From positions 4,317 to 68,316 of the forward strand of contig DATGXS010000046.1 of NCBI GenBank assembly GCA_035298745.1: 64,000 bases of DNA. The letters are read 5' to 3'. Below are positions 1-64,000 of this stretch, piece after piece. Positions within the stretch are counted from its first letter, which is position 1, and the number at the start of each line of letters is the position of its first letter. This stretch comes from Lentimicrobium sp. (GTDB lineage Bacteria > Bacteroidota > Bacteroidia > Bacteroidales > Lentimicrobiaceae). The translations under genes were made by a program, and so were the position numbers. The notes below the pieces were generated by a model. That model worked only from the letters and a program-made list of their open reading frames with translations. It was not told where the DNA came from and made no database searches.

Positions 1-101
1 TTGAGCATGTTATGCCTAAATTTTAGGCATCCAACCATTACAAAACTGCGACTTTATAGCTTAGAATTATTTCGGAGATCTAAGCTGAGAGCTAAGCTGG
101 A

Positions 102-1028
102 CTATAATTTAATGACCTTTCTTGGCGAAACGGTTGAGTTAATATTAAATACCAGAATATATAGTCCTTTTGGAAGATGACTCATAGGAATGAAAGACTT
201 TTTCTGAGTTAACTCCTTTTGAAATAAAGTTTTTCCCTCGGGTGTCATAAGTTTTACAGTGCAATTACCTGAAATATCCTGCAGCTCAATAAAAGTATTA
301 TCTATTACAGGATTTGGGAAAACGCTGATATTATCATCGTAAGGGATTTTTTTTATGCCTACTCCTCTTTCATAAGTGCAGCTATCCGCAATACCCGTAG
401 AATAGAAACCGATCTGGTTATCTTCATAACATCTCAGCTGACAGACCATCGGCATGTCGGCACCACAAGTCATTTGTGGAAACATAAAATCAAGCGATCC
501 GATCTTTTGTAAAATCTTAGTTTCATCATACGAATAGCAGTTATTAAATCCCCATTCAGGTTCAGGGGTATTTACCATTAGATATTTTAGATTAACACCA
601 TTTATTGTTTCATATCCAATGCTGTCGACCACTACATTTGTTATTGAATCATCACATTGCCAAATAGCAGAGGGGCTAAATGCTTCCCATGAATTACCTG
701 CCTCAGCATTAAAATCATAGAGTAACCTGAAATTAGAACCATCAAAAAGCCACACAATATCATTGCTCTCGTATGTATAATAGGTTGTATTGTATTCAAA
801 CTGAGGCCCAACTCCCGGCCCCTTGAAGTCAAGTTTTCTGCACGATATACCCTGAATTGTTGTATCACCGGTTGATGTCATAGTAACATAACTCTCATAT
901 TCACCCCAGCCCCCGTGATAATCATAATACCAAACTGCCCCAACCGGAGCCCATTCAGTTTGAGCAATGGCATTAATAGAGAATGTGGCCAAGGTAAAAA
1001 CAGAGAGAATTTGTAGAAGTGTTTTCAT
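102..1028 (-). CDS. T9SS type-A C-terminal sorting domain protein, function unknown
   Basis: Signal peptide (MKTLLQILSVFTLATFSINAIAQ). C-terminal ~75 aa begins SVFPNPV and ends YILVFNINSTVSPRKVIKL, typical of a Por secretion CTD. Confidence 0.8.
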   Translation of the reverse strand: MKTLLQILSVFTLATFSINAIAQTEWAPVGAVWYYDYHGGWGEYESYVTMTSTGDTTIQGISCRKLDFKGPGVGPQFEYNTTYYTYESNDIVWLFDGSNFRLLYDFNAEAGNSWEAFSPSAIWQCDDSITNVVVDSIGYETINGVNLKYLMVNTPEPEWGFNNCYSYDETKILQKIGSLDFMFPQMTCGADMPMVCQLRCYEDNQIGFYSTGIADSCTYERGVGIKKIPYDDNISVFPNPVIDNTFIELQDISGNCTVKLMTPEGKTLFQKELTQKKSFIPMSHLPKGLYILVFNINSTVSPRKVIKL

Positions 1029-1117
1029 GTTGTGTGAATTAATACGCTAATATATGAAATTATATTGACGATTAATACGCTTAATCATTACTAAATAAAA
1101 AAAATAATTAGATACAA

Positions 1118-1711
1118 TTACTCTCCAACAGTACCCGTCTCCACCTTACCACTCCTCTTGTAATTTGCAAAAATCACTCCTTTAGGCGTAATGGCACTTT
1201 CAGTCAGGGTGAATGCAGCTGGAATGGCTCCTGTAGTAAAAAGCCTTTTGCCTTCACCAAGTGTTAACGGATGAAATTTTAGCCAGAGCTCATCTACCAG
1301 ATCATGTTTGAGGAGCAATTGTATGAGTTCTCCACTGCCATGCACCTGAAGGTCACGACCATCAGAATTTTTGAGATTTTTTATGTCTTCCACATCTTTA
1401 AGGAAGATCGTGTTTTGCCAGTCAGATTTATTGAGAGTGTTTGAAAGGACATACTTTGTGATTTCATTTACTCCGGGCCAGTAATCAGCATGTTGTGGCC
1501 AGTAACCGGCAAAGATGTCGAAGGTTTTTCGGCCTAACAACAGGTCCGCCGGATACATCTGTTTTTCCATTAGTTTACCTGCTTCCTCATCAAAATAGGG
1601 TGCCGACCATCCACCATAATTAAATCCGCTTGAAGTATCTTCCTCAGGACCCCCCGGTGCCTGCATCACACCATCAAGTGTAATGAATGACAGAACGATT
1701 AATTTTCTCAT
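1118..1711 (-). CDS. Dihydrofolate reductase / RibD C-terminal family protein
   Basis: MRKLIVLSFITLDGVMQAPGG, LLLGRKTF, VHGSGELIQ and LGEGKRLF motifs. Start set at the second Met; the ORF track starts at 1738. Confidence 0.85.
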   Translation of the reverse strand: MRKLIVLSFITLDGVMQAPGGPEEDTSSGFNYGGWSAPYFDEEAGKLMEKQMYPADLLLGRKTFDIFAGYWPQHADYWPGVNEITKYVLSNTLNKSDWQNTIFLKDVEDIKNLKNSDGRDLQVHGSGELIQLLLKHDLVDELWLKFHPLTLGEGKRLFTTGAIPAAFTLTESAITPKGVIFANYKRSGKVETGTVGE

Positions 1712-1770
1712 GTTTCTTCTTTTAAAAACAATGAACAAACATGAAGCAAAAAAAGGTCATTTAAATTGAC

Positions 1771-1800
1771 AAAAAATCCCGCCCTGATTGGGCGGGACTT
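1771..1800 (-). terminator. Intrinsic terminator downstream of purC
   Basis: Stem TCCCGCCC (1777-1784) / GGGCGGGA (1790-1797), 5-nt loop, followed by T6 on the minus strand. Confidence 0.8.
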
Positions 1801-1890
1801 TGAACATTGAACATTAAACCTTGAAGAATTATAAGCCAAAACTTTGAACTTTGAACAATTTTTTCAATCTCAAATTTCAAATGATTCAAC
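1798..1890. repeat. Degenerate 7-bp tandem repeats in two opposed blocks
   Basis: CTTTGAA CATTGAA CATTAAA CCTTGAA (1798-1825) and CTTTGAA CTTTGAA (1842-1855), then reverse-type units TTCAATC TCAAATT TCAAATG ATTCAAC (1863-1890). Confidence 0.65.
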
Positions 1891-2841
1891 CTACCTATAA
1901 TAAGCAGTCAAAAACCCCATAATATTTTCCTCAACGCGTTTAATCACATTGCTGATATCGGCTCTTTGAAACTCATCACCGGTAATATTTTCGTACAACT
2001 CAATATATCTTTCAGATACCTGTGTAACGAAATCATCGGGCATTTCGGGGACAGTTTGACCCTCTTTGCCCTGAAAGTTATTGGCAATTAGCCACTCACG
2101 AACAAATTCCTTTGATAATTGCTTCTGGGCTTCTCCTCTATTTTGCCTGTCCTGGTATCCATCAAGATAAAAGTAACGTGATGAGTCGGGGGTGTGAATT
2201 TCATCAATAAGATAAATGTCGTTGCCGTCCTTACCAAATTCATACTTTGTATCGACGAGTATGAGACCTTTTTCAGCAGCTATTTCAGTTCCGCGCTGAA
2301 AGATACGGCGGGTATAATCTTCAAGCTTTTTGTAATCATCCTCACTCACAAGTCCTGAGCTGATAATCTCCTCGCGCGAAATATCTTCATCATGCCCAAC
2401 CATTGCCTTTGTTGTAGGTGTGATGATAGGTTCCGGAAATTTATCATTTTCCTTCATTCCATCGGGCATAGCAATTCCGCAAAGGGTTCGTTTGCCACTT
2501 TTGTATTCTCGCCATGCATGGCCTGAAAGATAACCCCTGATTACCATTTCAACTTTGAAAGGCTCACATAATCTACCCACTGTAACCATAGGATCAGGAG
2601 TGGCTATTTTCCAGTTTGGAACAATGTCGCTGGTGAGGTCAAGAAACTTCGATGCAATCTGATTTAATACCTGTCCTTTATAAGGGATTCCTTTTGGCAA
2701 TACAACATCAAAGGCCGAAATACGGTCAGTTGTTACCATGATAAGCAATTCGTCCTTAATATGATATACATCACGGACTTTGCCAACATAAAGATGTGTC
2801 TGTCCGGGCAGACTGAAGTTGGTTTTGGTTACAGCGTTCAT
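1891..2841 (-). CDS. purC: Phosphoribosylaminoimidazole-succinocarboxamide synthase
   Basis: [37 protein letters not shown] and [14 protein letters not shown] synthetase motifs. Confidence 0.95.
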
Positions 2842-2861
2842 ATGTTTGGTTAAATTAATAA

Positions 2862-4562
2862 TTACTTAAGCCAGAAAAATCCGTATGGAGGCAGTGTGAT
2901 GGGGAAATTAACAGTATTCCCTGTTATTAAGTCATGCATATCACTCCTTGAAAAATCACCGGATTCTATAACAATTTCCTCGTCGGAAAGGTTGTTGATT
3001 ATGGTAATTTCTGATCCGTTAAACGTTCTCTTATAGGCAAGTAGTTTCCTGTCGCCCTTTTCTGATGGTGATAACCACTGAAGATCGCCGTGACAGAATT
3101 CTTTGTGTTGCGAACGTATTTTCAACTGATGCCTTGTTGATTTAAATACCAATGATGAAAGTGACTGAGGGTCTTCCAACTGCCGGCTGATATAGTCCCA
3201 ATCGAGATACCCCCTGTTGAGGTACCTCGAATCAGTTTTACCTGTTTTCTTGCGATACATTTCAAAAAACTCCTCATCATTGAGCCGTGCAAACTCATCA
3301 CCATAGTATATAATTGGAGTTCCGGGAAGGGTTAGCATGAGACTATATGCAAGTGCAATTTGCCTGGAATCACGACGAAGCAGTTCGGCCAGTCTACCGG
3401 CTACTCCCTCTCCTACCCTGAAATCCCAGGCGGGTTTTAAACAATAGTGTCCATGTATAATTGCCCTGTCTTCAGGTGTAACCATTTCAAGTGTTAGTTC
3501 ATCATGCAAACGGAGGAAAATAAACCATTGATTATCTGCACCAATTGCTGGAGTGATATCAGGTTGCAGAATATCTTCTACTGGTTTTGGACTTTGAACT
3601 GCAAGTGATTTGAAAATCATTGGCATTAGCGGGAAATGATATCCTGCGTGGCATTCGTCATTATCGCCAAAGTACTTGACAACTTCTTTTGGTGGCTGAC
3701 AAGCTTCGGCAAGTAACAAGGTATTTGGCCTGATATAGTCAAGAACTGCCCTGAAAATTTTTAAGATCGCATGTGTTTGTGGAAGATTTTCACAATCAGT
3801 TCCATCTTCTTTCCATAAATATGGAATTGCATCAGCCCTAAATCCGTCAAGCCCCTGATTTAGCCAGAAAAGCAGGATTTCAACAACATCAGTCAGAACA
3901 TCTGGATTCCGGTAATTCAAATCAGGCTGAAATTCAAAGAAGCGGTGAAAGAAATACCATTCACCATTTTTTTCCCAATTGCTTGGAACCATCCCCTTGA
4001 ATAGTAGTCGTGTTTCTTTGTAAAGGTTTGTGTCCTTATTCCAAATATAATAATCACGGTAAGGATTACCCGGACCTTTACGTGACTCAACAAACCATGG
4101 ATGCTCTTCGCTGGTATGGTTCATGGCAATATCAAATATTACCCTGATTCCATGATTGTGAGCATTATCGAGAAAGTTTCTGAAAGCAGCTTGTTTAACT
4201 TCCTCAGGTGTTTCAGCAGGCATTCCAAAAAGTTCAGGTCTTATATTCCTGTAATCCTTAATATCAAAACCCGCATCACGCATTGGGGAGTCGAGTATAG
4301 GCAACAACCACAAACAAGTAACGCCAAGATCCTGCAGGTGATCAAGCTTTTGGTTTAGACCGTCGAAAGTATGGTTAAAAAGATCTACATAGAGTGAATA
4401 AACCACAGCATCCTTGTACCAGTTTTTAGGCTGGGCACCAAGTTTAAAGTCACCCTTTGCCTTTTCCACCAACTCAAGAAAAGTCAGCAGTTTACTGTTT
4501 TCTGAAGGTGGATACAATTTATTCCATTCCTGCGTTATCTTATCTTTAACTTCCTTGTTCAT
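2862..4562 (-). CDS. treS: GH13 trehalose synthase-like (maltose alpha-D-glucosyltransferase)
   Basis: [27 protein letters not shown] (nucleophile), LAEACQ (acid/base) and [14 protein letters not shown], matching Tre[15 protein letters not shown]. No maltokinase fusion. Confidence 0.75.
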
Positions 4563-4602
4563 AGTTAATTACAAAATATAATTGATTACCTGTCACTTTG
4601 TG

Positions 4603-4610
4603 CAAATTTA
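4603..4610 (-). promoter_or_regulatory. Bacteroidota sigma70 -7 element (TAAATTTG) upstream of treS-purC
   Basis: Exact match to TAnnTTTG about 40 bp upstream of the start codon, in the correct orientation. Confidence 0.55.
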
Positions 4611-4719
4611 ATTTTAAAAACGATGCTGTTATAGTTCATTAGTTTTTTTATCTTCGTATTAAGTAGAAGGTCATTCCGCTTTACCCCATAAACTTTCAGC
4701 CAATCTTACAAGGACTAAC

Positions 4720-5940
4720 ATGCTTCAAAGGATACTGCTGACGATATTAACAATAATCACTCTTGACTCAGCCGGGCAGGTTAATACCTTTAGTCTGCCT
4801 GAGGGAAGAACCAGGTATACTGCATCATTTCAAAATTATGACAATATTGTTGTGGTTGAAATGATGTTACAGGATTCAATACCGGTAAAATTAATAGTTG
4901 ACAGTGGAATTGAAGGCATAATTATTACTGATACTACTCTTGTCAACTACTTCCAACCTTCATGCTTTAGAAAGTTTAAACTATCAGCCCCTGCTTCCAC
5001 CCGTACCCTTGATGCCTGTATTACCTCACTTATTAAGGTGAAATTTGGAGCTCTGGAACCAATATACACAAATGCAATTCTCTTGCAGGAGGATCTATTC
5101 TCACTTGAATCATTTATTGGAACTAAAGTGCATGGGTTGATTGGATTAGATAAGTTCAAGAACCTGATAGTAACAATCAATTATGACAGGAATTTTATAC
5201 GATTCACCAGGCCTTCAGCATATGAAATACCCGATAACTCTACTGTTCTGCCTATTGATATTTTAAGGGGTCGGCCATACTTAAATGCACGGGTTGAGCT
5301 TGATAACCGCGAGATAAGAGATCTGTGGCTTATGATAGATTCAGGAGCAAACCATCCACTGCTTTTGGAAACTGACTCAACTGATAAATATAAACCTACT
5401 GCATCACTTGAAGCTACAATTGGACGTGGATTGGGTGGGAATATACCCGGAGAGTTTGTAAGATCAGGCTGGTTGCTCATAGGTAACTGGCGATTGTACA
5501 ATATAATAACCTCTGTTTCGTCACAGTATATTGCCGGCAATCCTGCAAATCGCAACTTCCGTAATGGCACTCTTGGTTCAGGTGCTCTGGCAAGGTTTGA
5601 AGTGACCTTCGATTACCAGAACCGGAGGATGATTCTTAAAAAAGGAGCCAAATTTAATGATCCGTTTGAATATAATATGAGTGGCATAACTTTCGAGAGT
5701 TTGAGTACAGGATATAATATATTCAAAGTATCAGAAGTGATTTATGATTCACCAGCATTTCATGCAGGGATACATAAGGAAGATATCCTTGTAAGTGTAA
5801 ACGGTAAAGCTGCTTTTTCAATGGACCTTGGTGAATTAAATGGTCTTTTAAGCAGAAAACCCGGTACCATCATTAATCTGACCCTTAGTCGTGAGGGTGA
5901 AATAATATTCGTAAAATTTAAGCTTAAAAGGCTTATTTAG
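4720..5940 (+). CDS. Twin retropepsin-like aspartyl protease with C-terminal PDZ domain
   Basis: Signal peptide. Two D-S-G motifs (LIVDSGIE, MIDSGANH). PDZ segment SGITF...SPAFHAGIHKEDILVSVNG. Confidence 0.85.
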   Translation: MLQRILLTILTIITLDSAGQVNTFSLPEGRTRYTASFQNYDNIVVVEMMLQDSIPVKLIVDSGIEGIIITDTTLVNYFQPSCFRKFKLSAPASTRTLDACITSLIKVKFGALEPIYTNAILLQEDLFSLESFIGTKVHGLIGLDKFKNLIVTINYDRNFIRFTRPSAYEIPDNSTVLPIDILRGRPYLNARVELDNREIRDLWLMIDSGANHPLLLETDSTDKYKPTASLEATIGRGLGGNIPGEFVRSGWLLIGNWRLYNIITSVSSQYIAGNPANRNFRNGTLGSGALARFEVTFDYQNRRMILKKGAKFNDPFEYNMSGITFESLSTGYNIFKVSEVIYDSPAFHAGIHKEDILVSVNGKAAFSMDLGELNGLLSRKPGTIINLTLSREGEIIFVKFKLKRLI

Positions 5941-6050
5941 GTACTGCAACGCTTCTCTTTTACGTAAATTTGGAGTTTGCCGGCAAGCTTTTCATAAGGG
6001 AGTATAAAACAGCAACGGCAAATTTTATATACTTGATTTTCAATAGAACA

Positions 6051-7919
6051 ATGAAAAATAACCTTCAATTGAAGAAGTTAATACCTCTATTGGCAATAAT
6101 GATTTCTTGTTTTTATTGCCATTTCACATTTGCAAACAATATCAGGGTGGAACCACCATTCTGGTATGCTGGTATGAATAATCCCAATCTTCAGCTAATT
6201 GTACATGCAGATCAGGTAGGATTGACTACTCCTGAAATCGATTATAAAGGAGTTAAAATTACTACTGTTAATAAGATTGAGAATGTCAATTATCTCATCA
6301 TTGATCTTCAACTGGATAAAAATGTAAAACCTGGAAGCTTCATTATTAAATTTATTGAAAACGGTAAAAGTAAATATTCATATTCTTACGAGTTGAAGAT
6401 TCGAAAACAAGACTCAGCAGAAAGAAAAGGATTTGATGCTGGTGATGCCATATACCTGTTAATGCCTGACCGTTTTTCTAATGGTGATCCAAAAAATGAC
6501 AGTCAACCTGATATGCTGGAAAAGGCTGACCGAACAAATCCCAGTGGCCGTCATGGCGGAGATATTAAAGGTATATTAAATCACCTGGATTATATTAAAG
6601 CCCTTGGGGCAACCGCCATTTGGATAAATCCACTTCTTGAAAATAACAATAAGTCATACACATATCACGGCTATGCAATAACTGATTTTTACAAGATTGA
6701 TCCGAGATTTGGAAGTAATTCTGATTACGTAAACCTGGTTAGTTCTGCTCATTCAAAAGGATTGAAGATAATTATGGACATGGTGTTTAACCACTGTGGC
6801 ATAAACCACTGGTTTATCAATGACTTACCTTCAAAGGACTGGGTCAATCAACATAAAGAATTCACCAGGTCAAATTTCAGGGCTGAAACAATTTCTGATC
6901 CGCACAGTTCAGAATACGACCAAAATCTGATGCTCTCAGGCTGGTTCGATAATAACATGCCTGACCTAAACCAGCAAAATCCATTTGTAAGAAATTATCT
7001 CATACAGAACAGTATCTGGTGGATAGAATATGCAGGTCTTGACGGTATCAGGATGGACACACAGCCTTATTCATTCAAGGAAATGATGCCCGAGTGGACA
7101 ATGAGGATTAATGAAGAATACCCGGATTTCAAAATTGTTGGTGAAGCATGGATGCAAAAAGAAAGTATGACTGCATACTGGCAAAAAGAGTCTTTCATCA
7201 GCAGTGGTTATAATTCAGGTGTAGACTACATAACTGACTTCCCTTTATATAACGCAATCAGTAAGTCTTTCACAGAACCAGAAGGATGGTCAGAAGGTAT
7301 GGCACGCATATATTATGTGCTTGCACAGGATTTCCTTTATAAGAATCCATATAATCTGTTAATCTTTGCCGATAACCACGATTTAAACCGCTTCTTCACA
7401 TCAATAAATAAAGATATTGATGCTTACAAACTTGCAATGACTTTTCTTTTAACCACCAGAGGTATACCAATGATCTATTATGGCACTGAGTTTCTTATGG
7501 AAGGTGAAGAGGCAAAAGGACACGGATTTATCAGAAAGGATTTCCCCGGAGGATGGCAGGGTGATTCATTAAACTATTTTAATGGACAGGGATTCAGTGA
7601 TAAGCAAAAGGAAGCATTTACTTTCATTCAGAATATTCTGAAGTGGAGAATAACAAATGAAGCAGTGAAATCAGGAAAACTGACACAATACGTTCCTCAA
7701 GAAGGTGTGTATGTATATTTCAGGGAATCAGGTCAAAGCCGGATCATGGTTATTCTTAATAACAGTAACGAAACAAGGGCAATTGAGACCTCCAGGTTCA
7801 AAGAAAACCTGAGAGGTACAATTCATGGGAAGAATATTGTCAACGGTAATCCTTTTACTTTCAGGAATACAATTTTACTAGAGCCAAGACAACCATTAAT
7901 AATAGAACTTTACAACTAA
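6051..7919 (+). CDS. GH13 cyclomaltodextrinase/neopullulanase (SusA-like)
   Basis: N-terminal RVEPPFWYAGM domain, MPDRFSNGDP, HGGDIKG, GIRMDT (nucleophile), VGEAW, DNHD. Start set at Met28 of the track ORF (5970). Confidence 0.9.
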   Translation: MKNNLQLKKLIPLLAIMISCFYCHFTFANNIRVEPPFWYAGMNNPNLQLIVHADQVGLTTPEIDYKGVKITTVNKIENVNYLIIDLQLDKNVKPGSFIIKFIENGKSKYSYSYELKIRKQDSAERKGFDAGDAIYLLMPDRFSNGDPKNDSQPDMLEKADRTNPSGRHGGDIKGILNHLDYIKALGATAIWINPLLENNNKSYTYHGYAITDFYKIDPRFGSNSDYVNLVSSAHSKGLKIIMDMVFNHCGINHWFINDLPSKDWVNQHKEFTRSNFRAETISDPHSSEYDQNLMLSGWFDNNMPDLNQQNPFVRNYLIQNSIWWIEYAGLDGIRMDTQPYSFKEMMPEWTMRINEEYPDFKIVGEAWMQKESMTAYWQKESFISSGYNSGVDYITDFPLYNAISKSFTEPEGWSEGMARIYYVLAQDFLYKNPYNLLIFADNHDLNRFFTSINKDIDAYKLAMTFLLTTRGIPMIYYGTEFLMEGEEAKGHGFIRKDFPGGWQGDSLNYFNGQGFSDKQKEAFTFIQNILKWRITNEAVKSGKLTQYVPQEGVYVYFRESGQSRIMVILNNSNETRAIETSRFKENLRGTIHGKNIVNGNPFTFRNTILLEPRQPLIIELYN

Positions 7920-8737
7920 TGACTACGGCTGTCAGGAAAAAAAAGAAAAGAACAAAGCTTTCGTACCGCAAAATAGGACTTGTTGGCCTAATTTTGCTGT
8001 TAATTATTTTATTAGGTCCGCCGGCATTACGCTCATTATATACAATAGTCAGGTATGGCTTCTCAGCTACCAGTGCAGAACAACATACCAATATTGTTAA
8101 TTTTGGAATTCCATTGCCCACGGGTTATGGTATTCATGGTATTGACATTTCACACCATCAAAAAAATATAAGTTGGAAAGATGTAGCTTCTATTGATGTG
8201 AAAGGAACTAAAATTCAGTTTGCGTTTATAAAGGCAACAGAAGGTATTACCCGACAGGACCTGCATTTTAGCCTAAACTGGAAAAAAAGTAAAGAAGCAG
8301 GATTGATAAGAGGAGCATATCACTTCTACTATCCTACCAGGGACGCAGCCAAACAGGCAGAGAATTTCATTAATCAGGTTAAGCTTGAAGCCGGTGACTT
8401 GCCTCCGGTATTGGATATAGAAGTGTCAAAAGGAAAATCAAAGGCTGAAATTGTGAAAGGTTGTCAGACCTGGTGTGATGCAATTGAGAAGCATTATGGA
8501 GTGAAACCTATTATCTATACCAATCCGCATTTCTATGAGAAATACCTGATTGACGATTTCGATGATTATCCGTTATGGGTAGCCCATTACTATCAGGATA
8601 TTCCCAGGATTGAGCACCGTGACTGGCTTTTCTGGCAACATTCAGATTGTGCAGTTATTAAAGGGATTGATAAACCTGTAGATCTCAATGTGTTCAATGG
8701 TGATATCAAAGATTTACAGCAAATGTGTATTGAGTGA
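7919..8737 (+). CDS. GH25 muramidase (lysozyme) with N-terminal membrane anchor
   Basis: GIDISHHQ, FIKATEG, GAYHF and PPVLDIE motifs. ATG overlaps the upstream TAA stop (TAATG coupling). Confidence 0.9.
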   Translation: MTTAVRKKKKRTKLSYRKIGLVGLILLLIILLGPPALRSLYTIVRYGFSATSAEQHTNIVNFGIPLPTGYGIHGIDISHHQKNISWKDVASIDVKGTKIQFAFIKATEGITRQDLHFSLNWKKSKEAGLIRGAYHFYYPTRDAAKQAENFINQVKLEAGDLPPVLDIEVSKGKSKAEIVKGCQTWCDAIEKHYGVKPIIYTNPHFYEKYLIDDFDDYPLWVAHYYQDIPRIEHRDWLFWQHSDCAVIKGIDKPVDLNVFNGDIKDLQQMCIE

Positions 8738-8845
8738 GAAATGTTACTGTTTTTTGTCTCTGGTAAGCTGACTTCAGTTTACAGTCCTTAATTGAGGTGA
8801 CGGTTTTTATTGAATGTGCATGATTTAACAATTAAAACTAACAAT

Positions 8846-9352
8846 ATGGAAACTGAAACACTTAAAACACCTGATCCTGTCAAGGAAACAGGATGCTGTC
8901 CGCCATTTGACCCAACACCATGGCACGATAGAATGCTGACCTGGGACAATAAAATGTTTATTAAGGATAGTGTAAAGACCTTTTACTATATGCCGATGAA
9001 CTTCGCAAAAGTAATGCGTCGTTTAAGCCATAAAGTTGAGACTTCAGGAGCTGACGTGCCTGATTGGCTTTGTTTATCAGATCATACCAGCAAGTGGAAT
9101 ATGGATGTTTACCTCGAAGTAGACAAAGAAGTTCCCGATGCACATAATATTAATCTTAGCGGAACCTTTTACTGCAGGGTTTATGAAGGTCCTTTCAAAG
9201 ACACCGGCAAATGGGAGCAGGACTATAAAAAAGCGGTTTCAGAAAAAGGTCTAAAAACCGGAAAACTTTACATGTGGTACACAACCTGCCCGAAATGCGC
9301 AAAAGCATATGGGAAAAATTATACCGTTTTTGTAGGAGAGGTGTTGGTTTAA
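8846..9352 (+). CDS. Conserved small protein with GCCP and CPKC motifs (often annotated 'hydrolase'), function unknown
   Basis: ETGCCPPFDPTPW...WYTTCPKCAKAYGKNY recalled as a widespread anaerobe family. Start set at Met13 of the track ORF. Confidence 0.65.
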   Translation: METETLKTPDPVKETGCCPPFDPTPWHDRMLTWDNKMFIKDSVKTFYYMPMNFAKVMRRLSHKVETSGADVPDWLCLSDHTSKWNMDVYLEVDKEVPDAHNINLSGTFYCRVYEGPFKDTGKWEQDYKKAVSEKGLKTGKLYMWYTTCPKCAKAYGKNYTVFVGEVLV

Positions 9353-9372
9353 ACCACCTGAGGCAATATATT

Positions 9373-10542
9373 TTATTTGTGATTCAAGGAAAGCCTAATA
9401 TTATCGAGTGCTTGTTGAAGTACTGAACGGGGACAGGCAACATTAATTCTCATAAACTGCTCCCCACCTTTGCCAAACTGTGCACCGGGATTTAATCCGA
9501 GTTTGGCTTTCTCAATGAAGAACCTGTTTAATTCTTTATCAGTCATCTTCATTGGTGAACAGTCGAGCCAAGCCATATAGGTAGCCTCAGGTCTTATCAT
9601 TTTTATCATAGGAAGGTTTTGCTTAAAATAATTTTCAGCAAAATTCAGGTTACCGTTTATGTAGTCCAAGAGTTGCTTAAGCCATTCATCTCCATGAGTA
9701 TAAGCAGCAATAGAAGCTATATTTCCAAATACATTTCCCATATCAACATGCAGTCCCTGCACTAATGCGTTGTACTTTTTCCTTAATGCATTATTAGAAA
9801 TGATGACAGATGCTGTAGATAAAGCAGCCAGGTTAAAAGTCTTGCTTGGAGCCATCATGGTGATGGTTTGTCCGGCAATTTTATTTCCCAATGAAGCAAG
9901 AACCGTATGATGATACCCGGTATTTACCAAATCGCAGTGGATTTCATCTGATACCATAAGCACCTTATACTTCAAACAAATATTTGCCAATTTCAGTAAT
10001 TCATCCTTTGTCCATACACTTCCACCGGGATTATGAGGATTACTGATCAGTATCATCGAAGCTCCTTTCTTGCAATGCTTTTCGAGATCTTCAAAATCCA
10101 TGGTATACCTTCCATTCTCAAGCTTTAGTACATTTTGACACATCACCCTGCCGTTACCCTTTATTGCACCGAAAAACGGGAAGTAAACAGGTGGCTGTAC
10201 AATAATCCGGTCGCCTGGTTTAGTTAGTGCAAGCACACAAAAATTCAATGCTGGTACTATTCCGGGCGAGAAACATACCCAATCTTTATTGACTTCCCAA
10301 TTGTGATGCCGTAAAATCCAGGAAGTCACTGCATCAAAATATTCATGTGTTCTTATAGTATAGCCGAGTATAGGGTGCTCAGTTCTTTTTCTGATAGCAT
10401 CCATTATGAAATCGGGAGTTCTGAAATCCATATCAGCCACCCACATTGGTATTACCTCTTCACTTCCAAAAAAGACCTTCCTTAGGTCGTATTTCACACA
10501 TGCCGTATTAGTGCGGTTGGTTACTTCGTCGAAATTGTACAT
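9373..10542 (-). CDS. patB: MalY/PatB-family PLP-dependent cystathionine beta-lyase
   Basis: PMWVADMDF, SNPHNPGG, SDEIHCD and APSKTFNLA motifs. Start set at MYNFDE, consistent with the promoter at 10558-10565. Confidence 0.9.
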   Translation of the reverse strand: MYNFDEVTNRTNTACVKYDLRKVFFGSEEVIPMWVADMDFRTPDFIMDAIRKRTEHPILGYTIRTHEYFDAVTSWILRHHNWEVNKDWVCFSPGIVPALNFCVLALTKPGDRIIVQPPVYFPFFGAIKGNGRVMCQNVLKLENGRYTMDFEDLEKHCKKGASMILISNPHNPGGSVWTKDELLKLANICLKYKVLMVSDEIHCDLVNTGYHHTVLASLGNKIAGQTITMMAPSKTFNLAALSTASVIISNNALRKKYNALVQGLHVDMGNVFGNIASIAAYTHGDEWLKQLLDYINGNLNFAENYFKQNLPMIKMIRPEATYMAWLDCSPMKMTDKELNRFFIEKAKLGLNPGAQFGKGGEQFMRINVACPRSVLQQALDNIRLSLNHK

Positions 10543-10557
10543 TAAATGATTTTTTTG

Positions 10558-10565
10558 CAAAAGTA
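10558..10565 (-). promoter_or_regulatory. -7 element (TACTTTTG) for patB
   Basis: TAnnTTTG match 15 bp upstream of the ATG at 10542. Confidence 0.55.
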
Positions 10566-10584
10566 AAGATAAAGGATCAAACCG

Positions 10585-10628
10585 GTTGGGGCGGTGAAGC
10601 CAGATTTTTCTGCACTTACCGCCCCAAC
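10585..10628 (-). terminator. Long GC-rich hairpin downstream of the TonB receptor (terminator or stabiliser)
   Basis: GTTGGGGCGGT (10585-10595) / ACCGCCCCAAC (10618-10628) plus an inner CAGA/TCTG stem. The U-tract is weak. Confidence 0.5.
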
Positions 10629-10677
10629 TATCACTTAAAATTTAAAATTCCAGGATTATTTATCGCCGGCTTCAATA

Positions 10678-12759
10678 TTACATACCGAAATTATATCCTA
10701 ATTTTAAAAATATCAATCTACCTGGTGCTATTGTATTTCTGCTATCAATGTAATGATTGTCAAGAAGGTTCTGTACCATTAATGATGCATACATCCCATA
10801 ATAAACAGGACGCCATAACTGGAGATCTATCATGTAATAGCTTTCAAGTTCCTCGGTATTAATATCATTCATCCACTGTGCGCCTTTGTAACTGAATACA
10901 GTTGTTACGTTTACAACCTTATTTTTCCAGGTTGCGGTAAGATTGAGAAGATCTTTCGGTTGATATACCAATTCTTTTCCTGATAGATCTTCTGCATCGG
11001 TTGCTGATTTATAATCAATAATATCTGTAAAGGTATAACTGTATGAAAAAAGGCACTCCAGATTTTTTACCGCTTTGAGTTTAAAGGACAATTCAGCTCC
11101 ATAAAGTCCGACTTTCCCAATGTTGCTTTTTATTATAATCGGCCTTAGCTTTTTATTCAGTACAATGGAATCACCGGTTGATATATATGCGTGGTAATCA
11201 GTCCCAACTGAATAAAAGACAGAAGCGCTGAATTCCATTTTTTTTGTTAAAAACAAATCAGTTCCCAACTCAAGGTTATCAAGATATTCTGGTTTAAGAT
11301 TTGGATTTGCTATCTTCATTCCACCTGAAATTCTTCCTGTTCTGCACATATCATCGAGTAACGGTGGCCTGTATCCTTTGCTATAGCCAATGTATACCCT
11401 GAATTTTTCAGGTCTGTAATACTGAACCGAAAGACGAGGACTGATTGCAGAGAAAACAGTATTATCAAGGTTGCTGCTAAAGTCGCTGAGGAAAGCAGTT
11501 TCCCTGGTGGGATTTTCGACCTTAAATACACCGTCATTAAAAATAGCATAGTCAAACCTGATTCCTCCCAGAAGACTGAATGGTGTTTCCCGGAATTTAA
11601 GTTCATCTTGTAAATAAATTCCATAAAGGCCCATTTTCCCTTTATTAATAACTTTATCGCTGGAAGTTACATACTTATCGGCAGCATCAACAGCATTATA
11701 ACGTAAGTCGATTCCCAGACTCAATGTATTTCCTTTAAACGGCGAAATTGTATAGTTAGATAAAAAGCCATAATCATCACGTATTGATAAAACATCATAC
11801 CTGGTAATTATCGTGTCTTTCAGACTCTCTTTAATGTTAATGTAATTTTCACGCTGGGTGTAAAAGTTTAGCTTAAGACTGCTATTGTTTTTAAATGTAT
11901 TAGCATAGCTTAAATGGGCATTGATTACTTCAAAAAGATTATAAGCTCCATTATTAGCTGCCAATTCATCATTTTTGAAATTGAAACCCGTAAAATCGGT
12001 GCCTGTTCCACGTTTTCCTGAATAGTAATTTCCTGCGATTTCTAATTTACTCATGTTATTGATGAGATAACCCGCCCTGGCACCTGCATTATATTCATAA
12101 AGAAAAGCGGGAATTGTATATTCATTCTGTTCATCAACTGGTGTTGTAACATAACCATCACTGGTACGGAAACCACCATTAACCGCCCAATAAAGTTTCT
12201 TATTTAAACCTTGAAGCCCCACAGTAGTCTGGAGCGTCGAAAAAGTTCCAATACTCTGCGAAACATTACCCTGTAATGGCTTTGTTGGCAGCGGTGAGAT
12301 GAGGTTAATTACGCCCCCCATTGCATTTCCGCCATGAACTGTGGAGCCGGGGCCTTTCAATACTTCAATCTTACTAATGTCAGACACGTTAACAGCATTC
12401 CAGTTGACGGTTCCACCATCGCCTTTATTAATTGGTATGCCATCTACCATTACTAAAACACGCCCGGCTTCATTACCCATTCCACGCATTGATATGTTTG
12501 CTGAACCAAAGATTGATGCCCCTCTGCTTATATTTAATCCCGGAACCATTAAAAGTAGATTGTCAGCTGCCAAAGAAGGCATGTTTTCAATTGAATTGCA
12601 ACTAATTACATCAACCCGTTGTGGAACTTCAAAAAGATTGCGCTCGTTGCGAGTTGCTGTAATTATAACTGTACTCAGATTTACAGTATCAATTTCCTGT
12701 GAAAAAACGATTTGACAGGTCATCATGATGAGGACTAGAATTCCATAAAATTTCTTCAT
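10678..12759 (-). CDS. TonB-dependent outer-membrane receptor (BtuB/CirA-like size), substrate unknown
   Basis: Signal peptide, TonB box TVIITATR, plug motif IEVLKGPGSTVHGGNAMGGVINLI, C-terminal PGRLIFLKLGYNF. Confidence 0.9.
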   Translation of the reverse strand: MKKFYGILVLIMMTCQIVFSQEIDTVNLSTVIITATRNERNLFEVPQRVDVISCNSIENMPSLAADNLLLMVPGLNISRGASIFGSANISMRGMGNEAGRVLVMVDGIPINKGDGGTVNWNAVNVSDISKIEVLKGPGSTVHGGNAMGGVINLISPLPTKPLQGNVSQSIGTFSTLQTTVGLQGLNKKLYWAVNGGFRTSDGYVTTPVDEQNEYTIPAFLYEYNAGARAGYLINNMSKLEIAGNYYSGKRGTGTDFTGFNFKNDELAANNGAYNLFEVINAHLSYANTFKNNSSLKLNFYTQRENYINIKESLKDTIITRYDVLSIRDDYGFLSNYTISPFKGNTLSLGIDLRYNAVDAADKYVTSSDKVINKGKMGLYGIYLQDELKFRETPFSLLGGIRFDYAIFNDGVFKVENPTRETAFLSDFSSNLDNTVFSAISPRLSVQYYRPEKFRVYIGYSKGYRPPLLDDMCRTGRISGGMKIANPNLKPEYLDNLELGTDLFLTKKMEFSASVFYSVGTDYHAYISTGDSIVLNKKLRPIIIKSNIGKVGLYGAELSFKLKAVKNLECLFSYSYTFTDIIDYKSATDAEDLSGKELVYQPKDLLNLTATWKNKVVNVTTVFSYKGAQWMNDINTEELESYYMIDLQLWRPVYYGMYASLMVQNLLDNHYIDSRNTIAPGRLIFLKLGYNFGM

Positions 12760-12813
12760 TAATAAGTGTTGATTTGTTGATTGGATGATTGATTAATTTA
12801 TTAAAATGACCAT

Positions 12814-12836
12814 CGACTTGCAGTTTTTGCATATCG
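12814..12836 (-). promoter_or_regulatory. Candidate ModE-family operator, copy B
   Basis: Minus strand reads CGATATGCA-aaaac-TGCAAGTCG (7/9 palindromic), 55 bp upstream of the TonB receptor start. First half-site is identical to copy A. Confidence 0.65.
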
Positions 12837-12850
12837 AAGATTAAAAAAAA

Positions 12851-13225
12851 TTACTCTATTATTTTATTCAGATCGTCGAGCATCTGGTCAAACTTTTTTC
12901 TGATGCCTCCATCCATTTCATTATATAATTTGTCGAAAAAGTCAACCAACATTTCACCTTTCTTAGTTAAATTAGTTTCACCTCCCTTTGAACCTCCACG
13001 GGATTTTTCAATCAGGTTGAAACCAAGTTTTGTTTCAATCTTTTTAAGATTCTCCCATGTTTGCCTGTATGCGAAACCCATTTGTTCACAAGCTGCTTTA
13101 AGTGAGCCAGTTTCCCTGATGGCCTTTAAGAGTTTCCACTTTCCTTCGCCAAGTAGATTTATTTTGTTATCGGTTTCAATCCAAAACTTATAATTGAGCT
13201 GCAGATGAATTTTATGATTTTTCAT
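12851..13225 (-). CDS. modE: ModE-family winged-HTH regulator, N-terminal domain only (no molybdate-binding TOBE domains)
   Basis: KWKLLKAIRETGSLKAACEQMGFAYRQTW...LIEKSRGGSKGGETNLT matches the ModE_N signature. About 124 aa. Start set at MKNHK; the track ORF starts at 13276. Confidence 0.8.
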   Translation of the reverse strand: MKNHKIHLQLNYKFWIETDNKINLLGEGKWKLLKAIRETGSLKAACEQMGFAYRQTWENLKKIETKLGFNLIEKSRGGSKGGETNLTKKGEMLVDFFDKLYNEMDGGIRKKFDQMLDDLNKIIE

Positions 13226-13248
13226 TTTAGAATCAGTTTTCAATTTAA

Positions 13249-13256
13249 TACCTTTG
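13249..13256 (+). promoter_or_regulatory. -7 element (TACCTTTG) for the lipoprotein gene
   Basis: TAnnTTTG match immediately 5' of the palindrome. Confidence 0.6.
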
Positions 13257-13257
13257 C

Positions 13258-13280
13258 CGATATGCATGATTTGCATAACG
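13258..13280. promoter_or_regulatory. Candidate ModE-family operator, copy A
   Basis: CGATATGCA-tgatt-TGCATAACG (8/9 palindromic) between the divergent modE-like and lipoprotein genes. Resembles E. coli ModE boxes (CGTTATAT...TACATAACG). Confidence 0.7.
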
Positions 13281-13288
13281 CAAATTTA
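13281..13288 (-). promoter_or_regulatory. -7 element (TAAATTTG) for the modE-like gene
   Basis: TAnnTTTG match on the minus strand, abutting the other side of the palindrome. Confidence 0.6.
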
Positions 13289-13303
13289 TAACATTTTGAA
13301 AAT

Positions 13304-14401
13304 ATGCGAAAATTGTTAATTTACCTGGGTTTGATTCTGATTATCAATTTTTTAACAGGATGCTATCCTGTAAAAACAAGTTCCACTGATGCGTTATCTG
13401 GAGCAACAACTTCTAAATTGAGCAGCAGAAACAGCCTTTTCCATAATACCCCGGGTATTCAATTAGAAACCGGAGAATTGAAAATTGAAGGAGAAATACA
13501 GCATCCTGGAAAGATAGATTTTAATAAGTTTTATCATCGGGAAGTTTTCGTCAAGGAGACAATGATTAATAATAAAAATGAGCCTGAGTTTATAGGCGCA
13601 TATAGATATTCGGGGTATTCACTTTTTGATTTACTCAATGAGTATGTGCCTGCAAAGAAGAATGCAGCAATTTTTCGTCCCGAAATTGATCTGTACATAA
13701 AAGTGGAAAACGATCATGGTGACTATGTTGTTTTCAGTTGGTCAGAAATCTTTCACACAATAAATCCGCATCAAATCATTATTGCTACAGAGGTTGCACA
13801 GATTAAACCACACAAAAAAGAAATTAACTATCCGGTTGGCAAAACATGGAAAATAGTCGCTGCTAATGATTTATATGCTTTCAGGAATTTGGAAAATCCG
13901 GTCAAAATAACTGTATGCTCTTTTGATAAGAAAGTTTATACCATTAACAGGGACTTGCATACACTATATTCGCCTGAGCTTAAAGTTATTAAGGAAAGTA
14001 ATAGTCATGCGAATCCTGTCATAGAGTTTACAATACATCAACCTTTAAGTAGTGAAAGAATTGCAAACTATTCGTCAACCTTTTATGGTATGGGAATGGG
14101 ATATCATCCTGTTCCTGGTTTTAGCGGTTTTTTATTACAGGATATTTTAAAAGATTCGTTAAATCTTGTAACCGGTGCTTCAATTTCAAAAGGCCTGGCA
14201 TGTTTTGTTTCGATTGATGGTTACAGGGCAATATTCAGCAATAGTGAGCTCTTTAACCGAGTTGATCAATGCCAGCCAATGCTTTCAATAGTTGAAAACC
14301 CAAACGATGGGGGATATTTTCGCATCTTCCTCCCTACAGACTTTTATGCTGACCGGTCGGTGAAGGGATTGAGTGAGATTTATTTTTTTGAGGTCAAATA
14401 A
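13304..14401 (+). CDS. Lipoprotein with two tandem sulfite-oxidase/MsrP-like (Oxidored_molyb-type) domains
   Basis: Lipobox LTG-C20. Duplicated motifs YSGYSLFDLL/FSGFLLQDIL, GDYVVFSWSEIF/DGYRAIFSNSELF and ANDLYAFRNL/PTDFYADRSVK. DALSGAT motif near the N-terminus. Confidence 0.6.
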   Translation: MRKLLIYLGLILIINFLTGCYPVKTSSTDALSGATTSKLSSRNSLFHNTPGIQLETGELKIEGEIQHPGKIDFNKFYHREVFVKETMINNKNEPEFIGAYRYSGYSLFDLLNEYVPAKKNAAIFRPEIDLYIKVENDHGDYVVFSWSEIFHTINPHQIIIATEVAQIKPHKKEINYPVGKTWKIVAANDLYAFRNLENPVKITVCSFDKKVYTINRDLHTLYSPELKVIKESNSHANPVIEFTIHQPLSSERIANYSSTFYGMGMGYHPVPGFSGFLLQDILKDSLNLVTGASISKGLACFVSIDGYRAIFSNSELFNRVDQCQPMLSIVENPNDGGYFRIFLPTDFYADRSVKGLSEIYFFEVK

Positions 14402-14496
14402 TGAAATAAAGGCATTCTGAACTGAGGTGTATGAATTTTCAGTGCCTTCAGCCAGGTATTTTGCATGTGGAAAGATGTTTCTCCACTATATTGTCT

Positions 14497-17466
14497 TTAT
14501 TTGTATATAACCCCAACATTCTTTTTACCGTCAATCTCTATTCTGATTGGTTTTGTAAAACGAACATGGCGTATAAATTCATCTTCATACACAGCATCCT
14601 GTGACCTGAGGTATTCAAGGTCATAATACCCTTGCTTGATATGTGGGTTCAATGTAAAATAGCCTACATGAAATGAGGTCAGGTTTTGAAAGAAATGTGT
14701 TCCCTGGCTTGGATCGATACGGTAATTTTCGAGTCCTGATTCAATGATTACTCTTGCAGCTGAAATTTGTGGCCACCTTACAGGTATTCCAAGCCAGGGA
14801 TCAGAAGAACCCCACCGACCCGGGCCCACAAGTATGTAATTACATTTTGAAGCAAGAAAACGATCATTCAAAATTTCAAGTGAATCAGCAATCTCCAGGC
14901 TCTTTGCGGCCTTCCATGATTCAGGTTTTATGTACACAAAATCACAAACATTGTTGATGATTCCATTGCCGAGTGCCATATCAGATATGATGATGGTATC
15001 TTCTTTAGCAATTTCTTCGATCTTTATATTAACAGTCTCATTTTTCCCAACGATAGGCCTGATTTGCAGTAGAGAGAATAATTTCTGATGACCTTTAGGG
15101 ACGTCCAAATCAACAGCAAATTCTATTTCAACAGGCTTACCCATCTCCCTTTGGCCAATCTCAAGCACAGTACTTAAAATTTCAGCTAAGGGAAAAGAAT
15201 TATGGTTCAGCACCTGTGAAAAAGTTAATACTCTTCGTCCTGGATAAAGAGTTCCATCAATCAGTGTGCTACTATTCAGATCAAAAGTTGAGGCAACCAG
15301 TTTAAGCGTTCCATCGTTTTCGGCACTGGCTACATTATTGCGAAGCAGATTAACAGTGTCATCAATATCAGGATGGAAATGATCGGGATTGAGGTCGAGT
15401 GAGTAGAAATTCTTTTGTGTCTCTGCCATAGCCAATTCAGGGTTGGAGAGTTGCAGGACTTTCTTAGGATATTTAGGAGAAAATCTTAAACCATTACCAC
15501 CATCAACAATATATTTGCCAAGCCCAAATGCAATATTTGCTATGCCATCCTCCGGCTTTTCAGGTGCAATCGGATAGAAATTAATTGACCTTGCGACACC
15601 TGAGATACAGGGATAAAACCTGTTACCATATTGCCGGCCCGTTATCTCCTGAAGTACCACTCCCATCTTTTCTTCATCAATCACATTCAGGGTTGCTGAC
15701 ATGTATGATTTGCTGTCCTTAAAAAATACAGATGCATAAACACTCTTTATAGCCTCTGAAAGTTTCTCCATCATGAGCCTTTCGTTCGCTTTAATATTTG
15801 GTATCATGTAAGTGGAATAGATACCTGCAAAGGGCTGATAGTGTGAATCTTCAAGTAAGCTGGATGACCTGATTGCTATTGGGTTATTAACGCAAGTGAT
15901 AAAAGTGTATAAATCTTCATGAATTCTGAAAGGAAGCCTTGCATGAATAAAATGAGCCAGTATATCTTTGTCAGTCCGGTCAGAAAGCGCAATCTGATGA
16001 AGATTGTTGGTTTCCATAAACTCATCGAACACATCGGTACCAAGAACTACCGTCCGTGGTATGGAAATAGCAACATCTTCAAACCTTTCATATAACCGGT
16101 TTCGCTTTATCAGTGAATCAAGAAATGACAATCCACGTGCTTTCCCTCCGATAGAGCCCTGGCCGATACGTGCAAAAGATAAGTATTCATCATACCTTTC
16201 ACGGTCAAATTCAGCGATTACTCCCTTAGCCTTATTGATTCTGAATGCCGTAATTGAGTCAAATATATACCGTTTAGCTTCATCCATATCCTGGAATTCA
16301 GTTACCGATACTTCCCTGAACATCTCTGCAATAGGAAATAATGCACGGGCATTCAACCATTTTGAGAAATGATTGCGCTGCATGTGGTACATCATTGAAT
16401 CATCAGGCACTTCAAATATCTTTTCCTGAAGCGACTTAAGATCGGTTGCCCTGGTAATTTCACGCCCGGTCCTTGGATTAACAAATACAAAATCTCCAAA
16501 AGAGAAATATTCATTAATAAAGTTGCGAAGCTCAATTGAAAGTGTTTTTGACAATTTATTAAGAAAACCAACATTAAGCTCTTCAGCTAATACCTGGTTT
16601 GATGAGTCAGACGACTGCAACAGTATTGGCATAAATTCGTCTTTTGCCCTTACCATCTTAACAAATTCAATTCCTGCGGCTTTATCAGTTACACCATTGC
16701 GTTTGTAGCTCACATCAGATATTATGCCCAGCAGGTTATGCCTGTATTTTTCAAAATAACGTTCTGCTTCCTCGTAATTTGTAGCAAGAACAATCTTAGG
16801 CCTACCCCTCATCCTGATCATCTTCTGATGTTCATTCAGTCCCTCAGCAATAAAGCTTTTTGATTGCCTATAGATAATTTTATAAATATTTGGGAGGTAG
16901 CTGGAGTAAAACCTTACACTATCTTCTATTAGCATTATAGCCTGAACACCCTGCCGTATGTCAGATTCAATGTTCATTTTATCCTCAATAAGTTTGATGA
17001 TGGCTAATAGAATATCTGCATTGCCTAACCAACTAAAGACATAGTCAATTGCAGCAAGGTTTTTTTCTTTCAGTCTCATACTAACTTCACGAGAAAAAGG
17101 AGTCAGAACCACAAATGGTATTTTTGGATACCTCGCTTTAACGCGTGCAGCAAGCTCAAAACTATCGGAACTCTCTATATTAAGCATTGAAATAACCAGC
17201 TCAATATTCTTGTCATTAAGCACCTCATATGCTTCTTCCTCTGATGTAACTTTTATAAACTGAGGAGGATAACGCAAACTGAGAGAAACATACTCCATGA
17301 AGATAGTCTCATCTATCCTTCCGTCTTCTTCAAGCATAAATGCATCATAGGTACTGGAAATAAGCAGTACCTGATAGATCCTTCGCTTCATTAAAAGATT
17401 GAATGAAGTGTCAATAAAGTAGTACTTTTTGGGGTCTAGCGCATTTTGCTTTTGCATAAAATTCAT
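14497..17466 (-). CDS. PEP-synthase-like ATP-grasp protein with N-terminal pseudo-receiver, receiver and DUF5752-like domains
   Basis: GGKARG, AIRSSSLLED, FAG, VVLQE, FGLG, VEIEFA and LQIRP are PPDK_N/PpsA motifs. Receiver motifs LIED, ISD251, QSS, LNK. No pyruvate-binding barrel. Confidence 0.85.
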   Translation of the reverse strand: MNFMQKQNALDPKKYYFIDTSFNLLMKRRIYQVLLISSTYDAFMLEEDGRIDETIFMEYVSLSLRYPPQFIKVTSEEEAYEVLNDKNIELVISMLNIESSDSFELAARVKARYPKIPFVVLTPFSREVSMRLKEKNLAAIDYVFSWLGNADILLAIIKLIEDKMNIESDIRQGVQAIMLIEDSVRFYSSYLPNIYKIIYRQSKSFIAEGLNEHQKMIRMRGRPKIVLATNYEEAERYFEKYRHNLLGIISDVSYKRNGVTDKAAGIEFVKMVRAKDEFMPILLQSSDSSNQVLAEELNVGFLNKLSKTLSIELRNFINEYFSFGDFVFVNPRTGREITRATDLKSLQEKIFEVPDDSMMYHMQRNHFSKWLNARALFPIAEMFREVSVTEFQDMDEAKRYIFDSITAFRINKAKGVIAEFDRERYDEYLSFARIGQGSIGGKARGLSFLDSLIKRNRLYERFEDVAISIPRTVVLGTDVFDEFMETNNLHQIALSDRTDKDILAHFIHARLPFRIHEDLYTFITCVNNPIAIRSSSLLEDSHYQPFAGIYSTYMIPNIKANERLMMEKLSEAIKSVYASVFFKDSKSYMSATLNVIDEEKMGVVLQEITGRQYGNRFYPCISGVARSINFYPIAPEKPEDGIANIAFGLGKYIVDGGNGLRFSPKYPKKVLQLSNPELAMAETQKNFYSLDLNPDHFHPDIDDTVNLLRNNVASAENDGTLKLVASTFDLNSSTLIDGTLYPGRRVLTFSQVLNHNSFPLAEILSTVLEIGQREMGKPVEIEFAVDLDVPKGHQKLFSLLQIRPIVGKNETVNIKIEEIAKEDTIIISDMALGNGIINNVCDFVYIKPESWKAAKSLEIADSLEILNDRFLASKCNYILVGPGRWGSSDPWLGIPVRWPQISAARVIIESGLENYRIDPSQGTHFFQNLTSFHVGYFTLNPHIKQGYYDLEYLRSQDAVYEDEFIRHVRFTKPIRIEIDGKKNVGVIYK

Positions 17467-17468
17467 AG

Positions 17469-17489
17469 TTCAAAATTCAGAATTTCAAT
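17469..17489. repeat. Short 7-bp tandem repeat in the spacer between the paralogues
   Basis: TTCAAAA TTCAGAA TTTCAAT. On the minus strand the period continues into CTATGAA, which contains the start codon. Confidence 0.45.
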
Positions 17490-17533
17490 ATTTCTCTTGT
17501 TTTATTTTAACTGTTCAGTCAACGCCTGATCAA

Positions 17534-20500
17534 CTACCGATCAGGGTTCAGGGCAGTTAGATCAGCTTTAGCTGCTTTATCTTTAATCACCTCATTATTT
17601 ATAGTAATCACAGCAATACGCTTTTTACCATCCATTTTTACTGTAAGTGGTTTAGGGAACCGAGCAATTGTGAAATAATCGTTCTTTGCTAATTCTGCAT
17701 GCTTTTTAATCATGTCATATCTTATAAAGCTACCCGACATTTCAGGTTGAATGCTAAAGTACCCAACATTCATGGAAGTAACGTTGTGGAAAAAGTGAGA
17801 ACCTGATGAGGCATCTAAAGGGAACCCCTCAAGGCTTGTTTCAACAATGATATTTGCATTTGAAATTTGCGGCCATGTAACAGGTATACCAATCCATTTA
17901 TCCCGCGTACCCCATCTGCCGGGACCAATAAGTATATATTTCTTGTTTTCCTGAATCATACGAGCATTGATTTTATCAATTTCCCTCGCCATTTCTTCAG
18001 TTTTACCTTTATCAAATGTATCGGGATCAACAAATATTATATATTCAATATCGTCAATAAGTCCATTGCCCATTTCCTTTTCTGAATATAATACAATGTC
18101 ATCATCTTTAATAGTACTCATCTCAATCTGGTAATCGTTGGCATTACCAATTAGTGGCTTTATCTGCAATATATAGAAAGTGGCTTTATTGTCCTGATCC
18201 TTATTTAGATCTACTGCAAACTCAATTTCTACCGGTGAGCCTAGTGCTTCTTTTACAACATCAAGTACTACTTCAATAGTCTTAGCGAGGGGTATATAGT
18301 TATACTTCAAAATATCAGCAAAATTAACCACACGTGGCCCCTGTTGGTTTAGTCCCGGACTAATTCTATTATTTTCCAATGAATAAACTGAAGCAAGATG
18401 TTTTAGAGTTCCATGCACTTCTGCATCATAGATATCCAGTTTACGAAGGCCGGCTTCTTCACCCTCAAGCAAATTGACTTCTTGCTTCTTGAGATCAACA
18501 GCATAGAACTTAACCTGAGAACCTTTGTACTGGTCTTTTGGCGAATTAATCTCAAGATTTGGATATAAAGGAGAGAACCGGTATGCCTTTTCACCCTCCA
18601 CAACATAACGACCCAAACCAAGAGCACAAACAGCAAATCCTTCTTCAGGCTTCATATGCCCAAAAGGATAGTAATTATAGGATTGTGCCACCCCACTGAT
18701 ATGAGGATAGTAAACATCGCCATACTGGTTGCCAACAACTTCCTGTATAACCACTGCCATTTTTTCCTGCTCAATCTTATAATTTATGGCCTTTATATAT
18801 CCGCGGGCGGTATCAGAATAGACTGATGCATACACAAGTTTAATGGCATCCATAAGCTGTTGAAGCCGAACCTCCTCGTCAGGATGGCTATTGGGAATCA
18901 GATACGTTTCAAATATTCCCGCAAAGGGCTGATTTAAAGAATCTTCAAAAAGGCCTGATGAACGTATCGCCAATGGCCTTGGAATGCTCTTAATGATTGT
19001 TCTTAACCTTTTAATAAGGGTACCGGTAAGTTTAGCTTCCAGAAACTTACTTTTAATTTCATCATAATTATTTTCACCTAAGATTACATCACGCAAATTG
19101 TTTCTGTCAATGAAGTATTCAAACTCATCAGTACCAATAATAGATGTTTTGGGGGCTCTCAGATTTATATTCGGCACATGCCTTGAGAAATCATAATTAT
19201 AAATCAGCGTATTAATAAAGGCCAGTCCTCTGCCCTTTCCTCCCAATGCACCTTCAGTAAGTGAAATAATATTCTTTTCATCAGTAATAGCTGATTCTTC
19301 AAAAGGAATTACTTTACCTATATTTTGTTCATTCCTGAAATGCTGTATCACACTTATCAGGTACTCGCGCAAACTCTCAGGATCTTTAAAGTCACTAACC
19401 TTAGCAGGATTAAGGATTTTTGCCACCTGAATTTCGCCGCGTGCCATTAACCACATTGAAAAGTGATTCTTTTTTGCATGGTACAGAAGTGATTCAATTG
19501 GTATTCTTGACAGGAAATCCTGAAATTCCTTGAGTGACCGGGCAACTGCAATTTGTTGTCCGTCCTTATTCCTATATATAAAGTTGCCGAAGCCCAGGTA
19601 ATGGGTTATAAAACTTCTGAAATCCTGTAGAAGAGTTTCGGAGTTCTTATTTATAAAAGATGTTTGAAGCTCATAGGCCTTATTTACATTCTCAGCATCT
19701 GATGACTGGATCATAATTGGCAGTTCCTTGATCTCCTTGCGCATTTGTTGTACCAACTTTATACCTGCCGATTCATGCAGCCTACCATCTTTTTTGAATT
19801 TAACATCAGTGATTAAGCATAATATATAGTCCTTATATTTATTGAAGACATACATTGCTTCTTCGTATGTTGATGCTAACATTATCTTTGGTCGTGCCTT
19901 CAATCGAAGTATCCGGTACAATTCGTCGGTGGTCACATCCTCTATGATATGCTTTGTCTGCTCCAGTACAATATTATATAACATAGGCAGATAGAGGGAA
20001 TAATACTTTGGCGAATCTTCCACTACAAGTATAACCCTGGTAATACCTATTTTTGTGTCATTCTCAACATTAATCTTATCCTCCAGGTAATTGATCATTG
20101 CAAAAAATATCTTTGAATCACCATTCCAGACAAATATTTTGTCAATCCAGGTCAGTTTTTCAGGTGTCTTGTCAAACACTGCAATGTCAGTATTGCTATT
20201 TAAAAGAAGGAATACGGGGATATAAGAATAATGCTCTTTTATTTTCCTGCTGATTTCAACCGGGAACTGTTTATCAACACCCATCATGATTATGACCAAA
20301 TCATAATGCTTTTTACCGAGTTGTTCATAAATCTCTTCTTCTGAAGATACACCGGTAATTCTTGGCATAGTGCTAAGGCTAAGTTGATAAAACTCACCGA
20401 GCACATGCTCTGAGAAGCGTCCCTCCTTCTCAATACTGTAAGCATCATAGAGATTGGCAACCAGCAAAATTTCTTTGACCTTGAAAGGCATCAGGTCATG

Positions 20501-21448
20501 GTAGATGTCACGATTGTAATTGCTTCTGTTTAAGAAGGTTTGTAAAAGCTGCCGGCTATACTTTACATTTTCAGGATGGCTTGGCCGCTGAACTGTTTCA
20601 GCAGGAGCGCCCATTTTAATAATAGCCTTACCTTTAATACTATTCAGGAATCCGGTAATAAGATTTGCTATATTAATAATAAGGTGTCGTTCTTCTTCAA
20701 GAAAGGGCCCTTCATAAGATGCAGGGAAAGCTTTAAGGTAATAGATTTCAATGCTTCCTGACTGATTATCTATGGTTTCAAATGATTGTTTTTGTACCCA
20801 CTGAGTTTCCCTGAAATCAGCACTGCTTGTCTCAATGTCTGCATATCTGATCCTGCATACGGCAAATTCAGGATACTGCCATGCTTTAGGCATAATGAGG
20901 CATATCTGATGAATTGCTTCTTCTATGGGTTTTCCGGAACGAAGAATGGCTGTGGTTTGATTGATAGCCGACAATTCTTTCAGCCTTTCCCTGTTTACAA
21001 AGCTACCTTCCTTACCCTTAATACCATTTAAATAACCTTCTATGAGGCTAGCCAGGTTAAGAATTAGATTTCTCTCTTCAAACATAAATGGCCCCTCATC
21101 CATTTTAGGGAATTCACGGAGGTAACAAACCGTGATAAGGCCTTGCATATTATCTATTGTCTGAAATTTCTGTTCCTGCTTCCATTCTGTTTCAACAAAT
21201 CCTCTTGTTGCAAATTCCATATCGTCAAATACGATCCTTGCAACTGTGGCTTCTGGATATTGCCATGCGGAAGGAATTATTGAACAAATCTCTGCCAGGG
21301 TATCCTGAATAGGACCTGCTTTCTTAATAATAGATGTGGTATCATTAATAGCCTGAAGTTCTTTTACCCTTTCTTTACTAAGGTGAAGCAGTTTATCAAC
21401 ATCTATTTTGTTGGTCGAATTATTTGCTTTATCGTCGGCTTGGAGCAT
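17534..21448 (-). CDS. Paralogous PEP-synthase-like ATP-grasp/receiver protein with two N-terminal GAF-like repeats
   Basis: Same motif set as the neighbour (GGKGRG, AIRSSGLFED, FAG, VVIQE, LGLG, VEIEFA, LQIKP). Two ~115-aa repeats KEL.AIN...P.AWQYPE...EGPF..EER.LI. Start set at MLQADDK; the track ORF starts at 21571. Confidence 0.85.
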   Translation of the reverse strand: MLQADDKANNSTNKIDVDKLLHLSKERVKELQAINDTTSIIKKAGPIQDTLAEICSIIPSAWQYPEATVARIVFDDMEFATRGFVETEWKQEQKFQTIDNMQGLITVCYLREFPKMDEGPFMFEERNLILNLASLIEGYLNGIKGKEGSFVNRERLKELSAINQTTAILRSGKPIEEAIHQICLIMPKAWQYPEFAVCRIRYADIETSSADFRETQWVQKQSFETIDNQSGSIEIYYLKAFPASYEGPFLEEERHLIINIANLITGFLNSIKGKAIIKMGAPAETVQRPSHPENVKYSRQLLQTFLNRSNYNRDIYHDLMPFKVKEILLVANLYDAYSIEKEGRFSEHVLGEFYQLSLSTMPRITGVSSEEEIYEQLGKKHYDLVIIMMGVDKQFPVEISRKIKEHYSYIPVFLLLNSNTDIAVFDKTPEKLTWIDKIFVWNGDSKIFFAMINYLEDKINVENDTKIGITRVILVVEDSPKYYSLYLPMLYNIVLEQTKHIIEDVTTDELYRILRLKARPKIMLASTYEEAMYVFNKYKDYILCLITDVKFKKDGRLHESAGIKLVQQMRKEIKELPIMIQSSDAENVNKAYELQTSFINKNSETLLQDFRSFITHYLGFGNFIYRNKDGQQIAVARSLKEFQDFLSRIPIESLLYHAKKNHFSMWLMARGEIQVAKILNPAKVSDFKDPESLREYLISVIQHFRNEQNIGKVIPFEESAITDEKNIISLTEGALGGKGRGLAFINTLIYNYDFSRHVPNINLRAPKTSIIGTDEFEYFIDRNNLRDVILGENNYDEIKSKFLEAKLTGTLIKRLRTIIKSIPRPLAIRSSGLFEDSLNQPFAGIFETYLIPNSHPDEEVRLQQLMDAIKLVYASVYSDTARGYIKAINYKIEQEKMAVVIQEVVGNQYGDVYYPHISGVAQSYNYYPFGHMKPEEGFAVCALGLGRYVVEGEKAYRFSPLYPNLEINSPKDQYKGSQVKFYAVDLKKQEVNLLEGEEAGLRKLDIYDAEVHGTLKHLASVYSLENNRISPGLNQQGPRVVNFADILKYNYIPLAKTIEVVLDVVKEALGSPVEIEFAVDLNKDQDNKATFYILQIKPLIGNANDYQIEMSTIKDDDIVLYSEKEMGNGLIDDIEYIIFVDPDTFDKGKTEEMAREIDKINARMIQENKKYILIGPGRWGTRDKWIGIPVTWPQISNANIIVETSLEGFPLDASSGSHFFHNVTSMNVGYFSIQPEMSGSFIRYDMIKKHAELAKNDYFTIARFPKPLTVKMDGKKRIAVITINNEVIKDKAAKADLTALNPDR

Positions 21449-21621
21449 AAAAAATAGTTTAGTGGTAACAAACACCGGAATCGCTAAAGTTACATATTCT
21501 TTTTTTCTTGCCAAACAATGATAAGTTAGCTTTTTTGTTTGGAAATTTATTTTAGAAAGATGTGATACCATTCATTTTTTTTATCTAATTTTCGCGATCT
21601 TTTTAATTTGTTACCAACTAA

Positions 21622-23022
<1,401 letters not shown>

Positions 23023-23036
23023 TCCTATCCGAATTT

Positions 23037-23076
23037 AAAAAAGAGGCTGTCGTTAAAAGGCAGCCTCTTTTTTTTT
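23037..23076 (+). terminator. Bidirectional intrinsic terminator after gdhA
   Basis: AAAAAAGAGGCTGTC / GGCAGCCTCTTTTTT stem with A- and T-runs on both sides, between convergent genes. Confidence 0.85.
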
Positions 23077-23108
23077 CTATGTAATTACTAAAATTCCGTT
23101 CAATCTAA

Positions 23109-23978
23109 CTAATCGGTACAAGCATCTCGTAAGCGAGTTATTTCATCTTGTTTAGAATGGTCTCCTGCTGCTTCGTATAAATAAGAAAGCATCTCAAACA
23201 TCTTTTCAACTATAACCGGAGGCCGTAAAGGAACAAAATAGTTTTCCTGCGTTGGGAATCTGAGCTTTTTCAACAATTGTATCAATTCTTCCTTAGTGAA
23301 AATACCGCCTTTATTTTCAGGGTTAATGCAGAATTTTACCCTCGAAATACCTGAATTGTCATTATCAATCCAGGCGATAAAATAACGCTCACCGGGCAAT
23401 AACAAACTAAACATAGGCATACCAAGGCTTTGAGCCAGTAGTGTATATAAAATACCTATTGAAATTGAATAGCCCACTTTTGTTTCCAGCAGATTATTCA
23501 GAAAAAGATATTTAACCTCTGCCTCTTGTTTTTCGGGTAATTTAAACTTGTAATGGTCATAAATGATATGATTCATTACTTTCACTTTTTCCAGAGGAGT
23601 AAGGTTCTCATTTAATTCAATCCATATATCACGACGCAACTGGTGTATCTGATCCCGGATATGATCAATATTCAGGCTTGGGTACTGGTACTTTGTGAAG
23701 AGAATGAAACCTTCCAGTAGATCCATATCCTTGAAATGCGACCATTTAACAAGATCAAAATGAAGCTGGTTGAATTGAATATTGTGGATAATATCTTCTA
23801 TTCTTTGCTGAATTCCGGTATCAAAGGTATTTTCCCATGCATCTTCCAGTAATGGAACGGCCGGTGTGCCTATGTTAAATATTTGCTCCCTCACTTTGGC
23901 AAATGATGCATAATCAGGCTCGTCAATGAGACTAATGAGCGCCTGAAGTTCTTGTTCTTTTCCATTGTGTGGATCCAT
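23109..23978 (-). CDS. SirB1/transglutaminase-like (Transglut_core2) protein
   Basis: ELQALISLIDEPD N-terminus, ELNENLTPLEKVKVMNHI, ISIGILY...AQSLGMP...LPG, FCINP.NKG. Confidence 0.75.
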   Translation of the reverse strand: MDPHNGKEQELQALISLIDEPDYASFAKVREQIFNIGTPAVPLLEDAWENTFDTGIQQRIEDIIHNIQFNQLHFDLVKWSHFKDMDLLEGFILFTKYQYPSLNIDHIRDQIHQLRRDIWIELNENLTPLEKVKVMNHIIYDHYKFKLPEKQEAEVKYLFLNNLLETKVGYSISIGILYTLLAQSLGMPMFSLLLPGERYFIAWIDNDNSGISRVKFCINPENKGGIFTKEELIQLLKKLRFPTQENYFVPLRPPVIVEKMFEMLSYLYEAAGDHSKQDEITRLRDACTD

Positions 23979-24135
23979 AAATTAATCGTTCTTTTATAAA
24001 TTCAACAATTAACACTCTTGATTTCCCGCTTCAAAATACAATTTTACCTGCAAAAATGGCTACGGTAACAACAATTAATTCATATATTGACCTGTAAAAT
24101 GTTTAGCTAGACACCATAAGACCAACTATTGCAGA

Positions 24136-25017
24136 TTACTTCTTTACATTAGACAACCGGTCAAGTACAGTTATAATTAATTTTTCCATACTCTCCTTAT
24201 AATTTAAAGTATGGGTTTTATCAACCCTGTTTGCAACAATATTAGTCAGTGTGAGTGCATGATGACCCATCATTTTACTCAGCCCATAAAGTGCAGATGT
24301 TTCCATTTCAAAATTACATATCGTCTTTCCATGATATTCAAATGCAGCCAATCGCTCATTCAGGTCTTCCATATAAGTATTCAAACGCAACTTACGGCCT
24401 TGCGGACCATAAAAACCAGGTGCAGTAGCAGTAATCCCTTTTATAAAACCGTCTCCAAGCATGGTTAATAGTCTGCTGCTTCCTTCAACTATATATGGGG
24501 TTGGAAGCACTGAAGGCCATTTTGCTTTTGTTATGAATGCTTCAGTTAAATTATGATCCATCACCATATCAAGGTTGCGGTAGTAATATAACATACCATC
24601 CAAGCCAAGCCCATATGAGGAAACAACCGTTGAATCAGGGGGGATGCCACCCTGAAGGGCACCTGAAGTCCCTATTCTGACAATATTTAAAGATGTATGA
24701 GTGGTTTTTGCTTCTCTTTTTACAAGGTCAATATTGAATAATGCATCAATCTCATTTAGTACAATGTCAATATTATCAGTACCCATTCCTGTTGACATAA
24801 CAGTAACAGGCAGTCCTTTATAAAATCCGGTATGTGATATAATTTCCCTGTTTTGTTTCTTTACCTCAATGGAGTCAAAATAAGCTGAAACCATGGGTAC
24901 TCTTCCCGGATCACCAACAAGAAGGATATTTTTAGCTATTTCATCAGGAAATAAGTTCAAGTGATAAATACTGCCATCTTTGTTAAGTAATAGTTCAGAA
25001 TGTCCTATGAATGCCAT
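24136..25017 (-). CDS. Nucleoside phosphorylase (uridine phosphorylase family)
   Basis: DGSIYHLNL, VGDPGRV, STGMGTDN, RIGTSG, GFYGPQGR and NFEMETSAL motifs. Start set at Met80 because the longer track ORF overlaps the divergent USP gene. Confidence 0.9.
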   Translation of the reverse strand: MAFIGHSELLLNKDGSIYHLNLFPDEIAKNILLVGDPGRVPMVSAYFDSIEVKKQNREIISHTGFYKGLPVTVMSTGMGTDNIDIVLNEIDALFNIDLVKREAKTTHTSLNIVRIGTSGALQGGIPPDSTVVSSYGLGLDGMLYYYRNLDMVMDHNLTEAFITKAKWPSVLPTPYIVEGSSRLLTMLGDGFIKGITATAPGFYGPQGRKLRLNTYMEDLNERLAAFEYHGKTICNFEMETSALYGLSKMMGHHALTLTNIVANRVDKTHTLNYKESMEKLIITVLDRLSNVKK

Positions 25018-25054
25018 TTGAGTATAATATTTGTTATAAAAGGGCATATAATTG

Positions 25055-25062
25055 TAAATTTG
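25055..25062 (+). promoter_or_regulatory. -7 element (TAAATTTG) for usp-cinA
   Basis: TAnnTTTG match 37 bp upstream of the ATG at 25100. Confidence 0.55.
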
Positions 25063-25074
25063 CCCTCGTAACCA

Positions 25075-25082
25075 CAAAGATA
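25075..25082 (-). promoter_or_regulatory. -7 element (TATCTTTG) for the nucleoside phosphorylase gene
   Basis: TAnnTTTG match on the minus strand. Confidence 0.55.
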
Positions 25083-25099
25083 AATTAATCCCCAATCTG

Positions 25100-25978
25100 A
25101 TGAGCACCATACTCGTTCCTTTTGATTTCAACAAACAGTCGGAACTTGCGCTTGAGCAGGCTGTAAATCTTGCCAAACACACAAATAGTAAGATTACATT
25201 ATTGTATGTCACTGAGTTTCCGGGCTTCCTGACTTCTTTATTTGCAGATGGCAAAGACGAAGAAATGCTTGAAAAAATTAATGATCATCTTGATTCAATT
25301 GCTGCCAGGATTAGCTTAAGAAGTGGTGTTGACGTAGAAGCAACAATGCAAAAAGGCCGCATTTATACTACCATAAATAAAGTAGCTGATGAAATAAAGG
25401 CTAATTATATTGTTATGGGCACCCGGAGCAGCGATGGGAATGACCCAGAACGTAAAAGAATGTTAGGTGCAAACACCTCACGTGTAATAAGAGCCGCATC
25501 ATGCCCTGTAATCACTATAAGTGGAGAATCACATTATGAAGGGTGCCGTTCTATTCTGCTACCTCTGGATCTGACTAAGGAAACAAAACAAAAAGTTGGC
25601 TGGGCAATTGAATTCGCAAAAATATATAATGCAAAAATAAGGGCTGTTTCTGCTCTTTGGTCAGTTAACGATCCGGAAATTATCAGCAAGCTTGACATGC
25701 AGATGAACCAGGTGAAGAAATTTATTCAGGACACAGGTTTGGAATGTGAAGCTGAGATCATTGAAAGCCCGAAAGGTGAAAAAACTCACGTACCGGCAAT
25801 CCTTGATTATGCAAGAACGAAAGGGGATGTTGATTTAATAGTTATAATGACACAGCAGGAGTTTTCAATTGTTGAATTTTTTGTTGGTTCACATGCGCAG
25901 GAGTTCCTCCGCAGTTCAGAGATACCCGTCGTTTCAATTGTCCCAAGGGAATTAGGTTTTGTTTCAATGATGTCATAA
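25100..25978 (+). CDS. Universal stress protein (two USP domains)
   Basis: ILVPFDF...SELALEQA, YIVMGT..., LGANTSRVIRAASCPV; second domain ILLPLD...GSHAQEFLRSSEIPV. Confidence 0.92.
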   Translation: MSTILVPFDFNKQSELALEQAVNLAKHTNSKITLLYVTEFPGFLTSLFADGKDEEMLEKINDHLDSIAARISLRSGVDVEATMQKGRIYTTINKVADEIKANYIVMGTRSSDGNDPERKRMLGANTSRVIRAASCPVITISGESHYEGCRSILLPLDLTKETKQKVGWAIEFAKIYNAKIRAVSALWSVNDPEIISKLDMQMNQVKKFIQDTGLECEAEIIESPKGEKTHVPAILDYARTKGDVDLIVIMTQQEFSIVEFFVGSHAQEFLRSSEIPVVSIVPRELGFVSMMS

Positions 25979-25979
25979 C

Positions 25980-27224
25980 ATGAAAGCTGAAATAATTACA
26001 ATTGGTGATGAATTGTTGATTGGACAGGTAATTGACACAAACAGCGCCTGGATTGCCCGCGAACTTAACATGGTAGGAATTGCAGTTGCGCAGATTACAT
26101 CCATTTCTGATGATCATGAGCATATTATTAAAACCCTTAATGAAGCAACTGAAAGGGCTGATATCATTATCATGACAGGTGGATTGGGCCCAACAAGAGA
26201 CGATATTACAAAGATCGCCCTATGCGACTACTTCAAGACCCACCTGATCTTCGATCCAAAGTCATTCGAGAATATTGAGCGCATTTTCACAATCAGGGGT
26301 TACGCTATGACGGATGTGAACAGGAAACAGGCAGAAGTCCCTGCAGCCTGCGAAGCTCTGTTAAATGTAAATGGAACTGCTCCTGGTATGCTCTTCAGGC
26401 ATAATGGGAGAATATACATTTCTTTGCCTGGGGTACCTTTTGAAATGAAAGCTCTTATGACTGACCATGTATTGCCATTGCTTAAACCATTAAGTGGCAG
26501 GGTCATAATGCATAAAACGATACTTACTCAAGGAGTTGGAGAATCATTCCTTGCCGATAAAATAAAAGACTGGGAGAGTGCTTTACCACAACATATTAAA
26601 TTAGCTTATTTACCTCAACCCGGTATTGTACGACTTAGGCTATCAGCTTTTGGCACATCAGAAGAAACACTGCTTGAAGAACTTACTGACCAGGTGAATA
26701 CCTTATATTCACTGATTCACGAATATATTTTCGGAGAGGATGAAGACAACCTTGAATCAATTATTGGAAAATTGTTAAAAGACTATAATCTGAAATTAGC
26801 CACTGCTGAAAGTTGCACAGGCGGCTATATTGCGCATCTTATTACCTCAGTACCGGGAAGTTCAGCTTATTTTGAAGGCTCAATTATTTCTTACTCAAAT
26901 GAAGTTAAGATTAACTCGTTGGGTGTAAAACAAGAAACTCTTGATGAGTATGGTGCAGTGAGCAAAGAGACAGTTATTGAAATGGCTGAAGGTGTCATGA
27001 AGAGATTAAACGCCAATTGCGCAATAGCAGTATCCGGCATAGCTGGTCCTGATGGCGGTACAAATGACAAACCGGTTGGTACAGTGTGGATTGCTGTCAC
27101 TACTCCGTATACCGGAACTGTAACAAAGAAGTTCTTATTTGGCGAACACCGCGAAAGAAATATACGGAGAAGTGCCCTTGCCGCTTTAGACTTGTTAAGA
27201 AAACAACTTATTTACTCAGCATAA
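25980..27224 (+). CDS. cinA: Competence/damage-inducible protein CinA (with PncC domain)
   Basis: AEIITIGDELLIGQVIDTN, GGLGPTRDD, LPGVPFEM, TAESCTGG and SGIAGPDGG motifs. Confidence 0.95.
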   Translation: MKAEIITIGDELLIGQVIDTNSAWIARELNMVGIAVAQITSISDDHEHIIKTLNEATERADIIIMTGGLGPTRDDITKIALCDYFKTHLIFDPKSFENIERIFTIRGYAMTDVNRKQAEVPAACEALLNVNGTAPGMLFRHNGRIYISLPGVPFEMKALMTDHVLPLLKPLSGRVIMHKTILTQGVGESFLADKIKDWESALPQHIKLAYLPQPGIVRLRLSAFGTSEETLLEELTDQVNTLYSLIHEYIFGEDEDNLESIIGKLLKDYNLKLATAESCTGGYIAHLITSVPGSSAYFEGSIISYSNEVKINSLGVKQETLDEYGAVSKETVIEMAEGVMKRLNANCAIAVSGIAGPDGGTNDKPVGTVWIAVTTPYTGTVTKKFLFGEHRERNIRRSALAALDLLRKQLIYSA

Positions 27225-27264
27225 TATATAAAATCCTGAATCTTTCAGAAAAAGTTAATAATTT

Positions 27265-27294
27265 AGCCCTGCTTTATCAAGCAGGGCTTATTTT
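27265..27294 (+). terminator. Intrinsic terminator after cinA
   Basis: AGCCCTGCTT / AAGCAGGGCT 10-bp stem, 4-nt loop, TATTTT tail. Confidence 0.75.
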
Positions 27295-27338
27295 ATAATT
27301 ATAGTGCCCTAGATGCATATATATATTTATTGGCAGTC

Positions 27339-28952
27339 ATGTCAAACTCTCTACCACTTCCTCAAGCCAATTCTATGGAGCTCCCTACTCAGAGCCCTTC
27401 ATTCAATACTATTTGCAACTTCTGTTCAGTTGGGTGTACTATAGAAGTTTGCCTCGAAAACAACAACTTTCAGACAGTTAAAGGCAGTCCAGGACTAATT
27501 AATGAACATGGCGAATACTGCAATATACCTGAAAGAGGGTATCAAGCCTTCAATAAATTTAAGAGGATTACAGCGCCGCTGTTAAAGATTGATTCTAAAT
27601 TCAGTGAAATTTCATGGGATGATGCATTTGAAATTCTCAACGAAAATATTACAAATGGGAACCCTGATGAAAAAGCATTCTTTGCAGGGGCAAGGCTCAC
27701 CAATGAAGAACAGTATCTGATAATGAAAATCTGCCGTACATGTGCACGTACAAATGACATTGGCAGTTTTCATTACATTGGCAGAGGAACAGGGTATACT
27801 AAACTTTCGAGGGCTAACATTCCTTTTGCAGAGTTAATTGAGGCAAAGAAAGTATACATCATTGGTGCAGAAGTTAAAAAGGATAATCCTGTTGCAGCTG
27901 ATTTTATTTTTAAGAATCAATCAGACTATAATATACCTGTTAATCTTATAACAACTGATCCAAATAGTGATTTAACAGCCTGCTCTTCAGAAGCAATAAT
28001 AATAAAATCTTATTTCCATTTTGTAAAGGCAGTAAACCATTTTCTCGTTTCCCGGGAAATGGAAGATAAGGAATACATCAAAAATCTTGTACAGAACTTT
28101 AGTCAGTATAAGCAAACGTTGTTAAACTATGATTTTGAGCAGTTATGCTCAATAGCCGGTGTTTCAGGAGAAATTGTAAAGAGTTTTGCTGAAGAGTTCA
28201 GTAAAGAACCTCATGCTGTTATAGTATTTGCTGAAAATGAATTATCCGGGCATACCTGTGGTGAAATATTCAACCTTGCTATGCTGACCGGCAAACATGG
28301 CAGATCAGGTGCCGGCCTTATGCTTTTGAAGGAAAACAATAATACACATGGCCTTCATGATATGGGTGTAATGTGGAATTTGGGACCTGGTGCAACACCA
28401 TGGGACGATCCCTTTCAAAGAAGCACTGTTGAATTTACCTGGCGTTCAAAAGAATTGTCAGTTTCCAGAGGGTATACTCTCCATAAACTAAGAGATAAAG
28501 GGTATGATTCACTCTTTATTTTTGGCGAAGATCCTGTAGGTTGTGCAAACGATCAGGAAGATGTAAGGAATTTACTTTCGAAAAGCCGATTCATAGCAGT
28601 TCAGGATTACTTTATGACACCAACTGCTGAATTGGCGAATTTGATTTTGCCGGCATCTCTGCCTTTTGAGTCAGGTGGTACTTTTACCAACAGTCAAAGG
28701 GTAATTCAAAAAGTCAGTAAAAAGCTTGACTGTCCGTTACAATATCCTTCATGGAAGCAATTGGAAGAAATTCTTTCCCGCAATGGCTATGACAGGTATG
28801 AAACCATTGATGATATAACTTTTGAGATTGCATCATTACTTCCAAAATTCTGCACCAGCAGTAAGCTTTTATTCCGCATAAATGTTGATGATAATTACAA
28901 CCCACTCTTTAAAGCAGGTTGTGATGCTTTAATGAATACAGCGAAACAATAG
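27339..28952 (+). CDS. Mo-bisPGD-family (FdhA/NuoG-like) protein with a 4Fe-4S motif and a degenerate active site
   Basis: CNFCSVGC...C cluster motif, GARLTNEE, VQDYFMTPTAELANLILPA, ESGGTFTN. The FDH NNxDxCARxU/C-H loop is replaced by NDIGSFHYIGR. Start uncertain (27330, 27339 or 27375). Confidence 0.8.
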   Translation: MSNSLPLPQANSMELPTQSPSFNTICNFCSVGCTIEVCLENNNFQTVKGSPGLINEHGEYCNIPERGYQAFNKFKRITAPLLKIDSKFSEISWDDAFEILNENITNGNPDEKAFFAGARLTNEEQYLIMKICRTCARTNDIGSFHYIGRGTGYTKLSRANIPFAELIEAKKVYIIGAEVKKDNPVAADFIFKNQSDYNIPVNLITTDPNSDLTACSSEAIIIKSYFHFVKAVNHFLVSREMEDKEYIKNLVQNFSQYKQTLLNYDFEQLCSIAGVSGEIVKSFAEEFSKEPHAVIVFAENELSGHTCGEIFNLAMLTGKHGRSGAGLMLLKENNNTHGLHDMGVMWNLGPGATPWDDPFQRSTVEFTWRSKELSVSRGYTLHKLRDKGYDSLFIFGEDPVGCANDQEDVRNLLSKSRFIAVQDYFMTPTAELANLILPASLPFESGGTFTNSQRVIQKVSKKLDCPLQYPSWKQLEEILSRNGYDRYETIDDITFEIASLLPKFCTSSKLLFRINVDDNYNPLFKAGCDALMNTAKQ

Positions 28953-28996
28953 TTCGGTTTGAGTAACGGTTACTTCACCTCTTCAGGTAAAAAATC

Positions 28997-30019
28997 TCAA
29001 AGTGGTTTGAAGTTCTTCAAAATAGAAACAGCTTCTTCCAGCATATCATTAGTAAAGTCCAGATGAGTAACAAAACGTATAGTCTGTTTATCAAAGTCTA
29101 TACCGTATAAGCCTTTTTCTTCCAACTGTTTAACAACAGGTATGGCAGTTAAAGGAGCTTTTACTTTGAAGAGCACTATATTGGTTTGACATTCAATAAT
29201 ATTCTCAACCCATGGTAAAGTTCCCAGCAAGTCAGAGAGTATTTTAGCTTTCTTATGATCTTCTTTCAAACGTTCAATGTGATTGTCCAGAGCATAAATG
29301 CCAGCTGCAGCCAGATAACCGGCTTGACGCATACCTCCACCAAAAATCTTACGTACCCTTCGGGCACGGTTTATAAAAGCAGTATTTCCAATCAGTACTG
29401 ATCCAACCGGGGCACCTAAACCCTTTGAAAGACAGATAGAAATACTGTCAAACAGTTTTCCGCATTCTATTGGGGTTTGTCCTGTTACTGCTAAAGCATT
29501 AAAAATCCTTGCCCCATCGAGATGGAAATTAAGGTGATTATTGCGACATATTTTTGAAATCTCTGCCAAAATGACATTGTCATAAACTGAACCACCACCT
29601 TTGTTCATAGTATTTTCAACTTCAACCATAACAGTAGGAGGGCGATGGATATCATCGGAATTAATATGGTCAAGCACATCCTGAGGAGAAATCCTACCCC
29701 TGTCGCCATCTAACAGACAGACCGAAGCCCCTGAATTCATCATAATTCCGCCGCCTTCATAATAATACACATGTGAAAGCTTATGGAGAATAATCTCATC
29801 ACCGGGTTGAGTATGCACTTTAACAGCAATTTGATTGGTCATGGTACCCGACGGGCAGTATAAGCCAGCTTCTTTTCCGAATAAAGCTGCCACTTTTTCC
29901 TCAAGTGTTTTAACTGTAGGATCTTCGCCGAAAACATCATCCCCAACTTTCGCAGAAAACATAGCATCAAGCATGCCCTTAGTAGGACGAGTAACAGTAT
30001 CACTCCGCAAATCTATCAT
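28997..30019 (-). CDS. ltaE: Low-specificity L-threonine aldolase
   Basis: [41 protein letters not shown] and [12 protein letters not shown] motifs. Confidence 0.95.
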
Positions 30020-30054
30020 CTTAGTACATTTTGGTGCAAAATTAAGCCATTAGC

Positions 30055-30438
30055 TTAATTACCCACAAATTCCTGAATTCTTTTCTTAAACTTCCAGCAA
30101 GTCATTTGACGGGTATTCATCTTTCGCGAAAGTTCATAAGTTGACACATTTGGTGCACAGCAAACCCTGTAGGCAATTTCGAATGCATCAACAATATTCA
30201 ATCTGCAGTGGTGAAACAAGGTATGAGCTGTTGCCGATTCATCGGTCTTGCACTTGGTACATCTTCTTGAATACGGAGTTTTTCCTTCACAATAATGGGT
30301 ATGCCCACATTTCTTACAAACAAAACCGTCCTTCCACTTATCTTCTGATATCACCTGAAGAACTGTATCCTCATCGTTAAATTGTTCTCTGAAAGCTTCA
30401 GGCGTTTTTATATTTTTGAATATATCTTTAAGATTCAT
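30055..30438 (-). CDS. Stand-alone IS1595-like zinc-ribbon + HTH protein without DDE domain
   Basis: KWKDGFVCKKC...RRCTKC...TAHTLFH and STYELSR...TCWKFKKRI resemble the IS1595 transposase N-terminus. The stop codon comes before any catalytic domain. No TIRs seen. Confidence 0.75.
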   Translation of the reverse strand: MNLKDIFKNIKTPEAFREQFNDEDTVLQVISEDKWKDGFVCKKCGHTHYCEGKTPYSRRCTKCKTDESATAHTLFHHCRLNIVDAFEIAYRVCCAPNVSTYELSRKMNTRQMTCWKFKKRIQEFVGN

Positions 30439-30508
30439 TGTTCTGTTTAATGCACCTAATAATTTTTAAGTGGCTAGGTATTGGAGTATATAATTAGTTT
30501 TCTGACCG

Positions 30509-30516
30509 CAAAATTA
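30509..30516 (-). promoter_or_regulatory. -7 element (TAATTTTG) for the zinc-ribbon gene
   Basis: TAnnTTTG match 70 bp upstream of the start. Confidence 0.5.
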
Positions 30517-30604
30517 AAAATAATTAGTGATACTTATGCGATTCAATGAAAATTTGCACTATTTTTGCAGCATGAAAAGAATAGAAACTCTCAAACATTT
30601 GAAA

Positions 30605-31096
30605 ATGAAACAAATTCTTTTATCACTTCTTCTGGTTGCAGGTGTATACATTACTGCTTGTACCCAAACAGGTTCAGGAAATAAAACACCTGTTATTGCA
30701 ACATCAACACCTGAAGCAGGGAAAGTTATACAAATGGACAAAGCAATGTTCATAAGCAAAGTTTTTGATTACCAGGCTAATCCCGATAAATGGGTATACA
30801 AGGGAGATAAACCTTGTATCATCGATTTTTATGCTGACTGGTGTGGTCCATGTAAAAAAGTTGCACCGATTATGTCAGAACTTGCAACCCAGTATAAAGA
30901 TGAAATTGTAATTTATAAGGTTAACACTGATCTTGAAAAGGAATTGGCAGGAATATTCAATATTAGAAGCATTCCTTCAATTTTATTCTGCCCAATTGAA
31001 GGACAACCCACAATGACTATGGGTGCGCAACCCAAAACTGAATTTGACAAGCTTGTTAAAACAGTATTATTGAACAAACAAGCTACAAATCAGTAA
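30605..31096 (+). CDS. Lipoprotein thioredoxin
   Basis: Signal ending ITA-C, DFYADWCGPC, IRSIP. Start set at MKQILL, downstream of TATTTTTG at 30560-30567. Confidence 0.9.
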   Translation: MKQILLSLLLVAGVYITACTQTGSGNKTPVIATSTPEAGKVIQMDKAMFISKVFDYQANPDKWVYKGDKPCIIDFYADWCGPCKKVAPIMSELATQYKDEIVIYKVNTDLEKELAGIFNIRSIPSILFCPIEGQPTMTMGAQPKTEFDKLVKTVLLNKQATNQ

Positions 31097-31133
31097 TAAA
31101 GAAAATAATAGTTTAAAACAAGAAAGCACAATA

Positions 31134-31496
31134 ATGGAACATTTAACAGCTCAGACTTTTAAAGAAAAAGTATTCAACTACGAGAAAAACCAGGACTGGA
31201 AATACGAAGGTACAATTCCAAGCATCATTGACTTTTATGCTGACTGGTGTGGACCTTGTAAAATGGTAGCTCCTATTCTTGAAGAACTCTCAAAAGAATA
31301 CGATGGTAAGATAAATATTTATAAGGTTGATACTGAAGCAGAACAAGAACTGTCAGCAGTATTTGGCATCAGAAGCATCCCAAGTATGCTCTTTTGTCCG
31401 GTTGAAGGCCAACCAAGAATGGCAGCAGGCGCACTCCCAAAGTCAGCACTCATCCAGGCAATTGATGATGTTTTATTACAGCCACAAAAGAAATAA
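31134..31496 (+). CDS. trxA: Thioredoxin
   Basis: IIDFYADWCGPCKMVAP, GIRSIPS. No signal peptide. Confidence 0.93.
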   Translation: MEHLTAQTFKEKVFNYEKNQDWKYEGTIPSIIDFYADWCGPCKMVAPILEELSKEYDGKINIYKVDTEAEQELSAVFGIRSIPSMLFCPVEGQPRMAAGALPKSALIQAIDDVLLQPQKK

Positions 31497-31514
31497 TCAA
31501 ACTTTTCAAGTCTG

Positions 31515-31551
31515 GAGGCCGGTTTTTTATTAACCGGCCTCTTTTTTTTTA
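31515..31551 (+). terminator. Intrinsic terminator after the thioredoxin pair
   Basis: GAGGCCGGTT / AACCGGCCTC 10-bp stem followed by a long T-run. Confidence 0.88.
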
Positions 31552-31619
31552 TACATCACGTTTATTAATGTATTTTCGCCGTCTGATTGTTTACTAATCA
31601 AGTAGATTGATTACTCTGT

Positions 31620-33269
31620 ATGAGCTTCTCAAAACGTGACTTTCTTGTTGTATTAATAGTATGGTTGATTGCGACGGTATTAAATGTTACAAAACCTTTT
31701 CACATTGATGATGCCTACCATCTGGAGGCAGCCATTCACATTGCAAATGATCCGCTCAGTCCTTCATCGGGTTTTATTAATTGGGGCAATGTGCCAGAAC
31801 CACAAAGCCAGTCAAATCAGCCACCACTGTTTTTTTACCTGCTGGCATTAACCGGTTATCTTACTTCATTCAGTGAAATACCCCTTCATTTGCTGGTATC
31901 TGTTTTTACCTTCTTATCACTCTATTTCTTTTTCTTAATTGCTAAACTTATTAAGCCTGGTGATGCCTTATTTCTCACAGTTATCTTCGGGTTAAGTCCT
32001 GCTTTCCTGGTGAACCAGAATATAATGGTTGATGTCCCATTGTTATCAGCCTCAATGGCATTTGGGTATTTTTCCCTCCTTGCAGGCAATACCGGTAAAT
32101 TCAGGTATATTGCATATGCCGGCATTGCACTGGGCATAGCAATACTTATTAAATTTACTATTATACCTCTATTTGTGGTAATTCTGATCAGCCCTTTCTT
32201 TTACCGGAAGCCATTGCACGGGGCAGCAGTATTAATTCCCATTTTTTTCATAAGTGCCTGGTCCTTTTATAATATTTTTGAATTCAATGATATTCAGCTT
32301 TTCACCCGTAAGGTTGATCACTCAGGCACCAGTATACCCGACGCAGCCCTCTCATTTCTTTCATGTATTGGAGCCATTAGTCCATTTGCCTTGATGTTAT
32401 TTACGTCTACTCAGAAAAATCCATACAGATATGTACCTTATATTGTAACCCTTTTTACAATATTCACAATCTTTATGTTGCTGTCATGGATTGAAGTGAT
32501 TACCCCTGAATTTTCAAGGGAAATTATCAGGTATATGTTTATGCTATTGGGACTTGTTGTATTTGCAACCATTTTCTTATCAAATAGGCACATCTTTAAA
32601 GATCTCGTAATAAGGTCAGGCGATTCATATACCAGGATTTTTCTAGTATTATGGTTTTCTTCACTTACGGTATTCATCATCCTATTCGCTCCATTTATAG
32701 CCACACGTCATGTATTATTGGTTATCCCGGCATATATACTGATGATTCCCGCCTTGCCGGTCAATTTTCCCAAAGTGCTTAAAATCATTGCCTTTAGCGC
32801 TACTTTAACTGCCGGTATTATGCTAAGTGTTTCTGACTATTATTACGCTTCATTCTATAAAAAGCACTCTAAAGATATAGCCTTGAAATATGGAAAAGAT
32901 CATAAGATATGGGCATTAGGACATTGGGGTTGGCAATGGTATGCCAGGGTTAACGGTTTTAAAATTTATAATACCTGTATTTCTGATGTTAAAGAAGGTG
33001 ATATCTTTGTTTACCCGGTAAACGTTCCGATACAACAGATTTGCCCTCTGATTCATCTTGAAAGAATTGAAGAAAGATGGGATAAACCCGGAATTCTTGC
33101 TTTTTTTTCAACAAGAGAGGAAGGAAGTTTTTATTTGTCGGGATATAAAAATCCGGCATGGCAATTTTCATTAATGCCTACTGACACTATAATTGTTCAA
33201 AAAGTTACAAGAATTGATAACACAGTATTCAGGGAACATGATCATGCAACGGCCTCTGGAACACACTAA
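31620..33269 (+). CDS. GT-C fold (ArnT/PMT-like) membrane glycosyltransferase
   Basis: First-loop acidic HIDDAY motif, QPPLFF, MVDVP, IKF, many transmembrane segments. Confidence 0.8.
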   Translation: MSFSKRDFLVVLIVWLIATVLNVTKPFHIDDAYHLEAAIHIANDPLSPSSGFINWGNVPEPQSQSNQPPLFFYLLALTGYLTSFSEIPLHLLVSVFTFLSLYFFFLIAKLIKPGDALFLTVIFGLSPAFLVNQNIMVDVPLLSASMAFGYFSLLAGNTGKFRYIAYAGIALGIAILIKFTIIPLFVVILISPFFYRKPLHGAAVLIPIFFISAWSFYNIFEFNDIQLFTRKVDHSGTSIPDAALSFLSCIGAISPFALMLFTSTQKNPYRYVPYIVTLFTIFTIFMLLSWIEVITPEFSREIIRYMFMLLGLVVFATIFLSNRHIFKDLVIRSGDSYTRIFLVLWFSSLTVFIILFAPFIATRHVLLVIPAYILMIPALPVNFPKVLKIIAFSATLTAGIMLSVSDYYYASFYKKHSKDIALKYGKDHKIWALGHWGWQWYARVNGFKIYNTCISDVKEGDIFVYPVNVPIQQICPLIHLERIEERWDKPGILAFFSTREEGSFYLSGYKNPAWQFSLMPTDTIIVQKVTRIDNTVFREHDHATASGTH

Positions 33270-33888
33270 TCAAGATTCCGTAATACTTCCCCTGTCGTAT
33301 TTACCATCTATTGACCATTACTGCTTTCTTGCTCGATTCAGTAACCTCCTTTTTGAAGTTCACGAAACTTTTCCCAAGCAAACATGCCGGAACCGCACAA
33401 ACATTTTATCGGCTAATGGGGTACTTCGTCTTTCGGTACCGGTTATTAAACCAAATGGTAACAGGACCAGAACGAATGAAGTTATAATTGACAATAAAGA
33501 AGCATGGAACAGAATCCACTGGAGAGCTATTGTTTCAGCATATAATAAATCACCTTTTTTCCTTTTCTATAAGGATGATTTCGAAGCAGTATATGATCGG
33601 CCCGAAGGGCTACTCATCGATTTCAACCAAAAACTAATCGGCATTATCAACAAGTCATTAAAAATAAAAACTGACTTACGGTTGACGGACAATTACCAAT
33701 CAAAATACAACGAAAACTATTACGATTTCCGAAATTGCCCAAAGCAACAATTTAAGACCATATTTAATCAAGTACCTTACACGCAGGTGTTTGCAGATCG
33801 TTTTCCGTTCATGCCCAATTTAAGTATAATAGATCTTCTTTTTAATGAGGGCCCATACGCCTCTAAGTATTTAATGAATACCGATTAG
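33193..33888 (+). CDS. wbqC: WbqC-family protein
   Basis: SYLP...HETFPKQTCRNR..I, LSVPV, HWRAI.SAYNKSPFF, YTQVF...F.PNLSIIDLLFNEGP. True start probably 33238 or 33244. Confidence 0.9.
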   Translation: MFKKLQELITQYSGNMIMQRPLEHTNQDSVILPLSYLPSIDHYCFLARFSNLLFEVHETFPKQTCRNRTNILSANGVLRLSVPVIKPNGNRTRTNEVIIDNKEAWNRIHWRAIVSAYNKSPFFLFYKDDFEAVYDRPEGLLIDFNQKLIGIINKSLKIKTDLRLTDNYQSKYNENYYDFRNCPKQQFKTIFNQVPYTQVFADRFPFMPNLSIIDLLFNEGPYASKYLMNTD

Positions 33889-33949
33889 TTGTTAAGACTT
33901 GAAGTTGATTCTTAAAACTTTTTACATGCCAATTAAATCACTAATCGCA

Positions 33950-36016
33950 TCAAAGTACCGGATATTCAATTCTGATGTGATAAATACTCATTAGCCTCTT
34001 TTTGAGTATCTTTTTGATTTTTGTAATATCCTGGAAGGTAAGTTCGGAATTGCTGAATTGATTATCCTTGATTTGACTGTTAATTATCTTTTCAACCAAT
34101 TCCGAAATAGACTCTTCAGTGGGTTTTTGCATACTTCTGGAAGCTGCTTCAACTGAATCAGCCATCATGAGCACTGAAGTTTCTTTAGAAAAAGGTACAG
34201 GTCCAGGATACTTGAAAGGCTTTTCACTGATCTCCTCTTCAGGAAAGTCTATTTTCTTTCGGTTGTAAAAATATTCAGCCATGCGCGTACCATGGTGTGT
34301 TCGGATAAAATCAACCAATACTTCAGGCAGGTTGTATTTTTTAGCAATCTCAATCCCTTTGAATACATGTCCAACAATAATCCTACCACTCTCCTCATAA
34401 CCCAACTCATCATGCGGGTTCATACCTGATGTTTGATTTTCAATAAAATACATCGGCATCTCCATTTTCCCAATATCGTGGTATAGAGCGCCTGCCCTTA
34501 TTAGCAGGGTGTTACCCCCAATAGCAAATGCAGCCTCTTCAGCAATATTAGCTACCTGCAGTGAATGTTGAAAGGTTCCGGGTGCATATTGTGAAAGTTT
34601 CCGGAGTAAAGAACTATTAGTGTCTGATAATTCCATAAGAGTAACATCAGTCACCAATCCAAACACTTTCTCAAATAAGTAAATCAAAGGATATGAAAAC
34701 AAGGTAAATAAAGCATTTCCGGCAAACAGTATAAACGGGCGTTGTGAAATGTTTTCAAAACTTCCATCCTGTATGAGAAGCATTCCTATATAAATAGCTG
34801 AATAAGAACTAAAAATGGCCAGTGCTGTAATAAAAAACTGCGACCGGCGCCGCAACTCAGCAACACTTATAATTGCAATAATACCGGCTATTAACTGCAT
34901 GAATATAAATTCAAATGCATTGGGCACCATGAAACCGGTTAGTATTAAAGTCACAACATGCACAAAATACGCCAGCCGGGTATCAAAGAATACCCTTATA
35001 ATTAATGGTACCATGCAGAATGGAAGCAATTGCAGCAACTGACTGTTTACTGTCATAGTCATACTTGTGACTGAAACCATTATAAGAATAAGAATCAGCA
35101 TTAGCAGCAGCTTCTTATTTTCAGCAAACAAATCTTTACGGAATGACACCATAAAGAGAATGAATGCAATCATGGTAAGCGAAATCAGGAGCACCTGGCC
35201 AATCAGTATATTAAAGTACTTGAAAGTGGTACCAAGCCTGCTTTCATAGTCCAGTCGAAGAGATTCAAGAACCTGGAATTTTTCTGCATTTACAAGTTCA
35301 CCTCTGGCAATGATTCTCTCGCCCCGCTGTATCATACCCCGGGAATTAGGTATCTCAGCCAGTGTATTCTCACGAATCCTGCCTGTGGTCTCAGCGTCAT
35401 ATAGTACATTCTGCCTTAAAGCGTTAATCAGTACATCATAAATAAGGTCTTTATTTAACACATCTGATTGGTCAACTTCCTTTCTGATGTACCGTTCAGC
35501 AGTCTGAATAGAAAAAAGACTCGCGAGGTTAGTCCGGGCTGCAGTATTACCATTGATGATCCATATCTGGTAATCAGGCGGTTTATCGTTTATTTCATTA
35601 ATGTAACTGACGATACCTTTGCTAAAAAGTGTATCGAGAACATTAAAGACCAGGTTCAGGCTCTTTTGCCGTTCTTCATCAGTGGTTTGAGGCAGATTCC
35701 TCCACCGGCTATTGAAGTCATTAACAGCCTGGTTAATCTGGGCGTCAGCAATACCCTGACTTTTTAGAAAATGCGGGCGCAGTTGTTCAAGTGCCTTTTC
35801 TTTTTCCAGCTTCAGCTCATCGGTTGGCTTTAAAACCGCAAAGTCAACAGGTGCTATCAGATCCTCGTGTTGCCAGGGTTTTCCACGCTGATATTCATAC
35901 TTAAACTTACCTTCCCTTGGAAATACCAATATTAATAATGAAATAACCACCACAAATAAAGTGACCTTCTCGAGAAGGTTGTAATTATTCCGAAGCCATA
36001 TCAGTGATTTCTTCAT
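33950..36016 (-). CDS. 7TM-HD (HDIG) phosphohydrolase, PgpH-like cyclic-dinucleotide phosphodiesterase family
   Basis: Extracytoplasmic domain, 7 TM segments, APGTFQHS, YHDIGK, THHGT, ADSVEAASRS. Confidence 0.88.
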   Translation of the reverse strand: MKKSLIWLRNNYNLLEKVTLFVVVISLLILVFPREGKFKYEYQRGKPWQHEDLIAPVDFAVLKPTDELKLEKEKALEQLRPHFLKSQGIADAQINQAVNDFNSRWRNLPQTTDEERQKSLNLVFNVLDTLFSKGIVSYINEINDKPPDYQIWIINGNTAARTNLASLFSIQTAERYIRKEVDQSDVLNKDLIYDVLINALRQNVLYDAETTGRIRENTLAEIPNSRGMIQRGERIIARGELVNAEKFQVLESLRLDYESRLGTTFKYFNILIGQVLLISLTMIAFILFMVSFRKDLFAENKKLLLMLILILIMVSVTSMTMTVNSQLLQLLPFCMVPLIIRVFFDTRLAYFVHVVTLILTGFMVPNAFEFIFMQLIAGIIAIISVAELRRRSQFFITALAIFSSYSAIYIGMLLIQDGSFENISQRPFILFAGNALFTLFSYPLIYLFEKVFGLVTDVTLMELSDTNSSLLRKLSQYAPGTFQHSLQVANIAEEAAFAIGGNTLLIRAGALYHDIGKMEMPMYFIENQTSGMNPHDELGYEESGRIIVGHVFKGIEIAKKYNLPEVLVDFIRTHHGTRMAEYFYNRKKIDFPEEEISEKPFKYPGPVPFSKETSVLMMADSVEAASRSMQKPTEESISELVEKIINSQIKDNQFSNSELTFQDITKIKKILKKRLMSIYHIRIEYPVL

Positions 36017-36125
36017 AAAGGGATTGGTATTCCTGCCTTTAAGGTGACTCGCTTACAAAGATATTAAAAATCAAAAAGTTATTAACAATGCCTTGATTTC
36101 GTCATCACTTATTCGTATAAATCTA

Positions 36126-36133
36126 TATATTTG
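36126..36133 (+). promoter_or_regulatory. -7 element (TATATTTG) for the NlpC/P60 gene; back-to-back partner TATCTTTG at 36056-36063 (minus) for the HD gene
   Basis: Exact TAnnTTTG matches upstream of both divergent genes. Confidence 0.55.
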
Positions 36134-36152
36134 CCCGTAATCCAGAACTAAC

Positions 36153-36914
36153 ATGGCAGAGGGACTTTGCACTCTTTCAATAATTCCGGTTAGATCAGAA
36201 CCTTCAGGTAAATCAACCATGGTCAATCAGTTATTGTTTGGCGACCGGGTTGAGATTATTGAAGAATCACCTAACTGGATTAAAATCAAATCACTCCACG
36301 ATAATTATGAAGGTTGGTGTGAACGAAATCAAATAACAGTCAAAATAAAAGAACAACCTGAGCAAGAGTATCAGCTTATTCACAGTTTAACAGCTACCTT
36401 TCTTCACGATGCGTTTCCACAAACATTGGTTTATGGCAGCACTATTCCATATTATAGTGAACAATACATGTTCAATGGAGTACCAGGTGCAATGATGGAA
36501 GGTATAGTTAAACCACCGCTACCTTCGGTTGGCGAAAGTGTGGTTGCTGCAACAAGGCTCTTCATTAACACTCCTTACTTATGGGGAGGGCGGTCGCCAT
36601 TTGGTGTAGATTGTTCGGGCCTTGTGCAGATTGCGTTTAAAATGGCCGGGAAATTACTTCCAAGAGATGCCTGGCAACAAGCTGAATACGAAGGTCGGTT
36701 TATCGATCTTATTAATGAAACCAGACCTGGTGATGTGGCCTTCTTTGACAATGACGAGGGAGTAATAACTCATGCAGGCATACTTACTGCTACTGGTCTC
36801 ATCGTGCATGCCAGCGGCAAGGTACGGGTTGACAATGTTGACCATTTTGGCATCTTCAACACAGAAACCGGAAAGTATACGCATAAACTACGGATTATCA
36901 AAAGATTCTTCTGA
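36153..36914 (+). CDS. SH3 + NlpC/P60 (C40, YkfC-like) peptidase
   Basis: SH3b-like N-terminus (IPVRSEPS...QLLFG), PYLWGG..PFGVDCSG, HAGI, HAS. Confidence 0.92.
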   Translation: MAEGLCTLSIIPVRSEPSGKSTMVNQLLFGDRVEIIEESPNWIKIKSLHDNYEGWCERNQITVKIKEQPEQEYQLIHSLTATFLHDAFPQTLVYGSTIPYYSEQYMFNGVPGAMMEGIVKPPLPSVGESVVAATRLFINTPYLWGGRSPFGVDCSGLVQIAFKMAGKLLPRDAWQQAEYEGRFIDLINETRPGDVAFFDNDEGVITHAGILTATGLIVHASGKVRVDNVDHFGIFNTETGKYTHKLRIIKRFF

Positions 36915-36967
36915 AAATAGTTAACAATTACTTAACCATCAGATTAGGTGTTCACACAAGACATTTG

Positions 36968-36975
36968 TATTTTTG
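36968..36975 (+). promoter_or_regulatory. -7 element (TATTTTTG) for the Oar-like receptor
   Basis: TAnnTTTG match 66 bp upstream of the ATG. Confidence 0.5.
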
Positions 36976-37041
36976 CAGCACTTTCAATATGAGCATTTTG
37001 CTAAGTAAATCACAATAAACAACCAATTAACCGAAAATCAA

Positions 37042-40000
37042 ATGAGAAAAGAAGACCATTTCATTAGCAAGACAGTCAGGCACCTTATGCTTGTTGTTTC
37101 GTTTCTGATGATCAGCTCAGTAGCTTTGGCACAGGTAACTACAGCCGGTATGAACGGCCGAATTACTGCCAGCAGTGGTGACAACCTTCCGGGTGCCACC
37201 ATTATTGCTGTTCACACTCCTTCAGGAACACAGTATGGTACAACCACCGATATGGAGGGATTCTATCGTATCCCTAACATGAGAGTGGGAGGTCCATATA
37301 CTATTACCGTTAGTTATATTGGCTACAAAACAGTTACTTACACCAATGTAACCCTTAGCCTCGGCCAGACTTTTAAGTATAGCACTGTTTTAACAGAAGA
37401 AACTTCAACCCTTACAGGTGTAGAAGTTGTAGCTAAAAAGAATGAGCTGATGGACGGTAATAAAACCGGTGCATCAACCAATGTTAATAGTGCAACCATC
37501 ACCACACTGCCTACAATCAGTCGTGGTATAACCGATTACACAAAGCTTAGCCCGCAGTCAAACGGTAACAGCTTTGCCGGCCGTGATGGCAGGTACAATA
37601 ACATCACCATTGATGGCGCCAACTTCAACAACAACTTTGGTCTTAGCAGCAAAGCCCTTCCGGGTGGTGATGCACAGCCTATCAGTCTCGATGCTATTGA
37701 AGAAATTAGTATTAACGTTGCTCCATATGATATCAGACAATCAAATTTTACCGGTGCTAACGTAAATGCTGTTACCAAATCAGGTACAAACACCTGGCAT
37801 GGAACGGCTTATACATATTACAGGGATAAGTCATTCAACGGCTCAAAAGTTGAAGATAAAGAACTCACCCTCACTGACCAGACTAACTTGTCATATGGTG
37901 CTACTTTAGGTGGACCAATCATTAAAAATAAATTATTCTTCTTTGGTAACTTCGAAAAAGAAAAATCAGAATTCCCGGGTATTCCCTGGAGAGCCAGTGA
38001 TCCTGAAAACGGTGTAGACGCTGATCCGGCAAATTATATCTCAAGAACAACTCTTGCTGATATGAGTGCCATGTCAGAGTATCTTAAAACTACTTATGGA
38101 TATGACCCGGGTGCATATCAAAACTTTGGTAACTTCTTTACTGAGAATTACAAAATTTTAGGTAAAGTTGACTGGAACATCACCAAGAACCATAAATTTT
38201 CTGTAAGGTATAACTACGTAAAATCAACCAACGATCAGCAGGTTAACGCTACCAGCGCCCCTGGTACAAGATCAACCTTTGGCAGGATTGGTGAAAAATC
38301 TATGTCGTTCAATAATGCAAACTATGGTTTCCTTAACACTGTAGGTTCAATAACTGCTGAGTTAAACAGTATCTTCAATAAATCATCAAACAAGTTGCTG
38401 TTTACCTACACAAAAATCCAGGATACCAGAAGCTCAAACAGTGATATTTTCCCGTTTGTTGATATTTACAAAGACGGTGATCCATATATGTCATTCGGTT
38501 ATGAACTCTTCTCACTTGACAACGATGTTGTTAATAACGTAATGACATTTACTGATAACTTCAACTACTACCTGGGAAGACATACCTTTACCGCTGGAGC
38601 ATCATTTGATAAATTGTACTTCGGCAACAGCTATAAAAGGTATGGCACAAGTTATTACAGATACGCTTCAATGGAAGATTTCTATAACAACGCTGCTCCT
38701 ACTACTTTTGGTTTAACTTATCCTTATCCGGGAAATGATGGTTATGCAGAACTTGATTTTGGTTATGCTGCACTATATGCTCAGGACGAATACCAGGTTA
38801 ACGATGCTTTGAAAATTACAGGTGGAGTAAGATTAGAAATGCCGATTTACTTCAACAACCTGCTTCCAAATACAGCAATCAATGACCTTAAATTCCTGAA
38901 TCTTGATAACGATTCAATCAATATTGACGCAAGTCAGTGGCCTGATCCAAAAATTACAATATCACCACGTATCAGTTTTAACTGGGATCCTAAAGGCGAC
39001 AAGTCTTTACAGGTTCGCGGAGGAACAGGCGTATTCACCGGAAGACTGCCATTTGTATGGTTCACAAACCAGCCAACCAACTCGGGTACATTACAGAACA
39101 CTGTTGAAATCACAAAAGCAGCTGATTTAGAGAATTTAACCTTCAACGCTGATCCATTTTACCATCTTAGCAATACTGACCTGTTCCCAAGTGCTCCTAC
39201 AAAAGCCCCTGGATCAATAGCTGTTGTTGACAAGGATTTTGTAATGCCTCAGGTTTGGAGAAGCAATCTTGCTGTTGACATTAAACTGCCATATGGCATT
39301 ATCGGAACATTTGAAGGTATCTATTCAAAAGCCATTAATGATGTAATCCAGTACAATGCTAACCAAAAAGCTGCTACTTTAAAATTTGCCGGTGCTGATC
39401 AACGCGACAGGTGGGAATACCTCACTGACGATAAGAGATACGATAACCGCATAAATTCAAAGATTTCAAATGCAATGGTACTCACCAACAGCAGCGAAGG
39501 TTATTCATACTCACTTACTGCTCAGTTATCAAAAGAATTTGAAAAAGGATTCTATGGTATGATTGCTTATACATATTCTGGCACCAAGGACCTTACCTCA
39601 AACCCAGGTTCAGCTGCAGCCTCTGCATGGGCAAGCAACCCAACTTTTACAAATCAGAATGCTTCAACATTAAGCTATTCACAGTTTAGCGTTCCTTCAC
39701 GCCTTGTAGGTGTGGCTTCATACCAGATTGAGTATGTTAACCATCTGAAAACCACTTTCTCTGTAATGTTCCAGGGAAACAGCATGGGCCGCTTAGACTA
39801 TATCTATTCTAATGATATGAATGGTGACGGTAATGCAGCTGATCTTATGTACATTCCGAAAGATGCCAGCGAAATAACATTTGCTGATATAACCAAAAAA
39901 GATGCTGAAGGAAATACTATAGTACTTGCAACAGCTGATGAACAAGCTACAGCTTTCTGGAATTATGTTGCTCAGGATGATTATTTATCAAACCACAAGG

Positions 40001-40371
40001 GTGAATATGCTGAGCGTTATGGCGTTGTAATGCCATGGCTTAACCGTTTTGATGTTAAGATCCTTCAGGATGTTTTCACTAATATCGGCAAACAAAGGCA
40101 CACTCTTCAGATCAGCTTAGACTTGCTGAATGTTGGCAACCTAATCAACTCAAGCTGGGGAATTTACCAGAAACAGTCGCTTGGATCATATGACATCACC
40201 CTGCTGAAATTCAACAAAGTTGACGCAGAAGGAAATGCTACATTCCAGATGAATTCAATTGGAACTGACAAGACTTCAGGAAAACCAATTTTCCCAACTT
40301 CAACTTATACTCCGGTACTTTCAACATCAAGTACATGGGGTGCTCAAATTGGAATCAGGTATATTTTCTAG
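37042..40371 (+). CDS. Oar-like TonB-dependent receptor with carboxypeptidase-regulatory-like N-domain; no SusD partner
   Basis: LPGATI.AVH.PSGT.Y, NNITIDGA..NNNFGL, QPISLDAI, GGPIIKNKLFFF, C-terminal QIGIRYIF. Confidence 0.92.
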   Translation: MRKEDHFISKTVRHLMLVVSFLMISSVALAQVTTAGMNGRITASSGDNLPGATIIAVHTPSGTQYGTTTDMEGFYRIPNMRVGGPYTITVSYIGYKTVTYTNVTLSLGQTFKYSTVLTEETSTLTGVEVVAKKNELMDGNKTGASTNVNSATITTLPTISRGITDYTKLSPQSNGNSFAGRDGRYNNITIDGANFNNNFGLSSKALPGGDAQPISLDAIEEISINVAPYDIRQSNFTGANVNAVTKSGTNTWHGTAYTYYRDKSFNGSKVEDKELTLTDQTNLSYGATLGGPIIKNKLFFFGNFEKEKSEFPGIPWRASDPENGVDADPANYISRTTLADMSAMSEYLKTTYGYDPGAYQNFGNFFTENYKILGKVDWNITKNHKFSVRYNYVKSTNDQQVNATSAPGTRSTFGRIGEKSMSFNNANYGFLNTVGSITAELNSIFNKSSNKLLFTYTKIQDTRSSNSDIFPFVDIYKDGDPYMSFGYELFSLDNDVVNNVMTFTDNFNYYLGRHTFTAGASFDKLYFGNSYKRYGTSYYRYASMEDFYNNAAPTTFGLTYPYPGNDGYAELDFGYAALYAQDEYQVNDALKITGGVRLEMPIYFNNLLPNTAINDLKFLNLDNDSINIDASQWPDPKITISPRISFNWDPKGDKSLQVRGGTGVFTGRLPFVWFTNQPTNSGTLQNTVEITKAADLENLTFNADPFYHLSNTDLFPSAPTKAPGSIAVVDKDFVMPQVWRSNLAVDIKLPYGIIGTFEGIYSKAINDVIQYNANQKAATLKFAGADQRDRWEYLTDDKRYDNRINSKISNAMVLTNSSEGYSYSLTAQLSKEFEKGFYGMIAYTYSGTKDLTSNPGSAAASAWASNPTFTNQNASTLSYSQFSVPSRLVGVASYQIEYVNHLKTTFSVMFQGNSMGRLDYIYSNDMNGDGNAADLMYIPKDASEITFADITKKDAEGNTIVLATADEQATAFWNYVAQDDYLSNHKGEYAERYGVVMPWLNRFDVKILQDVFTNIGKQRHTLQISLDLLNVGNLINSSWGIYQKQSLGSYDITLLKFNKVDAEGNATFQMNSIGTDKTSGKPIFPTSTYTPVLSTSSTWGAQIGIRYIF

Positions 40372-40425
40372 TTGCTAGTTGCTAGTGACTAGTGACTAGT
40401 GACTAGTGACTAGTTAGTGATTAGT
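40368..40425. repeat. 7-bp tandem repeat (CTAGTGA/CTAGTTG), about 8 copies
   Basis: CTAGTTG x2, CTAGTGA x4, then degenerate units. The first unit contains the receptor's TAG stop. Confidence 0.9.
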
Positions 40426-40431
40426 CGAAAT

Positions 40432-40470
40432 AAAAAGCAGGCTGTCTGAAAAAGATAGCCTGCTTTTTTT
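40432..40470 (+). terminator. Intrinsic terminator after the Oar-like receptor
   Basis: AAAAAGCAGGCTGTCT / AGATAGCCTGCTTTTT 16-bp stem (one G-U pair), GAAAA loop, T-run. Confidence 0.88.
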
Positions 40471-40499
40471 GTACAAAGTCTTAGATTTGTTTTACTCTA

Positions 40500-40600
40500 C
40501 TTAGTATCCAATAACCATCCACTCACTAGCCACTCTGTTAAAATAATAGTGTGGATACAGAGTGGCTAGTAAGTGGGTACTGAGTGGTTACTGTGTGGGA
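40500..40600. repeat. Inverted pair of 11-bp tandem arrays forming a long hairpin
   Basis: Right block: TGTGGATACAG AGTGGCTAGTA AGTGGGTACTG AGTGGTTACTG TGTGGGA. The left block is the reverse orientation. 40519-40538 pairs with 40557-40576 at 19/20. Confidence 0.75.
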
Positions 40601-40665
40601 CAAATTGAATCTGAGCCCCTAAGCCGGATAAAGGTACTTTTGACAATTAGGTAGTTAATTATTCT

Positions 40666-41085
40666 TTAGACCGATGGTTGTTCGGATGGAAATTTAGTTA
40701 TATCCATGTAGAATATTTCCCAGGTGTGTCCGTCAAAATCTTCTATTGTGCGCTGTTGCATAAAGCCATAATCCTTCATTTCTGCAGGTTCAACTCCGCC
40801 TGCTTTAAGACCTTTCTCCATTATTCTATTTATCTCATCAACACTTTCAACAGATAAAGAGAAGAGTCCTGCTAACTTTGATTTGGTATCAGCAATTGGC
40901 TTTGTTGCAAATTGTGCAAATTTTTCATGGGTTAGAAGCATTACAAAAATACTTTCACTCCAAACCATACACTTACCTGTCTCATCTGAGAATTGTGGAT
41001 TGTTGGTAAAACCCATTGCTGAATAAAAGTCCACTGATTTTTGGAGGTCAGTTACTGCCAGATTTATAAAAACTTGTTTTGTCAT
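40666..41085 (-). CDS. VOC/glyoxalase family protein
   Basis: VFINLAVTDLQKSVDFY, FSDE...M, DYGFM..R..ED.DGH.WE motifs. Confidence 0.9.
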   Translation of the reverse strand: MTKQVFINLAVTDLQKSVDFYSAMGFTNNPQFSDETGKCMVWSESIFVMLLTHEKFAQFATKPIADTKSKLAGLFSLSVESVDEINRIMEKGLKAGGVEPAEMKDYGFMQQRTIEDFDGHTWEIFYMDITKFPSEQPSV

Positions 41086-41259
41086 TATTAAGAATGTTAG
41101 CTGTTAATTTAAAACCAATTAATGCTAACAAGTTCTTTAGGCTTTTTGTTGTGGAGTGTTATAACTTATGTAACAGTCATTGTACTTGAAGTCTCTTAAC
41201 TATCCACTGGCATTTAACATGGTTTATTTTAACTTCGCAAAATAAATGTTGATTCAGTC

Positions 41260-42048
41260 ATGAAAGGAGAAAACACCAGAACCTATGCACTAATTACCGG
41301 GGCTTCGGGCGGTATTGGGTTTGAGTTAAGCAAGGTTATGGCATCAAATAATCATAATCTTATCCTTGTTGCACGTTCAGTAGAAAAACTGGATGCCCTG
41401 AGAAAAGAATTAACCGATGTTTTTAATGTTGATGTGATATGCTTTTCGGCTGATCTGGCAAAGGAAGATGAACGAATAAAATTAATAGGTACTATCAGGG
41501 AGCAACAATTGCACATTAATGTTCTTGTAAACAATGCCGGATTTGGCGACGCCGGCTATTTTGCCGAAGCAGACTGGGAAAAGAATGAGCGAATGATACA
41601 GCTTAATATTACAGCGTTAACACATTTAACCAGGGAGTTTTTACCTGATCTGATCAACTCAGGCAGAGGCAGGATATTAAATGTTGCTTCTGTTGCCGGA
41701 TACATGCCTGGTCCGCTTATGGCAGTATATTACGCTTCAAAGTCATTTGTAGTTTCATTCTCATATGCGTTGCACCATGAGTTGAAAAACACAAGTGTAA
41801 CAGTGACCACATTAAGTCCGGGACCGGTAGAAACCAATTTTTTTAAAGCAGCAGGCGCACAAGATGCAGCAGTCAATAAAATAATGAAGCCTTCAACTGC
41901 TTTGAGTGTTGCGAAGTTTGGATATAAGCGAATGATGAAAGGAAGGAAGAGGGCTATTCAGGGATGGAAATACAATTTGATGCTATTGGGTGTGCGACTA
42001 GTCCCTTCAGAGATCACAAGTGCCATTTTAGGAAGGTTACATAAGTGA
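41260..42048 (+). CDS. SDR family oxidoreductase
   Basis: TGASGGIG, NNAGFG, YYASK catalytic motif, PGPVET. Confidence 0.93.
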   Translation: MKGENTRTYALITGASGGIGFELSKVMASNNHNLILVARSVEKLDALRKELTDVFNVDVICFSADLAKEDERIKLIGTIREQQLHINVLVNNAGFGDAGYFAEADWEKNERMIQLNITALTHLTREFLPDLINSGRGRILNVASVAGYMPGPLMAVYYASKSFVVSFSYALHHELKNTSVTVTTLSPGPVETNFFKAAGAQDAAVNKIMKPSTALSVAKFGYKRMMKGRKRAIQGWKYNLMLLGVRLVPSEITSAILGRLHK

Positions 42049-42109
42049 TGTTTAGCAATAAATATTGAGGCTATTTTGTTATATCTTCGCCAATATATTA
42101 TTGATAGGA

Positions 42110-43387
42110 ATGAAAATCAGGACACTTATATTACTGTCTGCAGGAATAAGTCTTGCACTTATTTCATGCCTCAGTAATCCTGATGAAATCCAAAAAAAAT
42201 CTGTTATACCACCCATTATAAGCAATCGATCACAGGTTAAAACTCCACAGTTACATACGCTTCAAAAGAATCAAGAGAATAAGAAAGAAAGGAACCTACG
42301 GTTTTTTGCTGCAACCGGTTATCAAACATCAGTCTCATCAGTACCAGATACTGGATCAGCACAGGGAAACAGGGTAGATGCCATTTCAGTTGCCCGCAAT
42401 CTAAATAATCCCAGGGTTGAGTCGTTTTCACAGCTTCAGAAAGAGGTTTACCCTATCATTGTCAGAAACCCTATGATTGAATCATACATATGGCCTTTCA
42501 GGAAACTGATTGTTAGCCTTGATAATGACCTGTTCAGTAACACCGACCGCTATTACACCAATGGCATACACATTATATTGTATAACCCTTCCCTGGCGTT
42601 CTCACGAATAAACAGCATATTGCCTGTTAACATGAATAAGAGCATTGAATTTAACAGCATTGAGTTACACCATGCTATGTATACACCCTTTTCGACCAAG
42701 CTACCGCCAGTGCTTAAGGACGACAGGCCGTATGCTTCAACGCTTTTTGTTAGGTTTAAAAGAAGGACTGATACACAATTGAAACGTTATACACAAAGTG
42801 CAAGTGTTGATATTGGTGTTATTGGCAATGCAGCTTTAGGCAGTTACCTGCAGAAAGGAGTACATGCCAGTTTGCCGACAAATGATGAGCCGCTTGGATG
42901 GGAAACACAGATTGGCAATGATATTATTGTTAATTACAATTATGAAGTAACCAAAGAGATGATTCAATCAGGTGCTTTATCAGCATCAGCCTTTGGCACA
43001 GCTTCACTTGGAACGTTGAACACATCGGCTGAAGGAGGTTTGCGAATTAGGATAAGTAACGCCTACAGCCTGATTACTATGCTTGACGAAAAGAATAGTG
43101 GCTTTGATGGGTTGCAGAAGGGAAAGTGGCATTTTTCATTTGACGCCGAAATAAGCGCCAGAACTGTAGGTTACAATGCCACCCTTAGCGGAGGTTTTCT
43201 GAACAAGAATAATTATTTCGTGTTAATGCCCGATGAAATACAAAGGTTTATTGTATTGTCAAGTGCCGGATTGAGCGCAGGTTATGGAAGGTACGGGATA
43301 TCGGTAGGACAGTATTACATTTCAAAAGAATTTAAAGAAGGGAAAAATCATTTTTGGGGACAAATAGCAATAAACATCGATCTCTGA
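42110..43387 (+). CDS. LpxR/DUF2219-family beta-barrel (lipid A deacylase-like) with N-terminal extension
   Basis: DNDLF..TDRYYTNG, MYTP, DRPYA, GWETQI and GYNATLSGG match the LpxR family. Start set at MKIRTL. Confidence 0.8.
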   Translation: MKIRTLILLSAGISLALISCLSNPDEIQKKSVIPPIISNRSQVKTPQLHTLQKNQENKKERNLRFFAATGYQTSVSSVPDTGSAQGNRVDAISVARNLNNPRVESFSQLQKEVYPIIVRNPMIESYIWPFRKLIVSLDNDLFSNTDRYYTNGIHIILYNPSLAFSRINSILPVNMNKSIEFNSIELHHAMYTPFSTKLPPVLKDDRPYASTLFVRFKRRTDTQLKRYTQSASVDIGVIGNAALGSYLQKGVHASLPTNDEPLGWETQIGNDIIVNYNYEVTKEMIQSGALSASAFGTASLGTLNTSAEGGLRIRISNAYSLITMLDEKNSGFDGLQKGKWHFSFDAEISARTVGYNATLSGGFLNKNNYFVLMPDEIQRFIVLSSAGLSAGYGRYGISVGQYYISKEFKEGKNHFWGQIAINIDL

Positions 43388-43398
43388 ATGTAAAGACA

Positions 43399-44595
43399 AT
43401 GATAGCTAACATAGCTCGCGTTACTTTGGTCATTTCTTCACTCTTTGTGTCAGCAAGAGTTAGTAATTCGCGTTTGGCTCAGGACATAAGTGCGCCATAT
43501 GACAAGCAGCTAACTATTATATTTGCGGGTGACATCATGCAGCATGGTCCGCAAATAAACGCTGCACTTGACGATTCCACTGGCATTTACAATTATGATC
43601 CTTGTTTTCAGTATGTTGAACCAATAATCAGCAGCAGGGATGTTGCAATTGCAAACCTTGAGTTAACCCTGGCAGGTAAACCTTTTACTGGATACCCGCA
43701 ATTTAGTGCGCCGGATGCTTTGGTTGCTTCTCTCAAAAATGCCGGATTTGATATCCTGGCAACAGCAAATAATCATTCATGCGACAGGGGTGATAAGGGA
43801 ATACTGCGTACCATTAAGGTAATCGACAGTATAGGACTGCAACATACCGGTACATTTGCTGATAGTGTGGATTACAGGAAGAATCACCCACTCGTATTTA
43901 CAAAGAATGATATTAAAGTAGCACTCCTTAATTACACATATGGCACTAATGGATTATCATTCAATTATCCGGCTATGGTAAATATTATTGATGAGGAAAA
44001 ATTGTTGAAAGACCTGGCATACACCAGAAGCTTACAGCCCGACTTTATAATCATCTTCTTTCATTGGGGCATTGAGTATCAGTTGGAACCAAATGAAATA
44101 CAACTGCATCTTGCCGATATTTGCCGAGAGAATGGTGCCGACGCAGTAATAGGGTCCCATCCTCATGTGCTACAACCCATTGAATATTATAAAAATCAGG
44201 ACAGCACTGCACGTAACCAGCTGGTTGTATATTCACTGGGAAATTATGTTTCAAACCAACGTGACCGATATAAGGATGGAGGAGCAATGGTTAGTTTTAC
44301 CCTTTTAAAATCCTGGAACAGGAAAACCATTACTAATCCGGAGTATCATCTTACCTGGGTTTATACACCAACAGAGAAAAATAAAAGACAATACTACATT
44401 GTACCGGTAAACTTACCATACTATGATTCAACACGCCTGCAAAATACTGCATGGTATAATATCAATGCTGATCTTGGCAGACTTAGAACCATGGATCAGA
44501 ATGATGTGTTAAAAATGACGACCTTCATTAATGACTCTCGCGGTCATTTGAATAAGAATCCACTCGCAATTCCGGAAGCTGCGTATAATTTCTAG
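43399..44595 (+). CDS. CapA-family (PgsA-like) metallophosphoesterase
   Basis: FAGDIMQH, ANLE, ANNHSCDRG, FHWGIEY, GSHPHVLQ and YSLGNYVS motifs. Start set after the LpxR-like stop. Confidence 0.9.
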   Translation: MIANIARVTLVISSLFVSARVSNSRLAQDISAPYDKQLTIIFAGDIMQHGPQINAALDDSTGIYNYDPCFQYVEPIISSRDVAIANLELTLAGKPFTGYPQFSAPDALVASLKNAGFDILATANNHSCDRGDKGILRTIKVIDSIGLQHTGTFADSVDYRKNHPLVFTKNDIKVALLNYTYGTNGLSFNYPAMVNIIDEEKLLKDLAYTRSLQPDFIIIFFHWGIEYQLEPNEIQLHLADICRENGADAVIGSHPHVLQPIEYYKNQDSTARNQLVVYSLGNYVSNQRDRYKDGGAMVSFTLLKSWNRKTITNPEYHLTWVYTPTEKNKRQYYIVPVNLPYYDSTRLQNTAWYNINADLGRLRTMDQNDVLKMTTFINDSRGHLNKNPLAIPEAAYNF

Positions 44596-44645
44596 GATTG
44601 AAGGTCTCTCACCCTCGAGCCTGCTCTCCTACTGGGCATGAAAAT

Positions 44646-44702
44646 CCTTCACCCCCCGGCCCCCTCTCTCTCGTTTGAAATGACGAGACGAGGGCGAGAA
44701 AG
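44646..44702. repeat. REP-like GC-rich palindromic element between convergent genes
   Basis: CCTTCACCCCCCGGCCCCTCTCTCTCGT...ACGAGACGAGGG..GAAAGG imperfect hairpin. A more degenerate copy lies at about 44606-44629. Confidence 0.45.
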
Positions 44703-44705
44703 GTC

Positions 44706-47522
44706 TTATTTCGTCTTTGCTTTAGCGTCCTGGATTAATTTATCGGCCTGTTGGCGGGCAGTAGCCATGACTGCATCAGCTTGTTTTTTTGCCTCAGCCA
44801 TTACATCGTTAGCCCGTTTATCACCTTCTGACTTTACCTTTTCAGCACCTTTCTTAGCAGCGAGTTCAGCTACCATACCATTCTTCTTTCCCTCAGCAAC
44901 CAGTTGATTGGCCTGATTATTTGCTTCATCCCTGATCTTTTGCGCTGATTGATTACCTGTTGCAACTATCTGGTCGGCTTTCTTCTGTGCTTCCGCTAAT
45001 AACTGCTGTGCTTTTGCATTCGCTTCCTCCACATATTTACCCACCTCTTCTTTAGCCTTGGTAATAACTTCTTCCTTTTTCTGCTGAATAGTCTCTTTCA
45101 GAGTTTCTTTTAAACCTTCCTTTGTACCGGTTAAACTTAGCCTTACCTTAGGATCGGTTACTGTACCTGAAATAATTACAGCTACGGGTACAGTTTCACT
45201 TAATGAAAAATTGGCACCTTTTGAATTGGCCTGATTAACCAGGTTCGTAAGAACATTATTGGCCGCGCCACCAAATGAACTTCGTGGTATCTTCATATTC
45301 AGCACATATTCAAGCGTTTGATCAAATGAGTTCCAACCTGAAATTTCAGTATTGAAATTACCTATTTTGGTGGTAAATGGTTTAACATTGACTTTTCCAG
45401 CTTCTATTTTGAATGAAAGGTTTACTTTTTCAATTGCCCACCGCTTAAATTGCTCCATCTTAAGTGCATCGGCAATCTTGCTGAATACTTTTGCATTATT
45501 GATTACCAGTTCGGGCGATTTGAGGTTTCCATTACCTACAAGCGTAGCGGGTTGAGGCATCATATCCTTTCCAAGTGCTGTTGAAATCTTCAGATCGGAA
45601 CTTATCTTGCCTTCGGTCAGCCGGGCAATTGGTGCCAGCTTTTTAACAGTGACAAAATTTTCAAAGGCTTGCTTTACCTGTATATTACTAATATTCATTG
45701 CCATATCCAACAGAGGCTGATCAGGATTTTTTGTAGAATAACTTCCGTTCAATGTCATCTGACCATCCATAGTGTTGAACTTTATGTTTTGAAGTGTCAA
45801 TTGCTGATCCATCACTGTCAGCACACCGGTAACATTAGTAAGCTCCATTTTGTCGTAGATGACTTTTTTGAAGGACGAGTTAAGGCGGAATTCAATATTT
45901 TTCGGTATCTCAATCACTGTCATGTTAGAACTTGCAGTATCGTTTACAACTGTTGAGTCTTCAGTCATAAAGTCGTTCACATTAAAGTAGCCCGACTGCA
46001 TTTCCATTATTCCTCTTAATGCACCTTTGTCAAAAGCATACGCCAGGTAGTTGCTAATTCTACCACTTGCAGATATATCATTTTTCCCCATAATCATATT
46101 CATCACAGGCATTGTGATTGCTTCCGGCGAGAGAATAAACTTTACAGTAGAAATAGCAAGGCCCTCGGGTGTAGATTGACTGTAGTACTTTAAGTTAGAA
46201 ATATCTACATTTCCAGCTGCCTGAAATTCTTTAAACCGCTGATTTTCGGCATCCGACTGATTCCCTTTTACAGCAAAGTCAGCAACGACTAAACCTGACA
46301 ACTGGTCACCCTTTTCAAGCGGGTATACCTTTGATACATCAGCAAGATCTATTCTTCCTTTTACGGTGGCATCAAGATATGGGTCACTCACAGGTGTTTT
46401 GGCATATATCACCGCATCAATCGGGTTCTGCAACATCATCAGGTGGAATTTTGGTACATTGATGGTAGTAGCATCCGGATCACCCGTTTTATTATCAATC
46501 TGAGCTTTAATATTGATATTTTCAACAGCGCCAGGCAGATCAGGGTATTTGAACATGCCATTGGTTATGTCAAGGCTAACACCAAAAGCAGGCATGGATT
46601 TTTCGTTATATTTACCTTTTACATAACCATTAAAAGCCAGATTTCCTGAAGATTTTACTTTATCAAAATCTTTTGCATACACCGCAGGGACAAGTGAGAG
46701 GAATGTCTTGAAGTCGTTTTTAACCGCTTCAAACTTTATATCCATATCAAAGCCATCATCGGGCATGGCGAAGTAGCCTGCTGTAAGCATTTCAAGGTCA
46801 TTTACAAAAAGGTGTGCATCAGGAAAAGTAAATTTGAACTTATCAAGGTCAGCGGTAATTTTTGAATCAAGCTTTGCTTTCGCATGGTTCAGGTACCTGA
46901 TGCCATCGTAATCAACGTCGAGTCTACTTATGGAAGTTTTTGTATCAAGATCGGTGATAGTTTCAGTGAGATCTCCGCTCAGGTTTAAGTCAATATCTTC
47001 ACCCTTTACAAACATCTTCAATGACTGGTCGTCGTAAACCAGGTAAGAATCTGAAATATTAAATCTTTGAAGTGATAGTTTAAAATTTGAAGGCCCGGCA
47101 GTTGTATCGACTACGGCAGTTGTATCTTCTTTGACAATATCCCAGTTTGCCTTTCCACTTGAAAGCACCTTCAGGTATATACGGGCATTATTAACATCAA
47201 TGGTTCGAACTTCGTAATTTGATCCCCTGAATAAACTCATGAGGTTTATGCTCAATGAAAAATCAGGAACATTAATCAATGTATCACCTTTAAACTCGTC
47301 TATTCCTGTAATCCTTAGTGAATCAAGGCTTACTGCAACATTTGGGAAATGCCTGAAGAGTGAAATGCTAAGGTCGCTGAACTCCATCTTAGCGTTTATA
47401 TTTTCATTGGCTGCTTTCTTCACTTCGGTGATAATCTTTCCCTTAAAAAGGAAAGGTATTAAGATCATTACCAGAATTAGGAACACAATAACAATTGCCG
47501 TGATTTTGATTATCCTTTTCAT
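44706..47522 (-). CDS. AsmA-family bridge-like lipid transfer protein
   Basis: N-terminal TM anchor then PFLFKGKI...ANENINAK, repeated beta-groove segments, helical C-tail. Start set at MKRII. Confidence 0.88.
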   Translation of the reverse strand: MKRIIKITAIVIVFLILVMILIPFLFKGKIITEVKKAANENINAKMEFSDLSISLFRHFPNVAVSLDSLRITGIDEFKGDTLINVPDFSLSINLMSLFRGSNYEVRTIDVNNARIYLKVLSSGKANWDIVKEDTTAVVDTTAGPSNFKLSLQRFNISDSYLVYDDQSLKMFVKGEDIDLNLSGDLTETITDLDTKTSISRLDVDYDGIRYLNHAKAKLDSKITADLDKFKFTFPDAHLFVNDLEMLTAGYFAMPDDGFDMDIKFEAVKNDFKTFLSLVPAVYAKDFDKVKSSGNLAFNGYVKGKYNEKSMPAFGVSLDITNGMFKYPDLPGAVENINIKAQIDNKTGDPDATTINVPKFHLMMLQNPIDAVIYAKTPVSDPYLDATVKGRIDLADVSKVYPLEKGDQLSGLVVADFAVKGNQSDAENQRFKEFQAAGNVDISNLKYYSQSTPEGLAISTVKFILSPEAITMPVMNMIMGKNDISASGRISNYLAYAFDKGALRGIMEMQSGYFNVNDFMTEDSTVVNDTASSNMTVIEIPKNIEFRLNSSFKKVIYDKMELTNVTGVLTVMDQQLTLQNIKFNTMDGQMTLNGSYSTKNPDQPLLDMAMNISNIQVKQAFENFVTVKKLAPIARLTEGKISSDLKISTALGKDMMPQPATLVGNGNLKSPELVINNAKVFSKIADALKMEQFKRWAIEKVNLSFKIEAGKVNVKPFTTKIGNFNTEISGWNSFDQTLEYVLNMKIPRSSFGGAANNVLTNLVNQANSKGANFSLSETVPVAVIISGTVTDPKVRLSLTGTKEGLKETLKETIQQKKEEVITKAKEEVGKYVEEANAKAQQLLAEAQKKADQIVATGNQSAQKIRDEANNQANQLVAEGKKNGMVAELAAKKGAEKVKSEGDKRANDVMAEAKKQADAVMATARQQADKLIQDAKAKTK

Positions 47523-47693
47523 TGGAATATGAGTTATAAGTTTATTTATGGTCAAGTTATAAACGCACGAACGTGGTTTATTATTCTGAGAACTGATAAA
47601 ACACCTTAAACTGTCAATTTGAGATACTAAAATAATTAGTACTGTATCTGCATTTGTTCGAGGTTATCGCCTAATTTTTGTTAAGTGTATTTT

Positions 47694-48770
47694 TCAAATA
47701 CTAACTGAAGCCTGTAAAAGCAGATCAGTAATTGCTAATGCTGCCATCGCTTCAACCACCGGCACAGCCCTTGGAACTATACAAACGTCGTGCCTGCCTC
47801 CAATATTCAGTATAATTGGATTGCCTTCTTTGTCAATGGTTTGTTGTGAGCCTGAAATGGAAGAAACCGGTTTAAAAGCCACCCTGAACCATATATCTTC
47901 ACCGGTGCTGATACCACCCAAAATACCGCCGGCATGATTTGTTGCCGGTTTGATTTCTCCTGAAACTTTCTCAAATACATCATTATGTTGAGACCCTTTC
48001 ATGGCTGCAGCAGCAAAACCTTCGCCATATTCAAAACCCTTCACAGCATTAATACTTAAAACCGCACCACCCAAAACAGCCTGGAACCTGTCGTAGACAG
48101 GCTCACCCAGTCCGGCAGGAACACCTTTTACAACGCATGTTACAACCCCACCGGCAGAATCACCTGCCCGTTTAATTTCTTCAAGATACGTATTCATTTG
48201 CTTCTCGGCTTCTTTATCTGGACAACGAAGAGGAGAAGATTCTGTTAGGGTAAGATCCAACTCATTATATGAACGTGAAGTTCTTACATGGCCTATTTGT
48301 GATACATATCCTGCAATTGAAATGCCCTTCAATGAAAGCACTTGTCGGCAAAACGCACCTGCAGCTACTCTAACAGCAGTTTCTCTTGCTGAGGAGCGAC
48401 CTCCTCCCCTATAATCATGGAAACCATACTTTTTATCATAAGTAAAACCTGCATGCGAAGGTCGGTAAACCTCCTTTAAATGTTCATAATCAGCAGGTTT
48501 CTGTGAAGTATTGCTGATGAAAAAAGCGATAGGTGCACCTGTTGACTTTCCTTCAAAAATTCCTGAAACAACTTGAATAATATCTGGCTCCTTTCTGGGA
48601 GAACTAAAACTGCTATTACCGGGAGACCGCCGGTCGAGTTCAGCCTGTATTTTGGTGATATCTATCTGAATTCCTGATGGAAATCCGTCAATAACGCCAC
48701 CAATAAGTGCACCATGTGATTCTCCGAAAGATGTTAACCGGAGTACTTTTCCGAATGTGTTTCCTGACAT
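47694..48770 (-). CDS. aroC: Chorismate synthase
   Basis: TSFGESHG, YRPSHA, GGGRSSARET, GGILGGIS, GRHDVCIVPRAVPVVEAM. Confidence 0.97.
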   Translation of the reverse strand: MSGNTFGKVLRLTSFGESHGALIGGVIDGFPSGIQIDITKIQAELDRRSPGNSSFSSPRKEPDIIQVVSGIFEGKSTGAPIAFFISNTSQKPADYEHLKEVYRPSHAGFTYDKKYGFHDYRGGGRSSARETAVRVAAGAFCRQVLSLKGISIAGYVSQIGHVRTSRSYNELDLTLTESSPLRCPDKEAEKQMNTYLEEIKRAGDSAGGVVTCVVKGVPAGLGEPVYDRFQAVLGGAVLSINAVKGFEYGEGFAAAAMKGSQHNDVFEKVSGEIKPATNHAGGILGGISTGEDIWFRVAFKPVSSISGSQQTIDKEGNPIILNIGGRHDVCIVPRAVPVVEAMAALAITDLLLQASVSI

Positions 48771-48823
48771 GATGCTAATTTAAGGATAATTTGAAAGGAG
48801 AATGGCAGGAACTGGATAAAAAA

Positions 48824-50848
48824 TCAGGCGTTGTAACTATGATGAACCGCATCCTTTTGAACCTTTAAATAAAACCACCCACAAAAAGAGAGCTCAGTTC
48901 GCTTTAAATTAACATCGTTAAAATCTATTGATAACGGAATAAGGTAAATGGCAAAATAATTGGGATAGGTTTTTGAAACTGCCTGTGAAAGGTCTTTTGG
49001 TGTGATAAATACATAATCCTGATGATATTCTGTACTTGTTGATGGCAGATCCAATTTAATCAAGTACCAGCATGGTTCATCTGACAGAACAGTACTTTTT
49101 TCAATAGTTCCTTTGTTGGGTAAATATTCTGCAGTTAGTGAATTATTGGTGAGTGTTTGGAGGTCTATTAACTGCCCAACTTTCAAATCTACAGAGATTC
49201 TTTCAGTTAGCTCAATGTTGACTTTTACAGGTGCCCAATATCCTTTTTTCAGAGTGATATGACTAAGATTGATTGACATATATACAATCAACCAGGTACC
49301 AGCTTTAAATGAAGCTAGTAGCTCATCAGTTGCTATGCCGGGTGACCATCTTATGCTCTGTATTATAAATTCAAAAAGCAGAATTCCTGTCAGTGAAATG
49401 AATAAATAGTCATGAAGATTCTTATTGTCTATTGATTTCTTTTCATCAAAGTATATAGATTGGTTTATAGTATTGTTTTTCAAAATATTAAATATCTGAA
49501 CCTGGACAATAACAATAATAATAGAAATGAATCCTAAATGGGATACTTTTTGGTTGATAATCCAGAAATCAAAAAAACCATGCAGGAAGGCTGCAATCAG
49601 GAAAAACAAACCAAACATAAGGTACTTGTTCTTATTATACCTGAATCTGTTAATTGCCATACCATAGCAAATAACAGAAGTGTTGAACATGTGGACCATT
49701 ACTGATAAGAGAGCCCTCCCATGAATTATGCCCAGATCTTCTTCCCTGAAATAAATAAGATTTTCGGCAAAGGCAAAGCCAAGTGCAGAAAGAGCTCCAT
49801 ACAGGATGTAGTCGTAAGGCTCATCAATTTGTTTGCTAAATTTCAATAGCAGCAGTACAGGAATTATTTTAACCAGTTCTTCTACCGCACCAATTCCTAT
49901 CATGCAGTACAGGAAATCATTGAGGATATTTCCGTTTAAATCAAAGCCGAGTATATAATTATTTAAATCACTAAGGGGATAGACAATAAGCGTTGAAAGC
50001 ATTCCACCTATTACAATTAATACTGGATATTGCCATTTTTCTTTCTCGAAAATATCTAATTTAAGCAGGAATATAGCCCAACTCAATAAGATCAGGAGAG
50101 CAGCTAAAAATCCATACACATTTACGTCAGTTGATCGATTGAATAAGGTTTTTACGTAATTAAAAAAATCAAGCCTTGTGAAATATATGCTTTCTTTAAG
50201 GTAGTATGGAAAATAACCGGAGATACTTTCATCATAAAGCATTTCCACTAACCGGGCATTCTCGCCTTTGTATTCAAGTAACCTGATCAAATTTGAATAA
50301 GCACCGTCAATATTACCTTTTAACTGAATTTCCTTTAAAAAGTATTTTTCAGCTTGTTTTACAGAATCAATATTCACCATTGCAAAGCCAATGGAATTGT
50401 TAACATAAGGTAGATTTTTATTTCTTACCTGTAAGAAGTAATTGAGTGCGCTATGGTAGTCTTCTGACAACGATTGAATCAGACCGTTTCCATAAAGACC
50501 TATGTCAGCAATAATGGTATCGGATGACTGGGCAAGGCGGGAATAATATGATTTCAGGCTATCATCAACTCTTAATTTTTCTTTCGTTTCGGAAATTGAG
50601 AAGTGATTATTTATAAATTGATAGTGAAGATTGAGGTTGGTAGAGTCATCTTTTAATAACTTGCATAATGTAACCTCAGCATTTTGATAATCTTTAGTAC
50701 TTATTTGAAACTCAAGCTTTTTATACGGGTCAGTGAATTCCTGCTCAGTTGAAATGGCATTTATTAACGATACAATGGCGAAAAAAATAAGCCATGTCAC
50801 CCAAATAGGTTTACGGCTATAATATTCAGCGTTACCAGTTATGATCAA
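48824..50848 (-). CDS. prsW: PrsW-family intramembrane protease with a TPR-like N-terminal domain
   Basis: GAVEELVK (EExxK), LGFAFAEN, H, and HGFFDF PrsW motifs. Helical-repeat region before the TM block. Confidence 0.85.
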   Translation of the reverse strand: MIITGNAEYYSRKPIWVTWLIFFAIVSLINAISTEQEFTDPYKKLEFQISTKDYQNAEVTLCKLLKDDSTNLNLHYQFINNHFSISETKEKLRVDDSLKSYYSRLAQSSDTIIADIGLYGNGLIQSLSEDYHSALNYFLQVRNKNLPYVNNSIGFAMVNIDSVKQAEKYFLKEIQLKGNIDGAYSNLIRLLEYKGENARLVEMLYDESISGYFPYYLKESIYFTRLDFFNYVKTLFNRSTDVNVYGFLAALLILLSWAIFLLKLDIFEKEKWQYPVLIVIGGMLSTLIVYPLSDLNNYILGFDLNGNILNDFLYCMIGIGAVEELVKIIPVLLLLKFSKQIDEPYDYILYGALSALGFAFAENLIYFREEDLGIIHGRALLSVMVHMFNTSVICYGMAINRFRYNKNKYLMFGLFFLIAAFLHGFFDFWIINQKVSHLGFISIIIVIVQVQIFNILKNNTINQSIYFDEKKSIDNKNLHDYLFISLTGILLFEFIIQSIRWSPGIATDELLASFKAGTWLIVYMSINLSHITLKKGYWAPVKVNIELTERISVDLKVGQLIDLQTLTNNSLTAEYLPNKGTIEKSTVLSDEPCWYLIKLDLPSTSTEYHQDYVFITPKDLSQAVSKTYPNYFAIYLIPLSIDFNDVNLKRTELSFCGWFYLKVQKDAVHHSYNA

Positions 50849-50938
50849 ATGACAACAGAGTTGAGTGCGGAGCCAAAGATATAAAAGAAGGCGAATTCTA
50901 ACATAATACGCAGAGCGAATAATTAACTTATAGTCAAA

Positions 50939-50967
50939 TAAAACAAAAGCCCGGATAACCGGGCTTT
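50939..50967 (-). terminator. Intrinsic terminator after the DUF349 gene
   Basis: AAAGCCCGG / CCGGGCTTT stem with ATAA loop and a T-rich tail on the minus strand. Confidence 0.8.
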
Positions 50968-51013
50968 ATTTTATTACAATTACTCTCTTGTTGCAAAAGA
51001 ACAACAAATTTGA

Positions 51014-53248
51014 TTAATTCGATTCTCTCAACATTTTAAGCTTGGCTTCATAAAGTGCAAGCTCTTCTTTTGCTTTGCTGATCTTCTTTTCAAATTCAGT
51101 CTTGAGCAGATTTGCAGTCTTTGAAGCTGCAAAGAAACCAATGTTGTTTTCCCACAACTTGATATCTTCCTGCAATTGCTGGATTTTACCAAGTAAGAAA
51201 TTGCGTTCTTTACTGATAATTCTGCCTGCTTCAGGAGCTTCCTTACTGATTTTGTCGATCTTATTCCTGTAATTCTGAGCACCCATGGCAAAAGATTCCA
51301 TTTTAAGCTTTTCGAAGTGTTTGTTAACCACACTACGGAACTCATTCTGGAGTTTTTCTTTTTCTTTGATAGGAATAAAGCCGATCTCCATCCATTGTCT
51401 TTGGTAATCTTTTAATGCTTCAACTGCAGCATTCCTGTCGTCACCAATTTCAAAAGCTTTTACCTTTTCAATAAGATCCTGCTTAAGTTTGAGGTTTTCA
51501 TCCTCATGACTCTGGATATTTTTGAAGTAATCAGTTTTCCTGGTAAAGAATTCATCACAGGCAGCCCTGAAACGTTTCCAAATGCGATCACTCTGTTTAC
51601 GTGGAACAGGGCCAATCTTCTTCCATTCTGACTGAAGGTTTATAAGTTCTTTGGTTGTATTTTTCCAGTCGTTGCTATTCTTAAGTGATTCAGCCTGCAG
51701 GCAGAGATCAAGCTTAAGATTGTAGTTGTGCATCTGCTGCTCCTTCAGTTTATTGAAGAAGTCCTTCTTAGCATTGAAGAAATTATCGAGCGATGCTTTA
51801 AAGCGTGACCATATTTCGTTATTCTGTTTCTTTGGGGCCGGGCCGATAGTCTTCCAGATTTTCAAAAGTTCGGTTATCTGGTTAGAGGCATCCTGCCATC
51901 CTTTAATAGAATCAATTTCCTGTGAGAGCACCTGTTCGGCTTTTTCACATAAAATCTGCTTAGCGGCAAGATTCTGCTCTTGTCCATCCTGAACTTCGTT
52001 GTAGTATTCCCTGCGGCGTTCATTGATTTTTTCAGTAGCACTCTTGAAGCGATCCCATAGCTCATCTTTCTTATCCTGAGGAACAGGACCTATTTCCTTC
52101 CACTCCTCATGATATTGTTGTAATTGCTTGAATGATTTAATGATTGAAGTTTCAAGCAACAATTCTTCTGCCTTTTCACAAAGTTGCATCTTTGCTTCAA
52201 GGTTCTTTTTTAGGTCAAGATCTTTTAATTCCTTGTTAATTTTTACTTTATCGAAGAACTTCTCAACAAGGAAATGGTAATTCTGCCATAAGGTATTGAT
52301 GTCATTTTTTGGCACCATGCCGATGGTTTTCCACTTCTCCTGGAGGGTTTTAAACTCATCGTACGTTTTCTTCAGGGTTTCCTCTGAATTGATAAGGTTT
52401 TTAAGTTCCTCTAAAATCTGGTTTTTTGCTTCCAGATTCTGGACTTTAACCTTTTCCTGCTCTTCGTTATATTTTGCTTTATTGTGCTTATAGATGTTGA
52501 AAGCAGCTTTAAATCGCTCTTCAATAGCATCATCCTGTATTGCAGGAACTTCAGCTGTTTCACCTTCACTTTCAACGTTTTGTTCAACTAATTTCTGGTA
52601 CTCATCATGTTTGAATTCTTTGTTGAGTTTCAGGAATGCAACCTTAACGTTTGAAACTGCGCTCTTAATTGCATTTACATTACTGTCCTGAACCAACTCC
52701 TCAAGTTTTTCTACCAGTTGCTCTCTGTTGAGGCCTTCAAATGCGGGAGAAGTTTCAATTTCTTCATGTGATTCTTCAATTTCATCCACATCTTCCTCAT
52801 CCTGATGTTCAAGAAGTATTTCTTCATGAACTGGAGAAGGTTGCTCTTTAATTGCCTCTTCCTGGTCAACTGCTTCTTCTTTAACTTCCGCGGCAATAGC
52901 CGTAGTAGCCACACCCTCTTCAATAACAGGTTCAAACGCCTTACCTTCATCTTCAACAACAGGTGTTTCTACCTTTGTTTCAGCTTCAACCGGCTCTTCA
53001 AGAGTAACGGGTGCTTGTCCTTTAACAGGCTCTTCTGCAACAGTTTCTTCAACAGAACTGTTAGTTTCAATGGATGATTCCTCAATAGTAACGGGTAACT
53101 GAGCACTTGCCGGTTCTTCGGCGGTTTCTTCTGTATCCGTTTCAGCCTGCACCTGTGGTGTGGTAGATTCACTTAAAACTTGGGAATTCTCCTCCTGATT
53201 TAATTGAACTTCTTCAGGATTCTGATTGTGTTGGTCTTTCATGTTCAT
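51014..53248 (-). CDS. DUF349 repeat protein with acidic disordered N-terminus
   Basis: Repeated N...K..LCEKAE...W..IGPVP......W.RF..A...FF units. Confidence 0.9.
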   Translation of the reverse strand: MNMKDQHNQNPEEVQLNQEENSQVLSESTTPQVQAETDTEETAEEPASAQLPVTIEESSIETNSSVEETVAEEPVKGQAPVTLEEPVEAETKVETPVVEDEGKAFEPVIEEGVATTAIAAEVKEEAVDQEEAIKEQPSPVHEEILLEHQDEEDVDEIEESHEEIETSPAFEGLNREQLVEKLEELVQDSNVNAIKSAVSNVKVAFLKLNKEFKHDEYQKLVEQNVESEGETAEVPAIQDDAIEERFKAAFNIYKHNKAKYNEEQEKVKVQNLEAKNQILEELKNLINSEETLKKTYDEFKTLQEKWKTIGMVPKNDINTLWQNYHFLVEKFFDKVKINKELKDLDLKKNLEAKMQLCEKAEELLLETSIIKSFKQLQQYHEEWKEIGPVPQDKKDELWDRFKSATEKINERRREYYNEVQDGQEQNLAAKQILCEKAEQVLSQEIDSIKGWQDASNQITELLKIWKTIGPAPKKQNNEIWSRFKASLDNFFNAKKDFFNKLKEQQMHNYNLKLDLCLQAESLKNSNDWKNTTKELINLQSEWKKIGPVPRKQSDRIWKRFRAACDEFFTRKTDYFKNIQSHEDENLKLKQDLIEKVKAFEIGDDRNAAVEALKDYQRQWMEIGFIPIKEKEKLQNEFRSVVNKHFEKLKMESFAMGAQNYRNKIDKISKEAPEAGRIISKERNFLLGKIQQLQEDIKLWENNIGFFAASKTANLLKTEFEKKISKAKEELALYEAKLKMLRESN

Positions 53249-53590
53249 TTAAGAAATCAAATGAATGATTAGTACTGTGTTAAAAAAATGCCTTCCTTTT
53301 TTTGCAAAACTAAGCTTGGAGTATTGAGTCCGGGAGTGTTTTACAGATAAGGTCGGCCAGATATTAACTGTTAATTTAATTCAGTTTTTTGGCTCATTAT
53401 TAATTAGGGTTGCAAAAATAAGAATTATTTTATCCAATTTACCTAGTAGTCTCTTTATTAATAGAATAATTGCATCTATTCCCCGAAATAAAATGCTCAT
53501 TCTTCAGTCTGGGCTAATCAGATATTAAACATTTAACTTTTGAAATCTACTTGTCAAAAATTAAAAAGAACCCGGGCATTGTGCAAAAAA

Positions 53591-55906
53591 TTAATATGGG
53601 CGCCGGTTGAAAATGAGATATCCGAGTTTGAGGAAGAATGACAGGGGCTTGTCTTCTCCTGAAAAATAATTTAGATTGGCACTGACAGGACCTAAGGGAG
53701 TTCGGTAAACAAGCACAGATGAAGCAATTGGATAGAATTTTATGTTGGAGGATTTTTCCGCCTTTAGGGTGACAGGATCTTTAGTTAATGGATTAAGAGC
53801 CATGTATATATAACCTTCAAGCCTGAAGTCGAAATTCTTGTTAAAAGAGTAAATATTCTGACTTCCAATTCCTGCAAATTTATAATTCCTGAATACAGGC
53901 ATAAAGCGGATACTGCTTTCTGAAACCGGTTGAAACTGACCAGATGCAAGGAGTGATGAAGTGTAATTAGAGTAATTACTTTGAGTTGAAAAATTGACAC
54001 TTCCATAAACTCCCAATTTAACCCTGCCAACTCTTTCAAAATAGTTAACATAATCAACTTTTGCCTTGAGCCAGGTATGCTGAATCTTTAGCTTGGTGAT
54101 ATCTTCACTATTGGTACCGGGATAATAGTTCTCACTTCCTGTTACAAGGTGAACCTCAGCCTTTAAATTTGCTCCACTGTTTGGGTATTCCTTATAATTA
54201 AGAGTATTAATTTCAAATTGAACACCCGGGGCAATGTAATTGAAAGAAGTTCTGTCGAGTTTGTCACCTTTAGAATAAGTGTTGGTTTGATAATACTGGT
54301 CTTTATTGGAGCCGAATGTAAGATCAACGGCTATTTTCCCATTGTTGTGGACAGGGAATCCAAGGCTCAGATATCCGAATCTCTCCTGCTGGATCAAAAA
54401 GAATGGATCATCGTCGGCATAAAAGAAGGTACTGGTCTTGAAATAATTGAATTTATTAAAGACGAAACCACCAGACAGATAAAACGGCCGGTATGAAGGG
54501 AAATCGATTCTGGTTTCAAAAAGTGCCGAGTTGTAAAAACGGCCAAAATAGGAATTGGCAGTGAAATTTATGGATTTGGATGTCCAAAGCAGGTAACGCA
54601 ATTGAAGGAACAATTCATTTACTGAGCTTGAAGTTATGGTGCCCCCTACCTCAGTAGTAAGCTGGTTCTGCTTTTCAAGGTCAATAGTCAGATTGTATCT
54701 TTTGTCATCCTTATAATAATGCAGTTCAGGGTAAATATGATCAACTCTGCCCTCTGCAACAAATGCAAAGTACTGTGGCTTTATCATTTCCAGTGTAAGG
54801 TAAGAGGCCCCGATTCTTTTTCCCGGAAGGTTTATAGCGTCACGCCTTAACAATTGACTGATATAATCATACTGTCCAGGTCTGAGCCCGTTAATTTGAA
54901 TACTGCCAATTACCAGCTCAGGCTTCCGGCTATTGAATGCTTCACGTAATGAATCTGCTTGAGCCTTTGTTCTGTGTTCCGTAACAAATTCCCTGATTTT
55001 CGGTAACATCCGTTTTGTCTGGTAGTAACCGCTGTCAATAAATGCCTGGGTATGGCTGAAATCTATCACATTTACATTGAGGAGATTGGGTTTTATAAGT
55101 ACGCTGTTGTCACATAGAACATCAAATTTGCTCTTCATCATGAGCATATTTTGTATCTGCGACATAACGTTATTCATTTGAGGGGCTTCAGCATTTGCAG
55201 ATGCCTGACTTCCAATAATGATATCAGGATTAAAATCAGCAAGCATTACATCTGAAGGAAAATTGTTGTACATGCCTCCATCAAATAAAAGCACACTGTC
55301 AATTTGAATAGGTTTGAAATAGAAAGGGAAGGTCATTGATGCCCGGATGGCTTTACCAAGATCACCTTTTTCGAGCACTACCTGCTGTGCCCGTGCTATA
55401 TCTGATGCAATACACTTAAAAGGCACCATCAGATTGTTGAAATCATAATCAGCTGCTGCAGAGGCATCTGCAAATATCTCAAGGAAGGCAAAATCCATCA
55501 TCATTGGCGACACCAGGTTAGTAGGCAATGATGGCTTGATAACTGTTGAATCAACACTGAACTTAAAGTCAAACCATGAAGCTGTTTTTGGGGGCAATTT
55601 GAAATAATAAGTGTATTTGGGATCAATAGTACCAGTTGACCAGTTCTTGAATTCAGGCGAATTTATAAGCCTTTCCATATCATTGGGCGAATAGCCTGAT
55701 GCATATAAGCCGCCAATAATTGCGCCCATTGAGGTACCGGTAATATAGTCAATTGGGATTTCAGCTTCTTCTAAAGCCCTTATTACTCCAATATGTGATA
55801 CACCTTTAGCCCCTCCACCACTAAGGACAAGGCCAACCTTTTGTGCCTGAACTATATTCAGAGACAACAAGAAAATAATGATGAGACAAACTATTTTATT
55901 CTTCAC
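53591..55906 (-). CDS. Patatin-like phospholipase with C-terminal beta-barrel (PlpD-like)
   Basis: LSGGGAKG, GTSMG, DGG motifs, followed by POTRA-like and barrel regions. GTG start with TAGCTTTG at 55930-55937. Confidence 0.9.
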   Translation of the reverse strand: MKNKIVCLIIIFLLSLNIVQAQKVGLVLSGGGAKGVSHIGVIRALEEAEIPIDYITGTSMGAIIGGLYASGYSPNDMERLINSPEFKNWSTGTIDPKYTYYFKLPPKTASWFDFKFSVDSTVIKPSLPTNLVSPMMMDFAFLEIFADASAAADYDFNNLMVPFKCIASDIARAQQVVLEKGDLGKAIRASMTFPFYFKPIQIDSVLLFDGGMYNNFPSDVMLADFNPDIIIGSQASANAEAPQMNNVMSQIQNMLMMKSKFDVLCDNSVLIKPNLLNVNVIDFSHTQAFIDSGYYQTKRMLPKIREFVTEHRTKAQADSLREAFNSRKPELVIGSIQINGLRPGQYDYISQLLRRDAINLPGKRIGASYLTLEMIKPQYFAFVAEGRVDHIYPELHYYKDDKRYNLTIDLEKQNQLTTEVGGTITSSSVNELFLQLRYLLWTSKSINFTANSYFGRFYNSALFETRIDFPSYRPFYLSGGFVFNKFNYFKTSTFFYADDDPFFLIQQERFGYLSLGFPVHNNGKIAVDLTFGSNKDQYYQTNTYSKGDKLDRTSFNYIAPGVQFEINTLNYKEYPNSGANLKAEVHLVTGSENYYPGTNSEDITKLKIQHTWLKAKVDYVNYFERVGRVKLGVYGSVNFSTQSNYSNYTSSLLASGQFQPVSESSIRFMPVFRNYKFAGIGSQNIYSFNKNFDFRLEGYIYMALNPLTKDPVTLKAEKSSNIKFYPIASSVLVYRTPLGPVSANLNYFSGEDKPLSFFLKLGYLIFNRRPY

Positions 55907-55957
55907 TTTCGGTGCATTGCAATAGGTTACAAAGCTAAAGAAACTGAGAATATGAAT

Positions 55958-57160
55958 TTAATATGTGGTCGAATATAATTTTACCTTATCAAGTGCTTCA
56001 TTCAGGTCGCCAATTATATCTTCAACATCTTCAATTCCAACAGAGAACCTTACTAATCCATCAGTAATACCTGCAGCCATTTTAGCGTCAGCTGAAACTT
56101 TTGAATGAGTCATTGAAGCCGGATGCTGAATTAGTGTTTCAACGCCACCAAGTGAGACTGCTAAAATGCACAATTGCACATTATCCATTAACACCTTTCC
56201 TGCTTCCAAGCCACCTTTAACGCTAAAGCTTATCATAGAGCCAAAACCATCCATTTGCTTTTTAGCAAGTTCGTGTTGTGGATGCGATTCAAGTCCCGGA
56301 TACTTAACCCATTCAATTTTAGGATGTGATTCCAGGAACCTGGCTATTTTCATGGCACTTTGCTGTGCGCGCTCTATTCTTATTCCAAGAGTTTTGATTC
56401 CTCGTATTACCATAAAAGCCTGATGAGGGTCCATATTGCAGCCCAATGTAACCATCATGCTTTTAAGTTTTGCTCCCAGTGGTTTATCTTTTGTAATGAT
56501 GATCCCTGCAACGATATCGGCATGACCATTGAGGAATTTAGTCATTGAGTGAAGTACGACATCAGCCCCAAATTCCAGCGGACGCTGAAGATACGGACTG
56601 CAGAACGTATTATCCACTACCACTATAATTCCCTTTTCATGGGCTAATTCAACGCAAGCAGCAAGATCGGTGATATCCATGGTTGGATTTGCCGGAGTTT
56701 CAATATAGAGCATCTTTGTGTTGGGCCTGATAGCTTTCCTTATCTCTTCAACATTGCTGGTATCGACAAAAGATGATTCTACACCAAATCTCGACCAGTG
56801 TTGTTCCATTACCACCCTTGATGGCCCATATACAGCAGCAGAGCTGACCATATGATCACCTTTGCTAAGAAGTGCCATGTAAACAGTATTAACTGCGGCC
56901 ATACCTGAACTGGTAGCAATTCCGGTTGAACCTGATTCAAGGTCGGCAACCAATGTTTCGAGTGCATTTATGGTAGGATTACCAATGCGGGTATAAATAT
57001 ATCCTTGCTCTTCGCCTGAAAAACAACGGGCTCCATGCTCGGCATTTTCAAATGAGAAGGTTGATGTTTGATAGATTGGAACTGTCGCACTTCCGAATTC
57101 ATCATGAAATTCTCCACTGTGGATCATTCTTGAATTTATACCCAGATTCTTACTTTTCAT
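55958..57160 (-). CDS. Cys/Met-metabolism PLP enzyme (methionine gamma-lyase-like)
   Basis: PIYQTSTF, YIYTRIGNPT, SSGMAA, ETPANP, DNTF, HSMTKFLNGH, AVSLGGVETLIQHPASMTH. Own -7 element TAACTTTG at 57184-57191. Confidence 0.88.
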   Translation of the reverse strand: MKSKNLGINSRMIHSGEFHDEFGSATVPIYQTSTFSFENAEHGARCFSGEEQGYIYTRIGNPTINALETLVADLESGSTGIATSSGMAAVNTVYMALLSKGDHMVSSAAVYGPSRVVMEQHWSRFGVESSFVDTSNVEEIRKAIRPNTKMLYIETPANPTMDITDLAACVELAHEKGIIVVVDNTFCSPYLQRPLEFGADVVLHSMTKFLNGHADIVAGIIITKDKPLGAKLKSMMVTLGCNMDPHQAFMVIRGIKTLGIRIERAQQSAMKIARFLESHPKIEWVKYPGLESHPQHELAKKQMDGFGSMISFSVKGGLEAGKVLMDNVQLCILAVSLGGVETLIQHPASMTHSKVSADAKMAAGITDGLVRFSVGIEDVEDIIGDLNEALDKVKLYSTTY

Positions 57161-57192
57161 TATTGTAGTTTTAATTAGATGGACAAAGTTAC

Positions 57193-57795
57193 TTATTTAT
57201 TTTTCTTTAAGCCTAATGTAAGACTGTCAAAAAATGAGCTCCGGGTTGACTGCCTGAAAATTCCTTCTTTAATTGTCTTTATATCTTCTATTGTATAAAA
57301 TGCTGCTGGATGCAACTTATTGATTAGAGATGCGACATGATCAATGTCTTTTCGTTTGATAATGGTAAAGATTATATCAACCCGTCCCTGTGATCCTTCG
57401 GCTTGAACGGATGTTACTCCATAATTGCTTTCACGAAGCACTTTTATCAATTCCTGTGAATTTTGCCTTGGGATTATTCTGATCATCACATTACCGATTG
57501 ATAATCGTTCTTCGATACTCATACCAATAAAATTACCCATCGCAAACCCTCCCCCATAAGCAACATAACATAGCACATTATCCAGATGCTGCATAACCTG
57601 GCTTACAGTTATTAACCAGATAATGACTTCAAAAAATCCAAGGAATGGAGCAAGATGCTTATATCCTTTAGATAAAAAAATGAGTCTGATTGTGCCTATT
57701 GTCTGGTCGCTGATTCGGGCCAGAAAAATAAGAATTGGTAAGATAACCCACGCAAACACAGGTGAATCGTAAGTTAAAACTGAAAGGAAATCCAT
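57193..57795 (-). CDS. DUF5698/DUF2179 (UPF0316) membrane protein
   Basis: IFLARISD.TIGTIR, GFFEVIIWL, YGGGFAMGNFIG, C-terminal PII-like domain. Confidence 0.88.
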   Translation of the reverse strand: MDFLSVLTYDSPVFAWVILPILIFLARISDQTIGTIRLIFLSKGYKHLAPFLGFFEVIIWLITVSQVMQHLDNVLCYVAYGGGFAMGNFIGMSIEERLSIGNVMIRIIPRQNSQELIKVLRESNYGVTSVQAEGSQGRVDIIFTIIKRKDIDHVASLINKLHPAAFYTIEDIKTIKEGIFRQSTRSSFFDSLTLGLKKNK

Positions 57796-57930
57796 AAAAA
57801 AAATATAAGAATTTAGTACTACAAAATTACAAGGTTAAAATTATTGACAACATCACTGATTTATCATACTTTTAACCCTAAATACAAGAAAATAACCACC
57901 TATTAAGTTTTAGCCCCAGTAAATTTTTCT

Positions 57931-58200
57931 ATGGAAACACTTGAGAACATTAAAAAAGACACCATTTCTGTTGGTGAATGGCTGGTAACAATCATTGTAA
58001 CCGGTATTCCATTGATTGGCATCATTATGCTCTTTGTTTGGTCATTCAGCAGTGGCACGCATCCCGTAAAATCGAATTGGGCAAAAGCAATGCTTATAGT
58101 TATTGCTATATCTATTATTTTGTCAATTCTGATTATCGTTATTTTCGGTGCAGCATTTCTTGGACTTGTTGATCAGGAAATGATAAATCAGGAATATTAA
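57931..58200 (+). CDS. Small conserved two-TM membrane protein
   Basis: SVGEWLVTII...IPLIGIIMLFVWSF...K.NWAKA pattern recalled from a widespread hypothetical family. Confidence 0.75.
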   Translation: METLENIKKDTISVGEWLVTIIVTGIPLIGIIMLFVWSFSSGTHPVKSNWAKAMLIVIAISIILSILIIVIFGAAFLGLVDQEMINQEY

Positions 58201-58293
58201 GTAATAGCTTAAAAGTTAAAGCTGAAAAAAATTCTAACCGCTAACTCGAATAAAAGAAAAATGCTGATCTTCAGTTGACCTTCATAAAAGAAC

Positions 58294-58340
58294 AACAAAA
58301 AATAAGGGTTGATGCTTTGCAACAACCCTTTGTTTTTGTT
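58294..58340 (-). terminator. Terminator at the end of the rpoBC-DUF3467 operon (probably bidirectional)
   Basis: AAGGGTTG / CAACCCTT stem with A/T-rich extensions, between convergent genes. Confidence 0.7.
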
Positions 58341-58355
58341 TTTACGAAAATTCGA

Positions 58356-58661
58356 CTATGCCTGTGCTGTCGGTCCACCTAAAGTAAATGGCAACACTGG
58401 TTCACTATCTTTAATAGGACCGTGTGTTTGTTCAAATTTGCCAATATTTTCCCGTAAGGCATTTAATAAACGTTTAGCATGCTGAGGGGTGAGAATGATG
58501 CGGGCTTTCACTTTTGCTTTAGGAACACCAGGCATCATTTTTACGAAGTCAATAATAAATTCAGCATTGGAATGAGTTATTACGGCAAGATTTGAGTAAA
58601 TACCTTCTGCCATCTCATCACTTAACTCAATATTGATCTGATTCTGCTTTGTTTCATTCAT
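58356..58661 (-). CDS. DUF3467 protein
   Basis: QINIELSDEMAEGIYSNLAVITHSNAEFIIDF...PKAKVKARIILTPQHAKRL. Usual position after rpoC in Bacteroidota. Start set at MNETK. Confidence 0.92.
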   Translation of the reverse strand: MNETKQNQINIELSDEMAEGIYSNLAVITHSNAEFIIDFVKMMPGVPKAKVKARIILTPQHAKRLLNALRENIGKFEQTHGPIKDSEPVLPFTLGGPTAQA

Positions 58662-58751
58662 GATTTTTGAGTTTTTTTTTGCTTTAAAGCATTGAAACCA
58701 TGACATGCACTAATTAGTGCAACATCATGGCTTCAACATTTTTACTATTTA

Positions 58752-61700
58752 CTAAAACTCTTCAGCTTTTGAAGCTTCCAGTTTTTCGAATTCTTCTTTT
58801 GACCCAACAATAAGATCATCGTATTCACGTAAACCGGTACCGGCAGGAATCAGGTGACCAACAATTACATTCTCCTTCAAACCGAGCAATTCATCACTCT
58901 TGGCATTGATGGCGGCAACTGTGAGCACCTTGGTTGTTTCCTGGAACGATGCAGCCGAAATAAAGCTCTTTGTTTGCAGAGATGCTCTTGTTATACCTTG
59001 CAATATCTGCTTAGCAGTTGCAGGTTGAGCATCACGTGCATCAACGAGTTTCTTATCGCGGCGCTTTAACATTGAATTTTCATCCCTGAGTTTACGAGCT
59101 GTAACAATCTGTCCTGGTTTCATTACTGCAGAATCACCCGGATCGACAACCACTTTCTTTCCGTAAATACTATCATTTTCGTCGTGGAAATCAATCTTGT
59201 TAACCAATTCACCTTCAAGGAACTTTGTATCTCCTGGATCAGCAACTTCAACTTTACGCATCATTTGGCGAACTATTACCTCATAATGTTTGTCGTTGAT
59301 CTTAACACCCTGAAGACGATAAACTTCCTGAATTTCGTTAACAATATACTCTTGAACCTTCATAGGTCCCTTAATTGCAAGAATATCACTTGGTGTCATT
59401 GCACCTTCTGAAAGCGGAGTGCCTGCCTTAACATAATCATTTTCCTGAGCAAGGATCTGCTTGGAGGTTGGAACTAGATAAGACTTTTCTTCCCCTGTTT
59501 TTGAAGTAATAATTACTTCACGGTTACCTCTCTTAAGCTTCTTACCGAATGAAACAACACCATCGATTTCAGCAACAATTGCCGGATCAGATGGATTACG
59601 TGCCTCGAATAACTCAGTTACTCGTGGCAAACCACCGGTGATGTCACCCGATTTACCAATTGCACGAGGTATCTTAACAAGTATTTCACCAGCCCTTATC
59701 TTGCGGCCCTCTTCTACAACGATATGCGCGCCTACAGGAATGTCATAAACCCTGAGGTCAGAATTGTCGTTTGCAACGATCCTGATACTTGGGTTTTTAG
59801 CTTTCTGACGGGTTTCAATAATAACTTTATCATGATAACCGGTCTGTTCATCAGATTCAACACGATAGGTAGTTCCTTCTATGATATTATCGAAAACCAC
59901 TTTACCGGCAACTTCTGATAGAATAACTGCATTGTATGGATCCCAATCACTAACAAGATCACCTTTCTTAAGTTGAGCTCCCTGGCGGAAATACAGGTTA
60001 GCGCCATAAGGAATATGAGCTGATGCGAGAACAATACTTGTATTTTTATCAACAATACGCATTTCTGCAGAACGGCCGATAACGATATCGTATTTCTTAC
60101 CTTCTATGTTCTCATACTCAACATAACGAAGTTCATCCATTTCAAGAACACCATCGTATTTGGCTTCTATCTTTGATGAGATAGAAAGGTTGGATGCAAT
60201 ACCCCCAACGTGGAAGGTACGAAGTGTAAGCTGTGTACCTGGCTCACCAATTGATTGAGCAGCAATAACACCCACTGATTCACCCTTTTGAACCATTCGT
60301 GCTGTTGCAAGGTTACGACCGTAACACTTAGCACATACACCTTGTTTCGATTCACAAGTAAGTACCGAACGAATTTCTACTCCTTCAATTGGGGAATCTT
60401 CGATCACCTGGGAAACTTCTTCAGTAATCTCTTCGCCTGCCTCAACAATAAGTTCACCCGTTTGAGGATGATAAATATCATGTAATGAAACCCTGCCTAA
60501 GATCCTGTCGTATAATGTTTCTACTACTTCCTCATTTTTCTTGAGTGCAGTAGTGGTCAAACCTCTTAAAGTACCGCAGTCATGTTCAGTAATAACCACA
60601 TCCTGAGCAACGTCAACAAGCCTACGTGTAAGGTAACCTGCGTCAGCAGTCTTAAGAGCTGTATCCGCAAGACCCTTACGGGCACCGTGAGTTGAAATGA
60701 AGTATTCCAAAACCGAAAGGCCTTCCTTAAAGTTGGAAAGGATCGGGTTTTCAATAATTTCACCACCGGTTGCACCTGATTTCTGTGGTTTCGCCATTAG
60801 ACCCCTCATTCCTGAGAGCTGACGAATCTGTTCTTTTGAACCACGGGCACCTGAGTCAAGCATCATATAAACAGGATTGAAACCCTGCTTGTCTTTTGCC
60901 AGGTTTTCCATCAGAGTGAAGGTTAACCTTGAGTTGGTATGTGTCCAGATATCAATAATCTGATTATAACGTTCATTGTTCGTAATGAAACCCATGTTGT
61001 AGTTGCTCATTACTTCTTCCACTTCTTCGTTTGCTGAAGCAACAAGTGTTTCCTTTACTTCAGGGACAATTACGTCACTCAAAGTAAATGACAAACCTCC
61101 ATGGAAAGCCATTGTATAACCAAGGTTCTTGATATCATCAAGGAACTGAGCGGTCTTAGCTGTTCCGGTTTTCTTCAAAACATCACCAATAATATCACGG
61201 AGTGATTTTTTGGTGAGCAATTGATTGATATAGCCATATTCTGGTGGAACTACCTGGTTGAACAGAACCCTGCCCACAGTAGTCTCAATCATTTTCTCAA
61301 CCCAATAATCTTCTTCCTTGATAGGATATTTTACTTTAATGTAGGCGTGTAGGTCAATAACACGCTCATTATAAGCAATAATAACTTCTTCAGGTGAATA
61401 AAAAATCATACCCTCACCCTTAACTGGATTGTCAGGAATTGATTTACGTCCCTTGGTCATATAATACAGACCAAGTACCATGTCCTGTGATGGAACGGTA
61501 ATTGGAGCGCCATTTGCAGGGTTAAGAATGTTATGTGAGGCAAGCATCAGAAGTTGAGCTTCCAGAACTGCGGCGTTTCCAAGTGGAACGTGAACAGCCA
61601 TCTGGTCACCGTCGAAGTCAGCGTTGAACGCAGTACAAACGAGGGGATGTAACTGAATAGCCTTACCTTCAATAAGTTTAGGCTGGAAAGCCTGAATACC

Positions 61701-63056
61701 CAACCTGTGAAGTGTCGGAGCACGGTTAAGCATAACCGGATGCCCCTTCAGGATATTTTCAAGTATATCCCATACTACAGGATCTTTTCTATCAACGATT
61801 TTCTTGGCTGATTTCACCGTCTTGACGATACCTCTTTCAAGCATTTTTCTAATGATAAATGGCTTGAAGAGTTCAGATGCCATATCTTTTGGAAGCCCGC
61901 ACTCATTTAACTTTAGTTCGGGACCAACAACGATAACTGAACGACCTGAATAGTCAACACGTTTTCCAAGAAGGTTCTGACGAAAACGTCCTTGTTTACC
62001 TTTTAAGCTATCACTAAGTGATTTAAGAGCCCTGTTTGATTCTGTTTTAACAGAATTGGCTTTACGTGAGTTATCAAACAAAGAATCAACAGCTTCCTGT
62101 AACATACGTTTTTCATTACGCATAATTACATCAGGAGCCTTGATTTCAATAAGCCTTTTCAAACGGTTATTACGGATAATAACACGCCTGTATAAGTCAT
62201 TAAGGTCACTTGTTGCAAATCGTCCACCATCCAGAGGAACCAAAGGCCTGAGTTCAGGTGGTATTACCGGAACAACCTTAACGATCATCCATTCAGGGCG
62301 GTTTTCGATACGTTTCTGTGCATCACGGAAAGCTTCGAAAACTTGCAGACGCTTCAAAGCGTCAGCTTTACGCTGTTGTGAAGTTTCATTGTTGGCTTTA
62401 TGCCTGAGGTCGAATGATTCACGGTCCAAATCAAGGGTTTTAAGCAATTCATATAATGCTTCAGCACCCATTTTTGCAACAAACTTCTGTGGATCACTAT
62501 CATCAAGATACTGATTCTCTTTTGGCAAAGCGTCGAGAACTTCAAAGTATTGTTCTTCGGTAAGCAATGCCATTTTTTCTATTTTAACTTCTTCTTTAAG
62601 CATAACCCCTTCCATAATACCTGGATGCACTACTACGTAGCGCTCATAATATATAATGGAGTCAAGCTTTTTCGTATTGAGGTTAAGTAGGGCGCCGATC
62701 TTATTCGGTAAAGAACGGAAGAACCAAATATGAGCCACAGGAACAACTAACTGAATATGTCCCATTCTCTCACGACGTACTTTCTTTTCCGTAACTTCTA
62801 CACCGCAACGGTCGCATACGATACCCTTGTAACGAATTCTTTTGTATTTCCCACAATGGCACTCCCAATCCTTCACCGGTCCGAATATTCTCTCGCAGAA
62901 CAAACCATCTCTTTCAGGTTTGTAAGTACGGTAGTTAATTGTCTCCGGTTTCAGAACTTCACCGCTTGAACGCTCCAGTATCATTTCTGGAGAGGCAAGG
63001 CTTATTGTGATCTTGGAAAAATTGCTGGAAATAGTGCTGTCTTTTCTGAAAGCCAT
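58752..63056 (-). CDS. rpoC: DNA-directed RNA polymerase beta' subunit
   Basis: [10 protein letters not shown], zinc-binding [17 protein letters not shown] catalytic loop, ASFQETT. Confidence 0.99.
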
Positions 63057-63099
63057 ATGTTGATGAATAAAGTAATTACTTATTTACCTGTAATCAAAT

Positions 63100-63146
63100 T
63101 TTGTAACCGGCCGACACCCATAATGTCAATATCAGCCGGTTACAAA
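63100..63146. other. Stem-loop in the rpoB-rpoC spacer
   Basis: TTTGTAACCGGC / GCCGGTTACAAA perfect 12-bp stem with inner GACA/TGTC. No U-tract. Confidence 0.6.
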
Positions 63147-63153
63147 TAATCTG

Positions 63154-64000
63154 TTAATCGAAAGTAATGTTAAGGCCAAGGCCTCTCAACTCGTGTACAA
63201 GTACATTAAATGATTCAGGAATACCAGGTATTGGCATGTTCTCACCCTTAACGATTGCTTCATAAGCCTTTGCACGACCCATAACATCGTCAGATTTTAC
63301 TGTCAGGATTTCCTGAAGAATATGCGATGCACCGAATGCTTCAAGTGCCCAAACTTCCATTTCTCCAAAACGCTGACCTCCAAACTGAGCTTTACCACCA
63401 AGAGGTTGCTGAGTGATAAGTGAGTATGGTCCGATTGAACGGGCATGCATCTTATCATCTACCATATGGTGTAATTTCAGCATATAGATATATCCAACGG
63501 TTGCAGGTTGGTCAAATTGTTCACCAGTACCACCATCACAGAGGTAAACTCTGCCATTTTCAGGTAAGCCGGCCTTTTTCATATACTCATTGATTAGAGT
63601 ATCACTTGCACCATCAAAAATTGGCGTTGCAAAGCTTAGACCAAGTTTCTTACCTGCCCATCCTAAGACAGTTTCATAAATCTGTCCAAGGTTCATACGG
63701 GAAGGTACACCTAATGGATTTAGAACAATATCAACAGGCGTTCCATCTGCAAGGAATGGCATATCTTCTTCACGGACAATACGAGCTACGATACCCTTGT
63801 TACCATGACGCCCTGCCATTTTATCCCCAACTTTCAATTTGCGCTTCTTGGCAACATATACTTTTGCCATCTGAACAATACCATTTGGTAAATCATCACC
63901 AACGGTAGCCACAAATTTCTTGCGGTTATAAACACCAAGAATTTCCTTATACTTTATTATATAATTGTTAATAAGGATTTTCACAAGTTCATTAACATCC
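63154..64000 (-). CDS. rpoB: DNA-directed RNA polymerase beta subunit, 3' part (runs off the window)
   Basis: [39 protein letters not shown]. The frame is open to the window edge. Confidence 0.99.

Follow-up and report, generated by a model that had tools for sequence, protein, structure and literature searches.

ModE boxes are textbook elements, and the ModE protein of E. coli is known to protect the region of the modA start. A one-domain form of the protein, which lacks the Mop domains, is found in Agrobacterium tumefaciens (2IJL, 135 aa), where the single-domain ModE is said, in work by Hoffmann et al. from 2016, to control modABC, and we know of no report of a 23-bp frame for this protein. 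A literature search returned nothing usable on either a TonB-dependent W/Mo system or the Mop-less ModE in Agrobacterium. The Mo-box of E. coli reads atCGnTATATA-N6-TATATAnCGat, in a 24-bp frame (PMC545781), and the ModE motif of M. acetivorans is RTTATGT-N8-RCATAAY, both arms of which are needed in EMSA (PMC12327845). In Desulfovibrio, ModE genes that encode a single DNA-binding domain are located beside modABC, with an unclear sensing mechanism and a predicted site of the form CGGTCACG-N14-CGTGACCG (PMC545781).

The stretch of DNA analysed here (the window) is 64 kb long and corresponds to C46:4317-68316 of a 3.77-Mb genome, with 39% G+C and a completeness of 97%. Two palindromes flank the gene of a ModE-like regulator in this window (Table 1), and are very probably the operators of a homodimer of this 124-aa protein, which is predicted to repress a TonB-dependent receptor, a lipoprotein, and its own gene, forming a local regulon under a probable W/Mo signal.

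As in E. coli, the locus presents a homologous wHTH and an inverted repeat whose ends are CG and whose cores are TAT/ATA, together with a site that would lie over a metal-uptake promoter, although both the promoter and the W/Mo role are predictions here. In contrast with E. coli ModE, which has a di-Mop molybdate sensor and targets modABC, the local regulator stops after the DNA-binding domain, its box is one of 23 bp, with the arms CGAnnTGCA / nnCATAwCG, and the presumed targets are the TonB-dependent receptor and a SUOX-fold lipoprotein. The Agrobacterium protein is the best match among solved structures, but it is alphaproteobacterial and only about 30% identical to the local regulator. The half-site of M. 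acetivorans, TTATG(T/C), is nearly identical to the arms in the window, but its frame reaches 24 bp once the CG ends are added, and its ModE protein keeps the Mop domains. The Desulfovibrio proteins, which also consist of the DNA-binding domain only and whose metal sensing is likewise unclear, differ in their quite distinct predicted site and in their position beside modABC.

Table 1. Coordinates of the features of the locus and of the second ModE-like gene (positions in the window, except where a contig is given).
Feature	Position	Strand	Description
TonB-dependent receptor, 693 aa	10678..12759	-	Plug + TonB_dep_Rec_b-barrel; presumed target of operator B
Predicted operator B	12814..12836		23-bp palindrome; + strand CGACTTGCAGTTTTTGCATATCG; minus strand CGATATGCA-AAAAC-TGCAAGTCG
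T8 run	12843..12850	-	follows the regulator stop immediately; 6 nt separate it from operator B; may belong to the receptor promoter
ModE-like regulator, 124 aa	12851..13225	-	wHTH + C-terminal helix, no Mop/TOBE
TACCTTTG, TAnnTTTG match	13249..13256	+	1 nt upstream of operator A; putative lipoprotein promoter
Predicted operator A	13258..13280	+	23-bp imperfect palindrome CGATATGCA-TGATT-TGCATAACG; divergent gap between regulator and lipoprotein
TAAATTTG, TAnnTTTG match	13281..13288	-	abuts the other end of operator A; putative regulator promoter
Lipoprotein, 365 aa	13304..14401	+	contains two SUOX/PruR-like domains; operator A is its presumed control site
Second Mop-less ModE-like gene	C25:70230-70598		44% identical to the local regulator

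The regulator and the two palindromes

The assignment of the regulator to the ModE family, made in the initial annotation, is borne out by profile and structure matches. The protein matches PF00126 at 31.9 bits (cut-off 26.6) and TIGR00637, the ModE repressor domain, with an E of 6.4e-20, at 71.1 bits, which is under the curated 98.5, and its best match in the PDB is 2IJL (E 1.6e-8, residues 24-115), with the E. coli ModE structures 1B9M/1O7L matching at an E of about 6e-7. The match to NF007957 spans only positions 22-106 of the 263 in this profile, and the protein ends at residue 124, with none of the tandem C-terminal Mop/TOBE molybdate-binding domains. Judged by its sequence, then, the regulator is a ModE N-terminal domain without the metal-binding part, that is, a member of the single-domain (Mop-less) ModE-like class. 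No TOBE/Mop domain was detectable at E <= 0.001 anywhere in the 97%-complete genome, despite the presence of wtpABC; the ATPase of this transporter apparently also has no recognisable TOBE tail.

The orthologues of the regulator are 115-124 aa in length, and their alignment backs the ATG at 13225 as the N-terminus. The longer reading of 141 aa given by automatic ORF calling, with a start at 13276 that would fall inside operator A (extra span 13226-13276), finds no support in the N-termini of the orthologues.

Both palindromes were found where the initial annotation had placed them, with identical sequences, and both are intergenic and flank the regulator, as it had described, with A upstream of the start and B past the stop. 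The regulator ATG at 13225 (-) and the lipoprotein start at 13304 are separated by 78 bp, which contain site A, and site B is located between the regulator stop at 12851 and the receptor start at 12759. Each has the form 9-N5-9, in a 23-bp frame, with arms that are complementary at 8/9 positions in site A and at 7/9 in site B. The first half-site, read in the direction of transcription, had been described as identical in the two copies, which is true of this genome, but not of the family, where the two sites point the same way when read on the strand of the regulator: the left arm is CGAsTTGCA and the right arm nnCATAwCG.

The ideal palindrome, with up to three mismatches allowed (<=3), has two matches in the 64-kb window, A and B, where 0.00 were expected from 100 shuffles. 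With <=2 mismatches, these two sites are the sole matches in the whole 3.77-Mb genome, and they are also the sole intergenic matches genome-wide for both the strict and the degenerate 23-bp patterns. The motif had been expected to map a whole regulon, and this expectation was not sustained, because the genome scan recovers just these two operators: in this genome, the regulon is strictly this locus. The additional matches of the degenerate pattern, which might have pointed to a wider 23-bp regulon, are all within open reading frames, at C29:55744 inside that of a permease and at C66:43292 inside that of a TPR-like protein, for example. A 23-bp match common to the genomes G014 and G019 is also internal, in this case to the reading frame of a HigA-like protein.

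Conservation and spacer length of the boxes

Orthologues of the regulator are present in 2/39 genomes of the same family. Both of them retain site A, 23 bp long and in the same place, and one also retains site B; in the second genome, regulator and receptor are joined in a single operon, with no space for the site. The box CGAnnTGCA-(A/T-rich)-nnCATAwCG precedes the lipoprotein start by 9-48 nt in 32 unique loci, and is also present at this position in the held-out loci, and a second box of 23 bp lies between the regulator and the receptor in 15 loci. Conservation in orthologues, the check proposed in the initial annotation, is thus observed at both positions across independent Bacteroidales loci. 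In the alignment of 31 sites of 23 bp, the positions G2, A3, G7, A9, C17, C22, and G23 are invariant, and the sites form an inverted repeat with arms of the Mo-box type, CGnTAT...ATAnCG. No ModE-type box was found at three held-out solitary lipoprotein genes, L133-L135. One of these (L133:1345-1385) has another palindrome, CGGACAG-N12-CTGACCG, directly after the -7 box TATCTTTG, which recalls the motif of the Desulfovibrio single-domain ModE.

Palindromes of this type might also act as hairpins in RNA or DNA, such as a terminator, an attenuator, or an element of RNA stability, rather than as protein sites, given that each site can fold (about -11 kcal/mol; z-scores from -2.1 to -3.3 relative to shuffles) and that site B is located just past the stop codon of the regulator. 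However, no terminator is predicted, and the T-run comes before site B, not after it. The two arms do not covary in the 31 aligned sites, with 66.7% of the cells pairing, in comparison with 65.9% in shuffles, and arm positions 3-5 are conserved without being complementary, which argues for selection on the sequence itself, as in a protein site, rather than on a hairpin. The conserved columns, in addition, fit the known ModE box, and all of this makes the hairpin highly improbable, in favour of a role of the palindromes as operators.

The length of the boxes, scored as 23 or 24 bp from the invariant CG ends together with G7/C17, follows the presence of the regulator. The box proximal to the lipoprotein in the 23 regulator-bearing loci is 23 bp long in 20 and 24 bp long in three (L050, L066, and L073), and the box between regulator and receptor is one of 23 bp in 15/15 loci, including L066 and L073. 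In box-bearing loci with the receptor and/or the lipoprotein gene, but demonstrably no regulator, the length is 24 bp in 7/7. In the first set of loci, before the later look-ups, the association of spacing with the regulator has a Fisher p of 4e-4, over loci that are not phylogenetically independent. The later look-ups L129-L132 provided a held-out test of the spacing rule. L129 has the closest relative of the lipoprotein and the same downstream neighbour, but no regulator, and presents two 24-bp boxes; its promoter flanks are orthologous to those of the window (TTTAATAnCTTTGC-CGA...CG-CAAAtnTA), with one extra base in the spacer. In L130-L132, where the regulator is present, both boxes are 23 bp long.

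The sole 23-bp box without a regulator is that of L043, where the site is mutated (G7 to A) and decaying. On the right-hand side of the operator, this locus and L044 share 95% identity, and a rearrangement has removed the regulator and most of the receptor gene from L043, a loss that is recent relative to L044.

Phylogenetically, the regulators adjacent to the lipoprotein group in a single clade (support 89/98), which is separate in the tree from the ModE-like proteins of the other genomes in the genus and from those that head wtp operons. The window genome has one such relative (Table 1), located in the region C25:70230-76686 (L027, L117), near the gene of a 718-aa tungsten-type aldehyde:ferredoxin oxidoreductase (AOR) and a ThiF/MoeB-like gene. 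At C25:75980, before the AOR gene and between this gene and the ThiF-like one, is the 24-bp box CGATATGCAGCTCATTTCATAACT, and a weaker 24-bp candidate precedes wtpA on C48. The strong boxes near ModE-like genes of other clades are all 24 bp in length, and the second clade is accompanied by 24-bp boxes beside wtpABC and the tungsten aldehyde oxidoreductase gene. In G055, a ModE-like gene is fused to wtpA, with 24-bp boxes, and the box at the receptor/lipoprotein pair is also one of 24 bp.

The initial annotation had described a lineage-specific box, one base shorter than that of E. coli. The shortening holds, and it tracks the clade of the local regulator, but the lineage does not account for it: the short frame is specific to the paralogue, rather than the organism, because the same genome also carries 24-bp boxes. 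The 23-bp frame, with a distance of 10 from G7 to C17, is thus probably the signature of the local regulator clade. The protein itself may nevertheless tolerate both spacings, given the close relationship between the regulators of L063 (23 bp) and L073 (24 bp).

The main binder could alternatively be the paralogue encoded on C25, or both proteins could bind, in which case the local protein would not read the 23-bp frame specifically and the spacing would be the product of neutral drift in the A/T-rich spacer. The recognition helices of the two clades are nearly identical (YRQTW vs YRRTW), and the 24-bp lipoprotein sites of the three regulator-bearing loci, as well as the single base that separates L063 from L073, are what such drift would produce. 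Against this, 23-bp sites are never found without the local regulator, save for the fresh deletion in L043, and the sites tied to the clade of the paralogue are all of 24 bp. Two genomes, G014 and G019, moreover, have a regulator of the local type only, with no second paralogue, and still keep their 23-bp sites, and binding by the paralogue is overall unlikely. The 24-bp matches in these two genomes are within a coding sequence read from its translated frame as ruvC, and their wtpA genes have no upstream gap.

With the local regulator retained as the binder, its wtp-linked ModE-like relatives would read the classical 24-bp frame, and the local clade the 23-bp frame. The residues specific to the clade are mostly beyond the recognition helix, at Q55 (vs R) and, in the C-terminal helix, at F96, L100, and Y101, and it may be speculated that they would fit an altered geometry of the dimer, rather than an altered reading of the half-site. 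More tentatively, and with some doubt, the contraction of the spacer from 24 to 23 bp may be the recognition code of a separate Mop-less clade, giving a TonB-dependent W/Mo (or pterin-cofactor) module a private switch, apart from the 24-bp wtpABC/AOR regulon. If true, this would be a natural separation of paralogues by half-site spacing, not by half-site sequence. The coexistence of two regulators is not required for the 23-bp frame, as G014 and G019 demonstrate, and the avoidance of the paralogue cannot, then, explain this frame in all cases.

Predicted promoters and mode of action

In the Bacteroidetes, the -7 element of the promoter is TAnnTTTG. Two matches to this element face each other across operator A (Table 1), which would cover approximately the first 20 transcribed bases of both promoters. 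On the left, the form nAnnTTTG is found 0-1 nt before the site in 13/16 related loci, and the right box is conserved where a gene is transcribed leftwards from this point, with a perfect TAnnTTTG in G014, G019, L050, L065, and L129-L131. No convincing -33 TTTG element was found when it was looked for. Operator B of the window genome has no clear -7 box before it, just a conserved T-rich tract, and 10 loci have a TTTTTTTA-like tract of this type, 5-8 nt upstream of their site B. In L066 and L073, by contrast, a true TATnTTTG box is found upstream of site B, sandwiched between two 23-bp sites.

A homodimer of the 124-aa protein would bind both 23-bp palindromes. Operator A, just downstream of the two face-to-face -7 boxes, would cover the transcript starts of the lipoprotein and the regulator, a position that would be that of a repressor and would imply autoregulation, and operator B would guard the receptor gene downstream of the regulator. 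The bound protein would then repress all three genes, the receptor, the lipoprotein, and its own.

Activation from these sites, as by E. coli ModE at moaA and dmsA, would be consistent with the lack of a clear -7 box just upstream of operator B in the window genome, and proteins of the ModE family can indeed activate transcription (PMC12327845). It is decidedly unlikely here, however, given that operator A comes directly after the nAnnTTTG boxes and over the predicted starts, an arrangement conserved in most loci, and that the -7 box of the receptor lies between two sites in L066 and L073.

The signal to which this repressor responds is probably W/Mo status, because the genes under its predicted control belong to what appears to be a tungstate/molybdate acquisition module. 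With no recognisable ligand-binding domain in the protein and no TOBE/Mop domain in the genome, the regulator may also be a signal-blind autoregulator.

Linked genes and the tungsten or molybdenum context

The lipoprotein matched no Pfam or NCBIfam family, and hundreds of its relatives are found in Bacteroidales metagenomes. The AlphaFold model (pLDDT 81.6) resembles YedY/MsrP, sulfite dehydrogenase, and the pterin-binding PruR, the top matches in Foldseek being YedY 1xdy, SorA 2blf, and PruR 7kom. Residues 29-35 of this lipoprotein (13388-13408) read DALSGAT, which fits the flavinylation motif of the ApbE type (Dxx[ST]GA[ST]) and is located in a disordered tether past the lipobox. In 29 homologues, D29, A30, and G33 are invariant, and A34 is nearly so. 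An ApbE gene is present in the window genome at C20:49349-50179.

The genomic neighbourhood of the lipoprotein gene was surveyed in 80 of the 496 metagenome loci and in seven later look-ups. The gene is linked to the receptor in 38 of 82 related loci and, over the 80 + 7 loci, to the local regulator in about 23 and to the WtpA/B/C genes of the tungstate transporter in about nine. In some loci, it is embedded between wtpA and wtpB, and in some a gene of the tungsten-type AOR lies nearby. The window genome has its own wtpABC, at C48:91282-94138, and the WtpA match reaches 367.7 bits, over the cut-off of 355. The linked genes are at least as suggestive of tungstate as of molybdate, and this linkage also indicates that the receptor and the lipoprotein are likely to belong to a W/Mo acquisition module.

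In about 18 loci (L051, L060, L067-L089), which have operons of the form LP298-TBDR-lipoprotein, a second lipoprotein of some 298 aa is encoded ahead of the receptor. It has no match in NCBIfam, and may be a surface partner of the receptor.

What is new here is a consistently shortened frame tied to one regulator clade, together with the targets. It represents a natural specificity rule, in which the arms are the same and the spacer is one base shorter, in association with a single clade of regulators. The TonB receptor and the uncharacterised SUOX-fold lipoprotein are, in turn, marked as putative metal-regulated genes in the uncultured Bacteroidales, and a metal-regulated receptor supports the idea of an active uptake of W or Mo across the outer membrane. 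The locus also sharpens the question of how the Mop-less ModE proteins sense anything.

Follow-up and report, generated by a model that had tools for sequence, protein, structure and literature searches.

The window, a stretch of 64,000 nucleotides from Lentimicrobium sp., carries two open reading frames on the reverse strand, p1 and p2, whose features are collected in Table 1. In p1 the order is pseudo-receiver, receiver, linker and PPDK_N ATP-grasp, followed by a C-terminal domain (hereafter the C-domain). The architecture of p2 is the same, with an additional N-terminal extension of ∼340 aa, and the two proteins are 37% identical across 966 aa, the entire C-terminal region included. PF01326 is matched with an E value of 1.2e-39 in p1 and 7.8e-39 in p2. 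Apart from the ATP-grasp domain, both proteins contain only the receivers, a linker that is weakly DUF5752-like, and the C-domain. No acceptor-binding domain (PEP/pyruvate barrel, RIF-binding or glucan-binding) was found in either protein with Pfam, where PF02896 was among the models without a match, or with NCBIfam, whose matches were confined to the grasp and receiver regions.

Table 1. Positions, within the window, of p1, p2 and the features discussed in the text
Feature	Position	Strand	Basis or remark
p1 ORF, 989 aa	14497-17466	-	ORF list; PF01326 and PF00072 matches
p2 ORF, 1345 aa	17534-21571	-	Database start gives 1304 aa
p1 ATP-grasp (PPDK_N), residues 438-822	15001-16155	-	Pfam PF01326
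p1 GGKARG motif, ATP-grasp	16132-16149	-	
p1 IRSSS motif, ATP-grasp	15859-15873	-	
p1 EIEF motif, ATP-grasp	15118-15129	-	
p1 LQIRP motif, ATP-grasp	15055-15069	-	
p1 variable tether, ∼17 aa, residues 806-822	15001-15051	-	Inside the ATP-grasp span
p1 C-domain, residues 823-989, unannotated α/β	14500-15000	-	AF2 model; no Pfam family
p1 G833-N834-G835, loop joining strands 1 and 2	14962-14970	-	Homologue conservation
p1 G881-P-G-R-W-G886, glycine-rich loop after strand 3, then D889	14809-14826	-	Homologue conservation
p1 E909, end of strand 4	14740-14742	-	Invariant in A1 and A2
p1 D918-P-S-Q-G-T-H924-F-F-Q-N928 signature	14683-14715	-	Conservation
p1 His924 codon, CAT	14695-14697	-	
p2 C-domain, residues 1158-1322	17606-18100	-	A1 profile, 247 bits
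p2 His1259 codon	17795-17797	-	

Both the profile matches and the nucleotide and Mg motifs place p1 and p2 in the PPDK_N-type ATP-grasp superfamily PF01326. In our alignment of the ATP-grasp plus C-domain module (A2), the GGK, RSS, EIEF and LQxRP motifs are conserved, with K23, R114, E361, E363 and Q382 (A2 numbering) invariant or almost so. A Foldseek search with the two-domain model gave RPH (5hv1, E 1e-13) as the best structural match of the grasp domain, with PpsA (2ols) at E 2e-9, and the matches of this domain to RPH, PpsA and PPDK ranged from E 1e-13 to 6e-4. When the PPDK of this genome was compared with A2 by HHalign as a single sequence, not even the grasp domain was matched, and the residues were therefore mapped by motifs instead.

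Conservation within the C-domain is far beyond chance. Across 242 close homologues, H924, G922, S920, D918, F925, F926, N928 and the GPGRWG and GNG motifs are invariant. His924 is kept in all of the 44 diverse members, 34–54% identical to p1, that make up the C-domain alignment (A1), where G28 of the GNG loop is invariant and G30 nearly so. All 153 copies of the domain in the 150 top-ranking representative clusters (50% identity) likewise retain the histidine; among them are the diverged second copies found in proteins with two modules, in which GPGRWG persists as well. The equivalent of His924 in A2, H505, is the one histidine in the whole module whose column is invariant or nearly so. The family signature can be written D-x-S-x-G-[TS]-H-F-F-x-N, and the invariant set of the domain consists of GNG, GPGRWG, D889, E909 and this signature, running from D918 through H924.

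The C-domain family comprises at least 1683 representative clusters (50% identity, E ≤ 0.001) and occurs commonly in Bacteroidota, with cultured members of Bacteroides, Parabacteroides, Gillisia and Lutibacter among its hosts. The domain lies directly behind PPDK_N in the six architectures checked (6/6), minimal proteins of ∼580 aa and two-module proteins among them, and every full-length homologue examined has it fused straight after a PpsA/RPH-type ATP-grasp. Of 84 short representatives, 67 prove to be fragments collinear with the long architecture, so a free-standing C-domain finds no support. A gdh-like gene is present within 6 kb in 29 of 79 related loci. Literature searches found no characterised member of the family.

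The AF2 model of the C-domain (pLDDT 93.1, pTM 0.90) contains ∼10 strands and 4–5 helices over 167–183 aa, the first strand starting from residue 824. The elements follow the order β-α-β-(α)-β-loop-α-β, with the C-terminal strands last; the invariant residues are found on loops after β-strands, and His924 (model residue 119) falls in the first turn of the helix formed by model residues 118–126. Foldseek against the PDB found nothing at E < 0.001 (best TM 0.30), with no PPDK, EI, PpsA or RPH chain among the 50 matches listed, and the search of BFVD gave zero neighbours. The C-domain is thus, on the model, a compact, family-specific α/β domain for which Pfam has no entry and solved structures offer no significant neighbour. 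Two further assignments were rejected: a metallophosphoesterase/arginase-like domain, for which the matches (SMPDL3A, MRE11 and arginase, Foldseek TM ∼0.2) are insignificant and the C-domain has a single invariant histidine, and a Rossmann-type dinucleotide-binding reading of GPGRWG, as this loop is not followed by a helix in the model. When modelled together, the ATP-grasp and C-domain give a pTM of 0.80, which suggests that the C-domain is fixed rather than free-swinging.

The first-pass annotation had described the C-terminal region as resembling a cryptic phospho-histidine swivel domain. Much of its description is borne out: within the span it gave, 14497-15000, positions 14500-15000 correspond to the domain that folds in the AF2 model, the strings it quoted (ALGNG, YILVGPGRWG, ARVIIE and DPSQGTHFFQN in p1; MGNG, YILIGPGRWG, NIIVE and DASSGSHFFHN in p2) are all found in the respective proteins, and both histidine codons were correctly located. 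The swivel assignment itself was not supported. PF00391 was unmatched in the C-termini of p1 and p2 by hmmscan to E ≤ 10 (profile cut-off 23.1 bits), and matched none of the 44 A1 members; for both C-termini and all 44 members, Pfam at E ≤ 10 gave nothing consistent. Searching PDB sequences by phmmer with full-length p1 and with its C-terminal 188 aa returned receiver matches or noise alone, and hmmsearch with the A1 profile against the PDB also returned noise, headed by longin domains (E 0.23) and free of PPDK, EI, PpsA and RPH. When A1 or a larger alignment of 128 sequences was set against 27 PPDK/EI/PpsA His domains in HHalign, the probabilities were 0.1–1.2%, compared with 98.5% for PPDK–EI, 97.2% for PPDK–PpsA and 97.1% for EI–PpsA as positive controls. 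The outcome was noise in all variants, that is with PPDK, EI and PpsA separate or pooled, with two match-state settings, with the larger query, and in global and greedy modes.

At these HHalign values (≤1.2%), the resemblance to the PpsA/PPDK/EI motif order that had been proposed is not above chance. In the best greedy alignment GPGRWG falls on G.PG..G and VIIE on ILV..E, leaving the two histidines unpaired. The G-[TS]-H element had likewise been placed at the phospho-histidine position, but the canonical signature, G-G-x-[TS]-[SC]-H-[AST]-A-[IV] (GGMTSHAAVV in the genome's own PPDK), is absent around the C-domain histidine. Since the canonical residues read G-G-x-[TS]-[SC]-H-A-A-[IV] and those of the C-domain S-x-G-[TS]-H-F-F-x-N, the two registers differ. 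Furthermore, the invariant GNG, GPGRWG, E909 and D918 of the C-domain are missing from PF00391, and the predicted fold appears, within the reach of Foldseek and the AF2 model, to be a different one, an outcome that the first-pass annotation had itself named as refuting its assignment. What the C-domain does have in common with the swivel domain of PPDK, PEP synthase, PTS enzyme I and RPH (PF00391) is a PPDK_N ATP-grasp upstream, a short variable linker, and, from conservation and the AF2 model, a single invariant histidine at a helix N-terminus, preceded by G-T/S. Judged by sequence, profile and detectable fold, the C-domain is outside the PEP-utilizers swivel family. In a six-frame search of the genome PF00391 matched at just two sites, located on contigs C29 and C50; neither is the locus contig, and there is hence no swivel partner beside p1 and p2.

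PEPS, PPDK and RPH act via a phospho-histidine (PMC4844700), as does GWD (PMC13553574). The reading that we favour, if tentatively, is that the C-domain works with the ATP-grasp domain as its catalytic partner, and that His924 (His1259 in p2) is the phosphoryl acceptor, analogous to the swivel histidine in function but not recognisably homologous to it. Consistent with an acceptor role, the ATP-grasp lies directly upstream, the model puts the histidine in the first turn of a helix, and the surroundings of the locus encode no PF00391 domain. Because the histidine is invariant, is the only such residue in the module and occupies this helical position, and because the ATP-grasp motifs are conserved, it is plausible that both proteins keep a phosphocarrier histidine and are catalytically competent, as had been suggested. 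In such a scheme His924 would most likely take the phosphoryl group from grasp-bound ATP, and the glycine-rich loop together with the N-terminus of the helix would hold the phosphate. The reaction would be switched on or off by the second receiver domain, which is intact, and the phosphoryl group might end up on a small molecule, on a partner protein or on the receiver Asp of the protein itself.

R884, D889, E909, D918, S920 and N928 would be just as much in place in a pocket for ligand binding or catalysis, which, like the fixed C-domain suggested by the two-domain model, counts against a carrier; with such a pocket, the histidine would be a general acid/base. It is possible, although somewhat unlikely, that the C-domain is a substrate-binding or second catalytic domain, filling the role of the RIF-binding domain or PEP/pyruvate barrel, with the ATP-grasp phosphorylating or adenylating the ligand directly and His924 acting as acid/base or ligand contact. 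The invariant polar cluster and the glycine-rich loop together do resemble a pocket, the pTM of the two-domain model suggests a fixed interface, and the minimal homologues lack any other acceptor-binding candidate. However, phospho-acceptor sites typically lie in the first turn of a helix, where His924 is modelled, and the invariance of the histidine equals that of the glycines. In addition, the accounts in PMC4844700, PMC13400623 and PMC13553574 contain no characterised PPDK_N-type ATP-grasp with direct transfer in place of a His carrier.

We consider it improbable that the C-domain is a genuine PEP-utilizers swivel homologue that has diverged to an extreme degree, with insertions and a C-terminal extension, in which His924 would correspond to PPDK His455 and RPH His825. 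The domain does sit where the PpsA/PPDK swivel does, after the ATP-grasp and a variable tether of ∼17–20 aa. The canonical secondary-structure order is also compatible with the modelled one, although a β-α-β order is generic. Against nine PPDK chains, the two-domain model gave local Foldseek alignments reaching 610–702 columns where the grasp alone needs ∼385–440, so that these alignments run on into the C-domain, as would fit a very remote relation to the swivel. The C-domain searched by itself gave no PPDK, EI, PpsA or RPH chain among the 50 matches listed, and the PF00391, PDB profile and HHalign comparisons returned no swivel match above noise. There is also a difference in size, the C-domain with its ∼167–183 aa being ∼1.6 times larger than the swivel domain, a three-layer β/β/α sandwich of ∼100–120 residues (PMC4844700) that in GWD has 3 helices and 7 strands (PMC13553574). 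A purely regulatory or oligomerising C-domain, non-catalytic and with a structural histidine, is very unlikely: known catalytic folds were indeed unmatched by Foldseek in the PDB and BFVD, but invariant His, Gly, Asp, Glu, Ser and Asn across clusters of <50% identity and in second copies would be atypical of such a module.

Several known systems can be compared with p1 and p2. RPH-Lm (5FBS/5HV1; PMC4844700) offers the closest ATP-grasp structure and also has a C-terminal His domain and no PEP/pyruvate barrel. In RPH-Lm, however, a RIF-binding domain of ∼430 aa separates the grasp from a canonical PF00391 swivel, whereas in p1 and p2 an apparently unrelated C-domain adjoins the grasp and receivers precede it. 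VadK (Rv1127c), a truncated PPDK, undergoes His autophosphorylation without a pyruvate domain (PMC13400623). Like p1 and p2 it combines an ATP-grasp and a His domain with no acceptor barrel, and the regulatory rather than bulk metabolic role proposed for it, with links to central metabolism, has a parallel in the gdh-like neighbours of the p1/p2 family. In contrast to the non-canonical domain of p1 and p2, a predicted carrier, VadK has its own canonical swivel, phosphorylated on His422. The ATP-grasp of HpeI (9GOJ; PMC12167813) is another strong structural match (Foldseek E 5.8e-11), and the system shows that a grasp module can pair with partner modules in new combinations. The HpeHI kinase is described as divided between two proteins, whereas no such second protein is found near p1 and p2.

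A bolder proposal, which we regard as decidedly improbable, is that the C-domain represents a new phosphohistidine-carrier fold, either independent or diverged beyond recognition, which would form a compact self-phosphorylating module with the ATP-grasp. The His~P would then go to the intact Asp of the protein's own receiver, or else to an enzyme of metabolism, for instance the glutamate dehydrogenase encoded nearby. If true, such a fold would constitute a second, non-HisKA path to histidine-based signalling, widespread in Bacteroidota.

The general view of PPDK_N-type ATP-grasp enzymes is that they need a swivelling phospho-histidine domain. In the p1/p2 family this swivel domain is missing and the grasp domain is intact. 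With a confident AF2 fold that has neither a PDB neighbour nor a Pfam model, the C-domain clearly lends itself to being defined as a new family. If its histidine is the carrier, the dikinase mechanism would have been kept on a new scaffold; if not, the grasp domain would have been turned to a different chemistry. Settling the question of the carrier would give a first handle on a receiver-controlled enzyme that is often found beside glutamate dehydrogenase.

The paralogues p1 and p2 are 37% identical across 966 residues, and the similarity reaches the C-terminus. Pfam also matches receiver domains and, below threshold, a DUF5752 stretch; in the grasp domain the motifs GGK, RSS, EIEF and LQxRP are conserved. 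A tether of ∼17 aa, variable in sequence, separates the grasp domain from the final ∼170 residues (the C-domain), which no Pfam family covers; NCBIfam matches are limited to the grasp and receiver parts. The first receiver-like unit of p1 is without acidic pocket and phospho-Asp (LLISS / VISML), and the second, as read from the translation, retains them (IEDS, IISDVSY, QSS, NK). The N-terminal extension of p2 holds two tandem repeats of ∼130 aa each (consensus LKEL[QS]AIN..T..I...G.PI...L..IC.I.P.AWQYPE....RI......), which have no Pfam match and may be a duplicated sensor module absent from p1.

Features of the p1/p2 locus and of the C-domain model (model numbering starts from residue 806 of p1)
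Feature	Position	Strand	Remarks
p1, ORF, 989 aa	14497..17466	-	C-domain at its 3' end
p2, ORF, 1345 aa, paralogue of p1	17534..21571	-	directly upstream of p1
460-aa gene	21640..23022	+	divergent from p2
PPDK_N ATP-grasp of p1	residues 438-822		Pfam E 1.2e-39
PPDK_N ATP-grasp of p2	residues 775-1143		Pfam E 7.8e-39
The two receiver-like units of p1	residues ~25-310; 16540-17400	-	
Tandem repeats in the N-terminal extension of p2	residues ~60-330; 20560-21400	-	
C-domain model, strands	19-23, 30-41, 72-77, 99-105, 130-135, 153-156, 160-174, 179-183		AF2
C-domain model, helices	48-67, 93-96, 118-126, 145-150		AF2

The first point to note is that the conserved, His-bearing C-terminal region reported by the first-pass annotation is real and no chance feature. 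All the motif strings quoted for it were found in the two proteins, with His924 of p1 at the CAT codon 14695-14697 and His1259 of p2 at 17795-17797. Across 242 close homologues (the 120 best matches per paralogue and both queries), G833-N-G835, G881-P-G-R-W-G886, D889, E909, D918, S920, G922, H924, F925, F926 and N928 are invariant. Word-free scanning of 1.84 billion representatives with HMMER gave 1683 clusters at E ≤ 0.001; the histidine is kept in 153/153 domain instances from the best 150 of these, whose representatives share at most 50% pairwise identity. This set includes second C-domain copies from two-module proteins of 1500-1650 aa, which are divergent yet read S-F-G-T-H-F-F-Q; in the relatives P0249, P0265 and P0308, GPGRWG is retained as well. 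The His924 column is the sole His among the invariant or nearly invariant columns of a 66-sequence alignment of ATP-grasp plus C-domain.

The C-domain comes after PPDK_N in every architecture examined: receiver-receiver-grasp-C as in the window, minimal grasp-C proteins of ∼580 aa, and two-module proteins. Since, in addition, short database matches to the C-domain are mostly collinear fragments of the long form, the unit is ATP-grasp plus C-domain. P0308 (1654 aa) and P0249 (1639 aa) each carry two such complete modules, the former also ending in a Pol-β-type nucleotidyltransferase domain (PF01909, E 1e-7). Within Bacteroidota the family is widespread: the genome collection has at least 600 matching stretches, and cultured carriers include Bacteroides intestinalis, B. 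timonensis, Parabacteroides, Gillisia limnaea and Lutibacter. Among the 79 related loci examined for neighbours, 18 have a tandem paralogue pair and 29 a gdh-like gene within 6 kb of the C-domain, a neighbourhood that says nothing about the histidine.

That the histidine is a phosphocarrier in a competent enzyme is plausible, if a little short of probable. The AF2 model of the C-domain (44-sequence alignment; pLDDT 93.1, pTM 0.90) places His119, equivalent to His924, in the first turn of helix 118-126, and an invariant His so positioned beside a glycine-rich loop would be a typical phosphate-holding arrangement. The conserved grasp motifs speak for a phospho-acceptor. So does the position of the C-domain, directly behind the grasp domain and past the tether, which is the slot of the phospho-histidine swivel domain in PpsA and PPDK. 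The phospho-His mechanism common to PEPS, PPDK, RPH and GWD (PMC4844700, PMC13553574) favours the same role, as does VadK, a truncated PPDK with no acceptor barrel that autophosphorylates at His422 (PMC13400623). A serious rival is that the C-domain is a substrate-binding or catalytic domain with the histidine as general acid/base, because the other invariant polar residues (R884, D889, E909, D918, S920, N928) are equally suited to a ligand pocket, the pTM of 0.80 for the two-domain model (p1 420-989, pLDDT 88.9) suggests a fixed rather than swinging C-domain, and minimal homologues have no other site to bind an acceptor.

The proposal that the C-domain is itself a cryptic swivel domain finds no support in the homology and fold tests run here (PF00391, PDB searches, HHalign, Foldseek). 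At E ≤ 10, PF00391, the swivel-domain family, matched neither C-terminus, nor did it match any of 44 diverse C-domain members. A six-frame search of the whole genome found only two PF00391 sites, both on contigs other than the window's; the lack of one near the p1/p2 locus counts for a phospho-acceptor histidine. One site is a 915-aa PPDK with GGMTSHAAVV. The second (C50:19449-19694, minus strand) lies within a 1367-aa open frame, far longer than PPDK or PpsA, which may be another non-standard dikinase. In reverse, the C-domain profile retrieved p1 and p2 only at E ≤ 10, and phmmer/hmmsearch did not retrieve PPDK, EI, PpsA or RPH, although all four were in the PDB sequence set searched. Against 27 genuine His domains, HHalign gave the C-domain profile probabilities of 0.1-1.2% at all settings tried, whereas the control PPDK-, EI- and PpsA-type domains were interlinked at 97-98.5%. 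Nor was the claimed register reproduced: the best greedy alignment puts GPGRWG on G.PG..G and VIIE on ILV..E, leaving the histidines unpaired. The swivel signature is G-G-x-[TS]-[SC]-H-A-A and that of the C-domain family S-x-G-[TS]-H-F-F-x-N, so the shared 'G-[TS]-H' stands in a different register.

The structural comparisons lean, less decisively, against a swivel fold. Foldseek of the C-domain model against 350,542 PDB chains returned nothing at E < 0.001 (best TM-score 0.30), and a search of BFVD found nothing either; the 50 PDB matches listed were mixed α/β proteins (GH18, peroxiredoxin/GPX, arginase, USP, SMPDL3A), with no PPDK, EI, PpsA, RPH or aconitase-type swivel among them. The two-domain model does match known ATP-grasp structures, namely RPH 5hv1 (E 1e-13, 439 columns), the isolated RPH ATP-grasp 5hv6 (385-391 columns), HpeI and PpsA 2ols (401 columns). 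Nine PPDK chains align over 610-702 columns at ∼10% identity, the local alignment continuing through the C-domain; this is weak, since a small positive score suffices, TMq is 0.17-0.35 and the C-domain alone retrieves no PPDK. At ∼167-183 aa the C-domain is also larger than the swivels of RPH (a three-layer β/β/α sandwich of ∼100 aa at 767-865; PMC4844700) and GWD (3 helices and 7 strands in ∼120 aa; PMC13553574). A true but undetectable homologue of the swivel domain is unlikely. The description that fits the C-domain best is a partner domain to a dikinase-type ATP-grasp, conserved, unannotated and carrying a histidine.
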